A stretch of 64,000 bases of DNA from Methanofollis sp. (GTDB lineage: Archaea > Halobacteriota > Methanomicrobia > Methanomicrobiales > Methanofollaceae), in assembly GCA_030156225.1 (NCBI GenBank), contig JASGMW010000001.1, forward strand, positions 3,364 to 67,363. The letters run 5' to 3'. The notes below the pieces were generated by a model. That model did no database searches and was not told where the DNA came from. It saw only the letters and a list, made by a program, of their open reading frames with translations. Positions 1 to 64,000 of the stretch are shown here, in pieces; within the stretch, counting starts at the first letter, position 1, and each line of letters starts with the position of its first letter. A program made the translations under genes and the position numbers.

Positions 1-1
1 C

Positions 2-976
2 GCGGCAGTTGCAGGGGGTCGCCCGATCCTGATCCTCGACGAACCCGCAGCCGAACTCGACCCGACCAACGCAGCGTGCACCGCGGCGATCCTGAGAGAC
101 CTGAAACAGGAGGGACGGGCGATCCTCCTCGTCGAAAACACGCCCGGCGTCTTCGGCGAGATCGCCGACCGTGTCGTCAGGCTCGAGGCCGGACGCGTCG
201 CCGGGCCGACACCTCCCGAACCAGAGGAGATCAGGAGGACCGCAGCCCCACCCGCGGGCGAGCCCGTCATCAAGATCGCCGGGCTCATCCACCGCTACGG
301 CGAAGGGTTCGCCCTCAAGGGGATCGACCTTCTCATCAGGGCGGGCGAGTTCGTCGCCATCACCGGCGAGAACGGTTCAGGCAAGACAACCCTGATCCGT
401 CACCTCAACGGACTGTTGAAACCTGACGAAGGTTCGGTCGAGGTCTGCGGCATGGACACGCGGCGCCATCCTGTCCATGCCCTCGCCCGGAAAGTGGGAC
501 TCGTCTTCCAGAACCCGGACACCATGCTTTTCGAGGAGACTGCAGAGCGAGAGGTCGCCTTCGGGGCGCGGAACGCCGGCATACCAGACCCGGACGGCTC
601 GGTCGGGTCGGCCCTTTCGGCCGTCGGCCTCCTTGATCGGAAGGACACCTATCCCCGCCACCTATCCAGAGGAGAGCGGCAGCGTCTCGCCGTCGCCTGC
701 GTGCTTGCCATGAAACCCGAAGTGATCGTCCTCGATGAACCGACCACCGGCCTCTCGCCAGACGAGGCCGGCATCGTCATGGACCACCTGCGGCACCTGC
801 AGGAGAGAGGCGTGACCGTGGTCATGGTCACTCACGACCACGCCCTCGCGCGGCGTTACGCCGACCGGATCATCATGATGGAACAGGGAAGCATCATCAC
901 GGACAGACCGACAGGAGGTGAGACATGCAGGAGATCTTCCAGTACAGAAACGGCAACGGTATCCTCCACCGGATGA
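2..976 (+). CDS. ECF/ABC transporter ATP-binding protein with two ATPase domains (5'-truncated by window edge)
   Basis: Frame 2 is open from base 2. It contains the first-domain Walker B ILILDEP, then Walker A GENGSGKTT, Q-loop LVFQNPD, signature LSRGERQR, Walker B VLDEPT and H-loop VTHD. Confidence 0.9.
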   Translation, partial: AAVAGGRPILILDEPAAELDPTNAACTAAILRDLKQEGRAILLVENTPGVFGEIADRVVRLEAGRVAGPTPPEPEEIRRTAAPPAGEPVIKIAGLIHRYGEGFALKGIDLLIRAGEFVAITGENGSGKTTLIRHLNGLLKPDEGSVEVCGMDTRRHPVHALARKVGLVFQNPDTMLFEETAEREVAFGARNAGIPDPDGSVGSALSAVGLLDRKDTYPRHLSRGERQRLAVACVLAMKPEVIVLDEPTTGLSPDEAGIVMDHLRHLQERGVTVVMVTHDHALARRYADRIIMMEQGSIITDRPTGGETCRRSSSTETATVSSTG

Positions 977-1680
977 ACCCGATCACCAAGATCGCAGGCG
1001 TCGCGGCAGTCGTCGTGCTTGCCGTCCTCTCCACAGACCCGGTGTTCCTCGCGGCCATGACCGCTGCCATTCTCGTCCTCGGCATCGCCGGCGGGGTCGG
1101 TCGGGATCTGTTGCGACAGGCACCTCTCCTCGCTTTTCTCGGGGGCATCCTCATCGTGATCACGATCCTCACCCTCCAGATCGGGGACGTGATCTTCGAT
1201 GGACCGGTGACCGTCACCGCAGGCGCCGTTTCTTTCGGCTTTGCCCTTGCTCTCCGCTTCTGCGCCATGATCTTCGCCTTCCAGCTGCTGGTGGCGACGA
1301 CAATGCCGACCGCCCTTGTGGGTGCTCTCAGAACGCTCAGGTTTCCAGCAGATTACGCACTGATGGCCCTGATTGCCCTGCGGTTCATCCCACACCTTCA
1401 GATCGAGGGAATGAAAATTCAGGAGGCCCAGGCGGCGCGGGGCTTCTCCCCGGGCGAGGGCATTGGGGGGAAGGTGCGCGGCATGATCCCGGTGCTCGTC
1501 CCGCTCATCGCAAACGCCCTCGGAAAGGCCGAGGTGATCGGCCTGACCATCGACCTCAGGGGACTGCGTACGCGGCTGTCTGCACCAGGCATCCACACCT
1601 TCGGTCGGCCCGACCTCCTGCTCGTTGCGGGCATCTCATGTCTCGGGGCGTTCTTCTGCGCACTCGCTCTGCTCGGATGA
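925..1680 (+). CDS. ECF transporter transmembrane component T (CbiQ/EcfT)
   Basis: LHRMNPITK start, several TM helices, ALRFIP and EAQAARG motifs; GGAGGTGA SD upstream; adjacent to the ECF ATPase. Confidence 0.9.
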   Translation: MQEIFQYRNGNGILHRMNPITKIAGVAAVVVLAVLSTDPVFLAAMTAAILVLGIAGGVGRDLLRQAPLLAFLGGILIVITILTLQIGDVIFDGPVTVTAGAVSFGFALALRFCAMIFAFQLLVATTMPTALVGALRTLRFPADYALMALIALRFIPHLQIEGMKIQEAQAARGFSPGEGIGGKVRGMIPVLVPLIANALGKAEVIGLTIDLRGLRTRLSAPGIHTFGRPDLLLVAGISCLGAFFCALALLG

Positions 1681-1786
1681 AACCGGCCGGACAGAATGGG
1701 CCCTCTATTTTTTTGAGGAAAGACCGGTCTAAATCGATGACGGATGAAACGACATATTTAAGTTGGCATTTAAAAGATATCAGATC

Positions 1787-2299
1787 ATGAAGGGTGAAAC
1801 GGCGCTCAGGATCATTACGGCAACTGCCTTTGTCTTCATTTTCGTCTTCATGCTCGCCGCAGGAGGGGTTGGCGGCGATGCTGAGACAGAACCCCCCACA
1901 GCCGCGGAGACGCCGACCGTCACGCCGACACCGGAGATGGTAACAGTACCGGTACCTGAAACGACAGCAGAACCGACCGTCGCCATCGTCGCCACACCAG
2001 AACCGACGGCGACATCTGCCGACCCGGTGGAGGGCCTCTGGGTTTCGCGGGGTTCGACCGCCGAGCGCCTCCAGTTGAACGCCGGGGGAACCGGTGAAAT
2101 TACGACGAATACCGGCACTATAGCGTCTGTCAGGGAGGTCGCCTGGGAGTACGATCCTGCGATCAGGATCGGGCACCTGCGCGCCTACCACCTCAACGTT
2201 TCCGACGAGGGGGAATATATCCTCTACCTTGACGAAGAGACGGGCACTCTGAAGAAAAACGGGCAGGTCGTCGTTCTCACCTATGCACCTGCACCATAA
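1787..2299 (+). CDS. Hypothetical secreted/membrane-anchored protein with Thr/Pro-rich linker
   Basis: N-terminal hydrophobic helix, PT-rich stalk, small beta-rich C-terminal domain (VEGLW...); TTTAAG TATA-like box upstream. Confidence 0.7.
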   Translation: MKGETALRIITATAFVFIFVFMLAAGGVGGDAETEPPTAAETPTVTPTPEMVTVPVPETTAEPTVAIVATPEPTATSADPVEGLWVSRGSTAERLQLNAGGTGEITTNTGTIASVREVAWEYDPAIRIGHLRAYHLNVSDEGEYILYLDEETGTLKKNGQVVVLTYAPAP

Positions 2300-2335
2300 C
2301 ACAGGTATTTCCCGCCCGAAAGAGAGATCACCGGG

Positions 2336-4147
2336 ATGATCCCGCAGCCCCCATATCTCCCCATGACGCCAGAAGAGGCGAAAACTCTCGGAATTTCAGC
2401 GTTCGACGTCATCCTCATCTCAGGCGACGCCTACGTCGACCACCCCTCCTTTGGAACGGCCGTCATCGGGAGGGTGCTCCGGGAGGCGGGCTACACTGTC
2501 GGTATCATCGCCCAGCCCGACTGGACGCACCCCAACGACTTTTTGCGCCTCGGCAGGCCGAAACTCTTCTTCGGGATCTCGTCGGGGAACGTCGACTCCA
2601 TGGTCAACGCCTTCACCCCGAACAAAAAACGGCGCCACACCGACGCCTACTCGCCAGGGGGAAAACTGAAACGGCCGGATAGAGCGGTGATCGTCTATGC
2701 CAATCGAGTCAGATCCCTCTTTCCAGGCACGCCGATCGTGCTGGGCGGGATCGAGGCCAGTCTCCGCCGGTTCGCTCACTATGACTACTGGTCAGACACC
2801 GTCCGGGGATCGATCCTCGCCGACGCCCCGGCAGACATCCTGGTCTACGGTATGGGCGAACGACAGATGACGGAAATTGCAGCGCGGTGCGCAGCCGGCC
2901 GGAGCCTCAGGGAGGTGAGGGGAACGGCGGTCGGCATCTCCCCTGCCGAATGGCGCGAGACCGATCAGAGCGGATACGCGATCATCCCGGGTTTTCCTGC
3001 GGTCAGGGACAACCCGGAGGCGTATGCGCAGGCCTTCGCCCTCCATACAGCCGAACAGGATCCGGTGCGCGGGAAGGCCGTCGTCCAGCCCCACCCCAAG
3101 ACGGTGATCGTCCAGTACCCGCCGGCCTTCCCGCTCTCCCCGGCCGAACTCGACCGGGTCTACGAACTCCCGTACACCCGCGCCGCCCATCCCTCGTACC
3201 GTGATCCCGTCCCGGCCCTTGAACCGGTGCGTTTTTCGATCACCACCCATCGCGGCTGTTTCGGCGGCTGCTCGTTCTGTGCCCTCACCCATCACCAGGG
3301 ACGGATCATCCAGAGCAGGACCGGGACCTCGATCATCGCCGAAGCCGGGCGCCTCGCACGTATGCGCGGTTTTTCAGGTGTCATCCAGGATGTCGGCGGC
3401 CCGACCGCCAATATGTACGGTCTGCTCTGTCCGCAGTGGGAGACGAAAGGCACCTGTCCCGACCGCCGCTGCAGCCCCGACTGCCCGCACCTGCGGACCT
3501 CGCATGCCCGGCAGGTCGGCCTGCTCAGAGAACTCAGACAGATCCCCCGGGTAAAACGGGTGTTCATCGCCTCGGGCATCCGTTTCGATCTCGCGCTTGC
3601 CGACGATGCCGGCTACCTTGAAGAGGTCTGCGCCCACCATGTCTCCGGCCACCTCAAGGTCGCCCCCGAACACATCGCCGCCGGCGTAACCGAACTCATG
3701 AACAAACCTGGAAGGGAAACCTTCGACCGGTTCAGGGAGCGTTATGCAGAGGCGAGCCGGAACGCCGGAAAAAAACAGTACATCCTTCCGTACTTCATGT
3801 CCGGCCACCCCGGCTGCACGGTCGGAGACGCCATCGAACTCGCCGAATACATCAGGGACAACCGCCTGTACACCGAGCAGGTGCAGGACTTCACCCCGAC
3901 ACCGATGACGCGGTCCACCTGCATGTACGCCACCGGTATCGACCCTGCCACGATGGAGCGGGTCCACGTCCCGAGGGAGAGGGAAAAACAGATACAGCGG
4001 GCGCTTCTCCAGTACCGCGATCCGAAAAACCGCAGACTCGTTATCGAGGGGCTGAAAGCGGCCGGACGGGCGGACCTTATCGGCACGGCACGACAGTGCC
4101 TGGTGGAAAAGGGCGACGATATCAGGGGAACGCGGGACCGCAGGTGA
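2336..4147 (+). CDS. YgiQ/UPF0313 family radical SAM protein
   Basis: SGDAYVDHPSFG N-terminal motif, CFGGCSFC cluster motif, QVQDFTPTP. Confidence 0.93.
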   Translation: MIPQPPYLPMTPEEAKTLGISAFDVILISGDAYVDHPSFGTAVIGRVLREAGYTVGIIAQPDWTHPNDFLRLGRPKLFFGISSGNVDSMVNAFTPNKKRRHTDAYSPGGKLKRPDRAVIVYANRVRSLFPGTPIVLGGIEASLRRFAHYDYWSDTVRGSILADAPADILVYGMGERQMTEIAARCAAGRSLREVRGTAVGISPAEWRETDQSGYAIIPGFPAVRDNPEAYAQAFALHTAEQDPVRGKAVVQPHPKTVIVQYPPAFPLSPAELDRVYELPYTRAAHPSYRDPVPALEPVRFSITTHRGCFGGCSFCALTHHQGRIIQSRTGTSIIAEAGRLARMRGFSGVIQDVGGPTANMYGLLCPQWETKGTCPDRRCSPDCPHLRTSHARQVGLLRELRQIPRVKRVFIASGIRFDLALADDAGYLEEVCAHHVSGHLKVAPEHIAAGVTELMNKPGRETFDRFRERYAEASRNAGKKQYILPYFMSGHPGCTVGDAIELAEYIRDNRLYTEQVQDFTPTPMTRSTCMYATGIDPATMERVHVPREREKQIQRALLQYRDPKNRRLVIEGLKAAGRADLIGTARQCLVEKGDDIRGTRDRR

Positions 4148-4452
4148 TGAAGCGCCACCGGGATCAGATCGGCGCACCTGGAGCCGGGCCTGATCGACAC
4201 CGAACCGCTGCTTTCCCGAAACAGAACCTCACGCGTGCGGCGGATGGGATCTCCCTCTCCTGCGACACACCGGCCGGGACAGACCCGACCCTCGTCATCA
4301 GGTTCTCGGGGTCCAGCGAGTGGCGGCTGCCCGGGCGGTCCTACAACGCCGGCACCGACCGGACCCTCGCGGAGACCCCGGCAGAAGAGAGGTGGCGGAA
4401 TGTGGCGGGACCCCTCGCCGCTGGCGAAGGCCGGTATTTTCACCGGGACTGA
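4147..4452 (+). pseudogene. Possible degraded fragment of a methanogen hypothetical protein
   Basis: The tail ...GSSEWRLPGRSYN..DR...W..V.G.L.AGEGRY resembles, from memory, the C-terminus of a Methanomicrobia exported-protein family; the N-terminal part looks non-coding. Confidence 0.3.
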
Positions 4453-4498
4453 TCCCCGTTGCCACGCTTTTTCTGCCTTCAGAGCAGAAAAGATCTCC

Positions 4499-5527
4499 AT
4501 GATGTTGGGTGACAGGCGGACCATGGTCGTCCACGGTCCGGAGCCCTTCGACAGGGGAGACGTCGGCCGTCTGCTGGACGCCCTCGGGCCGTGCCGGATC
4601 CTTGTCGCGGGGGTGATGGGGCGGACGGCGGCAGAAGAGTCGAAGGTAGCCTGCGAGTTCTGCACCGTCCCGCCGAGCACGGTCTTCGCCCATCTCTCCA
4701 GGCCCGCCTTTCTTCTCAACCGCGCGAAAACACCGGATTCGGGAAGAGTCTTCGGTGAGATTGTGGCCGGAAGACTGAAAGACGGCCTCGTCCACGTCGA
4801 GTGCGCATCCGAGACGGTATTCTGCTGGAACGGCGGCGATCAGGAACTCGCCGATGAACTGGCCGTGGTGCTCGGGTACGAGAGGACGATCGTCAGGGCG
4901 ACGGCCAGACCTCCTGCGGCCGGCCGGACGATCAGGGGGTGCATACCCGGCGAACCGGTCTGTGTGAACGGAATCGTGATCGGGCAGGCGACGGCAGAGG
5001 AAGTCGTCCTCCGTAACGCCGGTGAAGACGTCGAGGCGGTATCAGGACTCATGGTCAAACCCCATGGCCTCGAAAAACTCCGCCGCAACGGTCGCATCGA
5101 TCTCGCCTCGGCATGGTGCAAGAGCGGTCAGATCAGACAGAAGGCTCCGGTGCGGGCGACCGGCCTCAGCAGGATCGGCAGGATCGTCCTCCTCGACCAC
5201 TGCGCCCACCGGTTCTATGATCTGGTGACCCCTGACGCCTGCGGCGTCCTGGCAATCGGCGACGACACCACCACCGTGGCCGGGCATATCGCCGGTCATC
5301 TGGGCATCCCGGTCCTCGGAGTCACCGACGGGGACCCCGACGGCGTGGTCGGCGGGACGTTCCCCGAAGGATCGCTTGTTCTGGAAGCGGTCGCCGGGCG
5401 CGACGATGAAATCGGCCTCATGATTGCGGGAATGATCCCGGACCGGGAGACCGGGTGGTCCTGCTGGGTGAACGACGTGATGGAGACGATGGGAGATCAG
5501 GTCCGCCCGGTCTTCGATCTCAGGTGA
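4499..5527 (+). CDS. DUF2117 family protein (methanogen-associated)
   Basis: VVHGPE.FD.G start, GVMGRTA, PGEPV.VNGIVIG, IGDDTT and GVTDGD motifs; start moved from 4235 to ATG 4499. Confidence 0.8.
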   Translation: MMLGDRRTMVVHGPEPFDRGDVGRLLDALGPCRILVAGVMGRTAAEESKVACEFCTVPPSTVFAHLSRPAFLLNRAKTPDSGRVFGEIVAGRLKDGLVHVECASETVFCWNGGDQELADELAVVLGYERTIVRATARPPAAGRTIRGCIPGEPVCVNGIVIGQATAEEVVLRNAGEDVEAVSGLMVKPHGLEKLRRNGRIDLASAWCKSGQIRQKAPVRATGLSRIGRIVLLDHCAHRFYDLVTPDACGVLAIGDDTTTVAGHIAGHLGIPVLGVTDGDPDGVVGGTFPEGSLVLEAVAGRDDEIGLMIAGMIPDRETGWSCWVNDVMETMGDQVRPVFDLR

Positions 5528-5533
5528 AGAGCC

Positions 5534-6682
5534 ATGATGCAGTGCGCCGAATGCAAGGGCAAACTTCTCTGCGGGTTGCCGAAGTGCCCGGTCATGAACA
5601 GGTTCCACGCCCAGGTGCGCACCGCCGCAAGGGGCGCTACCTACATGGGCACGGCGCCCTCCGTATTTGTGGGCAGTTACGGCTACCCCGTCGTCTCGGC
5701 CGGCCCTCTCATGACCGGCGACCCGGATGCACCCCGCGTCTGGGTGGCAGAGGGCCTCTCGATTGAGGATATCGTCGGGATCAGGGCGCAGACGATCAGG
5801 GGATCGGCCGGCGTTGAGGCGATCAGGGGGGATATCCAGGAGATCGCCCTCTCGTCCATACCTCTCGACGTCGAAGCGGCCTTCGAGCGGCCGATCAGTT
5901 TCGACCTCAGGTTCGACGGCACCATCACCCCGGTCGGCCTCTCCGGGAGCATCAAAAAACTCGACCTGATCGACAACGCCCGCGTCAGCAGGAGCGTCGA
6001 CCGGATCACCTCGGACACCGATCTCCCCGCCACCGCCGCCTGCACGGCCCTCGGCACGGAAGGTGTCGACGTCTACCAGATCTCGCAGTTGATGAGCGCA
6101 GGTCTCCTCGGGAAAAAACGGCGGGTCGTCCCGACCAGGTGGGCGATCACGGCAGTGGACGACACGGTGGGCAAGGGGTTGAAACAGCAGATCCATCGAT
6201 TCTCTCCCCTTGGCGAGGTGGAGTTCTTCACCGCCACGCTGTACGGGAACACGATGGCGGTGATCCTGGTGCCCGGCGACTGGCGGTTCGAGATGATCGA
6301 GATCTGGGGGCGGCGGTCTCTCTGGGGAGGAGAGGAGGAGTCTGTCGTCGTCGACGGGGAAGGTCTGAAAAAACAGGGCTACTCCCCGATCGCGGGGGCG
6401 TATTATGCCGCACGTCTGGCCGTTGCCGAATATCTTGCCGGAGCCGGGAAGTCAGGACGCGTCGTGGTCGTCCGCCATGTCGGCAGCGACTACTGGGCCC
6501 CGCTCGGTTCATGGGTGATCAGGGAGGCCACCAGGTCGGCAATGCAGAAGGGACCGGTGCGGTGCGAAAGCCTGAACGCAGCGATGGCCCTGACCGACGC
6601 CGCCATCGGGCAGAGCGGATGGCGGCAGAAGAGCAGGCTCATTCCCGAGATGACCTCACAGAAAACCCTCTTTGAATTTTAA
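5534..6682 (+). CDS. nreA: Archaeal DNA repair protein Nre (PCNA-interacting)
   Basis: N-terminal C-x2-C...CG...CP Zn motif, PSVFVG.YGYP, VPTRWAITAVD, GAYYAARLAV, and C-terminal PIP box QKTLFEF. Confidence 0.92.
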   Translation: MMQCAECKGKLLCGLPKCPVMNRFHAQVRTAARGATYMGTAPSVFVGSYGYPVVSAGPLMTGDPDAPRVWVAEGLSIEDIVGIRAQTIRGSAGVEAIRGDIQEIALSSIPLDVEAAFERPISFDLRFDGTITPVGLSGSIKKLDLIDNARVSRSVDRITSDTDLPATAACTALGTEGVDVYQISQLMSAGLLGKKRRVVPTRWAITAVDDTVGKGLKQQIHRFSPLGEVEFFTATLYGNTMAVILVPGDWRFEMIEIWGRRSLWGGEEESVVVDGEGLKKQGYSPIAGAYYAARLAVAEYLAGAGKSGRVVVVRHVGSDYWAPLGSWVIREATRSAMQKGPVRCESLNAAMALTDAAIGQSGWRQKSRLIPEMTSQKTLFEF

Positions 6683-6735
6683 CCTGCAGCAGGTGAAAAG
6701 ACAACAAATATCAGTTTCAGAAGTGAAGAACAGGT

Positions 6736-7524
6736 ATGCGCAGTCCGGGAATCGCGTTCCTTATTATCGGCCTTCTCATACCCGCGGTATCCGCAGCAAA
6801 TACCACGGTAACGCCGATAGCCCCGACCCTATCCGCCGTCGACCTTTTTTCGCTCTTCATCGGCGGGGTCATCTATATCAACATCTTCGCCGTCGTCCTG
6901 TACCATGTCGTCAAACGACAGAAGAAACATACCGGGAGGTCGCCGATCGTACAGATCGTCGGCCTGCTCGCCGGCATCGGATCTGTAGCGCTTGGAAGCC
7001 TGTTCACCGTCTTCATCGCCATGGTGTTCCTCGCCCTGTTTATGGATATAACACTTTTTGCGTGGATGGAAGACTTTTTCCTGTACCTCATCACCGATGA
7101 GATTCCCCTGTACCTGCCGGCGCTGCACCTCTCGATGACCACGGGACTCCTCCTGTTCGGGGCGGCAGGAACGGTGTTTTTCATTCTCGGGGCGATTCTC
7201 CTGGTACGTTTCGGCGGCTACGGGACACAGTCCGAGGTGGCGATGCCGACAGGGAGCGGCGCCGCCAAAAAGAACGCCGCCGACAGACCGGACGAACCGT
7301 TAAACCCGGTCCTTTCCTTCAGGGTCGAGGACAAACAGAGCAGGGAACCGTCGGCAGACGTAAAGGTGATCCTCAAGCATAAGGACGGAGTGCGGTTCCA
7401 TACGAAGTACACCGATTTCAACGGCGAGGTCACGTTCGCCAATGTGGATGGCTTCGGTTCGGAATATTACGCCTATGTGGACGGGGACATCAACAGACAG
7501 CACTATCGGGTCATACGGATTTGA
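6736..7524 (+). CDS. Hypothetical membrane protein (signal peptide, ~4 TM, small C-terminal beta-sandwich)
   Basis: Hydrophobic segments plus a TDFNGEVTF motif typical of prealbumin-like folds. Confidence 0.7.
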
Positions 7525-9148
7525 GCTGGCGTTCGTATCTCGCCAGCATCCCGTCCATCGTCTCCACCTCGTCCACACCCTTGTCCTCCCTGACCCTGAC
7601 AAACCGCGGGAAGCGAAGGGCATAACCGCTCGCATAGTTCGGGCTCTTCTGGATCTCGGCATACCCCACCTCGAAAACGACCGCCGGTTCGATGACAACC
7701 TCCTTGCCCTTCCCGGCGATGACCAGATCTTTGAGGACGTCGTAGATCGCAGCCAGTTGATCGTCTGAAAGACCGGTCGCCACCTTACCGACCGGGAGAA
7801 GTTCGCCTTCCTGCTGACATGCGAGCAGGAACGACCCGAAAAGACGGGCGCGGCGGCCTTCACCCCACTCGGCCCCGATGACGACGAGGTCGAGGGTGTC
7901 GACGGCCGGTTTGATCTTGATCCAGTTCTTTCCCCGCACGCCTGGCGTGTAGGGGGCGTCGAGCGTCTTGAGCATCACGCCCTCATGTCCGGCGTCCAGG
8001 GCGTCGGCGTAGATCTGCTCCAGACGGGAGAGATCGTCGCTCACCCACTGCGGGGCGACGTACACCGGGAGCGTGTCTTCAAGGGTCCGTCGCCGTTCGG
8101 AAAAGGGCAGGTCAATGAGGGTCTCGCCGTCGAGGTACAGGATGTCAAACACATGCGGGACCAGGTCGACCCTCCCGATCGCTTCCTCGACCTCGTGTTT
8201 CCGGCGGAAGCGCTGGAGAACAAACTGGAACGGGCGCGGGCGGCCGTCTTTCACGGCGATCACCTCGCCGTCGACGATCACGTCGTGCGGGATCGCCCGG
8301 TCCAGCACTTCGATGACGTCGGGGACTGCCACGGTCACGTCCTCGAGTTTCCGGGAGTACATCCTGCACTCACTTCCGACCTTGTGGAACTGGAAGCGGG
8401 TGCCGTCGTACTTGTACTCGACGGCCACAGCTCCATGATCGGCCACCATCTCGCCGATGGTACCCTGCTGAGCGAGCATCATCTTCACCGGGCGGAAGGG
8501 CTCGATACGCACCTCGCGCAGCGCTTCTTCTCCCTGCCGGGCGAGCATGGCGACCTCGCCGAGATCGTTCAGGGCCTGGTGGGCATGGGCGACGAGGGCA
8601 ACATCCACGTCAAAGGCTCTGGCGACCGCATCCCTGGCATTCCCCTCGCCGACGCCGATGCGCAGTTCTTCGAGGAGAAGGCGGGAGAGATAACGCCCTT
8701 CGAGCGACCCGGCGTTCCCGAGCAGCCCTTCGACGATCCTGAGTTTTTCCCGCTGAGAACGGCTGCCGTCAGTCATCGCGATGCGCGTGCAATCCGCATG
8801 AACGCCGGTGAGCGTCAGCGGTTCTGTAAAAAAGGAAGTCTGGGATTTCGTCGCCAGCAGCCGCTCGACGGCGAGGCCGACATCCCCGGTCTCGTTGACG
8901 GCTGCAATCACCCCGTCCCTCTTTTTGCCGGCAACATAGCCGACCGCCTCATACAGGAGGTTCGGCCCGATCCCGAGTTTTAACGGACTCCAATCCGGAA
9001 ATACCCGTCCCATCACGAACCTGACGAATACCGGAAGTTCGTCGTCGGAGAGGCGGGGGAGGACGGCGGCGATGGTCTCTATCATCTCCAGCCGTCCACT
9101 GATGCCCTCGATATTCTCACAGATCCGGGAAAATTCCGCGAATTCCAT
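7511..9148 (-). CDS. lig: ATP-dependent DNA ligase
   Basis: Motif I EYKYDG, EGVMLK, WIKIK, GEGRR, ALRFPRF; archaeal LigI architecture. Confidence 0.97.
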
Positions 9149-9149
9149 G

Positions 9150-9923
9150 CTAGATCCTCACGCTCTCCGAGACGGCGTGCTGGGTGCCGACGACGAGATC
9201 GATACCGTCGAAGAGGAGGCCGAGGCCGTTTTGAGCGGATACGACCGCCTTTTCCGGAGTGTTGTTCACCTCCGAGAGGTGAGCGAGCACGACCGCCGCG
9301 AGGTTCCCACCGATGTCCCTGAGGCAGGTGGCGGCGGCGGCGTTGGAGAGGTGGCCGTGTTTCGAGCGGATACGCCGTTTGAGATATTCAGGATATGGTC
9401 CCTCTTCGAGCATCTGCGGGCAGTGATTGCTCTCGAGAACGACGGCGTCGCAACGGGCCAGCACCTCCTCGATCCCCGGGGTGACGATCCCGGTGTCAAG
9501 ACAGCATCCAAGACTGACGTCGCCCTCCGCGATCCGGTAGCCGCAGGGCTCGGCGGCGTCGTGGGCCGTCAGAAACGGAGTGACCAGAAACCCGTCGAGG
9601 TCAAGCGGTTCACCCGCAAAAACGCGGAGCAGATCCACCGGTTTCGATCCGGCACGGGCCGAAGAAAACGCCTCCAGCGTCCCGGCAGTCCCGACGACCG
9701 GGATGTCGAGACGGCGGGCGAGAACATCGACGCCCCTGATATGGTCGATGTGCTCATGAGTGACCAGGATCGCCCTGATACGATCTTCGTCGCCCCCGGC
9801 GTCTGAAAGGCGTTTGTTTATCCCCTTCGCCGTAAGGCCGGCGTCAACGAGAAGTGCCCCGCTCTCCCCTTCGACATATATGCAGTTCCCCTTGCTCCCG
9901 CTTGCAAGGCAGGTGATCTTCAT
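9150..9923 (-). CDS. MBL-fold metallohydrolase (YycJ/WalJ-like)
   Basis: [37 protein letters not shown]. Confidence 0.9.
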
Positions 9924-10012
9924 TGCAGAGACATTTGCTCTGCTCGGTATTGTTAATGTCGAATCGACGGTACCGACAGAAATTAGTCATGCAAGCCCGG
10001 AAGAGATCAGGG

Positions 10013-11383
10013 ATGGGCAGCGAGGGCTGGATGGAGGCGACCGGGCAGGTCGTTGCAGGGGCGGGCGAGACCGTCGACCGCCGGCGCCTCCGGGAACGCA
10101 CGAACGCGTACTGTATCCGCTCGCCTGACGGTGCATCACTCCAGTTCGCCATGCCGCTCCTCATCCCGGGACTCCTCCCGGCCGGGATCGATCCGCGGGG
10201 CGCGGACGGGGCGGCAGGAGTGATCATCGACGAGGTGAAACAGGCAGTTGCAGCCGACACGCGTCTGCGGCCCCTCGGCGGCCTCGACACGGCGTGGCCG
10301 GCCCGGTACGCAGCCGGGATCGAACCGGTCACTCTGGTCCATTCGGACGCCGCCATCGGGTCGGAACTCTGGAAACCGGACGCTGAGAATCTGTTCGGAC
10401 CGGATGGCCTGCACTGCACCGTCCGCGGGGCCGTCCCCTATCCGGGCCGGCCGGAGAAAAGGGCGATCCGCGAGATCGCAGAGACGGTGGCTGCCCTCGC
10501 CCGGGGGATCGGGCATGTGATGCACCGCATCCCGCCGGGAGATCTGGCTGCCGCCGCCACCCTTTCACTCGACCAGAAACTCCTCAGGACACACCTGCCC
10601 TCGATGGGGCTCGTCTGCTTTATCGGTGACGGCACCCTGCCGGCCCGTTCGTACACCCGTTTCCGCCAGCACTACCGCGTGGCCGGGCCGAAAGAAGGGG
10701 TGCATGTCCCCTTTGTCTGTCCCGAAGAGATCGGACCGATCGAAGTCGAACTTCCGGCAAGCGGCAGGAGCGTCACCGGTCTCGGAATACGACGCCGCGA
10801 GGTGCTCGCCATTGCAGGTTCGAACGCACAGGGAAAGACCACCCTCCTGAACGCCATCCGTGCGGGCGAAGACGATCATGCGGAGGGCGACGGCCGCGAA
10901 CTGGTCGTTGCCGTCAGGGGTGCACGAATGGCCGAAGCGGGCGGACAGCACCTCAACGGCGCGGACGTGAGCCTTTTTTTCCGGAGCCTGCCGCCGGGAA
11001 TGAGCGGGACGCCGAAGGCCGCCTTCGGTCAGGGGAGCGGTTCGATGACGATGGCCGTGCAGATCTGCACCGCCGTCAGGGAGGAGGCGCCGCTCCTGCT
11101 CATCGACGAGGACCGGGGGGCGGCAAACCTGCTGGTCAGGAGCACTCTGCAGGAAGAGGACGTCACGCCTCTCTCGGAGATCCTGGCCGAAAGGCCTGAA
11201 GCGCTCGGCGACACCGCCTGTGTTGTCGCCACCTCGTCGCTGGACACGCTCATCGCCCGCGCCGACCGCATCCTGGTCCTCAGGGGGCACTCTGCCGGTG
11301 CGATCTCTGCTGAGGCCTTCAGGGCGGCATATCTGACGTACCTGAAACGGTGTGCACAGATGACAAAAAATGGTATCATCTGA
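10013..11383 (+). CDS. P-loop ATPase of the soluble ABC-class family (COG3044-like)
   Basis: FIGDG.LPAR, Walker A GSNAQGKTT, H..GDGRELVV, GSGSM, Walker B LLLIDED; start uncertain. Confidence 0.75.
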   Translation: MGSEGWMEATGQVVAGAGETVDRRRLRERTNAYCIRSPDGASLQFAMPLLIPGLLPAGIDPRGADGAAGVIIDEVKQAVAADTRLRPLGGLDTAWPARYAAGIEPVTLVHSDAAIGSELWKPDAENLFGPDGLHCTVRGAVPYPGRPEKRAIREIAETVAALARGIGHVMHRIPPGDLAAAATLSLDQKLLRTHLPSMGLVCFIGDGTLPARSYTRFRQHYRVAGPKEGVHVPFVCPEEIGPIEVELPASGRSVTGLGIRRREVLAIAGSNAQGKTTLLNAIRAGEDDHAEGDGRELVVAVRGARMAEAGGQHLNGADVSLFFRSLPPGMSGTPKAAFGQGSGSMTMAVQICTAVREEAPLLLIDEDRGAANLLVRSTLQEEDVTPLSEILAERPEALGDTACVVATSSLDTLIARADRILVLRGHSAGAISAEAFRAAYLTYLKRCAQMTKNGII

Positions 11384-11458
11384 CTGGACAACATTCAAGG
11401 GGAAACCTTTCTCCCGGATCAGATCGGAAAAGATCGTCCAGCGACAGGATGCGGACAG

Positions 11459-12595
11459 ATGACAGAAACACTGGGGGCGGGAGAGGACGGCAGGCCGCGA
11501 CCACTACAATTCACCCTCGGAGAGTTTGCCGGTTCTGTCGGGGACTTCGGCGCGATCCTCCCGATCGTCCTCGGCGTCGCCCTCGTCTGCGACGTGAACC
11601 TCGCGCACATCTTTCTCTTCTTCGCCCTCTGGTATATCGTCTCAGGTATCGTCTACCGCCTCCCGATCCCGGTCGAACCCCTGAAGGCGGTCGGAGCGAT
11701 CGCCATCGCCGAAGGATTGACTGCAGGAGAGATCGCCGGCGCCGGCATGATCGTCGGCGTGATTTTCCTCGCTCTCGGCTGCTTCGGGAGCATGACATGG
11801 CTGCGGGAACGGATACCGGTGAGCGTGATCAGGGGTGTCCAGGCCGGCATTGCTCTCCTGCTGATCAGGACATCGCTCGGATTCATTGCTTCCGACCCGC
11901 TATACGCCGGGATTTCCGTGGCTGTTGTCGTATTATTCTTCATCGCGGCCATCCACTGGAAGATCCGCGACATTTCTGCCCTCGTTATTCTCGCCATCGG
12001 CATCGGCGCAGGGGTCCTGACGGTCGGCCCCCCCACCTTCTCGATGATCCCCATGCCCGCCCTCATCATCCCTGACATCTCCGACTTCGTCTATGCAGGA
12101 CTCTACATTGTCCCCTCGCAGTTCCCGCTCACTCTCACCAACGCCATTCTGGCGACATCGCTCCTCACCCTCGACCTCTTCAAGACCGATATCCCTCCCG
12201 ACCGCCTGTCCCGCACGATCGGGATCATGAACCTCGTTTCGGCACCCTTCGGTGGATTTCCGATGGGCCACGGTTCAGGCGGTCTTGCCGCCCAGCACCG
12301 CTTCGGCGCCCGCACCGGCGGGGCGAACGTGATCGCCGGGCTGATCTTCCTGGGCTTTGCCTTCTTCTTCGCCTCCCCGCAGAGCCTCACCCTCATCCCT
12401 CCCGGGATCTTCGGCGGGCTGCTCATCTTTGCCGCCGTCGAACTCGCAAAACACAGCGCAAAGACCGACTCCTATCCTGTCACCGGCGTGATCGCCGTCC
12501 TCTCTATGCTGGTGAACATCACCGCCGGGTTTCTGGTCGGACTGGCCCTTGCGTACGTGTTGCGGTGGCGGCAGAAGAAGGCGGCCTCGGCATAA
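11459..12595 (+). CDS. MOT1-family molybdate (sulfate/molybdate) transporter
   Basis: GE..GS.GD.G start, PIPVEPLKAVGA and PMGHGSGGLAAQHRFGARTG signature motifs, ~10 TM. Confidence 0.85.
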   Translation: MTETLGAGEDGRPRPLQFTLGEFAGSVGDFGAILPIVLGVALVCDVNLAHIFLFFALWYIVSGIVYRLPIPVEPLKAVGAIAIAEGLTAGEIAGAGMIVGVIFLALGCFGSMTWLRERIPVSVIRGVQAGIALLLIRTSLGFIASDPLYAGISVAVVVLFFIAAIHWKIRDISALVILAIGIGAGVLTVGPPTFSMIPMPALIIPDISDFVYAGLYIVPSQFPLTLTNAILATSLLTLDLFKTDIPPDRLSRTIGIMNLVSAPFGGFPMGHGSGGLAAQHRFGARTGGANVIAGLIFLGFAFFFASPQSLTLIPPGIFGGLLIFAAVELAKHSAKTDSYPVTGVIAVLSMLVNITAGFLVGLALAYVLRWRQKKAASA

Positions 12596-12630
12596 AAGAC
12601 CGTGAACGGAAAACGGAGCGTCTCACCTGT

Positions 12631-13722
12631 TTACGGACGTCGCACTTCAGTGTCCTCGACGACATGGACCGCACTCGCCTTGAAGGAGATCTTGACCGGT
12701 TTTCCTTCTGCGATCCCCATCTCTTCGGCAGATTTCCAGGTGATCAGCACGGAAAAAGGAATGCCGCACTCTACAACAAGGCGCGTCACCGATCCGAACG
12801 CCGTCATTCTGGCGACCCTGCCGTCGAGTACGTTGCGCGCGGAGGTCTGCGAACCGTCGACGAGGTGGAGAGTGATGTCCTCGGGCTTGATACAGGCGCA
12901 GACAGAAGTTCCCGCGGGAAGGGGCGTGACGGCGTTGATGACCGTACCGTCGGATTCTATCTCGGCGACACCGCCGGATATCCGGGCAATTCTGCCTGAG
13001 AAGATGTTTTCGATCCCGACAAATCTGGCGACGTCCTTGTTTTTCGGCAGTGCAAAGACCTCGCGCGGCGTGCCCACCTGCGAGAAGATACCGTTCATCA
13101 AAACGCCGATCCGGTGGGCGAGGCGCTGGCCCTGGAGCATGTCGTGCGTGGAGATCACGACGGTCTGCCCGAACTCGCGGTTGATCCGCAGCACCAGTTC
13201 CTCGATCGCCCCGGTGGCCACGGGATCGAGGTTTGCCGTCGGTTCGTCCATCAAAAGCACGGCGGGATCGGTGGCCATCGCCCGCGCAAGGGCGACCCGC
13301 TGCATTTCCCCGCCTGATAGCGTCTTCGCCCGCTGCTTTTCATAGCCGGAAAGTCCGATCACCTCAAGTACATCAGAGATCTTCTTTTTGATCTCGGTCT
13401 CGGGCACATGGCGCATCCGCAGCCCGATGGCGATGTTGTCGTAGACGTTCTCGTCGAAGGCGGCAGGTTTCTGGAAGACCATCGCCATCTTCCGCCTGAT
13501 ATCGAGTGTCAGGCCGGGCCCGGCGCGTATGTCGGTGCCGTCGAGAGTGATATGCCCTCCGTCCGGCGTTTCAAGGAGGTTGATCATCCGCAGGAGGGTG
13601 GACTTGCCCGAGCCCGAAGGACCGATGATCGCAAAGATTTCGCCAGCCCGGACCGTTGCGTTTACATCTTTCAGGACGATTTTTTTCCCGAAATTCTTGG
13701 ATACGTGCTCGATTTCGATCAT
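12631..13722 (-). CDS. tupC: Tungstate/molybdate ABC transporter ATPase with C-terminal TOBE domains
   Basis: GPSGSGKST, LSGGEMQR, DEPTANLD; C-terminal TSARN...KASAVH TOBE motifs. Confidence 0.88.
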   Translation of the reverse strand: MIEIEHVSKNFGKKIVLKDVNATVRAGEIFAIIGPSGSGKSTLLRMINLLETPDGGHITLDGTDIRAGPGLTLDIRRKMAMVFQKPAAFDENVYDNIAIGLRMRHVPETEIKKKISDVLEVIGLSGYEKQRAKTLSGGEMQRVALARAMATDPAVLLMDEPTANLDPVATGAIEELVLRINREFGQTVVISTHDMLQGQRLAHRIGVLMNGIFSQVGTPREVFALPKNKDVARFVGIENIFSGRIARISGGVAEIESDGTVINAVTPLPAGTSVCACIKPEDITLHLVDGSQTSARNVLDGRVARMTAFGSVTRLVVECGIPFSVLITWKSAEEMGIAEGKPVKISFKASAVHVVEDTEVRRP

Positions 13723-13725
13723 GGT

Positions 13726-14412
13726 TCACCGCTGCTGGAAGAGGCTCACGCCGGTGTTCACAACGAGGGCGATCGCAAGGAGGAGGATACCGAGAGCGAT
13801 GGAGGTGCCGATCTCCCATTGCGAGGTATTGAGCGAGATCGCCGTCGTCAACACGCGGGTCCGATGGGCGATGTTCCCGCCGACGAGAATGGCGGCCCCG
13901 ACTTCGGAGATCGCCCGACCGAAGCCGACCGCAACCGCTGCAAAGATCGCGAACCGCGCCTCTCTGACGATTGAGGTCAGGAACTGGAGGCGCGTCGCAC
14001 CAAGGGAGACGATCGTATCCCTGATCGTCTCGTCCACCCCTGAAAGAGCGGATATCGTCAGACCGGTCATGATGGGAAGGATCAGGATCGTCTGGGCCAG
14101 GATCATCGCCTGCGGCGTGAAGAGGAGGCCGGTAAAACCGAGCGATCCGTGGCGCGTGATGAGCAGGAAGACGAGCAGCCCGACAATAACCGTCGGGAGG
14201 GAGTATAACGTCTGGATCAGATTGATGAGCACCTTTTTTCCGGGAAAATCGGTGAACTTGACGGCCGTCCCGACAGGGAGGGCGATGGCGGTGGCGACAC
14301 AGGTCGCCGTCAGGGATACGACGAGAGAAAGGGCCGTAATCTCCATGACATCCGGATCCAGGGAGACGATCAGGTGAAACGCCTCTCTCAATCCGTCGAT
14401 GATATAGCCCAT
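13726..14412 (-). CDS. tupB: Tungstate ABC transporter permease
   Basis: LPTVIVGL and GFGRAISEVGA..VGGNI...TRVLTTAI motifs. Confidence 0.9.
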   Translation of the reverse strand: MGYIIDGLREAFHLIVSLDPDVMEITALSLVVSLTATCVATAIALPVGTAVKFTDFPGKKVLINLIQTLYSLPTVIVGLLVFLLITRHGSLGFTGLLFTPQAMILAQTILILPIMTGLTISALSGVDETIRDTIVSLGATRLQFLTSIVREARFAIFAAVAVGFGRAISEVGAAILVGGNIAHRTRVLTTAISLNTSQWEIGTSIALGILLLAIALVVNTGVSLFQQR

Positions 14413-14468
14413 GGTTCACCCGGAGATGAGGGGAAAGAGGATTTGATTGGAGAAAAACCCTGCGGCCT

Positions 14469-15416
14469 TCAGACCACCGGGTCTTCCACCTCAGACCGGT
14501 TCACGCCCATCGTCTCCCAGTTGCCTGCGGCAGGGAAGAAGAGGGGTTCGCCGTAGGTGTCGACACCGAACTCCTCTATCGTCTTCTGTGTCAAGGGCGA
14601 GATCAGGTAGTTGATCCAGTCCTTTGCGAGACTTGAGTTCACGCCCGGGTGTTTTTCCGGATTGATACGCATCACCGAATAGACGTTGAGCAGGATGTCA
14701 CCTTCAGAGACGAGAGGAACGAGTGTGATCTTGTCCTTGTAGGCGAGGTAGGTGCCGATATCCGAGAGCGTGTAGGCGGATTTCTCGTCGGCGATCAGAA
14801 GGGTCGCGCCCATGCCGGTGCCAGCCTCGATGTACCATTCACCCGAGTTCGTGATGTCGGTCGTGTAGTTGAACCCGGCCGTCTTCCAGATCACCTTCTC
14901 CTTCGCATGGGTGCCCGAGTTGTCACCGCGGGAGACGAACTTCACGTCCGCTGGATCGGCAAGGCCCTTCTCACGGATGGTGGCGAACGCCTCTTCAGGG
15001 GTCATGTTCTTGATCCCGGCAGGGTCTGATTCCGGGCCGACGATCACAAAAAAGTTGTAGGCGATGACGCGGCGGTCGATGCCGTGGCCGTCAGCGAGGA
15101 AAGCGTCCTCTCGCACCCGGTCGTGGACCATCATCACGTCGACATCGCCGTTCTCTCCGTAGCCGAGCGCCGTGCCCGTTCCGGCGGAGATGATGTCAAC
15201 CTTTGCATTATACTCCTGTTCAAAGGGGGCCTTCAGCGCGTCGAGAAGGCCGGTGTCATACAGACTCGTCGTTGTGGCGATGAGCAGCGTCCTGGTCTCG
15301 GCCGGTGTTGTCGTCGGGGTCGGGGTTGCCTCCCCGCCCGATGAACCGGTGCAGCCTGCAGCGATCGCTGCGGCGACCATGACGACTGCAAGCAGCATCA
15401 AAATACTTTTCTTCAT
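14469..15416 (-). CDS. tupA: Tungstate ABC transporter substrate-binding lipoprotein
   Basis: Lipobox AAGC, TupA signature ATTTS, SRGDNSGT, GMGATL; start at ATG 15416. Confidence 0.9.
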   Translation of the reverse strand: MKKSILMLLAVVMVAAAIAAGCTGSSGGEATPTPTTTPAETRTLLIATTTSLYDTGLLDALKAPFEQEYNAKVDIISAGTGTALGYGENGDVDVMMVHDRVREDAFLADGHGIDRRVIAYNFFVIVGPESDPAGIKNMTPEEAFATIREKGLADPADVKFVSRGDNSGTHAKEKVIWKTAGFNYTTDITNSGEWYIEAGTGMGATLLIADEKSAYTLSDIGTYLAYKDKITLVPLVSEGDILLNVYSVMRINPEKHPGVNSSLAKDWINYLISPLTQKTIEEFGVDTYGEPLFFPAAGNWETMGVNRSEVEDPVV

Positions 15417-15571
15417 GCTATTATAGATGTCACAATCACAGGTTTTAAATATGTTACTCCAGGTATCAACTACGTTCAATAAATCAACTTGATCTCTCCG
15501 CTCCTCCCGATACAAAGGTTTATCAATTTCAGGGCGATATCGAGTGCATCCGAACATCCCAGAGGATCATT

Positions 15572-15838
15572 ATGGAACAAATGGGAAAAAACGCTGAAAA
15601 AGTCATGTACGCCCTTATCGGAGGCACGATGCGCCAGTACACAGGAACAGAACTCAGTGTCATGACCGGCCTTCCACCAAATGAGGTCAACACGGGAGTC
15701 AGGGAACTGGAACGAGTGGGTGCCGTGGACCTCCATATACGAGCATCATCAGAGCCCTATCTCTTCAGTTCGATCGCCCTCACCGCAAAGGGAAGAGTGA
15801 TCTTCCAGGAGATGAAGACGCCAGGATGCGACACCTGA
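15572..15838 (+). CDS. Small winged-helix protein (hypothetical)
   Basis: 88 aa with ELS..TGL.P.EV...VRELER.G.V helix-turn-helix pattern and LT.KG wing; TTTATC TATA-like box upstream. Confidence 0.6.
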   Translation: MEQMGKNAEKVMYALIGGTMRQYTGTELSVMTGLPPNEVNTGVRELERVGAVDLHIRASSEPYLFSSIALTAKGRVIFQEMKTPGCDT

Positions 15839-16071
15839 AACTTCATCGATCGATGGGGTTCACAAAAACATCGGACATATACTCCTTTTCGACACCCTGA
15901 TCCTGTACTCCGATCACCCAGGACCGTCAGAGACGACGGTACCGCCACCCGATCGGGAAGTCGCCAGTCCGGACTGAAGATCAGAGATCAGGACCGACCG
16001 GTCCTCAGGCCCGAACATGACCGTGGATCACGGGAAACACAATCGTTCCACCACCGGGTTACGATCTTCAA

Positions 16072-16118
16072 CTCTCTTCCGCAAGGAGTACCCGGTCTTC
16101 AGGTGCGGGGTAGTTGAC
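16072..16118 (+). mobile_element. Miniature IS200/IS605-family remnant (left-end/right-end hybrid, PATE-like; IscB-type ends)
   Basis: TTCAA|CTCTCTTCCGCAAGGAGTACCCGGTCTTCAGGTGCGGGGTAGTTGAC. The minus strand begins GTCAACTACCCC, as IscB/HEARO element ends do. Confidence 0.65.
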
Positions 16119-16265
16119 CCCATAACACAACAGGCGGCCAGAATGCTGCGACAACCATGATACGTGCAGAAAAATGCCGATCTGCCATATCACGGCCCCT
16201 CCGCTGCCGGTGCACCAACCGAACTGTAATATAGCACGGGGAGAGACAATAGTGTGTTGTTTGCC

Positions 16266-17171
16266 ATGGCCGAGAAAGAGTACAGAACAGCAACAGTCGG
16301 GGATCGGGAGGTGCCCTACGACCCGGAACAGCTGCGAAAGATCCAGGAGCACCCCTGCTATTCAGACACGGCGTGCCACACGTTCGGGCGCTGCCACCTG
16401 CCGGTGGCCCCGAACTGCAACATCCAGTGCAACTACTGCGTGCGGGACTTCGACTGCGTAAATGAGAGCAGACCGGGCGTCACCTCGAAGGTGCTCTCCC
16501 CACAGGAGACCATCGAACTGGTAAGAAAGGTGATCCGTGACTATCCCTATGTGAAGGTGATCGGGATCGCCGGACCCGGCGAACCGCTCGCAAACCCGGA
16601 GACGTTCGAGACCCTGCGGCTGATCCACGAGGAGTTCCCCCACCTGATCATGTGCATCTCCACGAACGGCCTGCTCCTGCCGGAGAAGATCGACGAACTC
16701 CAGAAATACGATGTCGGCAACATCACCGTCACCCTGAACGCCGTCGACCCGGCCGTCGGGGAGAAGATCTATTCGTTCGTGAACTACCACGGCAGGCACT
16801 ATACCGGGCGCGAGGCTGCCGAGATCCTCCTGAAAAACCAGCTCGAGGGGATCAGGATGGCCGTCGAGCGAAAGGTGCTCGTGAAGGTGAACTGCGTCTA
16901 TATTCCGGGCGTCAACGATGACCATATCGTCGAGATCGCAAAGAAGGCCGGCGAACTCGGCGCGTTCTCCTTCAACCTCATCCCGCTGATCCCGCAGTAC
17001 AGGTTCGCGGATATCGTGCCCCCGACCGCCGCGGAGAAGAAGACGATGCAGGACAACTGCGCACCCTATATCAAGCAGATGCGCCACTGCGCCCGCTGCC
17101 GCTCGGATGCGATCGGCAAACTGGGAAAAGACGTCCAGGCTGAGGTTTACTCGGGCTGCAACAGAGAGTGA
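16266..17171 (+). CDS. nifB: Nitrogenase cofactor biosynthesis radical SAM protein NifB (no NifX domain)
   Basis: HPCYS, HLPVAPNCNIQCNYC, NESRPG, IAGPGEPL, TVTLN, QMRHCARCRSDA. Confidence 0.95.
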   Translation: MAEKEYRTATVGDREVPYDPEQLRKIQEHPCYSDTACHTFGRCHLPVAPNCNIQCNYCVRDFDCVNESRPGVTSKVLSPQETIELVRKVIRDYPYVKVIGIAGPGEPLANPETFETLRLIHEEFPHLIMCISTNGLLLPEKIDELQKYDVGNITVTLNAVDPAVGEKIYSFVNYHGRHYTGREAAEILLKNQLEGIRMAVERKVLVKVNCVYIPGVNDDHIVEIAKKAGELGAFSFNLIPLIPQYRFADIVPPTAAEKKTMQDNCAPYIKQMRHCARCRSDAIGKLGKDVQAEVYSGCNRE

Positions 17172-17188
17172 CCATCCCCTTTTTTTCA

Positions 17189-18031
17189 ATGGAAAAGACA
17201 ATCGCGCTCGATCCGGGCAACCCCTTCGATCTCGACGCCACGCTCGGGTGCGGGCAGGCGTTTCGATGGGAGAAGCAGAACGGCGTCTGGCGCGGCGTCG
17301 CCGGCGGCCGCGCGATCGCCATCAGGCAGGATGGAAATCTGCTCTCTTTCACCGGCGCCGACGAGGCGTTTGTTCGCAGATACTTCGCCCTCGACATCGA
17401 TCTCCGGGCGATCCTCTCCTCGGTCGATCGCGACCCCCGCATTCACGAGGCGATCGGGAGGTGTCCGGGTCTGCGCATCCTCAGGCAGGAGCCGTTCGAG
17501 ACGCTGATCTCGTACATCTGCGCCACGAACACCAACATCCCGGCAATAAAAAGACGCATCGCCATCATGGCGGAGCGCTACGGCAGGCGTCTCGGGGGCG
17601 GCGCCAGCGCTTTTCCCGACGCACCGTCCCTCGCCCCGTGCAGCGAGGACGATCTGCGGGGATGCGTGCTCGGCTACCGGGCACCGTATGCCTGCGCCGC
17701 AGCGGCGATGTGCGCACGGGACGCAGGGTGGGCGGAGCGGATCGCCGCCCTTCCGTATGCGGAGGCGAAGCGCGCCCTCCTCGGGTTCCCGGGCGTCGGC
17801 CCGAAGGCCGCCGACTGCATTCTCCTCTTCGCCTTCGAGAAATACGAGGCGTTTCCGGTGGACGTCCATATCAGGCGGATGATGCACCGCCATTACCTGC
17901 CCGCTCTTCCCGACGGCAAACCGATGACCGGCCGGGAGTACGATCTCATCGCCGGGTTCGCACGGGAGCACTTCGGACGATACGCCGGGTGGGCGCAGGA
18001 GTATCTCTTCTGCGTGCGCGACGGGGGGTGA
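17189..18031 (+). CDS. 8-oxoguanine DNA glycosylase (OGG1-like HhH-GPD)
   Basis: TLGCGQAFRW N-domain, GLRILRQEPFE, HhH GVGPKAADC with catalytic Lys, FPVDVH, AGWAQEYLF. Confidence 0.9.
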   Translation: MEKTIALDPGNPFDLDATLGCGQAFRWEKQNGVWRGVAGGRAIAIRQDGNLLSFTGADEAFVRRYFALDIDLRAILSSVDRDPRIHEAIGRCPGLRILRQEPFETLISYICATNTNIPAIKRRIAIMAERYGRRLGGGASAFPDAPSLAPCSEDDLRGCVLGYRAPYACAAAAMCARDAGWAERIAALPYAEAKRALLGFPGVGPKAADCILLFAFEKYEAFPVDVHIRRMMHRHYLPALPDGKPMTGREYDLIAGFAREHFGRYAGWAQEYLFCVRDGG

Positions 18032-18061
18032 CAGAAAAAGAGAATGGGTGAACCGCCGCCC

Positions 18062-18829
18062 TCAGGCGGCGAGGCTGTTTCGAAGGACCCGGCTCAGATC
18101 TTCGACGGCGGCCGACTCCCCGGCCACGGGATCGCCCCTGAGTCCGGCAAGGGCGAGGGAGGGGTCCGCCGGGATCGCGGCGGCGACGGGGTGCCGGGCG
18201 CCGAGAGTGTTGCGCAGGTACCGCTCGTTCGACCCGTCGACCTTGTTCAGCACGAAATATACCGGTTTGCCGAGACTGCCGCTCAGTTCGGCGACTTTTT
18301 CCGCAAGTTTGAGAGATTCGCAGGAGGGATCGACCACCATGAGGACGGCGTCGGCGTGCTCCTCGATTCCCCGCCCGAAATGCTCGATGCCGGCCTCGGT
18401 GTCGGTGAGGATCACCTCGTTTCCGTTCGTCCGCATGTTTCCGATGAACTGTTTCGCCAGCATCCCCATCGCACAGGCGCATCCCTCTCCGGCCTCGTGG
18501 ATCTTGCCGATGGCGATGAGCTTCACGCCGTCGCCCCCGGAAAGATATGCCTGCGGAAGATCGGCGAACGTCCAGGGCTTATCGAAGAAGGAGACGGCAC
18601 CCCGGTTCGGGGCCGCCCTGACCATGCGCTCTCCGACGGCTTTTTTGCCGCCGAAATAGCCCATGAAGTCGGGGGGAAGGTCGAGGCCGAGCTGCCGGTG
18701 GAGACCGAAGTTCGACTCGTCGGTGTCGATAACGAGGACGGAAAAGCCGTTCTTCACAAAAGATCTGGCGAGGAGAGAGGTGACGGTGCTTTTTCCGCAC
18801 CCCCCTTTTCCGCAGATAACAATTTTCAT
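18062..18829 (-). CDS. cooC: CooC/AcsF-type nickel-insertion ATPase
   Basis: GKGGCGKST, GEGCAC metal motif, DTEAGIEHFGRG. Confidence 0.85.
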   Translation of the reverse strand: MKIVICGKGGCGKSTVTSLLARSFVKNGFSVLVIDTDESNFGLHRQLGLDLPPDFMGYFGGKKAVGERMVRAAPNRGAVSFFDKPWTFADLPQAYLSGGDGVKLIAIGKIHEAGEGCACAMGMLAKQFIGNMRTNGNEVILTDTEAGIEHFGRGIEEHADAVLMVVDPSCESLKLAEKVAELSGSLGKPVYFVLNKVDGSNERYLRNTLGARHPVAAAIPADPSLALAGLRGDPVAGESAAVEDLSRVLRNSLAA

Positions 18830-19158
18830 ACTAAAACAACTTCTTTAAAACAATAAATAGGTTCAGTAACACGCAACCGAAAGGGACGCGACGTGATAAA
18901 ATACGCCGGCATCTGCCTCCGATCCGTGCGGTGCACCACCCGTGCACGCCCATACCGAAGAGATCTCCGGATACGGATCGAGCGTGCGTTTCAGGGAAAA
19001 CAGGCCGATATCCGGCAGGACTCAACGCTCACAGGGGGGACGGACGACGGTGCAATGCATGATTCTCCGATCCCTCCCTCCCGGTGCCGATAGGGAGAAG
19101 GGAAAAACGGTCGAAATCGCCCGGATAACCGACCGGGATCGGCGCCGAAAAAAGGGTA

Positions 19159-20385
19159 TTATGTCCCGATATTCCAGGCGGACATGTATTTCTGTTGTTC
19201 GTCGGTGAGGGCGTCGATCGCGATCCCGAGAGCGGCGAGTTTTCGTTCCGCCACCTCCTCGTCGATGGCATTCGGAACGTCGTATACGCCAGGGGCGAGG
19301 TCTCTGCCATGCTCGACCATGTACCGGGCCGAGAGCGCCTGAAGGGCGAAAGAGAGATCCATCACTTCGATCGGGTGGCCCATGCCCTTCGGCGTCGCCA
19401 GGTTCACCAGACGCCCCTCGGCCAGGACATGGATCTTCCTGCCGCCGAAGAGATAGGTGTCGATGCCGTCCCGGCGCTCGACGGCGTCTGCGTGCTCTTC
19501 AAGCCACTTCACGTCGATCTCGACGTTGAAGTGCCCGGCATTGGAGAGGATTGCACCGTCTCGCAGCAGGGCAAAGTGCCGTTCGGTCAGAATGGAGGTG
19601 TTCCCGGTCGTCGTGATGAAGATCTCGCCGACCTTCGCCGCCTCGTCCATCGGCATCACGACGAAACCCCCCATATGCGCCTCAAGCGCACGCCTGGGGT
19701 CCACCTCGGTGACGATCACCTGCGCACCGAGAGCGCGGGCCTTCCCTGCCACGCCGCGGCCGCAGAAACCGTAACCGGCGACGACGAGATGCTTGCCGGC
19801 AAGGAGGCAGTTCGTGGTCACCATGATCGATGAGAGCGAGCTCTCGCCGGTGCCGTGGACGTTGTCGAAATGCCGCTTCATCGGCGTGTCGTTCACGGCG
19901 ATCACCGGGAACTTCAGAGCCCCTTTCGCCGCCATCGAGCGGAGGCGGTGGATGCCGGTCGTCGTCTCCTCGCAGCCGCCGACGACGTTGTCGAGAACGT
20001 CCTGCCTCCTGGTGTGAAGTTCGAAGATCAGGTCCATCCCGTCGTCGATCGTGACCGAGGGGCGGGCGTCCAGCACCTGGTTGATCGCCGCATAATACTC
20101 CCCGGTGCCGCAGCCGCGTCGCGCGAAGCAGTGGACGCCCGGAATGGTGTTCAGGGCCCCGGCCACATCGTCCTGCGTGGAGAGAGGGTTGCAGCCGGTG
20201 ATGTGCACCTCGGCCCCGCCGGCCGCAAGGGTCTCGACCAGGACGGCGGTCTTCGCCTCCACGTGGAGGGCCATCCCGATCACAACGCCCGCAAGTGGCT
20301 TCTCTCTCTCGAATTCCTCTCTGATGCTTCCGAGGACCGGCATGTACTGCCTTGCCCAGTCCATCTTCTGCTGGCCTGTCGTCAT
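19159..20385 (-). CDS. ahcY: Adenosylhomocysteinase (S-inosyl/adenosyl-homocysteine hydrolase)
   Basis: LHVEAKT, CNPLSTQD, EETTTG, FDNVHGTGES, NAGHF, GHPIEVMDLSF; AGGAGG SD before ATG 20385. Confidence 0.96.
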   Translation of the reverse strand: MTTGQQKMDWARQYMPVLGSIREEFEREKPLAGVVIGMALHVEAKTAVLVETLAAGGAEVHITGCNPLSTQDDVAGALNTIPGVHCFARRGCGTGEYYAAINQVLDARPSVTIDDGMDLIFELHTRRQDVLDNVVGGCEETTTGIHRLRSMAAKGALKFPVIAVNDTPMKRHFDNVHGTGESSLSSIMVTTNCLLAGKHLVVAGYGFCGRGVAGKARALGAQVIVTEVDPRRALEAHMGGFVVMPMDEAAKVGEIFITTTGNTSILTERHFALLRDGAILSNAGHFNVEIDVKWLEEHADAVERRDGIDTYLFGGRKIHVLAEGRLVNLATPKGMGHPIEVMDLSFALQALSARYMVEHGRDLAPGVYDVPNAIDEEVAERKLAALGIAIDALTDEQQKYMSAWNIGT

Positions 20386-20487
20386 ATGTTTCAGCCTCCT
20401 CTCATAACATTGGACGCCGAGCACTTCAAGGGTACGCCGCACCCCCCGCCCAAATGCTGATTATCCCTGCGGTCAGAGAAGCTTCGC

Positions 20488-21294
20488 ATGGCACTCACCA
20501 GGCGGATCATCCCCTGCCTCGATATCAAGAACGGCAGGGTCGTAAAGGGGACGCACTTCGAGGGGCTCAGGGACGCCGGCGATCCGGTGGACCTCGCGGC
20601 GCGCTACAACGAACAGGGGGCCGACGAGGTGGTATTCCTGGATATCACCGCCTCGAAAGAGAACCGCGGCACGCTCCTCCCGGTGATCGGGAGAGCGGCC
20701 GACCAGCTCTTCCTCCCGCTCACCGTCGGCGGCGGGATCAGGAGCATCGACGACATTCAGCAGACCCTGCGGGCCGGGGCCGATAAGGTCTCGATCAATA
20801 CGAGCGCGGTCACCGATCCCTCGCTCGTCGACCGGGCGGCGGCGCGGTTCGGGACGCAGTGCATCGTCGTGGCGATCGACGTCAGGGCGAACCCGACGGT
20901 GCAGGAGGGAAAAACGCCGGTGGTCCTCGCCGACGGCCGGGAGGTCTGGTACGAGGTGGTGACGATGGGCGGCTCGCACCCGACCGGGATCGACGCGGTC
21001 GGCTGGGCGACAGAGGTCGAGGAACGCGGCGCCGGGGAGATCCTTCTCACCAGCATGGAGACGGACGGCACAAAAGAGGGGTTCGACACCCCGATCACCC
21101 GCACCATCTCAGAGAACGTCGGCATCCCGGTAATCGCGAGCGGGGGCGTCGGGACGCTCGAACACTTTTACGACGGTTTCGTTCTCGGAAAAGCGGACGC
21201 CTGCCTTGCGGCAAGCGTCTTCCATTACGGCGAGTTCACGGTCAGACAGGTCAAGGAGTATCTGGCCGCACGGGATATCCCGGTACGGCTGTGA
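20488..21294 (+). CDS. hisF: Imidazole glycerol phosphate synthase cyclase subunit
   Basis: [45 protein letters not shown]. Confidence 0.97.
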
Positions 21295-22891
21295 GATCGA
21301 GTTCGAGCGCCGCCACCGGATGTTCGAGAGAGAAGGCGGCGAGCACCTCAGGGTGGATCTCGCCGAAGACCCCGACGATCGTTCCGTTCACGACGACATC
21401 GCCGCGGCGGCCGTCGATGAACGCCGGATCTGCGGATTCGGCGAACCCGGGCGAGAGGCCGAGCTCCCGGCAGAGGGCGTCCATCGCGGCGTAGGCCTCG
21501 GAGAAGTCGGCCGCCGCATGGATGGAGACGGCGGCGACGGTCTGCATCGTCGTCTCGCCCCTGATCACGTCGCCGGCGGCGAAGATCCGCTGGGGAAGCT
21601 CGCGGTGACGGTTGATTTCAAGGGTCTCCATGAGCAGGGGGAGGATATGGGTGCGCACCACGCTCTGGTCCTCGGTGATCGGCTTCGCCACCGGGAGGAC
21701 GTCGGGCGAAGGCGGCCGGCCCATCCGCTCGTAGAGCACCTTCCCGGAGGTGAGGGTGAAAGGCAGCACTTCGAGGTAGCCGAGGCCGGTGAAGATCGTG
21801 CGGACCGTCCGTTCGAGGGCGGAGATCGGGTGCTCTCTGCCCGTGGTGGAGGTCCCCGGAAGAACGGCATCGAAATGGTCGTAGCCGTATGCGACGGCGA
21901 CGTCCTCGAAGAGGTCCCGGTCGTGCATGATGTCGGCGCGGTACGGCGGCACCAGCACCCGAACCCTGCCGTCCGGAAGAGGCTCGGCGCCGAAACGCAT
22001 CTTCCTGAGAAGCGCCGCCATCGTCGCCGCGTCGAGGTCGAGCCCGAGAAGACGGGCGCAATCGACCGGGCTGACGATCCGCTCTGCCGGGCTGAGGTCA
22101 GGGCACGCAACGCCGTCGATCGAAACGCTCTCGATCGTCGCCCCGGCCCCGGCAAGGGCGGTGCAGATGATCTTCGCCGCCATCTGCACGGCCCGATCGT
22201 CGGTGCCGGTGCAGTCGAGCAGGATGTTCCTCGTCTCTGTCGTCACCCGCGTCAGTTCGCCGTTGATGATCGGCGGGAAGGAGAGGACGCGGTCCTCTGC
22301 ATCGACGATGAGGGGGAAGCGGTCAAAGTTCTCGACAAGATGGGCATAGTCCCGGCCCTTCGGGTGATCCGCCAGGATCTCCTCCATCGAAAGGTCCTCC
22401 GTAAAGTCGAGCGGGACAAAGCGGCGGTCCCGCGGGGAGGCCAGGTAGCGAAACGGCGGTCTGACGGCGTCCATGTCGTGGACGCCGATCGCCACCTTCC
22501 GCCGGCCCCGGCCGAGCGCCCAGTGGAGCGACTCCTGCAGCCCCATCAGGCTCTCGATCCCGGCTTCGTCGAGGCGGACGTTCCTGATCACGGCCGACGC
22601 GAGGTATGGCCGGATTTCGGCGAGGGCCGGGTCGACCGAGAAGGCGATCCCGGAGGGAGTAACCGGGTACGCGGGGAGCCCCTCCTCGATCCCGAGAAAA
22701 CCCCGCATGGCGCGGGCCACGCCCTCCGTGGAGTAGAGGTCCACGCGGCTCGGAAAGAACTCCACGTCCACATGATCTTCAAAGGTCCGCTCGATGTCCG
22801 AGCCGATCATCGGCAGCCGCTCGATGATGGTCTGCCGGTCGGTGCCGGTCAGCCGTTCGAGATATTCATAGTTGAGCCGAATTATTGCCAT
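21251..22891 (-). CDS. pheT: Phenylalanine-tRNA ligase beta subunit (archaeal)
   Basis: [51 protein letters not shown]. Confidence 0.96.
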
Positions 22892-22894
22892 ATC

Positions 22895-24328
22895 TCACTC
22901 CCCCTTCCCGATCACCGGGGTCTCCCTGATCCAGTCGATATCGCTCCGATAGAGCTGCCTGAGATCTTTCAGGCCGAGTTTGAGCATGCCGACGCGGGAG
23001 ATCCCGAGCCCCCATGCGAGCACCGGGGCCTCGATCCCCCACGGAGCGGTGACCTCTTCCCTGAAGACACCGGCGCCGCCGAGTTCCACCCAGCCGAGCC
23101 CGTCCACCCGGACCTCGGGTTCGACCGAGGGCTCGGTGTACGGGAAGTAGCCTGGACGGAAGCGGACGTTCGCAAAGCCCATTCTCTGGTAGAACTCCCG
23201 CAGGTAGCCGAGGAGGTGGCGGAAGGTGACGTCTTCGTCCATGACAATCCCCTCGAGCTGCTCGAATCCGGGCTGATGGGTCGGGTCGATCGCCTCGCGC
23301 CGGTAGACCTGGCCGAGGGCGAAGGCCTTCACCGGGGGCCAGGGATTTTCGATGAGATAGCGGAGCGAGAGCGGGGTCGTGTGAGTGCGGAGCACGCACT
23401 GCTTCGCCTTTGCAGCATCCCAGACGCCGCCCCACCCGGTCGAAGAGGTTGCGCCGCCGTGCTCGTGCATGTCGCGCACGCCCTCCCAGCCCGCGGGCAG
23501 GGATTCGGTGCGGTCGAGGTAGAAGGTGTCCTGCATCTCGCGGGCCGGATGGTCCTGCGGCTGGAAGAGAGCGTCGAAATCCCAGAAGGCCGAGAGGACG
23601 ATCTCCCCACGCATCTCCGCAAAACCCATGTCCTGGAGGATGCGTTTGACCTCGTCGATGATCCGCTGGTACGGATGGGACTTGCCCGGATAGATCCGTT
23701 TCGGCGGGGTCTGGAGGCTGTAGCGGCGGAGGTTCGCTGTCCGCCACGAGCCCGAGAGGATCTGATCCCGCGTCAGCGTCCCGATCTCTTCCCTGAGATC
23801 GAGACCGGGCTCGACGAGCGCCGTGCCGGCCGGGGTGATCGCGATCAGATAGGCGGCCTCCTCGACCTCGACGGCAAGGTTGCGCCTGAGAAGATCAGGG
23901 ATGCCGGGCATTCCCTCCCGCGGCGCGGCAAGGGCGATCTCGTCGTCGCCAGGCGGCGCCGCGCCGCAGGTCTCGGCGACGCCGTTTTTGATCGCGATCC
24001 ATCCCTTTTTCCGCAGCCAGCCGATGCCGATCCTGGAGAGCGGGAGGGCCTGGAGATCTTTCATCGGTATCCCGCCGCCAATCTGCTCCAGCATCTGCCG
24101 TTCGGGCAGCCCGGATCTCCGGTATTCCTCCCCCTCGGGCGTGAGCGCATAGGTCTTCGTGACCGTCCGCTCGACCGTCACGAGGCCGCGGTCGGCGCAG
24201 AGGTGGGCATACTGCACGACCGCCTCCTCTGATGTTCCGAGCGCCCCTGCAAGGGTGTCGGCATCCGCCCTGCCGCGAGGGGCGAGGGCGACGAGCAGCC
24301 GTTTTTCGTTCAGAGTGAGATCATCCAT
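22895..24328 (-). CDS. pheS: Phenylalanine-tRNA ligase alpha subunit (archaeal)
   Basis: FDALFQPQDHPAREMQDTF, LRTHTT, YFPYTEPS, ELGGAG, WGLG; ATG 24328 overlaps the trpS stop. Confidence 0.96.
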   Translation of the reverse strand: MDDLTLNEKRLLVALAPRGRADADTLAGALGTSEEAVVQYAHLCADRGLVTVERTVTKTYALTPEGEEYRRSGLPERQMLEQIGGGIPMKDLQALPLSRIGIGWLRKKGWIAIKNGVAETCGAAPPGDDEIALAAPREGMPGIPDLLRRNLAVEVEEAAYLIAITPAGTALVEPGLDLREEIGTLTRDQILSGSWRTANLRRYSLQTPPKRIYPGKSHPYQRIIDEVKRILQDMGFAEMRGEIVLSAFWDFDALFQPQDHPAREMQDTFYLDRTESLPAGWEGVRDMHEHGGATSSTGWGGVWDAAKAKQCVLRTHTTPLSLRYLIENPWPPVKAFALGQVYRREAIDPTHQPGFEQLEGIVMDEDVTFRHLLGYLREFYQRMGFANVRFRPGYFPYTEPSVEPEVRVDGLGWVELGGAGVFREEVTAPWGIEAPVLAWGLGISRVGMLKLGLKDLRQLYRSDIDWIRETPVIGKGE

Positions 24329-25581
24329 TATCTTTCCACCAGATCTGTTGCTTCGTCCATCCGTTCCTTGAAGTCTCCGAGGAACGCCTGCGTCCGCGCC
24401 AGGGTCTCCTTCTTGCATGTCCCACACAGCAACTCGCCGTCCCGGCATTTTCGACATATTTCAGCGAGTTCGGCGTCGTCTTCGGCCATATGAAAGAGGT
24501 TCAGGAGATAGACCGGGCACTTCTCCGGCTCTCCGCCAAGGCGTTTCTGCTCGTCGAGCGTCATCCGTCCACCGGTCAGGGCGCCCATCACCTTCTTTTT
24601 GAGGTCGCTGTCGGTCTCCCGGAGGGAGATGAAACTCTCGGGAACCGACGACGACATCTTTCCGCCCTGCAGACCTGGCATGAAGGTGTGATAGGTGGAC
24701 GACGGGGCGACAAAACCGAAGCCCCCGTGCTCGATCTCGATCCGGCGCACCGCTTCCTCGACCGGAGCGAACGAGGCCCCGGGGATGTCGACGTGGCCCT
24801 CGTACCGCTTCGAGCCAGGAAACGCCAGATGGACCGCATCGATCGCCGGCCCGGGGGCGTTTTTGGACCGAACGCTGATGCAGCCGTCGCGGGGCTCGAC
24901 GAGAAACATCCGCATTTTGTAGGCGACATCCCGTGTGAGCCTGATATGGGGGTCCTGATCGATCCCGACCGGGACGACGGTCGGGGCCGGGCCGCAGTCT
25001 GCCTGCGGGAAGAGAATGTCCGCGACCTGGGTCGCCACGCTCATCGCATGGGCCAGCGCCGTCTCCTGCGAAAAACCGTAGATCGCCTGGAGATCAGAGA
25101 AGTTGATCTTCGTCGCCGCCTCGAAGGCGAGATCCTTTAAGGGGTTGTTCTCGCTCTGGTAGTAGGTCTTCCCCTCGTAGCCGAGGGCGTACAGGCAGGC
25201 GAGGTATTCCCGTCCGAACTCCCTGCACGTATCCCAGGATATTCCCCGGACGGCGTGCGCTTCCCGGTCGGCGACGGCGACGTAACCCTGTCCCCCCTGC
25301 TGCACGTGCCAGACCACCTCCTTCATCACCATCAGGTGGCCGAGATGCGGGTGGCCCGAAGGCATGAACCCGGTCATCACGTTGAAAGGCGCTCTCTTCC
25401 TGATGGCGTCTGCGATCCGGCCGTAGTCCCGGTGGCCGACGACGATGCCCCGGCGCACGAAAGAGGGAACGGTGGGGAGGCGGTCAACAACATTTTTCAT
25501 CGGTTCGATGCCGAATTCGGAGAAAAGTTTTCCGACATCCACCGTCTGGCTGTTTGCCCATGGATTGATCCCCTGCTGCAT
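24328..25581 (-). CDS. trpS: Tryptophan-tRNA ligase
   Basis: PSGHPHLGH (HIGH), GIDQDPH, KMSSS, ALTGGR, CGTCK. Confidence 0.96.
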   Translation of the reverse strand: MQQGINPWANSQTVDVGKLFSEFGIEPMKNVVDRLPTVPSFVRRGIVVGHRDYGRIADAIRKRAPFNVMTGFMPSGHPHLGHLMVMKEVVWHVQQGGQGYVAVADREAHAVRGISWDTCREFGREYLACLYALGYEGKTYYQSENNPLKDLAFEAATKINFSDLQAIYGFSQETALAHAMSVATQVADILFPQADCGPAPTVVPVGIDQDPHIRLTRDVAYKMRMFLVEPRDGCISVRSKNAPGPAIDAVHLAFPGSKRYEGHVDIPGASFAPVEEAVRRIEIEHGGFGFVAPSSTYHTFMPGLQGGKMSSSVPESFISLRETDSDLKKKVMGALTGGRMTLDEQKRLGGEPEKCPVYLLNLFHMAEDDAELAEICRKCRDGELLCGTCKKETLARTQAFLGDFKERMDEATDLVER

Positions 25582-25591
25582 AAGTCGTATC

Positions 25592-26599
25592 TCACAGTTT
25601 TATTCGCGCAAATTCGATGTACTGAATCTCATCCGTATGTACGCAGGCAAACAACATCTTTTTTTTGACGCTGTTCGCAAGCCTGACCGAACGGGAGATC
25701 GCAGCCATGGGAAGGGCGGTGCCCGCGGGGATGGCGTGGGCGAGGAGAGGGGAATGCTGCATCCCTTCAGTATAAACCCTGAAATGGTGGCCGAATTTGT
25801 AGCCGGTCTTCGGGCCGCAGCCGCGGCGGCGCAGGTCAGCGTAGACGATCGCCTTTTCTGCAAGCTCGCCATCGGTTGCCGAGGCGACCCCGTAATATGC
25901 CTCGCGGGAGAGGGGAGCCCCATCCATGAGAAGAGTCAGGCGGCCCGTGTCCATCAGGTGCAGAACTTCGACAGGCGAGAGCATGATCTCTTCGGAATCG
26001 AGGGGTTTGCCGTAGCCCTCCGCCGCGAGCCACGGCGCATCGGCCGCGCGCACCAGCACGACCGCACCGCAGGCTTCGCCGCCGACCCGACCTTCGTACC
26101 CACCTGCACCGGCGTCTGCAAGGTGGTTGACCTTCACCTCATAGTAGGTGAGTTCTCCCTCGTCGTCCACCGCCGCGATAAGGTACTGTTTGCGCATGTT
26201 TCCGGCCGTCGCCACCTCGGCGACGATCTGGTCGAAGTCCACCAGGTCGCGCTCGGCCCGCACCCTGACGAGGTACTGGGACTGACCCTTTCCCGGTCGG
26301 TCGCCCCGGCGAAAAACCCGGAAGTCCTGCGGCCCGGTCTGGAGAGCGTAACCCCTTTCCCGCAGGTCGCGGTAGACGAGGTAACGCCTGAAAAACCCGG
26401 CATCGTCTGACATTTCGGCAAGAAGCCCGGAGAACGTGTGGTCGGCCACCTCGATCCGGTTCCGCCAGAGGAGATAGAGCGCTTCCTCAAGGGCGAGGCG
26501 GAGCCCCCCTTTTTCAGGACGGCCATAGCCGCCGCTCTCGTAGAGCGAGAGGCCGTCCTGTCCGAGACGAAGGCTTTTGCCGTCGAATGTTGCCTTCAC
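25592..26599 (-). CDS. endA: tRNA-splicing endonuclease (two-unit alpha2 type)
   Basis: Tandem repeats LEEALYL/VYRDLRERG and VYADLRRRG..KTGYKFG..FRVY; catalytic Y/H/K region in the C-terminal unit. Confidence 0.92.
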   Translation of the reverse strand: MKATFDGKSLRLGQDGLSLYESGGYGRPEKGGLRLALEEALYLLWRNRIEVADHTFSGLLAEMSDDAGFFRRYLVYRDLRERGYALQTGPQDFRVFRRGDRPGKGQSQYLVRVRAERDLVDFDQIVAEVATAGNMRKQYLIAAVDDEGELTYYEVKVNHLADAGAGGYEGRVGGEACGAVVLVRAADAPWLAAEGYGKPLDSEEIMLSPVEVLHLMDTGRLTLLMDGAPLSREAYYGVASATDGELAEKAIVYADLRRRGCGPKTGYKFGHHFRVYTEGMQHSPLLAHAIPAGTALPMAAISRSVRLANSVKKKMLFACVHTDEIQYIEFARIKL

Positions 26600-26664
26600 G
26601 TGGAGGTAAGGTGGGCGGGCCGCGGATATTAAAGATGGGGAACAGCAGATCGAGGCGGGGTGGT

Positions 26665-27166
26665 TCAGGCCTTTCTGATCTCGGTGTAGAGGGAGACCAG
26701 AGAGAGGCTGATCAGGTTGAGGGTGGTCGCGGCGTACCAGAGAGAGGATTCAAGCGGCGTGAGGGTTTGCGATCCATCCCGACCAGAGCATGGCGCAGAT
26801 GATCGAGAACGAAAAAAGGGTATCGACGGCGAGAAAGACTGTCGGCATGGAAAAGATGCGCCCGATCTGTGCGATGGTGCAGTACTCGAAGGGAGAGGGC
26901 CTGCCCGAAAGGTCGAGAACCGCCCGCCCCGTATTCATCAGGAGGTCGGCACCGGCCCAGACGACAACGAACCATCCGAAAACGGTGAGAAGAGGATGCG
27001 AAAACGAACCGATGCGGATCGCACTCACGCCAAAGAGCAGTTTGAAAATGCAGAACGGAATGCCTATGGTGAGGCTCAGGAAAAACGGGCGCCCGATAAA
27101 TCTCCGGGCGGCATCGGATTTCCGACCATGACACTCAGAGCGGGGCTCACCCTCCTTCGACGACAT
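26665..27166 (-). pseudogene. Membrane protein gene split by a one-base frameshift
   Basis: The ORF stops at ...SGWIANPHAA*. Removing one base in AAACCC (26763-26768) gives ...WIA-LTPLESSLWYAATTLNLISLSLVSLYTEIRKA*, which adds a TM helix. Confidence 0.7.
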
Positions 27167-27353
27167 GATATCTGGTGATGCCACGTTTCTTTCAGGGGAT
27201 TGTTTGCGCGTCCCTCCCATATTATCAATCGCCCGGAAAACAAACAACGCCGCACGGCACGGTCGAGGGTGCAGGGAAGGAACGCCCGACAGAGATGATC
27301 CATATCCGTACAGAGCGGCAGATGGAGGGATTGCGGCAAAAAATACGATTTAT

Positions 27354-27599
27354 CTTGCGGGGGTGAAGGGGGCGGAGCGGGAAGACCCCACCCTTCAGGG
27401 ATAAAAACGGAGCCGCCCTTCCCGCAATTCGTTTTAAGACGATACATTTTTAAAACTCCTCTCTCCCATACGATGTTGTTTCAGGTGCGAGAACCAGGCA
27501 ACTGCGACCTACAATCTGCTGTAGGGCAGGAACTGCCCGAACAGAATAATCAACGCCCGTGGAGATCGAGTAAGACCCACACAGGCGCGGGGTAGTTCA
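27354..27599 (+). mobile_element. Internally deleted IS605/IS1341-type (tnpB) miniature element with omega-RNA-like remnant
   Basis: TTTAT TAM-like motif, left-end hairpin (TTGCGGG..AAGGGGGCGG / CCGCCCTTCCCGCAA), tnpB 3'-end-like GTAGGGCAGGAACTGCCCGAA..ACGCCCGTGGAGAT, right end GCGGGGTAGTTCA. Confidence 0.7.
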
Positions 27600-27698
27600 G
27601 AGTGAAAAATCCATAAAGCCCGGGAACACCCCACGCGACGAACTGCCGCCACACCACCCACTATATATCCCGGGCGTCGACCTTCATATCAGATACCC

Positions 27699-28607
27699 AT
27701 GGGTCAGAAACCGCCGCGGCTGAAGTTTTTTCCGTTCTACCTCGTCGGAATCATCCTCGTCCTCGCCACGCCCTCGACCCTCGGCTACATGGCATGGGAG
27801 GGGCAGAACACATCGGTCACGGTTCTCGCCATGACAGGCGCCCCCGACAGGATCGTATTCATCGCCGACCCCCACGTCAGGGAGGACAACGTCGGGTATA
27901 TCAGAGAAGTGATCGGCGAGATCAACACCCTTCATCCGTCCGTTGTCCTCATCGGGGGGGATTTTGTCTATGGCGAACACCCTGACCTATCCCTGCAGGA
28001 GGTATGGAAGGAGATCGACGCCCCGACCTATGCCGTGCTCGGCAACCACGACTATAAAGCCGGGGTCGACGCCGTCAGCGGAGTTGAAAAGATCATCGCC
28101 GTATCAGAGACGAACCGCACGGTCGAAGGCTACGACATGAGCGCCCTGAAGGACGGGACGGTCGATACCGCCTTCGCCGACACCCTCGCCGCCGTTCTCG
28201 AAGAGAACGGGGTTCGGGTGCTCAGAAACGAATATCTCATCCTTGATATCGGCGGCACTCCCCTTCTGCTCGTCGGCGTCGACGACGGATGGGCCGGGAT
28301 GGCGGCACCTCCGCAGGTGCCAGAGACCGATGCCTTCACGATCTACCTGATCCACGAACCCGAGTGCCGGGCCGACTGGGATGCCGACCTGATCCTCGCG
28401 GGCCATACCCACGGCGGGCAGGTCATGGTGCCGGGCATAAAAGAGTTGAACGACAACGGCGTCCTCGAACTTTCCGGTCTCGTGCAGAAAGGAGAGGCGC
28501 CGCTCTACATCACGCGCGGCCTCGCCACCTCGAACCTCAGGACCGACCTGCGACTGAACGCCCCTCCCGAGATCGTGGTGATAAGACCGTCCCTCTCTTC
28601 ATCATGA
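27699..28607 (+). CDS. Membrane-anchored metallophosphoesterase (YkuE-like)
   Basis: ADPH, GGDFV, LGNHD, HEP, GHTHGGQ. Confidence 0.9.
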   Translation: MGQKPPRLKFFPFYLVGIILVLATPSTLGYMAWEGQNTSVTVLAMTGAPDRIVFIADPHVREDNVGYIREVIGEINTLHPSVVLIGGDFVYGEHPDLSLQEVWKEIDAPTYAVLGNHDYKAGVDAVSGVEKIIAVSETNRTVEGYDMSALKDGTVDTAFADTLAAVLEENGVRVLRNEYLILDIGGTPLLLVGVDDGWAGMAAPPQVPETDAFTIYLIHEPECRADWDADLILAGHTHGGQVMVPGIKELNDNGVLELSGLVQKGEAPLYITRGLATSNLRTDLRLNAPPEIVVIRPSLSSS

Positions 28608-29243
28608 CTCTTTTAAATGACCGGGTTTCAAAAACATCCCGGCCACCTTATCTTTTGTCAGCCGCCGCAGGTAGAAATTCCCGACGGCGGCGATGATGAC
28701 GGCTCCGAACAGGTCGAAGATCAGATCGGTCATCGTATCGTCGAGGCCGTGCTGGAGTTCCGTCTGGAAGAGGATATCGAAGAGGTACTCGTATATCTCC
28801 CAGAAAGCGCCGAGGGCCATGGTGAAAATCACGATAAAAAAGACGATCATCCACCTTGTGAGCTGCAGACTGGAATAGCGGTCGACGAGCACGACCAGCG
28901 CGAACCCGAGGATCGAGACAGTGATCGAGGAGACAAAATGAGCGATCTTGTCATAATACGGGGAAAAAACCACATAATAATCTGAAACATGCCCGGCAAG
29001 ATGGAGATAGAGAGAGAGGGCGATGAGCAGGTTCACCTCCCACGGCATGCAGATGTCGGTCCGTCTGCTGACGATATACGGAACGACGGTGAGAAAAAAA
29101 CCGAACAAACCCACCAGAGTCATAAAAATGTCCCCGATCCAGAGAGTGTAGCCTATATCCAGGAGGATGAGGCCCTGTACAAAGTATGCAAGGTCTCTTC
29201 CTGGAGAGCCATATGAGCGTCGCATCAACAGATCCTTCTTCAC
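28602..29243 (-). CDS. Hypothetical membrane protein (DUF2238/VanZ-like)
   Basis: H..G, YDKIAHF, WEIYE, DTMTDL motifs across ~6 TM helices. Confidence 0.75.
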   Translation of the reverse strand: MKKDLLMRRSYGSPGRDLAYFVQGLILLDIGYTLWIGDIFMTLVGLFGFFLTVVPYIVSRRTDICMPWEVNLLIALSLYLHLAGHVSDYYVVFSPYYDKIAHFVSSITVSILGFALVVLVDRYSSLQLTRWMIVFFIVIFTMALGAFWEIYEYLFDILFQTELQHGLDDTMTDLIFDLFGAVIIAAVGNFYLRRLTKDKVAGMFLKPGHLKES

Positions 29244-29357
29244 GGGTCAGGATATATCTTCTCCTGCCCGCCGGTGCTCTCCGGCATCGTTCGGGCGATT
29301 CCGGAAGCGGAAACAGACCCGCTCCCGGAAAACGTGGTGCGTGCAGAAAAAAAAGGT

Positions 29358-30575
29358 TCAGAAAGACCGCACTTTCTCGGCGAGTGCGAGCCCTGCCCGA
29401 TAACAGGCCTCGCGCTCTTCGGGGTCGGGCCTGAACACGACCTCGTAGCCGTCCCCGAGAACCTCGATCCCGGCCTTCTGCATGGATTCACCAATCTGCT
29501 TCACGGCGCCGCCGTGGCCGCCGTGCGAACCGAAGGCGAAGCCGATCTTCTTCTGGGTGAGGCGACCTGGCGAAAGGCCGCGGAGGTACGAGAGGAACCC
29601 GGCCACAGTCGGCAGCACCTCGTCGTCAAGCGTCGGGGAACCGATCAGGATCGCCTTCGAGTCGAGCAGCTCGGTGACGATATCAGAACGATGGCAGCCC
29701 TCGTACCGGCCGTCCCGCAGGAGACAGACCTTCACCTCAAGCCCGCCGTCCATGGCGCCGTCGGCGAGCGCCTGCGCCATCCGGTCGGTGGAGCCGTGCA
29801 TCGTGTCGTACACGATCGTCACCTTGTCCTTCGAGACGCCTTTCGACCAGTCGGTATAGGCCTGCAGGATATCGCCCGCATACGACCGCCATATGACACC
29901 GTGAGACGGTGCGATCATCGAGATCACGATGCCGAGACTGCCGACCTGATCGAGTTTCTTCAATACCTTCGGGGCGAGCGGGATGATCAGGTTCGCAAAG
30001 AACTTCTGCGCGTGCGCGAGAGAGGCGTCCCTCCCTAATTCGTCGTCGAACCGCTCCGAAGAAGCGACGTGCTGACCGAAGGCGTCGTTCGGGAAGAGGA
30101 TCTCGTCTTCGGCGAGATAGGTGAACATCGAGTCAGGCCAGTGAAGCATCGGCGCTTCGAGGAAGGTAAGAGTCTTGCCGCCCAGTGCGAGGGCGTCTCC
30201 GGTCCTGACGATCTGCAGGTTCCAGTCCTGCGTATCATAATGGCGCCCGAAGCCCTTCACGGCGACTTCCGTGCAGTAGATGGGCACGCCCGGAAACATC
30301 CTGACCATCTTCGGCAGACCGCCGGAGTGGTCGACCTCGATGTGGTTGGCGACGATGGCGTCGATCGTCTTCGGGTCGACGACCGAGGCGATACGGCCGA
30401 GCACCTGCTCCTCGAAGCCGGGATAGCAGGTGTCGATCAGGACCGTCTTTTCCTTTCCTACCACAAGATAGGCATTATAGGTCGTTCCCGGAAGGGTGTA
30501 GCCGTGGTAGTCCCGGAGATTCCAGTCTATGGCGCCGACCCACCAGACACCTTCTGCAAGTTGTGTTGCCTTCAT
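29358..30575 (-). CDS. fprA: FprA-type flavodiiron protein (F420H2/NO/O2 reductase family)
   Basis: GTTYNAYL, HIEVDH, HWPDSM, DAFGQH, APSHG, flavodoxin YDTMHGST. Confidence 0.94.
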   Translation of the reverse strand: MKATQLAEGVWWVGAIDWNLRDYHGYTLPGTTYNAYLVVGKEKTVLIDTCYPGFEEQVLGRIASVVDPKTIDAIVANHIEVDHSGGLPKMVRMFPGVPIYCTEVAVKGFGRHYDTQDWNLQIVRTGDALALGGKTLTFLEAPMLHWPDSMFTYLAEDEILFPNDAFGQHVASSERFDDELGRDASLAHAQKFFANLIIPLAPKVLKKLDQVGSLGIVISMIAPSHGVIWRSYAGDILQAYTDWSKGVSKDKVTIVYDTMHGSTDRMAQALADGAMDGGLEVKVCLLRDGRYEGCHRSDIVTELLDSKAILIGSPTLDDEVLPTVAGFLSYLRGLSPGRLTQKKIGFAFGSHGGHGGAVKQIGESMQKAGIEVLGDGYEVVFRPDPEEREACYRAGLALAEKVRSF

Positions 30576-30591
30576 AGTTCTTCACCACTTG

Positions 30592-30629
30592 TTCGTAATG
30601 TTACTAACATTCGTTGGTATAGGAACGAA
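30592..30629. promoter_or_regulatory. Putative MsvR operator boxes
   Basis: TTCGTA-ATGT-TACTAA (30592-30607; one mismatch to TTCGTA-N4-TACGAA) and TTCGTT-N8-AACGAA (30610-30629) between divergent fprA and msvR. Confidence 0.7.
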
Positions 30630-30635
30630 CAATAT

Positions 30636-31436
30636 ATGAACCTTGCGGTGCCAGAGATCTGCGTGGATCGACGAAGAGAAAGCGGAACGGTGGAACTCCT
30701 TTCGAGCAGCAGTGGCGTCCACGCCGTAAAAAGCCCGGTGCGGGTTCTGATTCTGGAGACCCTCCAGGAAGGGGAGGTTCCCTTCGACGAGATCATGCGC
30801 AGGACCGGCCGGGCAAAGTCCACTGTTTCGGTGCATCTGCGGGACATGGTGAACGAGGGGATCGTCAACTGGCGCGTCGACCCGGAGGACGCACGGAAAA
30901 AACTTTTTTTCACCAACGCAGAGCGTATCGGCGCGTTGTCCATGTCCGGGCGGATTTCCGGGGAACTCGCCAGGTACACCGGCGATTACCGGGAGAGGGG
31001 AGGGGATCCCTTCGCGTATTACCGCCTGATGTTCAGAACGATCAGAGCGACGCTGATGCAGACCGGAATCAATCTCGATCCGATCTTCACCACGGCCGGC
31101 AGGGAAGTGGGGAGAGCGATACTGCCGATCGTCGAAGACGAAAAAACTGACGTGTTTCTCGAAAACGTCGCGGAGTTCTGGAAACAGCACGGTCTTGGAC
31201 GGATTGAAATCGGGAGCAAAGAGCCCCGCGAGATCTTCGTGTACGACTGCTTTGAGTGCGTGGACCTCCCCCACATCGGCCGTCCTGCCTGTTCGTTCGA
31301 TACCGGGGTACTCACCGCCCTTTTTTCGGGCCACGTCGGTCGGGAGGTCGTTGTCGTCGAGACACACTGCTATGCCGCCGGCGACCCGTACTGCCGGTTC
31401 GTCATCGAGTGCCGCGGGCAGCCAGAAAAATCGTAG
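30636..31436 (+). CDS. msvR: MsvR-like redox regulator (ArsR HTH + V4R)
   Basis: AKSTVSVHL HTH, DARKK, V4R motifs DCFEC, CSFDTG, ETHC...GD..C; divergent from fprA. Start is ATG 30636 or GTG 30663. Confidence 0.85.
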   Translation: MNLAVPEICVDRRRESGTVELLSSSSGVHAVKSPVRVLILETLQEGEVPFDEIMRRTGRAKSTVSVHLRDMVNEGIVNWRVDPEDARKKLFFTNAERIGALSMSGRISGELARYTGDYRERGGDPFAYYRLMFRTIRATLMQTGINLDPIFTTAGREVGRAILPIVEDEKTDVFLENVAEFWKQHGLGRIEIGSKEPREIFVYDCFECVDLPHIGRPACSFDTGVLTALFSGHVGREVVVVETHCYAAGDPYCRFVIECRGQPEKS

Positions 31437-31540
31437 TGAACCACACTGCCTGCATATGATTCAGGCGTCGCGCAAGCCCTGTTCGGAGAGACAGGGATCA
31501 TGAACCGATGCCGGCAGATTATAGTCCGACGATTTTTAAT

Positions 31541-31599
31541 CTGCGGGGTGAAGGGGGCGGAGCGGGGAGTCCCCGGTCAACAGGCGCGGGGCAGTTCAC
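31541..31599 (+). mobile_element. 59-bp IS605-type left-end/right-end hybrid (PATE-like)
   Basis: TTAAT|CTGCGGGGTGAAGGGGGCGGAGCGGG...CAGGCGCGGGGCAGTTCAC shares both ends with 27354-27599 but lacks the interior. Confidence 0.7.
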
Positions 31600-31702
31600 T
31601 CCTGCACCCATGCCGGCCTCTCCGGGTCCGGCCTCCAATACAAACTCTTTTCATTATTCTTGCCGATGTATGCATACGAGCAGGATAGGATCGTGCAAAG
31701 AG

Positions 31703-32080
31703 ATGACAATGATGAAACGCGTGCTTATAATAGACGATTCGTCCTTTCAGAGAAAAATCATCTCCTCGATCCTCGCCGCAGAGGGGTATGAGATCATCTG
31801 CGCAGAGAACGGCGTGGAAGGACTGAAAAACGTCGCCGATCTGCATCCCGACATGATCGTCCTCGATCTGCTGATGCCCGGCATGAACGGGACGGAAGTA
31901 ATGGAGCAGATACACAGGCAGGGATTTCAGATTCCGATCATCGTCCTGACCGCCGACATCCAGGAATCAACAAAGCAGAGATGCATCGAAATGGGAGCAG
32001 CCAGATTCATCAACAAACCGGTGAAAAAAGACGAACTCCGGACAGCGGTCAGAGAGGTGCTGGAGGTGAAATGTGCGTGA
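31703..32080 (+). CDS. Single-domain response regulator (CheY-like)
   Basis: IIDD, VLDLLMP (phospho-acceptor Asp), LTAD, NKP. Confidence 0.9.
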   Translation: MTMMKRVLIIDDSSFQRKIISSILAAEGYEIICAENGVEGLKNVADLHPDMIVLDLLMPGMNGTEVMEQIHRQGFQIPIIVLTADIQESTKQRCIEMGAARFINKPVKKDELRTAVREVLEVKCA

Positions 32081-32682
32081 CGTGCCTGAAAGACGAAGAT
32101 CTCGACGCTATCAAGGAACTGGTGAACATCGGCGTCGGCAGGGCGGCGGCGATGCTGAACGAGATCACCTGTTCTCATATCATCCTCCATGTACCGATTC
32201 TCCAGGTAATCAGAATTGATGAACTCGATTCGATCGGGGGGCTTCCCAGAAACGAAGGTGCCGCCACCGTCAAGATCGATTTCAGGGGGTTTTTTACCGG
32301 CACGACCGCGCTGATCTTTCCGCCTGAAAGCGCCGCGGCCCTTGTAATGGCGATCACTGGAGAGACAGACGGACAGCCAGAACTCGATGCGATCAGGACC
32401 GAGACCCTGATGGAAGTAGGGAACATCTTTATCAACGGGGTCATGGGATCGATCGGAAACGTGCTCGGCCAGCAGATCACCTACCTGCCCCCGGTCTATG
32501 TTGAGGACACGATAGCAAACATCGCCCGGAGTGCTCGTTTCGACCCGGACGAACGGGTGCTGCTCGCCAACACACACTTTTACGTCGAAGACATCAATGT
32601 CGAGGGGATCATCGTGATGATTCTGGAGATCGGATCGCTCGATATCCTCCTCGGCAGGATTGCGGCTGTCAGGGGAGGGTGA
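32071..32682 (+). CDS. CheC-like phosphatase
   Basis: Two E-x2-N sites (KELVNIGVG and MEVGNIFING); GGAGGTGA SD upstream. Confidence 0.85.
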   Translation: MCVTCLKDEDLDAIKELVNIGVGRAAAMLNEITCSHIILHVPILQVIRIDELDSIGGLPRNEGAATVKIDFRGFFTGTTALIFPPESAAALVMAITGETDGQPELDAIRTETLMEVGNIFINGVMGSIGNVLGQQITYLPPVYVEDTIANIARSARFDPDERVLLANTHFYVEDINVEGIIVMILEIGSLDILLGRIAAVRGG

Positions 32683-32686
32683 TCGT

Positions 32687-33445
32687 ACGACTGAGAACCG
32701 GTCTGCCCGTGCCTGGGAAGGGATGGATCTGCTGCCGGTCGGAATATGCATCATCGACGAGGGTCTAAAGGTCAGGTACTGGAACACCTGCCTGGAGGAA
32801 TGGACCGGAATGCCGACCGCCGACATGCTGGGGCAGGATCTCACCGAACACTTCCCGGGCCTGAAAAAATCCGGCGTCATCGAACGGATCAGACAGGTGC
32901 TTCAGGGAGGGGCCCCGGCAGTGTTCTCCTCCCAGATCCACATCTGTCTCATCCCCTCGTATTTCCCGGACGGCACGATGCGGGTCCAGCGCACCACCCT
33001 GATACCCCTCAACACCGGGAGTGAGGGCCATTTTAACGCAATGTTTGTCTGCGAGGACGTGAGCGCCCTGACAGAGCAGGTGAAGTCGGTCAGGGCAATG
33101 AGAAACCAGACGCTGCACGAGCTTGAGGAACGGAGAAAAGCCGAACTGGCACTGATAGCCGCCCACGAAGACCTCCGGACATATCTCGCCGAAAATACAT
33201 CCCGGCTCAGGAACTCGCTCAACAACGCCGCAGACGACCTCAAGATGATCCGGCAGGAGATGGAGGCAGGAGATCGCGATGGCGTCGGGACGAAATTGCG
33301 CGACGTGATCGTCACCATAGAATCGATAGAGAAGAGGTTGTCCGAACTGAACGAGGCCGCGCGCGAACGGCAGCGGGAGATCAGGCGGGCGCCGCCATAT
33401 TTCATACCCGAACCGAGAGACGATGGCAGCACCAATCGTCGCTGA
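32687..33445 (+). CDS. PAS-domain protein with C-terminal coiled coil/degenerate HisKA and no catalytic domain
   Basis: LPVGICIID...WN..LEEWTG PAS, EDVS, then coiled coil. First ATG is 32723; an in-frame ACG at 32687 follows the SD-like sequence. Confidence 0.75.
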   Translation, partial: TTENRSARAWEGMDLLPVGICIIDEGLKVRYWNTCLEEWTGMPTADMLGQDLTEHFPGLKKSGVIERIRQVLQGGAPAVFSSQIHICLIPSYFPDGTMRVQRTTLIPLNTGSEGHFNAMFVCEDVSALTEQVKSVRAMRNQTLHELEERRKAELALIAAHEDLRTYLAENTSRLRNSLNNAADDLKMIRQEMEAGDRDGVGTKLRDVIVTIESIEKRLSELNEAARERQREIRRAPPYFIPEPRDDGSTNRR

Positions 33446-33466
33446 ACCGCAAAAAAATTCAGGCGC

Positions 33467-34600
33467 CTATATCCAGCCGGTACCCGCCATCAGGAGGGCG
33501 AAGAGCACCAGGTCATAGGTGGCATGGGTGATCGCACAGACCGAGGTGTTCGTCCGTGTTTTCAGGAGGGCGAACGCGATGCCTGCAAAAAATACAGAGA
33601 TCACCCCGTCCCATGCGTACTGGTAGGCGTGCAGGGAGGTGAAGACCAGAACTGATAGCAGGATGCCGAAACGCGGCTGCAAAACACCCCTGATAGCAAG
33701 TTCTTCACCGACACCGGCAACGATCGCCGCCACAACCGCAACGAGCGGCGTCAGGTACGATCCAAAGAGCGCCCTCATATATCCTTCATCAGTGACGTAC
33801 CAGCCGAAATATCCCCAGATCGTGCCAATGACCTGATCGAGAAGAGAGAGGACGAGGACAAGCGCCACCCCGACGGCGACGGCGAAGACAACCGAACGGA
33901 GAGTCGGCCTGACAATGCCAAGACGTTCAAGCGCCTCGGAAAACGACCTCTTCACAAAGAGGCCGACAGCGATGAAGACACCGAGGATGGTCCAGAACAG
34001 GCCGTATGCATCGGATTTTGCCGCCTCCGCCGGAGAAACCGGTCCGAGGGCGAACGCTGGATTTTCCACCAGGTCGACAAGCGGGGGGTGGCCGATGACC
34101 GTAAGGGGGACGAGGGGAAGGAGCGCAAGGGCCGCGATGATCACGAGGGCAACGGTGTGGACGAAGTTTTCCGGGTCGATCGGGATATACCGCGCAAGGA
34201 CGAGGCGGACCCGCCGTGAGAAACCGAGCAGGCTCACCCCGACCGCACCGAGGCAGAGGACCGGGGAGGAGATCAGCGCCGCCACGAGGTCGAGAGGCGG
34301 CTCTTCGACGTCCATTTCCATCAGGGAGAGCCAGGGTGCAAGCGAGAAGAACCACGAGAGGAGCGCAAGAGTGAGGACAGAGAAGACCGTGAGAGCGGCG
34401 ACGAACGGCCGAAGACGGGGGCGATCGAGAGAGAGGAATGCGAGGAGCGCGATCACAAATATCGGGGCGGCCTCCGCACCGGCTGAGAAGAAGAGGCCGA
34501 GGTCGCCCTGCGGGTCGCCGGAGAAGGCGACGGCGATCGCCACAACGCCGGCCAGGAGGGCGGAGATGATCATGAGGGGATGATAGGCGACTCTGTCCAT
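33467..34600 (-). CDS. CPBP (CAAX protease/Abi) intramembrane metalloprotease
   Basis: EEL.IRG, FTSLH and HATYD motifs; many TM helices. Confidence 0.88.
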   Translation of the reverse strand: MDRVAYHPLMIISALLAGVVAIAVAFSGDPQGDLGLFFSAGAEAAPIFVIALLAFLSLDRPRLRPFVAALTVFSVLTLALLSWFFSLAPWLSLMEMDVEEPPLDLVAALISSPVLCLGAVGVSLLGFSRRVRLVLARYIPIDPENFVHTVALVIIAALALLPLVPLTVIGHPPLVDLVENPAFALGPVSPAEAAKSDAYGLFWTILGVFIAVGLFVKRSFSEALERLGIVRPTLRSVVFAVAVGVALVLVLSLLDQVIGTIWGYFGWYVTDEGYMRALFGSYLTPLVAVVAAIVAGVGEELAIRGVLQPRFGILLSVLVFTSLHAYQYAWDGVISVFFAGIAFALLKTRTNTSVCAITHATYDLVLFALLMAGTGWI

Positions 34601-34718
34601 GATACCGGCCTGATGGAATACAATGCGCATGATGCGTATAAATACCGGCACAGAGCACCCGCCGGGATGACGGGTGTTATGGCCGAAAAAAAGGGGACGG
34701 ATAACATCGATCCCTGAC

Positions 34719-35561
34719 TCACTCCCCGGCGAGTTCGTGCAGGCGGCGGATGTTGCCGGCGTCGTCCCGAAAATCGTCCACCGGCGTCTCGCAGATCAGG
34801 GGGAGGCTCCGGATCGCCGGGACGGCAAGAAATGCTCTGAACCCTGCATCGCCGATCGCCCCCAGGCCGATGTGCTCGTGCCGGTCAAGGTGCGACCCGA
34901 GCGCACCCTTGCAGTCGTTGCAGTGGACGACGCGGAGACGGTCAAGGCCGATCGCCCCGTCGAAGAGGTCGAGGCTCTCCCTGACTGTTTCCGCATTGCG
35001 GAGGTCGTATCCCGCGGCGAAGGCATGGCAGGTGTCGAAACAGACAGCGGTGCGCTCCCCCGGGAGAGCATCGAGCACCAGGGCAATATCCTCGAACGTC
35101 CCCCCCAGACTGTTCTTTGTGCCGGAGGTATTTTCCAGGAGAAGACCGACCTTGCCGGGAGCGGCATCGAACGATCTGAGAATCCCGTCGATCAGGCGCA
35201 CTCTCCCCTCCTCGATCCCGGTGCCGAGATGGCTCCCGAGATGCATCACCAGATCCGGTATGCCGAGGGTGTCGCAGCGTTTCAGTTCGGCCGTCAGGGT
35301 TTCAACCGATCTCTGATAGACTTCTTTTTTCGGCGATGCAAGATTCGGGAGGTACGGCATGTGGTCTACCACCGGGCCAAGGCCGGATGCCGCAAGCCGT
35401 TCTCTGAACCCGGCAATATCGGCGTCGATGAGTTCTCTGGATCGCCATCCCCTGGGGTTGCGCGAGAAGATCTGGAAACAGGCGCACCCTCGCTCCCCGG
35501 CCCGCCTCACGGCATCGGCAAGGGACCCCGCGATCGAGACATGGCACCCGGCACGAATCAT
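34719..35561 (-). CDS. nfo: Endonuclease IV
   Basis: GCHVSIAG, HMPYLPNLAS, LLENTSG, CFDTCHAF, HCND, DRHEHIG, ETP. Confidence 0.95.
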   Translation of the reverse strand: MIRAGCHVSIAGSLADAVRRAGERGCACFQIFSRNPRGWRSRELIDADIAGFRERLAASGLGPVVDHMPYLPNLASPKKEVYQRSVETLTAELKRCDTLGIPDLVMHLGSHLGTGIEEGRVRLIDGILRSFDAAPGKVGLLLENTSGTKNSLGGTFEDIALVLDALPGERTAVCFDTCHAFAAGYDLRNAETVRESLDLFDGAIGLDRLRVVHCNDCKGALGSHLDRHEHIGLGAIGDAGFRAFLAVPAIRSLPLICETPVDDFRDDAGNIRRLHELAGE

Positions 35562-35844
35562 GGATGAACGTGGGGCCGGTGCCCTCATCAGGCTGCCGGA
35601 GCAGGCAGGTATTGCAGGCGATCATTCAGGACACCCTGAACCCTGGAGATCAACGCACACAATACGGGTGTGCTCTCAGAGACCGGCTCGATCGCCCTGA
35701 TCGCCGCACCGGTCTTTATCTGGATCGGCGGCAACCGCGCGATCGCCCTCGAAATACTCCATAAAGCCGGGACGGACCATCACCGCACACACACGGCATC
35801 CGGATCGGGAAAATGCAGTGTCCTGCCCCGCACATTGCGGAATA

Positions 35845-35874
35845 TTTAAATATAGAAGTGGGAACCTACATTCC
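35845..35874 (+). promoter_or_regulatory. nif promoter TATA box plus NrpR operator
   Basis: TTTAAATA (35845-35852) followed by a perfect GGAA-N6-TTCC (GGAACCTACATTCC, 35861-35874) upstream of nifH. Confidence 0.85.
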
Positions 35875-36149
35875 ATTAACTTTTTAAAGTATTTCTGCCA
35901 ACACTACCATGCAACACAGTTCGGAGGTAGAGTGCGACAAACGACAGTCTGTGAAAACGAGGGCATGGAAAAGTCGGCAACTACCCGGAACGTGACCGCT
36001 GCCATCCCAACGCCGGGCAGACGGGCCCTGCCGGCATGGCGCGACCCCGCCACCGCGGGAATGACACGCATGGGGGAGGCCGACACCATCCCGGGAAGGG
36101 GCGACCGTATGGGCGCCACCGCGGATCAGGCCGGGTACATGGGACCTGA

Positions 36150-37064
<915 letters not shown>

Positions 37065-37093
37065 CAAACACCAGAAAGACAGGATGTGAAAAT

Positions 37094-37420
37094 GTGCAGT
37101 TCGTAAGAGCGATAGTCAGGCCTGAAAAGAAGGATGAAGTCCTTGAAAACCTTTCATCAGGAGGATTTAACGCCGCAACAGTTGTCGATGTCGTAGGTCG
37201 CGGGAAACAGAAGGGCATCAGGATGGGAGATATCTACTACGACGAGATCCCGAAAACCCTCATTCTTGTCGCAATAGAGGACGCGGACACGGACAAAATC
37301 GTGGACATCATCCTGAGAACCGCTAAGACCGGCACCGACGGCAACTTTGGCGACGGAAAGATCTTCATCAGCCCTGTGGAAGAGGCGTACACGATCTCAA
37401 AGGGCACGAAGGGTCTTTGA
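37094..37420 (+). CDS. nifI1: PII-family nitrogenase regulator NifI1
   Basis: VRPEK, GRGKQKG, YDEIPK, GDGKIF; GTG start. Confidence 0.93.
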   Translation: MQFVRAIVRPEKKDEVLENLSSGGFNAATVVDVVGRGKQKGIRMGDIYYDEIPKTLILVAIEDADTDKIVDIILRTAKTGTDGNFGDGKIFISPVEEAYTISKGTKGL

Positions 37421-37435
37421 ACCGGAGGTGCCGAA

Positions 37436-37855
37436 ATGAAAGAGATTATGGCCATTGTGCGGATGAAGAGGACCGGTGCGACGAAACGTGCTCTGATTGA
37501 GGCGGGCGTCGCCGGTTTTACCGCCTTCAAAGTGACCGGCAGAGGAAAACTGCTGGACCACAGTGAGATCAACGTTCCCTGCAAGGAAAAACTCATGGGA
37601 ATGGCCGCCTCCGATGTCATCGACAGGAAGGAATCCGAAGAGCAGGTCGTCACATTCCTTGACGATAAAAGGATGTTTCCAAGGAGGATGTTTACCATTC
37701 TCGCATATGACGAGGATGTCCCAAGGATCATAGAGGCAATCATCAAAGCCAATCGCACAGAACGCGGTGCAGGCGACGGGAAGATCTTCGTAACACCCGT
37801 AAACAATGCAGTCCGTGTCCGCACGGGCGAATCAGGTGACGCTGCAATCTGGTAA
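37436..37855 (+). CDS. nifI2: PII-family nitrogenase regulator NifI2
   Basis: MKEIMAIVR, GRGK with long T-loop, GDGKIFV, RVRTGESG. Confidence 0.93.
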   Translation: MKEIMAIVRMKRTGATKRALIEAGVAGFTAFKVTGRGKLLDHSEINVPCKEKLMGMAASDVIDRKESEEQVVTFLDDKRMFPRRMFTILAYDEDVPRIIEAIIKANRTERGAGDGKIFVTPVNNAVRVRTGESGDAAIW

Positions 37856-37877
37856 GGCCTACAGGAGACGTGAAAAC

Positions 37878-39491
37878 ATGACGGTGACAGACGTAAACGT
37901 TGACGAGCTAGTGGCGTCTTTTCCTGACAAAGTAAAAAAGAACAGGAAAAGGCATATCGTCAAAAAAAATGAATCCGCTGGTTCCTGCCCGCAGATCGAA
38001 GCGAATACCAGGACGGTGCCGGGCATTATCACACAGCGGGGATGCTGCTATGCAGGATGCAAGGGCGTGGTCGTCGGACCGATCAAGGATATGATCTCGA
38101 TCACGCACGGCCCGATCGGATGCGCATACTACAGCTGGGGAACACGACGGAACAAGGCAAGAGCCGATGACAGGACACCTCCCGAACAGATATACTCAAC
38201 GATGTGCTTTTCGACCGACATGCAGGAGAGCGACATCGTCTTCGGAGGAGAGAAAAAACTGGCGAAGATGATCGACGAGGTCGTAGAGATCTTTCACCCG
38301 AGGGCAATCAACGTCTGTTCGACCTGCCCGATCGGACTGATCGGCGACGACCTCGGAGCTGTTGCAAAAGCGGCAGAGGAAAAGCACGGAATCCCGGTGA
38401 TCCCCTATAACTGCGAGGGCTATAAGGGTGTGAGCCAGTCGGCCGGCCACCATATCGCCAACAACCAGATTATGGAACACATCATCGGAACGGGTACCGA
38501 GGAACTGGATGGAAAATATATCGTCAACCTCCTTGGAGAGTACAACATCGGCGGAGACGGCTGGGTGATCGAACAACTCCTCGAGGAGATCGGATATAAA
38601 GTAAACTCGATACTTACCGGAGATTCGGCCTATGTAAACATCAGAAACCTGCATAAGGTCCACCTGAACCTCGTCCAGTGCCACCGTTCGATCAACTACA
38701 TCGCCGAGATGATGGAGACGAAGTACGGCACTCCCTGGCTGAAGATCAACTTCATCGGTATCGAGGCGACAATCGAGAGCCTTCGTGATATTGCACAGTG
38801 CTTCGGCGACGAAGAATTGATCGCAAGGACAGAACTCGTCATAGAACGCGAACTGGCCGCAGTCACACCGGAGCTTGAACGATACCGAAAGATCTGCAGG
38901 GGCAAGACCGCCTTTTCCTTCGTCGGAGGATCACGCAGTCACCACTACCAGTACCTGCTCAGGGATCTCGGCATGGAGGTTGTGGTTGCGGGGTACGAGT
39001 TTGCCCACCGCGACGATTACGAGGGGCGTGAAGTTATACCGACCATCAAGAGCGATGCGGATACAAAGAACATCCCTGAACTCCATCTCGAACCTGATCC
39101 CGAGATGTACAGGGAGCCCAATCTTCACCTGAACATGTCAAAGGAGAAGTACGACGAACTGGTGGCATCAGGCCGCCTCGGATATTACAAGGGAATGTAC
39201 CCCGACATGATAGACGGCGGCATCATGATCGACGACGCCAACCATTACGAGACCGAAGAACTGATCGAGATCTTCAAACCCGACCTGATATTCACAGGCA
39301 TAAAGGACAAGTACGTCTCGCACAAGATGGGCGTCCCCTCCAAACAGATGCACTCGTACGACTACAGCGGTCCGTACACCTGCTTCAGGGGTGCGGTGAC
39401 CTTTGCAAGGGATATCGCGAATGCACTCTCCACACCTGCATGGAAGATGATCACCCCGCCCTGGGAACAGAGCGAAACAAAAAGGACGTGA
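37878..39491 (+). CDS. nifD: Nitrogenase MoFe protein alpha chain (group II with insertion)
   Basis: RGCCYAG, HGPIGC, TCPIG, SAGHH, cofactor ligands QCHRS and QMHSYDY, EFAHRDDY followed by a ~50-aa insertion. Confidence 0.97.
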   Translation: MTVTDVNVDELVASFPDKVKKNRKRHIVKKNESAGSCPQIEANTRTVPGIITQRGCCYAGCKGVVVGPIKDMISITHGPIGCAYYSWGTRRNKARADDRTPPEQIYSTMCFSTDMQESDIVFGGEKKLAKMIDEVVEIFHPRAINVCSTCPIGLIGDDLGAVAKAAEEKHGIPVIPYNCEGYKGVSQSAGHHIANNQIMEHIIGTGTEELDGKYIVNLLGEYNIGGDGWVIEQLLEEIGYKVNSILTGDSAYVNIRNLHKVHLNLVQCHRSINYIAEMMETKYGTPWLKINFIGIEATIESLRDIAQCFGDEELIARTELVIERELAAVTPELERYRKICRGKTAFSFVGGSRSHHYQYLLRDLGMEVVVAGYEFAHRDDYEGREVIPTIKSDADTKNIPELHLEPDPEMYREPNLHLNMSKEKYDELVASGRLGYYKGMYPDMIDGGIMIDDANHYETEELIEIFKPDLIFTGIKDKYVSHKMGVPSKQMHSYDYSGPYTCFRGAVTFARDIANALSTPAWKMITPPWEQSETKRT

Positions 39492-39497
39492 CCAGAG

Positions 39498-40874
39498 ATG
39501 CTCGACTGTACACCAAAAGAGCCTGTCCCTTCAGATGCGCACACGATAGGGAAGATCAACCCGGTAAAGACATGCCAGCCGGTTGGTGCGATGTATGCAG
39601 CCCTTGGCATTCACGGCTGTCTCCCGCACAGCCACGGGTCACAGGGGTGCTGCTCGTACCACAGAATGGCATTATCCAGGCATTTCCATGAGCCTGCAAT
39701 GGCGTCAACAAGTTCCTTCACAGAAGGAGCATCCGTATTCGGCGGCGCTGCAAACCTGAAGACAGCGATAAAGAATGTGTTCGCGATCTATCACCCGGAT
39801 ATCATTGCCATCCACACCACCTGCCTCAGCGAGACCATCGGGGACGATCTTCCGACCATCATCAAGCAGGCGGAGATCCCGGAAGGCAGGTACGTCATCC
39901 ACGCCAACACGCCGAGTTACCACGGATCGCACATCACCGGGTTTTCGAACATGTGCAGGGGGATCGTATCCTACCTTGCAGAGTCCGACGGCAACCCGAA
40001 AAAGGAGCGGGCAAACATATTCCCGGGATTCGTAAACCCCGGAGACATGAGAGAGGTCAGGCGGATTGTAACCGAGATGGGCGTTCCCTCGATCATGTAT
40101 CCTGACACCACGAACGTGATGGACTCACCGCTGCTGAACAAGTACGAGATGTACCCCGGAGGCGGTGCAAAGATCGAGGACATAAAGGATTCCGGGAATT
40201 CGAAGATGACCCTCTCGCTTGGAGCATGGTCCTCCGACGAAGCGGCAGCGACCCTCCAGGACAAATGCAACGTGCCGGGTGTTCCGCTCAAGATCCCGAT
40301 CGGGGTAAAGGCGACGGATGATCTGGTGATGGCAGTGAAGGAGGGTTTCGGGGTAGAAGTACCGGAGTCCCTCGAAATCGAGAGAGGACAGGTCATCGAT
40401 ACCCTGATCGACACCCACTTCCAGTACGAAGGAAAAAAAGTGGCGGTATTCGGGGACCCCGATATCGTGATCCCGCTGACTGAGTTCCTCATTACCATGG
40501 GCATGATCCCGAAATATGTCATTACGGGAACACCCGGGAACAAATTCGAAAAGATCATCAACCAGATGCTCGAAGAAGCGGGCATCGAAGGTAGCAAGGT
40601 CAGGGCCGAAGGAGATCTCTTCGAACTCCACCAGTGGATCAAGGAGGAGTCGGTGGACCTCCTCATCGGCAACACACACGGCAAGTACATCGCAAGGGCC
40701 GAGGACATCCCGCTGGTCAGGGTCGGGTTCCCGATCTTCGACCGGGCCGTCCAACCGCTCATGCCGATAACGGGATACAGGGGATGTCTGCGGTTGATTG
40801 AGATGATCAGCAACACATTGCTTGAACGCCGTGACCGCGACTGCAAAGACGAAGACTACGAACTGATCCTGTAG
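39498..40874 (+). CDS. nifK: Nitrogenase MoFe protein beta chain
   Basis: INP.KTCQP.GA, HGSQGCCSY, TTCLSETIGDD, TPSY.GSH, GFPIFDR. Confidence 0.97.
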   Translation: MLDCTPKEPVPSDAHTIGKINPVKTCQPVGAMYAALGIHGCLPHSHGSQGCCSYHRMALSRHFHEPAMASTSSFTEGASVFGGAANLKTAIKNVFAIYHPDIIAIHTTCLSETIGDDLPTIIKQAEIPEGRYVIHANTPSYHGSHITGFSNMCRGIVSYLAESDGNPKKERANIFPGFVNPGDMREVRRIVTEMGVPSIMYPDTTNVMDSPLLNKYEMYPGGGAKIEDIKDSGNSKMTLSLGAWSSDEAAATLQDKCNVPGVPLKIPIGVKATDDLVMAVKEGFGVEVPESLEIERGQVIDTLIDTHFQYEGKKVAVFGDPDIVIPLTEFLITMGMIPKYVITGTPGNKFEKIINQMLEEAGIEGSKVRAEGDLFELHQWIKEESVDLLIGNTHGKYIARAEDIPLVRVGFPIFDRAVQPLMPITGYRGCLRLIEMISNTLLERRDRDCKDEDYELIL

Positions 40875-40887
40875 AAGGTGAAAAACC

Positions 40888-42279
40888 ATGGAGAACGATT
40901 GTTCGCTGCCTGCCGGGTCGGCGCCATGTATCGACGAACGGCAGTTCTCCATCATGACCACCGGGAAAAACAAAAGCCGCATTCATTGCGCTGATGACAG
41001 CCTGGCCGGAGCCGTGAGCCAGAGAGCCTGCGTATACTCAGGGGCGAGAGTGGTCTTAAACCCGGTAACGGATGCGGTCCACCTCGTTCACGGCCCGATC
41101 GGCTGTGCGTCGTACACATGGGATATCCGCGGCAGTCTGTCCAGTGATTCTGAGATGTTCAGACAGAGTTTTTCCACCGATCTGAAAGAGAGGGACGTGG
41201 TCTTTGGTGGAGAACCGAAACTTGCCGCCTGTATCGATGAAATCGTCGAGAAGTACCATCCCCCGGCGATATTCGTCTACTCGACCTGCGTCGTCGGGAT
41301 GATCGGCGACGATATCATCGCTGTCTGCAAGGAGGCGTCACACAGACACGGTATCGAGGTGATCCCGGTGGAGTCCAGCGGCTTCATCTCGGGAAACAAG
41401 ATCGTCGGCTACCGGGCGGCAGGAGACGCACTGCTGAAGTTGATCCGTCCGAAGGAAGGAGAGACCGTAGAAAAAACACGGAAACTCAATTACCTCGGGG
41501 AATACAACCTGGGCGGCGAAAAGTGGCTTGTCGAGAGTTATCTCAGAGAGATGGGCATCGAGATCAACGTGGCCTTTACCGGGGATTCGACCGTTGCAGA
41601 CCTGAAAAAAGCGCCTGGCGCATGCCTGAACCTGGTGCAGTGCACCGGCTCGATGCACTGGGTGGCGATGAGCCTGGATCAGGAGTACGGCATCCCGTAC
41701 ATCGACGTGAACTTCTTCGGCGCCGAAAACACCGCGGAAAGCCTGCGGAAGATCGCCAGTTTCTACGGGGACGACGAGATCATGCGCCGGACCGAAGCAC
41801 TCATCGAGCGTGAGATGAAGAAAGTCAGGCCGGTCATCGACAGGTACCGCGAGAAACTTACCGGAAAGCGGGCGGCGATTTATGTGGGCGGTGCCTTCAA
41901 GGCACTCGCCATCATCCGCCAGTTGAAAGAGCTTGGTATGGAGGTCATGTTTACCGGCACGCAGACTGGCAAACAGGAAGACTACGAGCAGATCAGCAGC
42001 ATCGTCAGCGAAGGAACGGTCGTGATCGACGACGCCAATCCTGCCGAGATCGAAAAATTTCTGCTGGAAAAAGATGTCGACATGATGGCCGGCGGCGTGA
42101 AGGAGCGTTTCCTCGCGCACAAACTGGGCATCGGCTTCGTCGACCACAACCACGACCGCAAAGACGGCCTGGCAGGGTTTGAGGGGGCGATCAGGTTCGC
42201 CCGCGAGGTGTATGCCACCACCTGCTCCCCGGTCTGGGAACGGGTGAAGAAAAACCCCTTCGAAGAGGTGCAGGATTGA
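40888..42279 (+). CDS. nifE: FeMo-cofactor scaffold subunit NifE
   Basis: SQRACVYSGA, HGPIGCASY, STCVVG, LVQC.GS, GGVKER. Confidence 0.94.
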   Translation: MENDCSLPAGSAPCIDERQFSIMTTGKNKSRIHCADDSLAGAVSQRACVYSGARVVLNPVTDAVHLVHGPIGCASYTWDIRGSLSSDSEMFRQSFSTDLKERDVVFGGEPKLAACIDEIVEKYHPPAIFVYSTCVVGMIGDDIIAVCKEASHRHGIEVIPVESSGFISGNKIVGYRAAGDALLKLIRPKEGETVEKTRKLNYLGEYNLGGEKWLVESYLREMGIEINVAFTGDSTVADLKKAPGACLNLVQCTGSMHWVAMSLDQEYGIPYIDVNFFGAENTAESLRKIASFYGDDEIMRRTEALIEREMKKVRPVIDRYREKLTGKRAAIYVGGAFKALAIIRQLKELGMEVMFTGTQTGKQEDYEQISSIVSEGTVVIDDANPAEIEKFLLEKDVDMMAGGVKERFLAHKLGIGFVDHNHDRKDGLAGFEGAIRFAREVYATTCSPVWERVKKNPFEEVQD

Positions 42280-43673
42280 CGGATTGTACCGTCACGACAC
42301 GGGTCAGGCAGGTCAACGAGAACCAGTGCCATATGTGCATGCCGCTCGGCGGTGTCGTCGCACTGAGGGGCGTCGAACATTCCATCGCACTGGTGCATGG
42401 TTCTCAGGGCTGCAGCACGTACATGCGCCTTGCGAACGTCGAGCACTTCAACGAGCCGATAGACATCGCCTCCTCCTCCCTGAACGAGAAGCAGACGATC
42501 TTCGGCGGGGAGGCAAACCTGAGAAAGGCGCTGGACAACGTGATCAGGGTCTATCAGCCGAAGGTCATCGGTATTATGACGAGCTGCCTCGCCGAGACCA
42601 TGGGCGACGACATCGAGAGATTTATCGAGACCTACAAAAATGACCGGGAGATCAGGGAGATCGACATCATCCCGGTCTCCACGCCGAGTTACAACGGCAC
42701 GCACACCGAGGGGTTCTGGGCGACGACGAGGGCGGTCGTCGCCTATTATGCACGGCCGACCGAACGGCACCCGGGGATCAACGTCATCGTCCCCAATATC
42801 AGTCCGGCCGACATCAGGGAGATCAAACGCATCCTCGACCTGATGGGACTCGAGTACACGCTGCTGCCCGACTACTCCCTGACGCTGGACCGCCCCTTCG
42901 GGGGACGGTACCAGAAGATCGCACCCGGCGGCACCTCAACCGCCGGGATCGCCCGCATGGCGGGAGCACAGGCCACCATCCAGTTCGGTCTCACCTGTCC
43001 GGAACCGTTGTCCCCGGGACTCTTCCTGGAGCAGCAGTTCGGCGTTCCTCTGATCAACCTGCCGCTGCCCATCGGCCTCGACAGCATGGACCTCTTTGTC
43101 AGAACCCTGCACGATCTCAGCCGCCGGCCGGTGCCCGAGAGTCTCGTGCTGGAGCGGGGCTGGCTCTGCGACGGGATGGCGGACGCCCATAAGATCAACG
43201 CGGGGGCAAGACCGGCCATCTATGGCGAGCCCGAACTGATCTATGCGTTAGCGAAACTCTGTATGGAGAACGGGTCTATTCCTGCCGTCATTGCCAGCGG
43301 GACGCAGAACAGCGGCCTTGTCGGGTTGCTGCAACCCCTGTTGAAAGACGCGCTGGAAGAACCGGTCATCCTCGAAGAGGCGGACTTCGTGACGATCGAG
43401 GAGGCGGCGGTGCGGAAAGGGGCGAATCTTGCTATCGGCCACTCCGGCGGCAGGTATCTGACCGAACGGCAGGGGATCCCGGGGGTCAGGGTGGGGTACC
43501 CCATCCACGACCGGATCGGCGGACAGAGGATACTGTCGGTCGGTTACACGGGCACCCTTGCGTTCCTCGACCGCTTCACCAACACCCTGCTGGAAGCGAA
43601 GCACGGTTCCTATCGCAGACTACGGAAAGAAGAGATGCTCAACAAAAAAGGTGTATCCAATGCAAAAGCCTGA
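42276..43673 (+). CDS. nifN: FeMo-cofactor scaffold subunit NifN
   Basis: MCMPLGG, HGSQGCSTY, TSCLAET.GDD, GYPIHDR; TTG start overlapping the nifE stop. Confidence 0.92.
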   Translation: MTDCTVTTRVRQVNENQCHMCMPLGGVVALRGVEHSIALVHGSQGCSTYMRLANVEHFNEPIDIASSSLNEKQTIFGGEANLRKALDNVIRVYQPKVIGIMTSCLAETMGDDIERFIETYKNDREIREIDIIPVSTPSYNGTHTEGFWATTRAVVAYYARPTERHPGINVIVPNISPADIREIKRILDLMGLEYTLLPDYSLTLDRPFGGRYQKIAPGGTSTAGIARMAGAQATIQFGLTCPEPLSPGLFLEQQFGVPLINLPLPIGLDSMDLFVRTLHDLSRRPVPESLVLERGWLCDGMADAHKINAGARPAIYGEPELIYALAKLCMENGSIPAVIASGTQNSGLVGLLQPLLKDALEEPVILEEADFVTIEEAAVRKGANLAIGHSGGRYLTERQGIPGVRVGYPIHDRIGGQRILSVGYTGTLAFLDRFTNTLLEAKHGSYRRLRKEEMLNKKGVSNAKA

Positions 43674-43968
43674 ACGTCACATTTTCATCTGCACAAGCTC
43701 GCGTCCGAACGGTCAGCAGAAGGGGTTCTGCCACAACAAGGACGGCGTGGACGTCATGATGAAATTCATGGAAGAGATCGAAGAGCGCGAACTTGGAGGT
43801 GAGGTGTTCATCAACAATACCGGCTGCTTCGGGATATGTGAAAAAGGGCCGATTGTCGTCGTGTATCCCGACAATGTCTGGTACGGGTCGGTGACCCCCG
43901 ACGATGTGGACGAGATCCTCGACGAACATATCGAAGGCGGAAACGTCGTCGAGCGCCTGCTGATCTGA
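43660..43968 (+). CDS. Thioredoxin-like [2Fe-2S] ferredoxin (Clostridium pasteurianum/Shethna I type)
   Basis: 102 aa with Cys11, Cys24, Cys56 and Cys60; GPIVVVYPDNVWY. Confidence 0.93.
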   Translation: MQKPERHIFICTSSRPNGQQKGFCHNKDGVDVMMKFMEEIEERELGGEVFINNTGCFGICEKGPIVVVYPDNVWYGSVTPDDVDEILDEHIEGGNVVERLLI

Positions 43969-43993
43969 CGGATACCTGCGGGGGAGGGCAGAG

Positions 43994-44626
43994 ATGGTTG
44001 TGGAGATCGCAGCGATCGTCGACGAAAACGGATGCAGCGGCGTTCTGAACGAGCCCGGGCAGGTTGTCGTCTATCGTCATGTCCAGGGTGCCTGGGAGAT
44101 CGACCGTGCAATGGAGGTCTCCCTCGACCGGAGCAGGAACCTGCGTGAAATGCGTCTGAAAATGGGTGAAATTCTGCAGTTCATGAACGAATGCAGGATC
44201 TTCGTGGCCAGGGCGGCAGGAGGCGCCCTCTACTTCGAACTCGAAAAGGCCGGGTGCAGCATCTGGGAGATCGCCGGAAACCCCGTGGATGCGCTGGACA
44301 TCGTGCTGGAAGACGAGGAGAAGGAGAGGGTGGAGAGGGTCGCGGCACAATCGCAGGGAACGACTGGCATACCCACCCCCTGCGAACAGGCGCCGGGCGT
44401 GTTCTTCATCTCGATCAGGGAGGCCCAGGGGAAAGCACCTGAGATCAGCAGCAAACAGATCCTTCAGCGGTTTGTCGCCGAAGGAAATTTCAGCGTGCTC
44501 GAAATCCTGTGCGATCACGTGCCCCCCTGGATCGAGATGGAGGCCCGGAAGAGGAATTACGCCATGATGACTGAAAAAACAGGACAGAACGAGGTGATGG
44601 TCAGGCTCACGAAAAAGACGGCCTGA
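43994..44626 (+). CDS. AnfO-family nitrogenase accessory protein
   Basis: G.VVVY, CRIFVA...G..Y..LE..G..IWE.., SSKQIL..F and LEILCDHVPPW motifs. Confidence 0.8.
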   Translation: MVVEIAAIVDENGCSGVLNEPGQVVVYRHVQGAWEIDRAMEVSLDRSRNLREMRLKMGEILQFMNECRIFVARAAGGALYFELEKAGCSIWEIAGNPVDALDIVLEDEEKERVERVAAQSQGTTGIPTPCEQAPGVFFISIREAQGKAPEISSKQILQRFVAEGNFSVLEILCDHVPPWIEMEARKRNYAMMTEKTGQNEVMVRLTKKTA

Positions 44627-44682
44627 AGAAAGAGACATCCCGGGAAATGTCAGGCAGTGAACTATGGGAGAGAGGAGAAGCG

Positions 44683-44705
44683 TTTTCAGGATCACACCCT
44701 GAAAA
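44683..44705. terminator. Inverted repeat downstream of the nif operon (possible terminator/stability hairpin)
   Basis: TTTTCAGG-N7-CCTGAAAA, followed by pyrimidine/T-rich tracts. Confidence 0.4.
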
Positions 44706-44983
44706 AAATCTGATCCTTACCCTTCTCTTCCCCCTCGTTTTCTATCTCTCTTTCAGCAACTGCCCGCTTTCTGGCTTTTTTTGAAGACGATATCGGGCAC
44801 CCTCTTCATGGCCGTCTTCATCGCCAGACCGATCCGGGCGCGTGCCTCCCATCAGGACGACACAAACAAGAAAAAACCAAAATAATTGCTGATATGGACT
44901 GATTGAGCAATAATAACTGCGAATTATTTTGAAGTCAAGATAAGATATTTCTGTAGTGTGCGCAGAATACTCAAACGATAACC

Positions 44984-45718
44984 ATGAGAAACCGAACACG
45001 TATCCTCTGCGCCGCCCTGATGGTGTTGCTGGCCGCAGGCGTCTGGAGCGCCAGCGCCGCCACGGACACCACCGACGAGCGGTCGATCCACGTATCAGGG
45101 ACCGGGGAGATCACCACCACCCCTGATCGCGCCGTAATTTCCTTCGCCGTCGAGACCGAGGACACCGATCCGAAGGCCGCCCAGGCGGCAAACGCACAGA
45201 TCATGGACACCCTGAACACGGCCCTCAAAACAGCAGGCATCGCTGCCGAAGACATGAAGACCACCGGATACAACATCTGGACCGAGACGCCTGACGACGA
45301 CAAACCCTTCAGCAGCCAGAAAGAGATCTACCATGTCACCAATACCCTGCAGGTGACCCTCACCGACGTCACGAAGACCGGTGAAATGATCGATGTCGCC
45401 GTCGCAAACGGAGCGAACCGGGTAAGCAGTCTCTATTTCACGCTCAGTCCCGAAAAAACGCAGCAGTTCAGGGGTGAAGCCCTCACCCGGGCTGTCGGAC
45501 AGGCGCGGACCGACGCCGAGACCGTTGCCGCGGCGGCCGGCGTGACCATCACGGGCGTACAGGACATCTCGATCGGGAGCACCTATGTCCCGGTGTACGA
45601 CAGTTATCTCAAGTCCGAGAGCGCCAGGGCAATGGGCGGCGGAGGGGCACCGACGCCTATCGAGTCCGGCGAGGTGAAAGTCACGGCATCGGTGAGCGTC
45701 ACCTACCTCTGCCGCTAA
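44984..45718 (+). CDS. SIMPL/DUF541 (BP26/YggE-like) secreted protein
   Basis: Signal peptide, I.VSGTGE...PD.A, GANRV...F, IESGE..VTASV. Confidence 0.9.
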   Translation: MRNRTRILCAALMVLLAAGVWSASAATDTTDERSIHVSGTGEITTTPDRAVISFAVETEDTDPKAAQAANAQIMDTLNTALKTAGIAAEDMKTTGYNIWTETPDDDKPFSSQKEIYHVTNTLQVTLTDVTKTGEMIDVAVANGANRVSSLYFTLSPEKTQQFRGEALTRAVGQARTDAETVAAAAGVTITGVQDISIGSTYVPVYDSYLKSESARAMGGGGAPTPIESGEVKVTASVSVTYLCR

Positions 45719-45775
45719 CCTCCTTTTTTCCTCGAACAATAGCATTATCATAACAGAAGAGTCTCTCTCTCTCAG

Positions 45776-46441
45776 ATGCACACGATTGTCGAGACCTACA
45801 ACAACATCCCCTTCGATCCGGCCCTCACTCCTGCAAAAGGGTTTTCCTGCTTTATCGAGGAAGCTGCCCTTCTCTTCGATACCGGCGGGGACGCCGCAGT
45901 GCTCGCCGGAAACCTCAGGGCGCTCGGCATCGATCCGGCAGAGATCAGGACACTGGTTCTCTCCCACGACCACTGGGACCATGTCGGCGGCCTCGCTGCC
46001 GTCCTCGGGAAAAACCCGGATCTTGAGGTCTTGATCCCGGCAGGGTTTTCAGAGAAACTATTGGCCGCCATAGAGGAGCAGGCAGAAACAACGGCCATCG
46101 GAGAGTGGCAGGAGATTGAAAACGGCATCGCCTCAACAGGTCCATGCGGCGGTTCTGTGCCAGAACAGTCCCTCGTCCTCAGCACTTCCGGAGGATCCCT
46201 GATCGTCGCCGGCTGCGCACACCCCCACATCAGCAGGATCATCGAGACCGTCAAAAAGCACGGACCGGTCTTCGGGGCGATAGGGGGATTTCACACCATA
46301 TCGGAGGCAGACCGCGCGGCACTGAAAGACCTCGCCTATCTTGCCCCCTCCCACTGTACCGAAAAACTGGAGGTCATCGTTGAAGAAAACACCGGGAGCA
46401 TCCACGTGGGGGGCACGGGCACGCGGCATATTCTGCCCTGA
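45776..46441 (+). CDS. MBL-fold hydrolase (MJ0301-like family)
   Basis: LFDTG, SHDHWDHVGG, EQSL, GCAHP, GGFH, PSHCT. Confidence 0.85.
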   Translation: MHTIVETYNNIPFDPALTPAKGFSCFIEEAALLFDTGGDAAVLAGNLRALGIDPAEIRTLVLSHDHWDHVGGLAAVLGKNPDLEVLIPAGFSEKLLAAIEEQAETTAIGEWQEIENGIASTGPCGGSVPEQSLVLSTSGGSLIVAGCAHPHISRIIETVKKHGPVFGAIGGFHTISEADRAALKDLAYLAPSHCTEKLEVIVEENTGSIHVGGTGTRHILP

Positions 46442-46750
46442 GCCATATCAGAATGATATATCACATCACAAGATACGTCGGAGCGGTGGTATCAGGCAAA
46501 TGGCCGAACCCTGTCACTCATCAGGACATCACAGATTTCATGCCATTTCTCCTCCATTCAATACGGCAGGGAGATCCCTGCCAACCTTTTTTCCGGCCCT
46601 GCGCATATTATATATGAACACCTGACAGAATCTTCAGAGATGAACGCACAGATGCCGGATCGTATTCACTTTGCTCATGAAACCACGACCCGGGCGCATA
46701 CATAAAACATGCCGAAAGGCATTTTCAGCGTAATAAAAGGGATATTGAAA

Positions 46751-47203
46751 ATGTACAGAAATATCGGCTTTAAAGAGAGAAGATACATTGAGGAGTTGCG
46801 GATCCTCACCAAATCGGTAGCCGTGGACTGCCTCATCGACGAGCGGTTCGACCGCGTGATCTATGTCATTAAACCCGGCGACATGGGTCTCGCCATCGGT
46901 AAAAAGGGAGAAAACATCAGAAAAATGCAAAAAGTTCTGGGGAGAAGGATAGAGATGGTCGAGTACGCCGAGGATGAAAAAACATTCATTGCAAATATCT
47001 TCAAACCCGCCGAGGTGCTGACCTCATCCGAGGACGCAGCCAGCGGGAAGATAAATGTCGTCGTCGGAAAAAGGAGCGACCTCGGGATCGCGATCGGCAA
47101 AGGAGGGAGCACCATCGAAAAAGCCAGACTGCTTGTAAAACATTTTTTCGGTCATGAGATCGGCGACGTCTTGCTTGCGCACGGAGAGGCGGGGGAAGAA
47201 TGA
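46751..47203 (+). CDS. nusA: Archaeal NusA-like KH-domain factor
   Basis: Two KH motifs, GLAIGKKGENI and GIAIGKGGSTI; DCLID. Confidence 0.88.
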   Translation: MYRNIGFKERRYIEELRILTKSVAVDCLIDERFDRVIYVIKPGDMGLAIGKKGENIRKMQKVLGRRIEMVEYAEDEKTFIANIFKPAEVLTSSEDAASGKINVVVGKRSDLGIAIGKGGSTIEKARLLVKHFFGHEIGDVLLAHGEAGEE

Positions 47204-47493
47204 AAGACATAGAAATGATCGAAGAACTCTGGGCGACCATCAACGAACGGGCCGACCACCCCTCTCCCGACTCCTACGTGAGTTCGATCCTCACCAACCG
47301 GAAAGGGATCGACAAATCCCTCGAAAAATTCGGAGAAGAAGCAACCGAATTTATTCTTGCCGTCAAGAACGGCGTGGACCGACGGACTGTCGAAGAGGGC
47401 GCGGACGTCCTCTTTCACTTCATGATCGCCCTCCGGGCGGCCGGCGTCGGGTTCGAGGAGATCCTCACCGAACTGGCGGCACGGCGGAAATAA
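47200..47493 (+). CDS. hisE: Phosphoribosyl-ATP diphosphatase
   Basis: SYVS, EKFGEEATE, EGADVLFH, ELAARR. Confidence 0.93.
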   Translation: MKDIEMIEELWATINERADHPSPDSYVSSILTNRKGIDKSLEKFGEEATEFILAVKNGVDRRTVEEGADVLFHFMIALRAAGVGFEEILTELAARRK

Positions 47494-47528
47494 CGGCCAG
47501 AGGACACCTGAAGACAGCTCTCCCCGCC

Positions 47529-47978
47529 TCAGGAGAGATAGGCGGCGAGATCGATGCAGTCAGGGAGAGACCCCTCATCCACTCCTGCCTGTTCAGCCAC
47601 CTCAAGGTCAACGCTGATCGGGGCACCGGCGCGAAGCGCGATGGCAATCCCGTCGCTCGGTCGGCAGTCCAGACTCTCTTCGGTACCGCCCTTGGTGGAG
47701 ATGAGCCGCCCATAAAAGACGCCATCTTTCAGTTCGTCAATCTGAAGCCCGGTCACCCTGATCCCGTAAGATTCGAGCATGGCCATGAACAGATCATGCG
47801 TACCTGGTCTGGGGAGAAGTTCATGATTCAACGCGTTGTTTATGGAAATCGCTTCCCATAGGCCGATATAAATCGGAAGCGACCTGCCGTCTGAAAGATC
47901 GAGCAGGACGGCCGGGACGGCTCCACCCGGCATGGCGGTGAAAAAAACTCCCCGTACAATCACATCCACGGCAGCCAT
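47529..47978 (-). CDS. Bifunctional nuclease family protein (DUF151)
   Basis: LPIYIGLWEA, RPGTHDL, DCRPSDGIAIALR. Confidence 0.9.
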   Translation of the reverse strand: MAAVDVIVRGVFFTAMPGGAVPAVLLDLSDGRSLPIYIGLWEAISINNALNHELLPRPGTHDLFMAMLESYGIRVTGLQIDELKDGVFYGRLISTKGGTEESLDCRPSDGIAIALRAGAPISVDLEVAEQAGVDEGSLPDCIDLAAYLS

Positions 47979-48002
47979 AGGTAGGAGACATCTTCATGGG
48001 AG

Positions 48003-49052
48003 TTAAGGGTTGCGGCGGCGGTCCGTCCCTGTCCTCACCACCTCGCGCCTCAGGATACCGACACTCGCCGCAAGCCCGAGAATGATATTGAAATAATAGA
48101 AGATCATCCGCCACAGCAGCACAAATACGCCGAGAACCGCGGAGTTCACAAAAATGCCGTACAGGGAGGTGGCCACGACCTCGGCCACCCCGGAACCTCC
48201 CGGCGTCAGGGGGACCATCATCACAAGGGTAATGATGATCTGAGCAATGAACGACTCGATAAAGAACGGCTGCGAGCCCAGGCCCACCAGGATCACCGAG
48301 GCGATCGCAAACTCGATGCACCAGAACATCACGGTGCAGAACGTCCCCCAGATCAGCCCGCTAATGCCCCGGCTCACGAAACGGCTCAGGCTCCCGTGAA
48401 AATTGTCCACCTCAGTGTCGATGCGATCGAGAAGGGCGTTCAGTTTCTCGACGTTGCGGCGTTGTTTCCTGCGGTCGAGCCAGAGCGAGAACCGGTGGAG
48501 AAGACCCTTGAGCACCCCGGGTTTCCTCACCGAGTACATAAAAAAAAAGACCAGGCCGGCGATCAGGATCCAGGAAATATAGATGAACACCGTCATACCG
48601 GGGGCGATGCTCTGCCACTGCTGGCCGAGGAAGAGCATGGTGACCATGCTGATCACAACGAGCACGGCGCCGTCCAGGATCCGCTCCATGATCACCACGC
48701 CCGTGGCGTCGCCGAGCCTGACGCCGACACGATAGAGTTCATGGACCCTGACCGGTTCTCCCCCGGCCTGCGAAGGGGTGATGGCGGCGATGAGCAGGTT
48801 TGCAAAGACGGCGTTGAGGCAATGAAAGAAGCCGACCTTATACCCCAGGGACCTGGACATCGTCTTCAGGCGCAGCGCCCAGAAGCCGAGAGCGACAACA
48901 TGGGCGGCAAGGGCAAGGGCGAGGTACCAGGGATTGAGTCTCTGGATGTACTCAATGGTCGTCTCGTCAACGGTGAAGTACAGGACGAGTACGAGCACAA
49001 GACTGCTGAATCCGAGGGAGACCCCGAGCCATTTCCATTGAGACCTCTTCAT
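48003..49052 (-). CDS. UPF0104 flippase-like / lysylphosphatidylglycerol-synthase TM protein
   Basis: TPSQAGGEP, ERILD, PLTPGGSGVAE, LLWR. Confidence 0.87.
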   Translation of the reverse strand: MKRSQWKWLGVSLGFSSLVLVLVLYFTVDETTIEYIQRLNPWYLALALAAHVVALGFWALRLKTMSRSLGYKVGFFHCLNAVFANLLIAAITPSQAGGEPVRVHELYRVGVRLGDATGVVIMERILDGAVLVVISMVTMLFLGQQWQSIAPGMTVFIYISWILIAGLVFFFMYSVRKPGVLKGLLHRFSLWLDRRKQRRNVEKLNALLDRIDTEVDNFHGSLSRFVSRGISGLIWGTFCTVMFWCIEFAIASVILVGLGSQPFFIESFIAQIIITLVMMVPLTPGGSGVAEVVATSLYGIFVNSAVLGVFVLLWRMIFYYFNIILGLAASVGILRREVVRTGTDRRRNP

Positions 49053-49167
49053 GCACCCCTCACGCATGACCGACACGAACGGCCTGCCATCTGTTCCATA
49101 AGATTATGGAGCATACTATAAACCCTTTGAGGATTGAGAGCGGGAAATCAGCGGCATTGCAGGGCGA

Positions 49168-49731
49168 TCAGACCGTAAAGATCTCCCGCGATCCGACAAC
49201 CGAGAAAATGCCGGCCTGTACGCCTGCATCGAGCCAGCCGAAACCACAGGAAAACCATCCCAGGGCACAGGCGGTCCTGCCTTCATCCCGGAGCCTTTTC
49301 CCCTGCTCAAGGGCGTCCTGTGCCCGGGAAAGGATACGCACGGCCGCCGAGTACATCGGGGTTTCCGGATCGGGAGCAGGAGAAAGGGAGCGCAACGCTT
49401 CGCAGAGCAGGCGTTCATAACGTTCGGTCTTCTCCTGAAGTTGCTGTTGCTGCCCTTCAGGGACCATGCCGTCAAACGAGCGGTCCTCCCCGGGGTTCCG
49501 GACCTGATAAAAGCCGATATATGCCCCGGCATCAAGCCAGCCGAAGGCGTAGGCGGCGCTCGCATGGGCATTGACATCGTCGCCCCGCGCAAAAAAAACC
49601 TCTCCGTCCGAGAGATAGGAGCGGGCCATCCGCACAATGACGGCCGAGACCGCGCCAAGGGGCGTCTCCTCAGGGGAGAGTGGTGCGACCGTCCTGAGGG
49701 CCGCGGCAAGGGCGGAGAGGAGCGGCGTCAT
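49168..49731 (-). CDS. Tandem DUF357 protein
   Basis: Repeated unit SY..DG..F...GD..NA...YA.GWLDAG / [10 protein letters not shown]. Confidence 0.85.
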
Positions 49732-50477
49732 AATCCGGCGAAGGTTTCGAGGTATTCACGCTCCATCAGATGGAGATCGCCGGGCACGACGATGATGTGC
49801 AGTGGGCCGCCGAAGTCCACGCCGGCAAGGGCGGCGGCGTTCCCGGCCGCCACCACCGGGGACGGGGATCCGGCCCTGGCCACACCGATATAGATCGGGA
49901 TAGAGATGCCCCTCTCCGCGGCCATCTGTTCGAGCATCCCGACCGCTTCATGAATGCGCATATAGCGGTCCGGCTGGATGTCGAGATAGACAAGGGTGTG
50001 GAGTTTGTCGGCGATATTCTGTTCGATCACCTCAATCGGGGTCGTCGGGGCCCACCTGCCATAAGGAAACGGAAGGGAGCAGGACTTTCCGAACCGATAG
50101 TTCTGCAGCCCGGTCAGCCCGCAGACCGCACTCACGATCGAGGCACCGTGGATGATCTCCGTCCTGATCCCCATCGCAGCGGCGCGGATACGCAGGTCGA
50201 TATGCGTGGTCGAGACCATCGGGTCGCCTGCCGTGAGAAACGCCACATCCGCCTTCTCTGCCAGTCCAAGAAAGGTCTCAGGATGCCCTTCGACGTCTTC
50301 ACGGTATAGCTTCCCGACCTCCTTCCCGAAGAGCGCCGCCATCCGTTCAGGTGTCGTCCCGGTCAGCACCGAGGTGTAGCACTCGATAAACACATAATCA
50401 GACCGTCTGATCCGGTCAAGCCCCCTGACCGAAAGATCGGTCTCGTCATAGAGGCCGAGGCCGATAAATGTCAGCAT
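49728..50477 (-). CDS. dph5: Diphthine synthase
   Basis: [45 protein letters not shown]. Confidence 0.96.
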
Positions 50478-50483
50478 TGCATC

Positions 50484-51656
50484 TCACTCCATAAAGGTTT
50501 CACGCGTAATCAGGACAATGAGCGCATCGATAACACCCATCGCCTCCTCCCTGTTGAGCGCGGAGATGTGAGAGAGGGGGGTACGTTCGGATAGGCGCAT
50601 AATGGTGCGCAACGTCGCATCAGAAAGTTGACCGGGCATCTCTCGCTTGTTCACTGCAATGACGAAGGGTACCCCCATCTGCCTGACGGTCTCCAGAATC
50701 TCCATTCCTCTACACAATGATTCCACACTTGTTCCGTCGACGATGAATATCACACCGGTTGCATTGGTGAGCAGATGGTTGATGATCGGACCGAAATGCT
50801 CCTGCCCGGGTGTTCCGACGAGCGTAATCTCAAAACCCCGGCAGGAAACGAGGGGGTGACCGAAATCCATCGCCACCGTTGTCGGAGATCCGGATATTCC
50901 TATCCTGTCCGAAGAGACCCAGTTTTCCGACACCGTCTGGATAAAAGTGGTCTTCCCGGCGTCGACCGGACCGGTGACGACGATCTTGGGGATCTGCGGT
51001 GAGACTGAACCGTCTTCTCTGATCACATAGGGGATCTCGCGGACCGGGAGGGACGTCCATGTGACATGCCTGACCTTAAAGTGATTGACAAAGAGGAGGT
51101 TGCCGTATCCTTCGCCGATGGAGATCACGAGATCGAACGGGTTGGACGCCGTCAGGGCGTCCAGATGCTTCTCGTCGTAGAGATTGAGGTACTCCACAAA
51201 GAGCGTGGCCCCCCGCCTCATGCACCACTCTGTAAAGAGGCTGAGAGCTTTCTCTGTCCCGATGTCATCGCAGAGACGGTTGCAGTAGAGGAAAACCGCA
51301 TCCAGAGAGGTCCTCTCGTAAACAGCGTCGATCCGTGTTTCCCAGGCTGCGAACTTCTCTTCAGGCGTCCTGGACCTGGCTTCGATCTCCTCAAAGGTGT
51401 TTGTGTCCAGGATGATCATCCGGTTGTCATGCTCCACGCCGTAGGGTGTTGTCGAGAGATCAGAGAGAAAGGCTTCGGCTGAGGTGTACGGGACAATCAC
51501 AAGGCAGCGTTTCCCCATCCTGTGCGCGCAGTTCAGGGTGCTGAACATGAACTGCTGTCCGTCGACGCCCGGGGCGAGAGAGAAGAGCACCCGTTTTCCC
51601 GCCGGGACGCCGCCCCCGATCATCTCGTCCAGAGCGGTGATGCCGGTATAGATCAT
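50484..51656 (-). CDS. Fusion of degenerate KaiC/RAD55-like domain and MglA/CvnD-like small GTPase
   Basis: N-term TGITALDEMIGGG.P with broken P-loop (APGVDGQ). C-term G1 GPVDAGKTT, TTVAMDFG, G3 GTPGQ, G4 NKRE, G5 SA. Confidence 0.8.
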   Translation of the reverse strand: MIYTGITALDEMIGGGVPAGKRVLFSLAPGVDGQQFMFSTLNCAHRMGKRCLVIVPYTSAEAFLSDLSTTPYGVEHDNRMIILDTNTFEEIEARSRTPEEKFAAWETRIDAVYERTSLDAVFLYCNRLCDDIGTEKALSLFTEWCMRRGATLFVEYLNLYDEKHLDALTASNPFDLVISIGEGYGNLLFVNHFKVRHVTWTSLPVREIPYVIREDGSVSPQIPKIVVTGPVDAGKTTFIQTVSENWVSSDRIGISGSPTTVAMDFGHPLVSCRGFEITLVGTPGQEHFGPIINHLLTNATGVIFIVDGTSVESLCRGMEILETVRQMGVPFVIAVNKREMPGQLSDATLRTIMRLSERTPLSHISALNREEAMGVIDALIVLITRETFME

Positions 51657-52366
51657 GGCTCCTCCGCAAGATCGTTGCCAGAAAAACGATACCTGATAGA
51701 GGGCACGCTTTCGCCGTTCGTCATCTGATAGCAGAGGTCCCGTACCGTCGGATCGGCCGCGTCCACTTTCACCTCGATCATACCGTTCATCAACTGTTTC
51801 AGGGTTGAAATCGTCTTTTCGTCGACGCCCTCGGAGTTGAGGATATAGATGCCGATCCCGTTCACCCGCCTGATCCTGGCAGAGAGGATATGGAAAAAAC
51901 GGTAGATCACCTCGAGTCTGGTATAGATCAGAAAACTCGACAGAGAATTGACGCAGACCCGGATCCGCAACGTGCCAGGGAGATTATTTCGCGCCGCCTC
52001 GGTCCGCTGGATGCCGTTGAGGATCTTCGTGAACTTGATCCCTATGCCGGTCAGGTCCACCGGGCTCCCCACGTATTTTACCTGTTCCCCGTCGGGGATG
52101 GTCGGGACCATGGTCTTTGTGATGCAGTCGATGATCCAGAGGCGGTGGCCCTCGGATTCAGGAAGCCCGAAGTCCATGGCGATCTCCTGCGCATCCTGAT
52201 CGGCGGAGAGGACGATCGTATAGTCGGAGTTGCCGGGCTGCGCCAGATGCACGGCAAGACGTTCGGCATCGGCAAACGGGGGAGCAAGAAGAAGAACATT
52301 GGATCCTGGCAAAATACCGCCCATTTTTTCATCGATCTTCCTGATGCCGGTCTTGAACGGATCCAT
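51653..52366 (-). CDS. Inactive RecA/KaiC-like ATPase-fold protein
   Basis: KTGI..ID..MGG..PG start, no Walker A Lys, SPVDLTGIGI, NSLS..L, YRFFH. Confidence 0.75.
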   Translation of the reverse strand: MDPFKTGIRKIDEKMGGILPGSNVLLLAPPFADAERLAVHLAQPGNSDYTIVLSADQDAQEIAMDFGLPESEGHRLWIIDCITKTMVPTIPDGEQVKYVGSPVDLTGIGIKFTKILNGIQRTEAARNNLPGTLRIRVCVNSLSSFLIYTRLEVIYRFFHILSARIRRVNGIGIYILNSEGVDEKTISTLKQLMNGMIEVKVDAADPTVRDLCYQMTNGESVPSIRYRFSGNDLAEEP

Positions 52367-52368
52367 CT

Positions 52369-54219
52369 CTATCCTGCGATCAAGTGTATGAGGCCACCTA
52401 TTAAAAAGCCGAGCATGATCGTGTAGGCCGAAACCGCCAGCGTCACCCGTGCCCCCATCTGACGCAGCAGAATGGCGATTGTCGAGATGCAGGGCACAAA
52501 AAGGACGCTGATCACTGCAAACGTATAGAGCTGGACGGCGGTCAGCACCGAACCGAGGTCTGCGGTGCCTGAGAGCACGGCAAGGGTTTCGAACGCCATC
52601 TCCTTGCGCAGGATCCCGAAGAGGAGAGCGGTTGTGGCATATGCAGGGAGCCCGAGCACACCCTCGGAGATCGGGGCGATCATGAGGGAGAAGGCGTCCA
52701 TCGCACCGTAGTAATCGAGGGCGCCGAGGACGACGCTGCCAAGAAGCAGCAGGGGCATGGCGATGAAGAGAAACTCCCGGATCCGCGTCCACGACTTCTT
52801 CAGGACCATCCCGGGATCAGGCATCCGCAACGGCACTATCTCCAGGATCATACCATACTGCCCGCCCGGGATGTTTCGCGCCAGAAAAACGCCGGTGAGA
52901 ACGATCAGGACGAACACGATCAGGTAGATGGAGAGGGCCGCCAACAGCCCGACAAACGCCGCCACGATCCCGGTGATGATCACCGTTCTGGCCGAGCAGG
53001 GGACCATGGTGACCAGAAAGGCCGCAATCGTCCGTTCCCGCCCTGTCCGCAGTTGACTCGCCGCCATGACCGCGGGCACATTGCAGCCGAAGGCCATCAC
53101 CATCGGGATGATGGCGCCGCCGTGGAGGCCGAAGCCGTGCATCACCCGGTCGGCAAGGAACGCCGCCCGCGTGAGGTATCCGGTGTCCTCAATGATGGAG
53201 AGGAGGATGTAAAAGATGAAGACAAAGGGAAAGGCGATGCCGAGGCCGGCAACGATGGCGAGGAGAGCCGCCATACCGAGGGCGGTGGCAAGCGGGGGAA
53301 GGGAAAGGGCCTGAAAAGGTTCGATCACAAGGGCAGTGAAGACCTCGACGATCAGCCCCTCCAGAAACGAACCGGCGACAAAAACGATGAGCAGCATTGA
53401 GAGGAGAACAGCGATCAGGATCGGGATGCCCGGGATCGCCTTCGTCAGCAGCCGGTCGGCCGAGAAGCGTCGGTCAGGTTTCTGTGCCCCGACAACATCG
53501 GCGGCGATCCGACGGGCACAGAGGTGTCGGTTTGCACCGATGATCTGAGGGGCGGCCATGTGGTTGAGGGACTCGATCTCCCCGGCAATCGTTTGCGCTC
53601 CCTCGACGAGGTCGCCGGCAGTGCCGATACCCTGAAGGGCCATGAGGGCCTGAAGGCGGGTGGCGCCGTAGAGTTTGCCGAGGCTCCTGATCGCGGCCTC
53701 GATCTGCGGCGTGTAGGGAACGGTGATCCCGGCGGGCCGCGCCGAGGAGAGGACCGCCGGCACGATCTCGTTGATATTTTTTCCCAGAGATGCGGCGGTC
53801 TCGATCACCGGCACTCCCAGGATCGAGGAGAGGCTCTCGCTGTCGATGGCGATCCCCTGGTGCGCCGCCTCGTCGATCATGTTGATGACGACGATCATCG
53901 GAACCCGGTACTCGGCGAGCTGGAGGAGGAGGTAGAGGTTCCGTTCCATCCTGGTGGCGTCCAGCACGGCAATCACCGCATCGGGGGTGCTGGTAAGAAG
54001 ATAGGTGCGGACAAGTTCTTCCTCTGCCGATTCGCCGTCCATCGAATAGATTCCCGGGAGATCGACGATCTCCAGAGAAGATTTCTGATAGCAAAGTTTC
54101 CCCTGCATCAGTTCGACCGTCGTCCCCGGATAGTTGCTCACCTCGACACCAAGACCGGTGAGCTGGTTGAAGATCAGGGATTTGCCGACGTTTGGATTGC
54201 CGATAAGGGCACATCTCAT
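52369..54219 (-). CDS. feoB: Ferrous iron transporter FeoB
   Basis: GNPNVGKS, NYPGTTV, DLPGIY, NMID, FGCNVPA, VPCSAR, RKE, VPC.ST. Confidence 0.96.
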   Translation of the reverse strand: MRCALIGNPNVGKSLIFNQLTGLGVEVSNYPGTTVELMQGKLCYQKSSLEIVDLPGIYSMDGESAEEELVRTYLLTSTPDAVIAVLDATRMERNLYLLLQLAEYRVPMIVVINMIDEAAHQGIAIDSESLSSILGVPVIETAASLGKNINEIVPAVLSSARPAGITVPYTPQIEAAIRSLGKLYGATRLQALMALQGIGTAGDLVEGAQTIAGEIESLNHMAAPQIIGANRHLCARRIAADVVGAQKPDRRFSADRLLTKAIPGIPILIAVLLSMLLIVFVAGSFLEGLIVEVFTALVIEPFQALSLPPLATALGMAALLAIVAGLGIAFPFVFIFYILLSIIEDTGYLTRAAFLADRVMHGFGLHGGAIIPMVMAFGCNVPAVMAASQLRTGRERTIAAFLVTMVPCSARTVIITGIVAAFVGLLAALSIYLIVFVLIVLTGVFLARNIPGGQYGMILEIVPLRMPDPGMVLKKSWTRIREFLFIAMPLLLLGSVVLGALDYYGAMDAFSLMIAPISEGVLGLPAYATTALLFGILRKEMAFETLAVLSGTADLGSVLTAVQLYTFAVISVLFVPCISTIAILLRQMGARVTLAVSAYTIMLGFLIGGLIHLIAG

Positions 54220-54842
54220 CTGACCGGCTCCGCAAAAACGGTCGATGCGATCTCAGGAGAGAGAGCGATATCCGCACCCTTCACCCTGACCACAATGGCG
54301 TTGTTATGGAGTTTGCGCCTGATGACGATCTGTTCGCCCGGTATGAGGCCGAGGTCGATCAGTCGCCGGTTCCGGCCGAGACACCGGATCATGGTGATCT
54401 CGATGAGATCGCCCTCGGCAAAGTCCAGCAGGCTGCGCTCACGGCAACGGCCGGCACAGTGCCGCCTCTGGCCATGGCCGGGTCGCTCGATGTACCTGGA
54501 GAGGCGATCGATGGTGTCGTCTGAGATCCCGTGCTCGAGGACACAGGCTTCCTTTGAAGCCGCCCCGGTGTCCATGCCGAGCATCTCGCAGAGAAAACAT
54601 TCAAGCACCCGGTGCTTTCTGAGGACCGATTCGGCAACGGTTTTTCCTTCGGGAGAGAGAAGATACTCCCCGTTTTCCAGCCGGACCGCTCCCTCGGCGA
54701 CAAGGCCTGCGAGACCTGCCTCGACCGCGGCCTGGTTCGCGTCCACCGCCGCCATGATCCCTTCTGCGGTCACAGAGCCGCCGTTTGCCTGCGTCAGAGT
54801 AAGAATTGCCTCAAGGCAGTCTTCACGGACGGAGGTATTCAT
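54216..54842 (-). CDS. DtxR/MntR-family metal-dependent regulator with C-terminal FeoA domain
   Basis: EDCLEAI, RKHRVLECFL, EAC.LEH, FeoA RRL.DLG..PG; start ATG 54842. Confidence 0.88.
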   Translation of the reverse strand: MNTSVREDCLEAILTLTQANGGSVTAEGIMAAVDANQAAVEAGLAGLVAEGAVRLENGEYLLSPEGKTVAESVLRKHRVLECFLCEMLGMDTGAASKEACVLEHGISDDTIDRLSRYIERPGHGQRRHCAGRCRERSLLDFAEGDLIEITMIRCLGRNRRLIDLGLIPGEQIVIRRKLHNNAIVVRVKGADIALSPEIASTVFAEPVR

Positions 54843-54846
54843 ATAC

Positions 54847-54873
54847 CCCATTTGGGCTTTTTGCTCATATGGG
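54847..54873. promoter_or_regulatory. Imperfect palindrome, putative metal-regulator operator
   Basis: CCCATTTGGGC-TTTTT-GCTCATATGGG (9/11 arm match) immediately upstream of the DtxR-like start. Confidence 0.5.
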
Positions 54874-54957
54874 TTTGCTTCTCTGCAGGAAGGAAGATCT
54901 ACGATAGGGCCGTCACTCAAGCGCTATATAGGAACAATTCCACCTTCATGCATGGCG

Positions 54958-56637
54958 ATGAGCAACCGGCAGGTGGCCCTGATACTCGGCGAGATCGGAG
55001 CGCTGCTGGAGATCCAGGGGGAAAACCCCTTCAGGGTCAGGGCATATGCGCGGGCGGCCGACCAGATCGATCGTCTTGCACACCCGGTTTCCACCCTGAG
55101 CAGAGAGGACCTTGAAGCGATACCCGGTATTGGGGAGGCGATCGCCGGAAAAATACAGGAGATCATGAACACCGGTACCTGCGCCGAACTCGAGCGGCTC
55201 CGTACCGCCACCCCGTCAGGTCTGATCCAGCTCCTCGATCTCACCGGCGTTGGTCCGAAGACTGTCAGAAAGCTCTGGATGGACCTCGGGGTGGACGGAA
55301 TCGACGCCCTTGAGGCTGCAGCAAGAAATCGCCGGATCAGGGCCCTGAAAGGGTTCGGAGCAAAGAAGGAGGGGGAGATCCTCAGGGCGATCGCAGAGGC
55401 GAGACAGAGGGCCGGGAGGATGAACCGGGCCGAGGCCGAACGACTGGCCTCGACGCTGATCGCCGCGATCCCGGGAGAGGCGTGGGTGGCAGGGAGCCTG
55501 CGGCGCGGCCGCTCCACCATCGGGGACATCGACATCGTCACGACGGCACCGCCGGGGGAGACGAACCTGGCTCTCAGGCGGATGGCAGATGCCGTTATCG
55601 ATGAGGGGGAGAGAAAAATATCGGTGATGATCGGCGGGCGGCGGGCCGACATCCGCTACACGACGCCGGGTGAGTGCGGCGCCATGCTCCTGTACCTCAC
55701 CGGGTCGCAGGCCTTCAATATCAGGCTCAGGGAGATTGCCGGGAGATGCGGGATGCGCCTGAACGAGTACGGTCTGACTGTCCGGGACTCTTCCGCACGC
55801 CTCGTCTTTGCGACGGAGGAGGAGGTGTTCGCTGCCCTCGGCATGAGCCCGGTGCCCCCCGAACTCCGTGAAGACCGGGGTGAGATCGAAAAAGCACTGG
55901 AAGGCCACCTCCCCGCCCTCCTTACCCGGGAGGAGATCAGGGGCGACCTCCATGTCCACTCTGAGTGGAGCGACGGCGTGCTCTCCCTCAGGGAGATCGC
56001 TGCAGAGGGGGAGAGGATGGGCTACGAGTACATCCTGGTCACCGATCATGCGGCCGGCATCGGGATCGCTCATGGCCTCGATGCCGAACGGCTGGAGAAA
56101 CAGCGGCAGGAGATCAGGGTGGTGAACAGGACCGCCTCCTGCACCCTCCTCGCCGGGGTCGAGGCTGACATTCTCCCGGACGGGCGGCTGTCCCTCCCTG
56201 ATGCAGCGCTTGAGGCCTGCGATCTGGTGATCGCCTCGGTGCACTCGGCCTTCAGGCAGGACGGCGACACCATGACGAGAAGGTTGATCGCCGCTCTCGA
56301 AAACGAGCACGTCGACATCCTGGGGCACCCGACCGCACGCCTCATCGGTCACCGGCCGCCAGTAGCGCTCGATATCGCGAGGGTGATCGAGGCGGCGGCC
56401 GAAACCGAGACGGCTCTTGAGATCAACGCCTCGCCGGTGCGGATGGATCTGGATGATATTTATATCAGGCAGGCAAAAGAGAGGGGCGTGACACTTGCAA
56501 TCGGAACAGATACTCACCACAGACCTGAATTTGCCCACATGAGATATGGTGTCGCCCTTGCCCGCCGGGGGTGGTGCGGATCGGGTGATCTCCTCAACAC
56601 CCGGACCGCCGACACCCTTCTGGAGAGACGGCCATGA
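54958..56637 (+). CDS. polX: DNA polymerase X with PHP exonuclease domain
   Basis: GENPFR.RAY, HhH GIGE/GVGPK, GSLRR...GDIDI, RADIR, TGS, PPELRE; PHP HVH, TDH, HPT, D.H. Confidence 0.94.
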   Translation: MSNRQVALILGEIGALLEIQGENPFRVRAYARAADQIDRLAHPVSTLSREDLEAIPGIGEAIAGKIQEIMNTGTCAELERLRTATPSGLIQLLDLTGVGPKTVRKLWMDLGVDGIDALEAAARNRRIRALKGFGAKKEGEILRAIAEARQRAGRMNRAEAERLASTLIAAIPGEAWVAGSLRRGRSTIGDIDIVTTAPPGETNLALRRMADAVIDEGERKISVMIGGRRADIRYTTPGECGAMLLYLTGSQAFNIRLREIAGRCGMRLNEYGLTVRDSSARLVFATEEEVFAALGMSPVPPELREDRGEIEKALEGHLPALLTREEIRGDLHVHSEWSDGVLSLREIAAEGERMGYEYILVTDHAAGIGIAHGLDAERLEKQRQEIRVVNRTASCTLLAGVEADILPDGRLSLPDAALEACDLVIASVHSAFRQDGDTMTRRLIAALENEHVDILGHPTARLIGHRPPVALDIARVIEAAAETETALEINASPVRMDLDDIYIRQAKERGVTLAIGTDTHHRPEFAHMRYGVALARRGWCGSGDLLNTRTADTLLERRP

Positions 56638-57227
56638 TCCGCTGGTATTATGAATGGATGCTGCAGCGAAACCTCACTGTTCTTCCCCGCGATATCTGTT
56701 TCATGATCACCGAAGAGGATCTGGTCGAGGCCCCGCAGAAGATCGTCGAGGTGGCCGGGTGGTGCCGGGATGTCGGACTGGCAGCCGCCACCTTTCACAT
56801 ATCCACCGACGACCCTGACCGGATCATACCGTACCTGACCGAGATCAGGAAAATATCTGCCATCGGCAGGCTCCACCTTCATTTCGGCGACCATGTCGAA
56901 ACGGCAGGGACCGCCGGGATGAACGTCATCGTCGCCGTCGGCAAGAGCGGGAGAGAGGAGATCGCCGCATGCATCAAAAAGATCGCTGCGGAAGGGGTCC
57001 GTGCCGAAGAGATCGACGAGGCGGTGATCGAACGGCACCTCACCTTCAGGTGCGCCCCTGATCTGGTGATCAAGACCGGCGGCAGTTATCTCACCGATTT
57101 TCTTATCTGGCAGTCGGTCTATTCGGAATTTTTTTTCCTGGACGTGAACTGGAAATGGTTCAGAAAGATCGACTTCCTCAGGGCACTGAGAGATTTTGGG
57201 GCAAGAGGAAGACGGTTCGGATCATGA
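56634..57227 (+). CDS. Non-catalytic cis-prenyltransferase-like subunit (Nus1/NgBR-like)
   Basis: PDLVIKTGG..LTDFLIWQSVYSE; lacks DGNRR (ITEEDL instead); C-terminal RRFG. Confidence 0.8.
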   Translation: MIRWYYEWMLQRNLTVLPRDICFMITEEDLVEAPQKIVEVAGWCRDVGLAAATFHISTDDPDRIIPYLTEIRKISAIGRLHLHFGDHVETAGTAGMNVIVAVGKSGREEIAACIKKIAAEGVRAEEIDEAVIERHLTFRCAPDLVIKTGGSYLTDFLIWQSVYSEFFFLDVNWKWFRKIDFLRALRDFGARGRRFGS

Positions 57228-57233
57228 ATCACC

Positions 57234-57998
57234 CTATTCTCCGGCGCGGATCCGCTGGTCGTAGACGCGGATCGCCCGCAGGAGATCGATTTTTCTGAAA
57301 AGCGGCCAGTACGGCGCACAGAAATAGACGGCGCACTCGTTTCCGTTCGCCATCCACGGCAGGAAGTTCGAGGTGCGCCGTTCGTTTCCGGTCCTGATGA
57401 TCAGGTCGACCGGCGGGAGGGGGATGTCCTCGTACAGGTAGCGCTCGACGGTGCGCGGCGTGATCTCTTCGGGGGCGATGACGCCTTTGCGGACGCCGCC
57501 GACGATCCGGCGGGCGGCATGGACGATCTCGTTCCGTCCTCCATAGGCAAGGGCGACATTCAGGAAAAAATGGCTGTAATGGCGGGTGGCTTCTTCGGCG
57601 GCATTGACAGTCTCCAGAAGGTCGGCGGGGAGCATCGACCGGTCCCCGATCATCTGGACCCTGATCTGATTTCTGTGGACCCGCTCGTCGCTGAGGATGC
57701 TGATGAAATTCTCTTTGAATATTTCGAAGAGATCATTGACCTCACGCTTGTCGCGGTTGAAATTCTCGGTGGAGAACGAATAGAGGGTGATCGTCCGGAT
57801 CCCGATATCCTCTATCCATTCGAGCACCTGCTGGGTCGTTTCGGCGCCCGCACGATGACCCTCGATCGTTTCGACGCCGAGGAGCCTGGCATACCTGCGG
57901 TTGCCGTCCTGGATGATGGCGATGTGATCCGGGATATGTTTGCACTGCCACCTGAGGTATCGTTCGTAGAGCGGATAGACCCGGTTTCTGATCCTCAG
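57234..57998 (-). CDS. uppS: cis-prenyltransferase (polyprenyl diphosphate synthase), CTG start
   Basis: HIAIIQDGNRRY, GH..G, YSFSTENF.R, YGGR.EI, DLIIRTG.E.R.SNFLPW. The frame extends 57 codons upstream of the listed GTG to a CTG behind GGAGGTGA. Confidence 0.9.
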   Translation of the reverse strand: MRIRNRVYPLYERYLRWQCKHIPDHIAIIQDGNRRYARLLGVETIEGHRAGAETTQQVLEWIEDIGIRTITLYSFSTENFNRDKREVNDLFEIFKENFISILSDERVHRNQIRVQMIGDRSMLPADLLETVNAAEEATRHYSHFFLNVALAYGGRNEIVHAARRIVGGVRKGVIAPEEITPRTVERYLYEDIPLPPVDLIIRTGNERRTSNFLPWMANGNECAVYFCAPYWPLFRKIDLLRAIRVYDQRIRAGE

Positions 57999-58996
57999 AG
58001 CGGCGTCACCTCCAGAATGATCCCCCCGTTCGGGTAGCGCTCGATCACCGACTTTTTGCCGGGGAGTTCATGCTTCAATTCGGCAAGCACCCACCAGGCC
58101 ATTTCAACCTGATTGCCAGAGACCTCGATGTCATACCTATGTTCGCTGAGGATCGCCGGGAGGGCGCCGTCTTCCAGTTCGAGGACGCCATAGACGACGG
58201 TGCCGTCCCGGGTGATCTCATCGAAGGGACGGGCGGTGTTTTCGGCGATACGCCTGAGCCTCTCCCGCAGCTGGACCGAGTCTTTGAAGCTGGACGAACA
58301 GAAATGGACCTTCGGGTCGTCGAGAAGCATATCTGCCAGCGCCGCAGCCCCGCCGACGGCGTTGTGGAGACCGTCCTCGAGGTCGAGACCGCGCGCACGC
58401 ATCGCTTCGGCGTTTGTCTCGCTCCACTCGAGTTCGTTGATGTTGAGGAAGTCGAGTTCGGGAAGGATCGCCCTGAGGGCCTCGATGTCGGGCAGGGAGG
58501 GGACTTCGATCCCGATCGAGAAACCAAGGCGGCGTGCGGTCCTGACCGAGCGGGCATAGGGCGATTCGAGGATGCGCCCCCAGACTTCCTGCGGGGGGTG
58601 GAGACGGACCTCGTCGACAAGCCCGCGGAGCGGGAGAAGTTGCGCTTCTGTCGGTGCGATGCCGGTGTAGAGGTGGATATGATGGTCGGGACCGAAGTGC
58701 TCTTTCAACAGCCGGCAGGAGCGGACGACCCGGTCGAGCACCAGGAAGGGTTCGCCCCCGGTGATGCCGCTCCCGAGGGCGCTCATTGTCTCTGCCTCCT
58801 CGATGATGTCGGCGGGCGTCGTCACCACCCGATCGTTGGCATAGATCGCGTCGCCGTTCCGCCGTTTTTCGGAGATGGGGCAGTACCAGCAGTCCCGTCC
58901 GCACCTGCCGGTCACAAACAGGACCATCTTGGCGCCCTCATAGCACAGGACGCATCCCCTGGAGAGGAGAGGAGTGTTTTCGCCAGTACCGCTCAT
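57995..58996 (-). CDS. Archaeal radical SAM protein (COG2108-like)
   Basis: GC.LC..GAKMVLFVTG.C...CWYCP, ITGGEP, HLYT, FLNINELE, HFCSS.FKD. Confidence 0.88.
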   Translation of the reverse strand: MSGTGENTPLLSRGCVLCYEGAKMVLFVTGRCGRDCWYCPISEKRRNGDAIYANDRVVTTPADIIEEAETMSALGSGITGGEPFLVLDRVVRSCRLLKEHFGPDHHIHLYTGIAPTEAQLLPLRGLVDEVRLHPPQEVWGRILESPYARSVRTARRLGFSIGIEVPSLPDIEALRAILPELDFLNINELEWSETNAEAMRARGLDLEDGLHNAVGGAAALADMLLDDPKVHFCSSSFKDSVQLRERLRRIAENTARPFDEITRDGTVVYGVLELEDGALPAILSEHRYDIEVSGNQVEMAWWVLAELKHELPGKKSVIERYPNGGIILEVTPL

Positions 58997-59118
58997 TTCG
59001 TTTTCCGTCCGATCCGGATGTATCGTTATATGTGTACTCCAGGTTTTCTTAACGCTATCCGAGCAGGCGGGTACATTCTGAAAGGAATATATAGAGGCCT
59101 GTAAAGAACACGGGTACA

Positions 59119-60015
59119 ATGGCAACCGCCAAGAGAGAGGAAGCACTCTCAGAAGTCGTCGGATTCGTGCTCCTTCTGGGAGTACTCGTCATGGCGCTCT
59201 CTGTCTACCAGCTCTATGCGGTGCCGGCGCAGGGGCGGGCGAACGAGATCGCGCAGATGAACATGGTGAAGGACAGGTTCACCGACTACAAGATCGCCCT
59301 CGATTCGCTCTGGGTGAACAATGCGACCGGCGTGACCCTCTCGACGGCGTTCGACCTCGGGACCGGTGCGGCGGCGACGCAGGGCGGGGGGATATCCCTT
59401 CCGATCCTCAACCCGGCGGGGTCGTCGGGGGCGGTGAGCGTCAGATCGGGCGGAGAGAACCTGACGATCGAAACTCCGACCTATACGACGCGCATCCCGC
59501 TCGGCAGTCTCCGGTACGTCTCCGGCAACAACTACTGGGTGGACCAGACCTGGACCTACCAGATGGGTGCGGTGTTTCTCACCCAGACCGGCGGGACGAC
59601 GGTGCGGGTCGCCCCGCCGTTTTCGGTCTACAATGTCAGCGGCAACGCTTCGGTGTGCATCACACCGGTCAACCTGACGGGATCGGCCCTCCTCGCCGGG
59701 TCCGGGCCGGTGCGGATCGAAACGCGGCTGCGTGACATGCCGCCCTACACGAACCTCACCGGCGTTTTTTCCCGGGTGAACATCTCGATCGATGCGGGCG
59801 ACGAGGAGCATGCGCACGCATGGGAGAGAGTCTTCAGGGAAACGGTACAGCGCGAGGGGATCGACCCCTCGTGGTATGAGTTCGGCAGCACGGACGAAAC
59901 GGCATACATACGCATCATAGGCCCTTCTGACGATGCAACATCTGACGTCACCCTCAGAACCGTCCGGGCAGATTATCTGGTGAGCGTTGCAACAGCGGCA
60001 TCGCTGATCGCGTGA
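59119..60015 (+). CDS. Archaeal type IV pilin-like protein
   Basis: Class III signal KREEA|LSEVVGFVLLLG, then a beta-rich domain (YQMGAVF). Confidence 0.8.
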   Translation: MATAKREEALSEVVGFVLLLGVLVMALSVYQLYAVPAQGRANEIAQMNMVKDRFTDYKIALDSLWVNNATGVTLSTAFDLGTGAAATQGGGISLPILNPAGSSGAVSVRSGGENLTIETPTYTTRIPLGSLRYVSGNNYWVDQTWTYQMGAVFLTQTGGTTVRVAPPFSVYNVSGNASVCITPVNLTGSALLAGSGPVRIETRLRDMPPYTNLTGVFSRVNISIDAGDEEHAHAWERVFRETVQREGIDPSWYEFGSTDETAYIRIIGPSDDATSDVTLRTVRADYLVSVATAASLIA

Positions 60016-60025
60016 GGCAAAGAAG

Positions 60026-60853
60026 ATGATATTGAGGGACGAAGAGGCCGTTTCCGAGGTGATCGGCACCGTGCTCCTGATCTCGCTGACCGTGCTCGGG
60101 GTGGCGATCGTGGCGGTGGCGCTCTTCTCCCAGCCGCCGCCCACCGAGATCCCGCATGTGAGCGTCGTTGCAGGAAGGTCGGCCGACAACGCCACCTTCG
60201 TGCTTTTCCATGAGGGCGGCGACGCCCTCGCCAGGGGGAACTACCACATCTATGCGGACACCGGGAGCGGGCTCGTGGATCTGACCGATAATTTCACTCT
60301 TGCAGGCGACGATATCTGGTCGATCGGCGAGAATCTCACCTATGACGGGGACGGCACCCAGATCAAGCGTGTGGTGGTCTCGGCCGTCGACCCGGGCGGC
60401 GGCGAGACGATGATCGCCGAACCGAATGCGGCCGGGACGGGGGACGCCGGAGGATATGCGGACACCGGGGGGTCAGGGACATGGCCGGTGGTGGTAGTGA
60501 CGCCGGAGCCGACCCCGACACCTGAAGAGATTATCGTATCCCCTGAAATGGTGACCGACATAGAATGGCAGCAGCAGTTTGATTTTGCCGCCAAGATAGA
60601 GAGAAACGACACAGAAAGAGTCGATCTTATAATCTACAACTATGATGATGCTAGAAGCGGACCGGATAAGAAAATCACTAGCGCACAAGCGTATGAAATG
60701 ACAAAAAATGCCGCAATGGACTTTTACTATAACAGGACACTCCAGATAACCGGCTCCATAGGACAGACCGGCGACAGGATCTCCATTACCGTCATCGCGT
60801 ATAACGCAACAGACATCATCGCAAGTCAGTCAGTTCTTTCGATAATTCAATAA
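60026..60853 (+). CDS. Type IV pilin (Pilin_N/DUF1628)
   Basis: EEA|VSEVIGTVLL, PP...P, HEGGD, WSIGE. Confidence 0.85.
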   Translation: MILRDEEAVSEVIGTVLLISLTVLGVAIVAVALFSQPPPTEIPHVSVVAGRSADNATFVLFHEGGDALARGNYHIYADTGSGLVDLTDNFTLAGDDIWSIGENLTYDGDGTQIKRVVVSAVDPGGGETMIAEPNAAGTGDAGGYADTGGSGTWPVVVVTPEPTPTPEEIIVSPEMVTDIEWQQQFDFAAKIERNDTERVDLIIYNYDDARSGPDKKITSAQAYEMTKNAAMDFYYNRTLQITGSIGQTGDRISITVIAYNATDIIASQSVLSIIQ

Positions 60854-60864
60854 CGGCACGAGGT

Positions 60865-63369
60865 ATGAGTATGAAAGACGACACCGCCGTCAGCGAAATC
60901 ATCGCCGTCGTGATGCTCATCGCCATTTTTGCGGTGGCGGTGGGGATCGTCGGCGTATTCATCCTCTCAAATCCCCCTGGCGACGCAGCGCCGGCGATGC
61001 TCGCGCACGTCGAGGAGGGGGAGAACGGGAGCGTCTACCTCTACCACGACGGCGGCGATCCCCTCGAATGGGGGCACTTCTCCATCCTCGTCAACGGTAC
61101 TGAGACGGCCAAACTTCGTCTCCTGAACACCTCGGGGGGAGTGTCTGATGCCAGCGACTGGACGACATGGGGGACCGGGCAGGCCCTCGTCATCCCGAAC
61201 ACCTCTCCGATGGCCGAGATTATGATCGTCGCCGACAGTGTCGACCGGCGGGGCGGCTCATGGCTCATCTTCGAGAACGGCACGGCGCCGACCGGGACGC
61301 CCACCCCCGTCACGACGACCGTGCCCACGACCACCATAACAACAGTGCCGACCACCTCAGCCACACCGACTTCCGGGCCGGGACCGTCGGACGTGACCGC
61401 CAACTTCACCGCAGCCCCGCTGGACGGCACCGCACCTCTTCAGGTGAACTTCACTGACACCTCGACCGGCTCCCCGACCTCCTGGTCATGGGACTTCGGG
61501 GACAATGCAACCTCCACAGAGCAGAACCCGACGCACACCTACACCGCCGCCGGCACCTACACGGTCTCCCTCACCGCAGCGAAGACCGGCAGTTCGGACA
61601 CCGAGACAAAGACTGGCTACATCACCGTGGTAAACCCGACCGTCGTCGCAGGGATCTGGCCGATGGACGAAGGGACCGGCAGTATCGTCCACGATACCAG
61701 CGGCAACGGGAACAACGGCACGATCACCGGCGCGACCTGGATCTCATGCAGCGACCGTGGATATCTGGTCTTCGACGGGACCGGCGACACCGTCACCATC
61801 CCGAACAGCGAAACACTGAGCTTCACCGACGCCGTCAGCTTCGAGGCATGGGCCTATCCCACCTCCCATACCACGGCAAAGGTCGTCGAAAAACGCGACT
61901 GGGACGGCCACGGCATCGACCTCGACGTCTGGAGAGGATGGCAGGGCGGCGTCACCACGACAACATCGAGCAAGACCCCCCTCGACTGGGGCGAGGGGCC
62001 GCCCGACCTGAACCGCTGGTATTATATCGCCCTCACCTATGACGGTGCGAACCTCCGTCTGTATGTGGACGGGGAAGAAAAATCCTCCGTACCTCTCACC
62101 GGTGCTTTGAAGACAAATACCGCCCCGATCTTCATCGGTTCGGACAAGAACACCCAGAAATGGTTCAACGGCTCGATCGCAAACGTCGCCGTCTATGGAT
62201 CGGCACTCAGCCCTGAGGAGGTCCGGGCGCACTATGCCGCCTTCGGCCCGGCCGGATGCCCGCCGGAACCGGATTTCACCGCCGACGTTCTGAGCGGGGA
62301 AGCGCCCCTTGCGGTGACCTTCACCGACCTCTCGACCCGTCACCCCATCACATGGCTCTGGGACTTCGGCGACAACGCCACGTCGACAGAACAGAACCCC
62401 ACCACACATACCTATAACGCGTCCGGCACCTACACGGTCAGCCTGACCGCCACCAACATCTTCGGATCACGCACCAGGACACAGACCGCGTACATCACCG
62501 TCAACGAGTCCTTTATCGACTACATCATCGACGAGAATGTCTTTGTCTACGGCAACGTTCTCGATTTCCAGGGGAACACCGTCACCGGTCCTGGAGCGAC
62601 GGTCATCATCACCGGCGGGCTGGACACAGCGGACCTCAATGGGGGTGCCTCCGTCGCCGTGTCGGACATCTCTATCGATGGCGATGTTACCCTGGATGGG
62701 GGCAGTGCAGGGCTGGGATCTGCAATAGAACCTGGAAATATCTCTATCAATGGGGATCTGACGTTAGGAAGCGGGCAACGGCATATCTACGGCGACGTGT
62801 ACGTTGCCGGCAATTTCTCCCTCAAGGACGCCAGAATACACGGAAATGTGTACGTCGACGGGGATCTGACACTGGACTGGACACCGTGGCTTGCTGATGA
62901 TGCACGCATTTATTACACAGGCACGTTCACGCACCCCGCGTACATGGACCCGGCGCTGCTATCGAAATGCATCCAGCAGACAACAGTGCCTGGACTCGAT
63001 ATGCCGGATCTGGAGATCCCACCCGCAAAATCCGCCGACTGGTATGCGGCGAGAGGGTATGTCTCAGGTGGAGCCCTGACGAGCAATATGAAAGTATATG
63101 CCGACAGTTACTCATCCACGTCCTGGAGACCCGATGCGACGAACGTCGTCATCATCGCACGCACCGGAGATATTACCATAACAAGAATGGGAGGAAGCGG
63201 CGTTACCGGTATCTTCTTCGCACCCAACGGGAAGGTAACATTTAACGGTGGATCCCTTGAGGGCGTCGTCATCGCTCGTGACGGGTTCTTCGTTACGAGC
63301 GGCGGGACGACGGTCACCTTCAAGAATATCGAAGAGTACATCAGCAATCCGGATGATTATCCATTCTAA
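60865..63369 (+). CDS. Large pilin-anchored adhesin: Pilin_N + Thr-rich linker + PKD + LamG + PKD + C-terminal beta-solenoid-like domain
   Basis: A|VSEIIAV, HDGGD, two WDFGD PKD repeats, W.MDEG.G/LYVDG/FNG.I LamG motifs, I.GDVYV.G repeats and FFAPNG.V. Confidence 0.85.
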   Translation: MSMKDDTAVSEIIAVVMLIAIFAVAVGIVGVFILSNPPGDAAPAMLAHVEEGENGSVYLYHDGGDPLEWGHFSILVNGTETAKLRLLNTSGGVSDASDWTTWGTGQALVIPNTSPMAEIMIVADSVDRRGGSWLIFENGTAPTGTPTPVTTTVPTTTITTVPTTSATPTSGPGPSDVTANFTAAPLDGTAPLQVNFTDTSTGSPTSWSWDFGDNATSTEQNPTHTYTAAGTYTVSLTAAKTGSSDTETKTGYITVVNPTVVAGIWPMDEGTGSIVHDTSGNGNNGTITGATWISCSDRGYLVFDGTGDTVTIPNSETLSFTDAVSFEAWAYPTSHTTAKVVEKRDWDGHGIDLDVWRGWQGGVTTTTSSKTPLDWGEGPPDLNRWYYIALTYDGANLRLYVDGEEKSSVPLTGALKTNTAPIFIGSDKNTQKWFNGSIANVAVYGSALSPEEVRAHYAAFGPAGCPPEPDFTADVLSGEAPLAVTFTDLSTRHPITWLWDFGDNATSTEQNPTTHTYNASGTYTVSLTATNIFGSRTRTQTAYITVNESFIDYIIDENVFVYGNVLDFQGNTVTGPGATVIITGGLDTADLNGGASVAVSDISIDGDVTLDGGSAGLGSAIEPGNISINGDLTLGSGQRHIYGDVYVAGNFSLKDARIHGNVYVDGDLTLDWTPWLADDARIYYTGTFTHPAYMDPALLSKCIQQTTVPGLDMPDLEIPPAKSADWYAARGYVSGGALTSNMKVYADSYSSTSWRPDATNVVIIARTGDITITRMGGSGVTGIFFAPNGKVTFNGGSLEGVVIARDGFFVTSGGTTVTFKNIEEYISNPDDYPF

Positions 63370-63676
63370 TCGCCTGACCACAATCTGGTGTACACAGAAT
63401 GGAGAGGAGGCAAACCAACCCCGCACCTGTTTTCCCGGCTTCCTGCGCCAGGTGTCCGGCTATCAGATAGGGTCTTCAAAGAGGCCGCCCGTCTGGACGG
63501 CACGGGGAGGGATCATCCATGTCAGGACCCCGTGTGTACCTTCCGGCCAATCGTGTGTGGTGGACCGGCACGCCCGCACGCGGGAGCGAACCTGAACGCG
63601 GCATTCCATAGGCTGACCTGAGGGATGAAAATCGCCCGCGTGAAACGGCGAAGAACCGGAAAAAAAGGGGTTGGAT

Positions 63677-64000
63677 TTAGACAAGCGTCAGGATGGGGTG
63701 CTTGGTAACACCTTCTCCAAGGTCGCCGCCGAGTTCGCGGAGCGCCTCGGTGAGGACGATGTCGCTGAATGCGGCCGCCGTGGCGATACCCTCGCAGTTC
63801 TCGATCGGACCGAACATGATCAGGTCGGCGCCGAGGGTCATGGCCATGATGTTGCAGCCGATATCGGGTGCGGCCCATGCCGTCTGCCTGATCCCCTCCA
63901 TGCCGCCGAAGTGGTGGTGGCCCATCTGTTCGAGGAGGACGTCCTTGCCCTCGTACTGGGAGGCGAGGACGCTCTTGCGCCAGCGCTTCAGCCAGGTCCA
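63677..64000 (-). CDS. mtrH: Tetrahydromethanopterin S-methyltransferase subunit H (3' part)
   Basis: WTWLKRWRK...DIGCNIMAMTLGADLIMFGPIEN...HP; runs off the window end. Confidence 0.88.
   Translation of the reverse strand, partial: WTWLKRWRKSVLASQYEGKDVLLEQMGHHHFGGMEGIRQTAWAAPDIGCNIMAMTLGADLIMFGPIENCEGIATAAAFSDIVLTEALRELGGDLGEGVTKHPILTLV

Follow-up and report, generated by a model that had tools for sequence, protein, structure and literature searches.

PATEs are archaeal elements derived from IS605 that lack a transposase and carry near-terminal palindromes, with no inverted repeats and no target duplications (PMC3119063). [quoted passage not shown] Meers et al. 2023 reported that PATEs often encode omega RNAs, which need the TnpB of other elements in trans (PMC10055086). 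In the model put forward for the PATE-like omega-RNA elements of Geobacillus stearothermophilus, a non-autonomous element carries a guide-RNA module at its right end (RE), TnpB comes from another insertion sequence (IS), the 3' flank is the guide and the empty site beside the target motif (TAM) is the target (PMC10055086). Here, we describe an element of this kind in the window, by which we mean the whole stretch of 64,000 nucleotides of Methanofollis DNA that was analysed. The explanation that we consider very probable is that the window copy is a PATE, that is, a decayed, protein-less derivative of IS200/IS605 with an internal deletion, and most likely a fixed fossil. Such elements, including carriers of omega RNAs, are already described; the lineage is one in which they have received little attention. 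Like the PATEs of H. walsbyi (PMC3119063), the window copy is too short for a transposase, has neither terminal inverted repeats nor a target duplication, carries remnants of near-terminal IS605-like palindromes and is inserted beside a conserved motif of 4-6 nt, and terminal-only versions of ~50-60 bp are found here too (31541-31599 of the window and C37:3198-3263). It differs from them in its host, which belongs to the Methanomicrobiales and not to the haloarchaea, in its end sequences and TTTAT motif, and in the partial loss of both near-terminal palindromes. With the G. stearothermophilus elements it shares the non-autonomous layout with a guide-RNA module at the RE; it differs in that its scaffold is broken, that it is known from sequence alone, and that within the order the scaffold type of its family occurs only in protein-less elements.

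The window copy comprises 246 bp (27354-27599, possibly to 27600) directly 3' of TTTAT. Two divergent ORFs border the gap of ~530 bp in which it lies: on the minus strand one that ends near 27247, and on the plus strand a metallophosphoesterase gene, whose ATG at 27699 is ~100 nt downstream of the element. A sequence-only reading of the locus had proposed a protein-less miniature of ~245 bp derived from an IS605 element by loss of tnpB; the length, the ends shared with other copies and the remnant of a tnpB 3' end bear this out, and every feature named in that reading could be read directly in the letters. The features are as follows.

27349-27353, plus strand: TTTAT target motif (TAM), 5' neighbour of the element; a TAM-like motif stands at 12/12 left ends of the same genome
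27354-27427, plus strand: left end (LE), in which palindromes are nested; over its first 36-41 nt it matches 11 other LEs at 90-98% identity
27428-27455, plus strand: segment beside the LE, ending in the T-rich box TTTTTAAAA; pairwise identity in the family ~0.70
27447-27455, plus strand: the T-rich box TTTTTAAAA itself, which aligns upstream of tnpA in the C79 element
27456-27483, plus strand: spacer from the T-rich box to the scaffold; least conserved part of the family, pairwise identity 0.44-0.50
27484-27575, plus strand: remnant of a tnpB 3' end and omega-RNA scaffold, as judged from identity with the C1 copy and the covariance-model match
27519-27545, plus strand: helix 1, intact, enclosing GGGCAG-GAA-CTGCCC
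27524-27538, plus strand: perfect hairpin GGGCAG-GAA-CTGCCC, read in the sequence
27553-27566, plus strand: ACGCCCGTGGAGAT, read in the sequence
27576-27578, plus strand: junction of a ~36-nt internal deletion, placed by comparison with the C1 copy and public contigs
27576-27599, plus strand: RE terminus, consisting only of the hairpin 3' arm and GTAGTTCA; 96-100% identical to 14 other REs
27587-27599, plus strand: GCGGGGTAGTTCA, read in the sequence
27600-27619, plus strand: 3' flank GAGTGAAAAATCCATAAAGC, the original target sequence and, should an omega RNA be made, its guide; aligns with G002 and G004

The two ends are asymmetric, and terminal inverted repeats are absent, the start CTTGCGGGGG and the end GGGGTAGTTCA not being reverse complements. 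Just two ORFs, of 40 and 50 aa, lie inside the element, and neither has a Pfam match at E <=0.1. The right boundary is uncertain by 1 base: the window copy reads TTCAG, and TTCAC is the end of 14/15 REs in the same genome, of the Methanoculleus copies and of most Bacillus copies. Given the TTCAC at the end of most copies elsewhere, the G at 27600 may be a mutated last base of the element. Folding energy fails to set the region apart, with z about -1.9 for each strand as RNA against shuffled sequences (not significant) and z = -0.7 for the LE hairpin as DNA against shuffled sequences; hence, the case beyond chance rests on repetition and conservation. In a separate search for tRNA and tmRNA genes ARAGORN finds none in the window, though GCGGGGTAGTTCAG resembles the 5' end of a tRNA.

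Two genomes of the same genus (G002 and G004) are syntenic with the window on both sides of the element, and when 27354-27599 is deleted in silico the flanks align across the junction to both of them. The empty site of G002 reads TTTAT followed by GGTGAAAA (in fuller context, ...ATTTTAT then GGTGAAAATCTCCATAAAAT), the equivalent site of G004 reads ...ATATCAG then GGTGAAAAAG, and the filled site of the window reads ...CGATTTAT, the element and then GAGTGAAAAATCCATAAAGC. No target-site duplication is seen when the window is compared with the empty site of G002. Elements of the IS200/IS605 family transpose by peel-and-paste and insert without target duplication. As read from these alignments, the element is a clean insertion 3' of TTTAT without duplication, as expected for this mode of transposition. 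An orthologous locus showing a clean insertion after TTTAT, to which the sequence-only reading had pointed as a check, is thus supplied by G002. Guide targets were another of its suggested checks; flank prefixes of 20, 16 and 12 nt have no TAM-adjacent match elsewhere in the assembled genome. The absence of a second guide target agrees with a homing model, because the sole target would be the empty site. None of the DNA contigs from four public runs contains a joint that skips the element, that is, an empty allele; as contigs drop rare variants, such an allele may nonetheless be present. A search for public contigs that encode the downstream metallophosphoesterase returned only these same contigs, which start inside the element and add no new context.

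The genome to which the window belongs (G000) is a 1.79-Mb assembly of 100 contigs with an estimated completeness of 88%. Its LE sequence (first 36-41 nt after TTTAT) recurs ~12 times and its RE sequence (last 24 nt, ending in GTAGTTCA) ~15 times, both with sharp boundaries. Upstream of 12/12 LEs stands T[T/C]T[A/G][T/A/C], mostly TTTAT or TTTAA, and the sequence farther upstream is unrelated between copies; after GTAGTTCA, C follows in 14/15 copies and similarity then stops. Many of the end copies lie 75-120 nt from a contig end, a clustering that is the signature of a multi-copy insertion sequence breaking the assembly. One complete unit is present at C79:412-2150, in which TTTAA is followed by a matching LE, a Y1 tnpA (Y1_Tnp, PF01797, 122.9 bits), a tnpB (zinc-ribbon domain, PF07282, 95.6 bits) and an RE in the order GAAGCAGGAAGCC, hairpin, GGTAGTTCAC. 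The reading frame of tnpB in this unit is broken in two at C79:1570-1600, apparently because 11 nt (GATCAAGAAGA) are duplicated in tandem. On C99, C64 and C83 a tnpB 3' end adjoins an RE, the last 24 nt of which are 96% identical to those of the window copy. Every tnpB copy in the assembled part of the genome (88% complete, 100 contigs) is split or cut by a contig end, and none encodes an intact TnpB. In G005, a finished genome of the same genus, an intact element at locus L103 encodes a TnpA of 135 aa at L103:13-420 and, at L103:421-1608, a TnpB of 395 aa in which all three TnpB Pfam domains are present; the gene of this TnpB stops at the TAG of GGGGTAGTTCAC, and the RE is as in the window family. 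The parental tnpB elements with these ends that the sequence-only reading had anticipated therefore exist, on C79, C99, C64 and C83 and, in intact form, in G005. The full-length tnpA and tnpB elements of C79 and G005 L103 resemble the protein-less copies in LE start, TAM class and RE terminus (GAAGCAGGAAGCC, hairpin, GGTAGTTCAC), and their tnpB ORF extends to the TAG within the RE. They differ in their length of 1.3-1.75 kb, in encoding Y1 TnpA and TnpB, and in a scaffold that, upstream of GCCYGTGGA, is only distantly similar, at 25-50 bits against the model of the PATE family.

Protein-less copies with a related interior are present on other contigs of the genome. C1 has a second protein-less copy (C1:19430-19676, minus strand) that is 94% identical over 27412-27578, and a copy on C97 is about 70-86% identical to the same interior (27412-27578). 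The C1 copy has decayed in the opposite way, its RE and scaffold being intact and its LE hairpin deleted between two GCGGGG repeats; by these features it would be the better candidate in the genome for a surviving guide-RNA gene. The window itself contains a terminal-only mini-element of ~59 bp at 31541-31599, after TTAAT (31536-31540), in which the LE start and inner hairpin are fused to the RE terminus GGGGCAGTTCAC. Both end hairpins contain a similar ACAGGCGCGGGG stretch, and recombination between these stretches apparently produced the fusion. A like terminal-only element of 66 bp is found at C37:3198-3263 of the same genome (G000).

In the IS605 elements that have been studied, the omega RNA comes from the 3'-end region of tnpB. 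Judged by the matches that follow, the interior of the window copy is a remnant of this omega-RNA scaffold region. The TACAAT..GCTG stretch of the family aligns with the DYNAAVN (RuvC-III) codons of the C79 tnpB, and in elements of two Bacillus genomes the tnpB stop is directly succeeded by the same core of ~50-60 nt, then by GAAxCAGGAAGCC and, at the terminus, by GTTCAC. We aligned 11 archaeal and 4 Bacillus scaffold sequences and built a covariance model from this alignment without the window copy. The alignment yields four helices, in which 96% of the cells are paired and 8 pairs show compensatory changes; the observed covariation values were reached in 0/500 shuffles and slid controls were 35-47% paired, with the helices derived from the same alignment on which they were tested, which favours the structure somewhat.

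Helix 1: stem around the GGGCAG/CTGCCC hairpin
Helix 2: GCCUG pairs over a long range with the CAGG of the GAAGCAGGAAGCC motif
Helix 3: UCGN with NUGA
Helix 4: the right-end hairpin

The model, built without the window copy, matches the window at 27519-27599 with 66.6 bits (E ~1e-16). Intact family copies score 110-137 bits, values that are high partly by construction given that most of these copies are training sequences of the model. Outside the training set, tnpB 3' ends of the same genome are matched at 25-37 bits (C79, C65, C46, C64, C24, C12 and others), and several matches across the order (40-50 bits) lie 1.3-1.75 kb downstream of an LE. The covariance check that the sequence-only reading had called for was successful in part: Rfam gives no match at gathering thresholds in the whole window and none at E <=1 over 26500-28500, and the model from sister copies and Bacillus tnpB-linked scaffolds matches both the element and tnpB 3' ends. 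With the parental elements and the clean insertion this makes up the three points on which that reading had staked its proposal, and each of them came out in its favour. For its further idea of a TldR as partner the data give no hint, as no nuclease-dead TnpB is indicated by them. In the window copy CGCCCGUG (27553-27560) can pair with CACAGGCG (27580-27587) at 7/8 positions. One RE variant of the same genome (the C1 copy and the REs on C99, C64 and C2) has CACAGGCG in the hairpin loop and 3' arm, where it is complementary to the conserved scaffold stretch CGCCUGUG, perfectly in the C1 copy and at 7/8 positions in the window; this complementarity may represent an alternative or pseudoknot pairing. 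The Methanoculleus RE variant, with a TTCA loop, is without it.

Among the tnpB-linked scaffolds that were compared, the bacterial ones are the most similar to that of the family. The tnpB elements of Bacillus sp. J14TS2 and SD088 (L070, L076-L078) have a core of ~50-60 nt near-identical to that of the archaeal family, namely CTGTAGGGCA, hairpin and GAACAG, then CAACGCCTGTGGAGATC and GTAAGAC, and they share the GAAxCAGGAAGCC motif and the GTTCAC terminus. The 3' regions concerned are L070:7036-7186, L076:6227-6378, L077:2023-2173 and L078:3637-3787 in Bacillus sp. J14TS2, together with L071 and L074 in Bacillus sp. SD088. These elements differ in their bacterial host, in the position of the scaffold directly after an intact tnpB stop and in a longer helix 3 and RE hairpin; their LEs were left out of the comparison. 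Scaffolds linked to archaeal tnpB, from the genomes that also contain the protein-less elements, resemble those elements less than the Bacillus scaffolds do. The likeness between the Bacillus and archaeal sequences might stem from an omega-RNA class that is very conserved or from transfer of the sequence from one domain to the other.

Among the 151 Methanomicrobiales genomes searched, the protein-less family of ~280-300 bp is confined to 2/33 genera, its own and Methanoculleus. A pattern scan placed the Methanoculleus copies in the named genomes of M. nereidis, M. methanifontis and M. chikugoensis and in several metagenome-assembled genomes; the copies of the three named species at L064, L065, L067 and L075 are intact. 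Between the scaffold region of the window copy and copies in other genomes, identity is 71-81%. All archaeal copies with readable upstream sequence are protein-less, and most of them have an LE, in some cases inverted or with a part deleted, ~60-230 nt upstream of the scaffold. No tnpB element with a PATE-type scaffold was found by BLAST of the interior against the 151 genomes of the order, and all covariance-model matches >55 bits with inspected contexts are protein-less (G019:C27, 58.5 bits, was left out); tnpB-linked sites across the order score 40-50 bits with this model. Conservation along the family is high in the LE, ~0.70 at the T-rich box and 0.44-0.50 in the 28-nt spacer, and it resumes at 0.93 at the start of the scaffold (next 15 columns). 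From this profile we infer only that the layout would fit a promoter ~25-30 nt upstream of a transcribed, conserved RNA. The T-rich segment aligns with GCGATAGATACATCTTTTT of the C79 element and may be a former tnpA promoter, because the aligned region lies ~30 nt upstream of the tnpA start codon. The LE inner hairpin of the family (consensus CCCCACCC-TTCA-GGGTGGGG) resembles the RE hairpin (CCGCGCCC-TTCA-GGGCGGGG, in place of which the C1 copy has a perfect stem of 7 bp) and is probably the palindrome bound by TnpA. In public runs X1-X3, the LE part at 27352-27383 has a summed contig depth in the thousands, and of >100,000 in X3, compared with ~20 for the flanks. Such an extreme depth indicates that the LE sequence is common to very many elements, probably from many organisms, in subsurface and sediment communities.

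Set against the C1 copy and the family consensus, the window copy is missing ~36 nt between GTAAGACCC and ACACAGGCGCGGGG. The absent segment has CCCGCA on either side of it in the C1 copy, and the junction in the window reads CCCACA. The C1 copy and contigs of three public runs contain ~33-36 extra nt at this point, including GAAGCAGGAAGCC and the RE hairpin 5' arm, and contigs of three runs from two studies carry the deleted form and extend from it without a break into the right flank. Because public contigs show both forms, the ~36-nt deletion is real and no artefact of this assembly. With it went the GAAGCAGGAAGCC motif, the RE hairpin 5' arm and, from helices 2 and 3, the 3' strands, the 5' partners of which are still there; of the covarying four-helix structure present in the family, helix 1 is all that is left. 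The sequence-only reading was therefore right to suspect a partly deleted scaffold that may be dead. At the other end, ~6 nt of the 3' arm of the LE inner hairpin are missing, which leaves a 3-bp stem. Subterminal palindromes are found at both ends in family and sister copies and both are truncated in the window copy, the RE of which forms no hairpin as single-stranded DNA (-4.3 kcal/mol, no better than shuffled). In IS608 and ISDra2, TnpA needs both subterminal hairpins. By analogy with these elements the window copy should be immobile, given that both of its end hairpins are damaged, and a functional omega RNA is not expected from it because three of the four conserved helices are lost. Most likely, then, it neither moves nor yields a guide RNA that works. 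The covariance model does find a substitute CCCG:CGGG helix 2 in the window copy; with such residual pairings a shortened RNA that still binds TnpB is conceivable, and function is unlikely. Elsewhere in the order, L073:1302-1416 (Methanoculleus sp. UBA430, the same genome as G054) and G133:C11:25267-25380 show a comparable internal deletion between GGGCGGG repeats, which takes out the same GAAGCAGGAAGCC region, and their LE start is inverted. Counting G054 and G133 as one, and as far as these copies tell, at least one further deletion, separate from that in the window copy, has removed the GAAGCAGGAAGCC region in the lineage.

The history that best joins these observations would begin with an ancestor of ~280-300 bp, composed of an LE, the region upstream of tnpA with the T-rich box, the last ~150-190 nt of a tnpB region (the scaffold) and an RE. 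It would have been moved in trans by a Y1 TnpA and inserted as single-stranded DNA 3' of TTTAT. Later, a microhomology-flanked deletion of ~36 nt would have removed the 3' strands of helices 2 and 3, GAAGCAGGAAGCC and the RE hairpin 5' arm, ~6 nt would have been lost from the LE inner hairpin, and the terminal C of TTCAC apparently changed to G. The predicted outcome is an element that TnpA no longer excises and an RNA that does not fold like the omega RNA of the family.

Three other accounts of the window copy have to be weighed against the fossil. It might still be a working guide-RNA gene, in which a shortened omega RNA, transcribed from the T-rich promoter, extends into 27600-27619 and a TnpB acting in trans cuts the empty TTTAT site, thereby keeping the element in the population. 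The T-rich box ~28 nt before conservation resumes, with a variable spacer in between, is the layout expected of an archaeal promoter and its RNA; helix 1 and the last 24 nt beside the guide are intact, alternative pairings could replace helix 2, and PATEs often encode omega RNAs used in trans (PMC10055086). Yet three of the four covarying helices are missing, as is GAAxCAGGAAGCC, a motif conserved between Bacillus and Methanomicrobiales, the assembled genome has no intact TnpB, and the scaffold type of the family never stands beside a tnpB in the 151 genomes of the order, and we regard a working gene as improbable. More doubtful still is that the fossil has been co-opted as a regulatory piece, with the T-rich box or the hairpins acting on the gene at 27699 or on the minus-strand gene to the left. 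Its position between divergent ORFs, ~100 nt upstream of the ATG at 27699 and with the T-rich box pointing to that gene, would suit such a role; however, this gene has a TATATAT box of its own at 27664-27670 that is conserved in relatives without the element, and the window copy bears no mark of selection, its deletions having simply accumulated.

That the shortness is an assembly artefact, either a collapsed interior of a full-length IS or a chimeric join between repeats, is hardly credible. The LE is highly repeated, as its k-mer depth of thousands (in one run >100,000) shows, and many IS copies do break contigs in this assembly, but overlapping public contigs from three runs of two studies span 27371-27950 without a coding insert, the interior depth of ~2x the flank depth fits two copies (the window copy and C1), the left and right flanks are adjacent in relatives, and sister copies in finished genomes are equally short in architecture. 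A further reading concerns the intact members of the family, which would be self-contained guide-RNA cassettes with promoter, scaffold and ends, and possibly interdomain hitchhikers that borrow TnpA and a divergent TnpB. It is suggested by a scaffold that is never linked to tnpB in 151 genomes and yet is near-identical to the scaffold after tnpB in Bacillus, and by the same reasoning even the window copy could be a working, naturally short scaffold held together by the CGCCCGUG:CACAGGCG pairing; we give this reading a small chance.

A decayed, protein-less IS200/IS605 derivative accounts for the odd intergenic region of ~530 bp, for many of the contig breaks in the assembly and for a repeat that recurs in the Methanomicrobiales. 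As a decayed example, the window copy adds little by itself. The intact Methanoculleus copies and the C1 copy form a compact, natural set of omega-RNA scaffolds with covariation, and the intact copies could be used to probe whether archaeal TnpB services guide-RNA-only elements in trans, a published proposal that is untested in methanogens.
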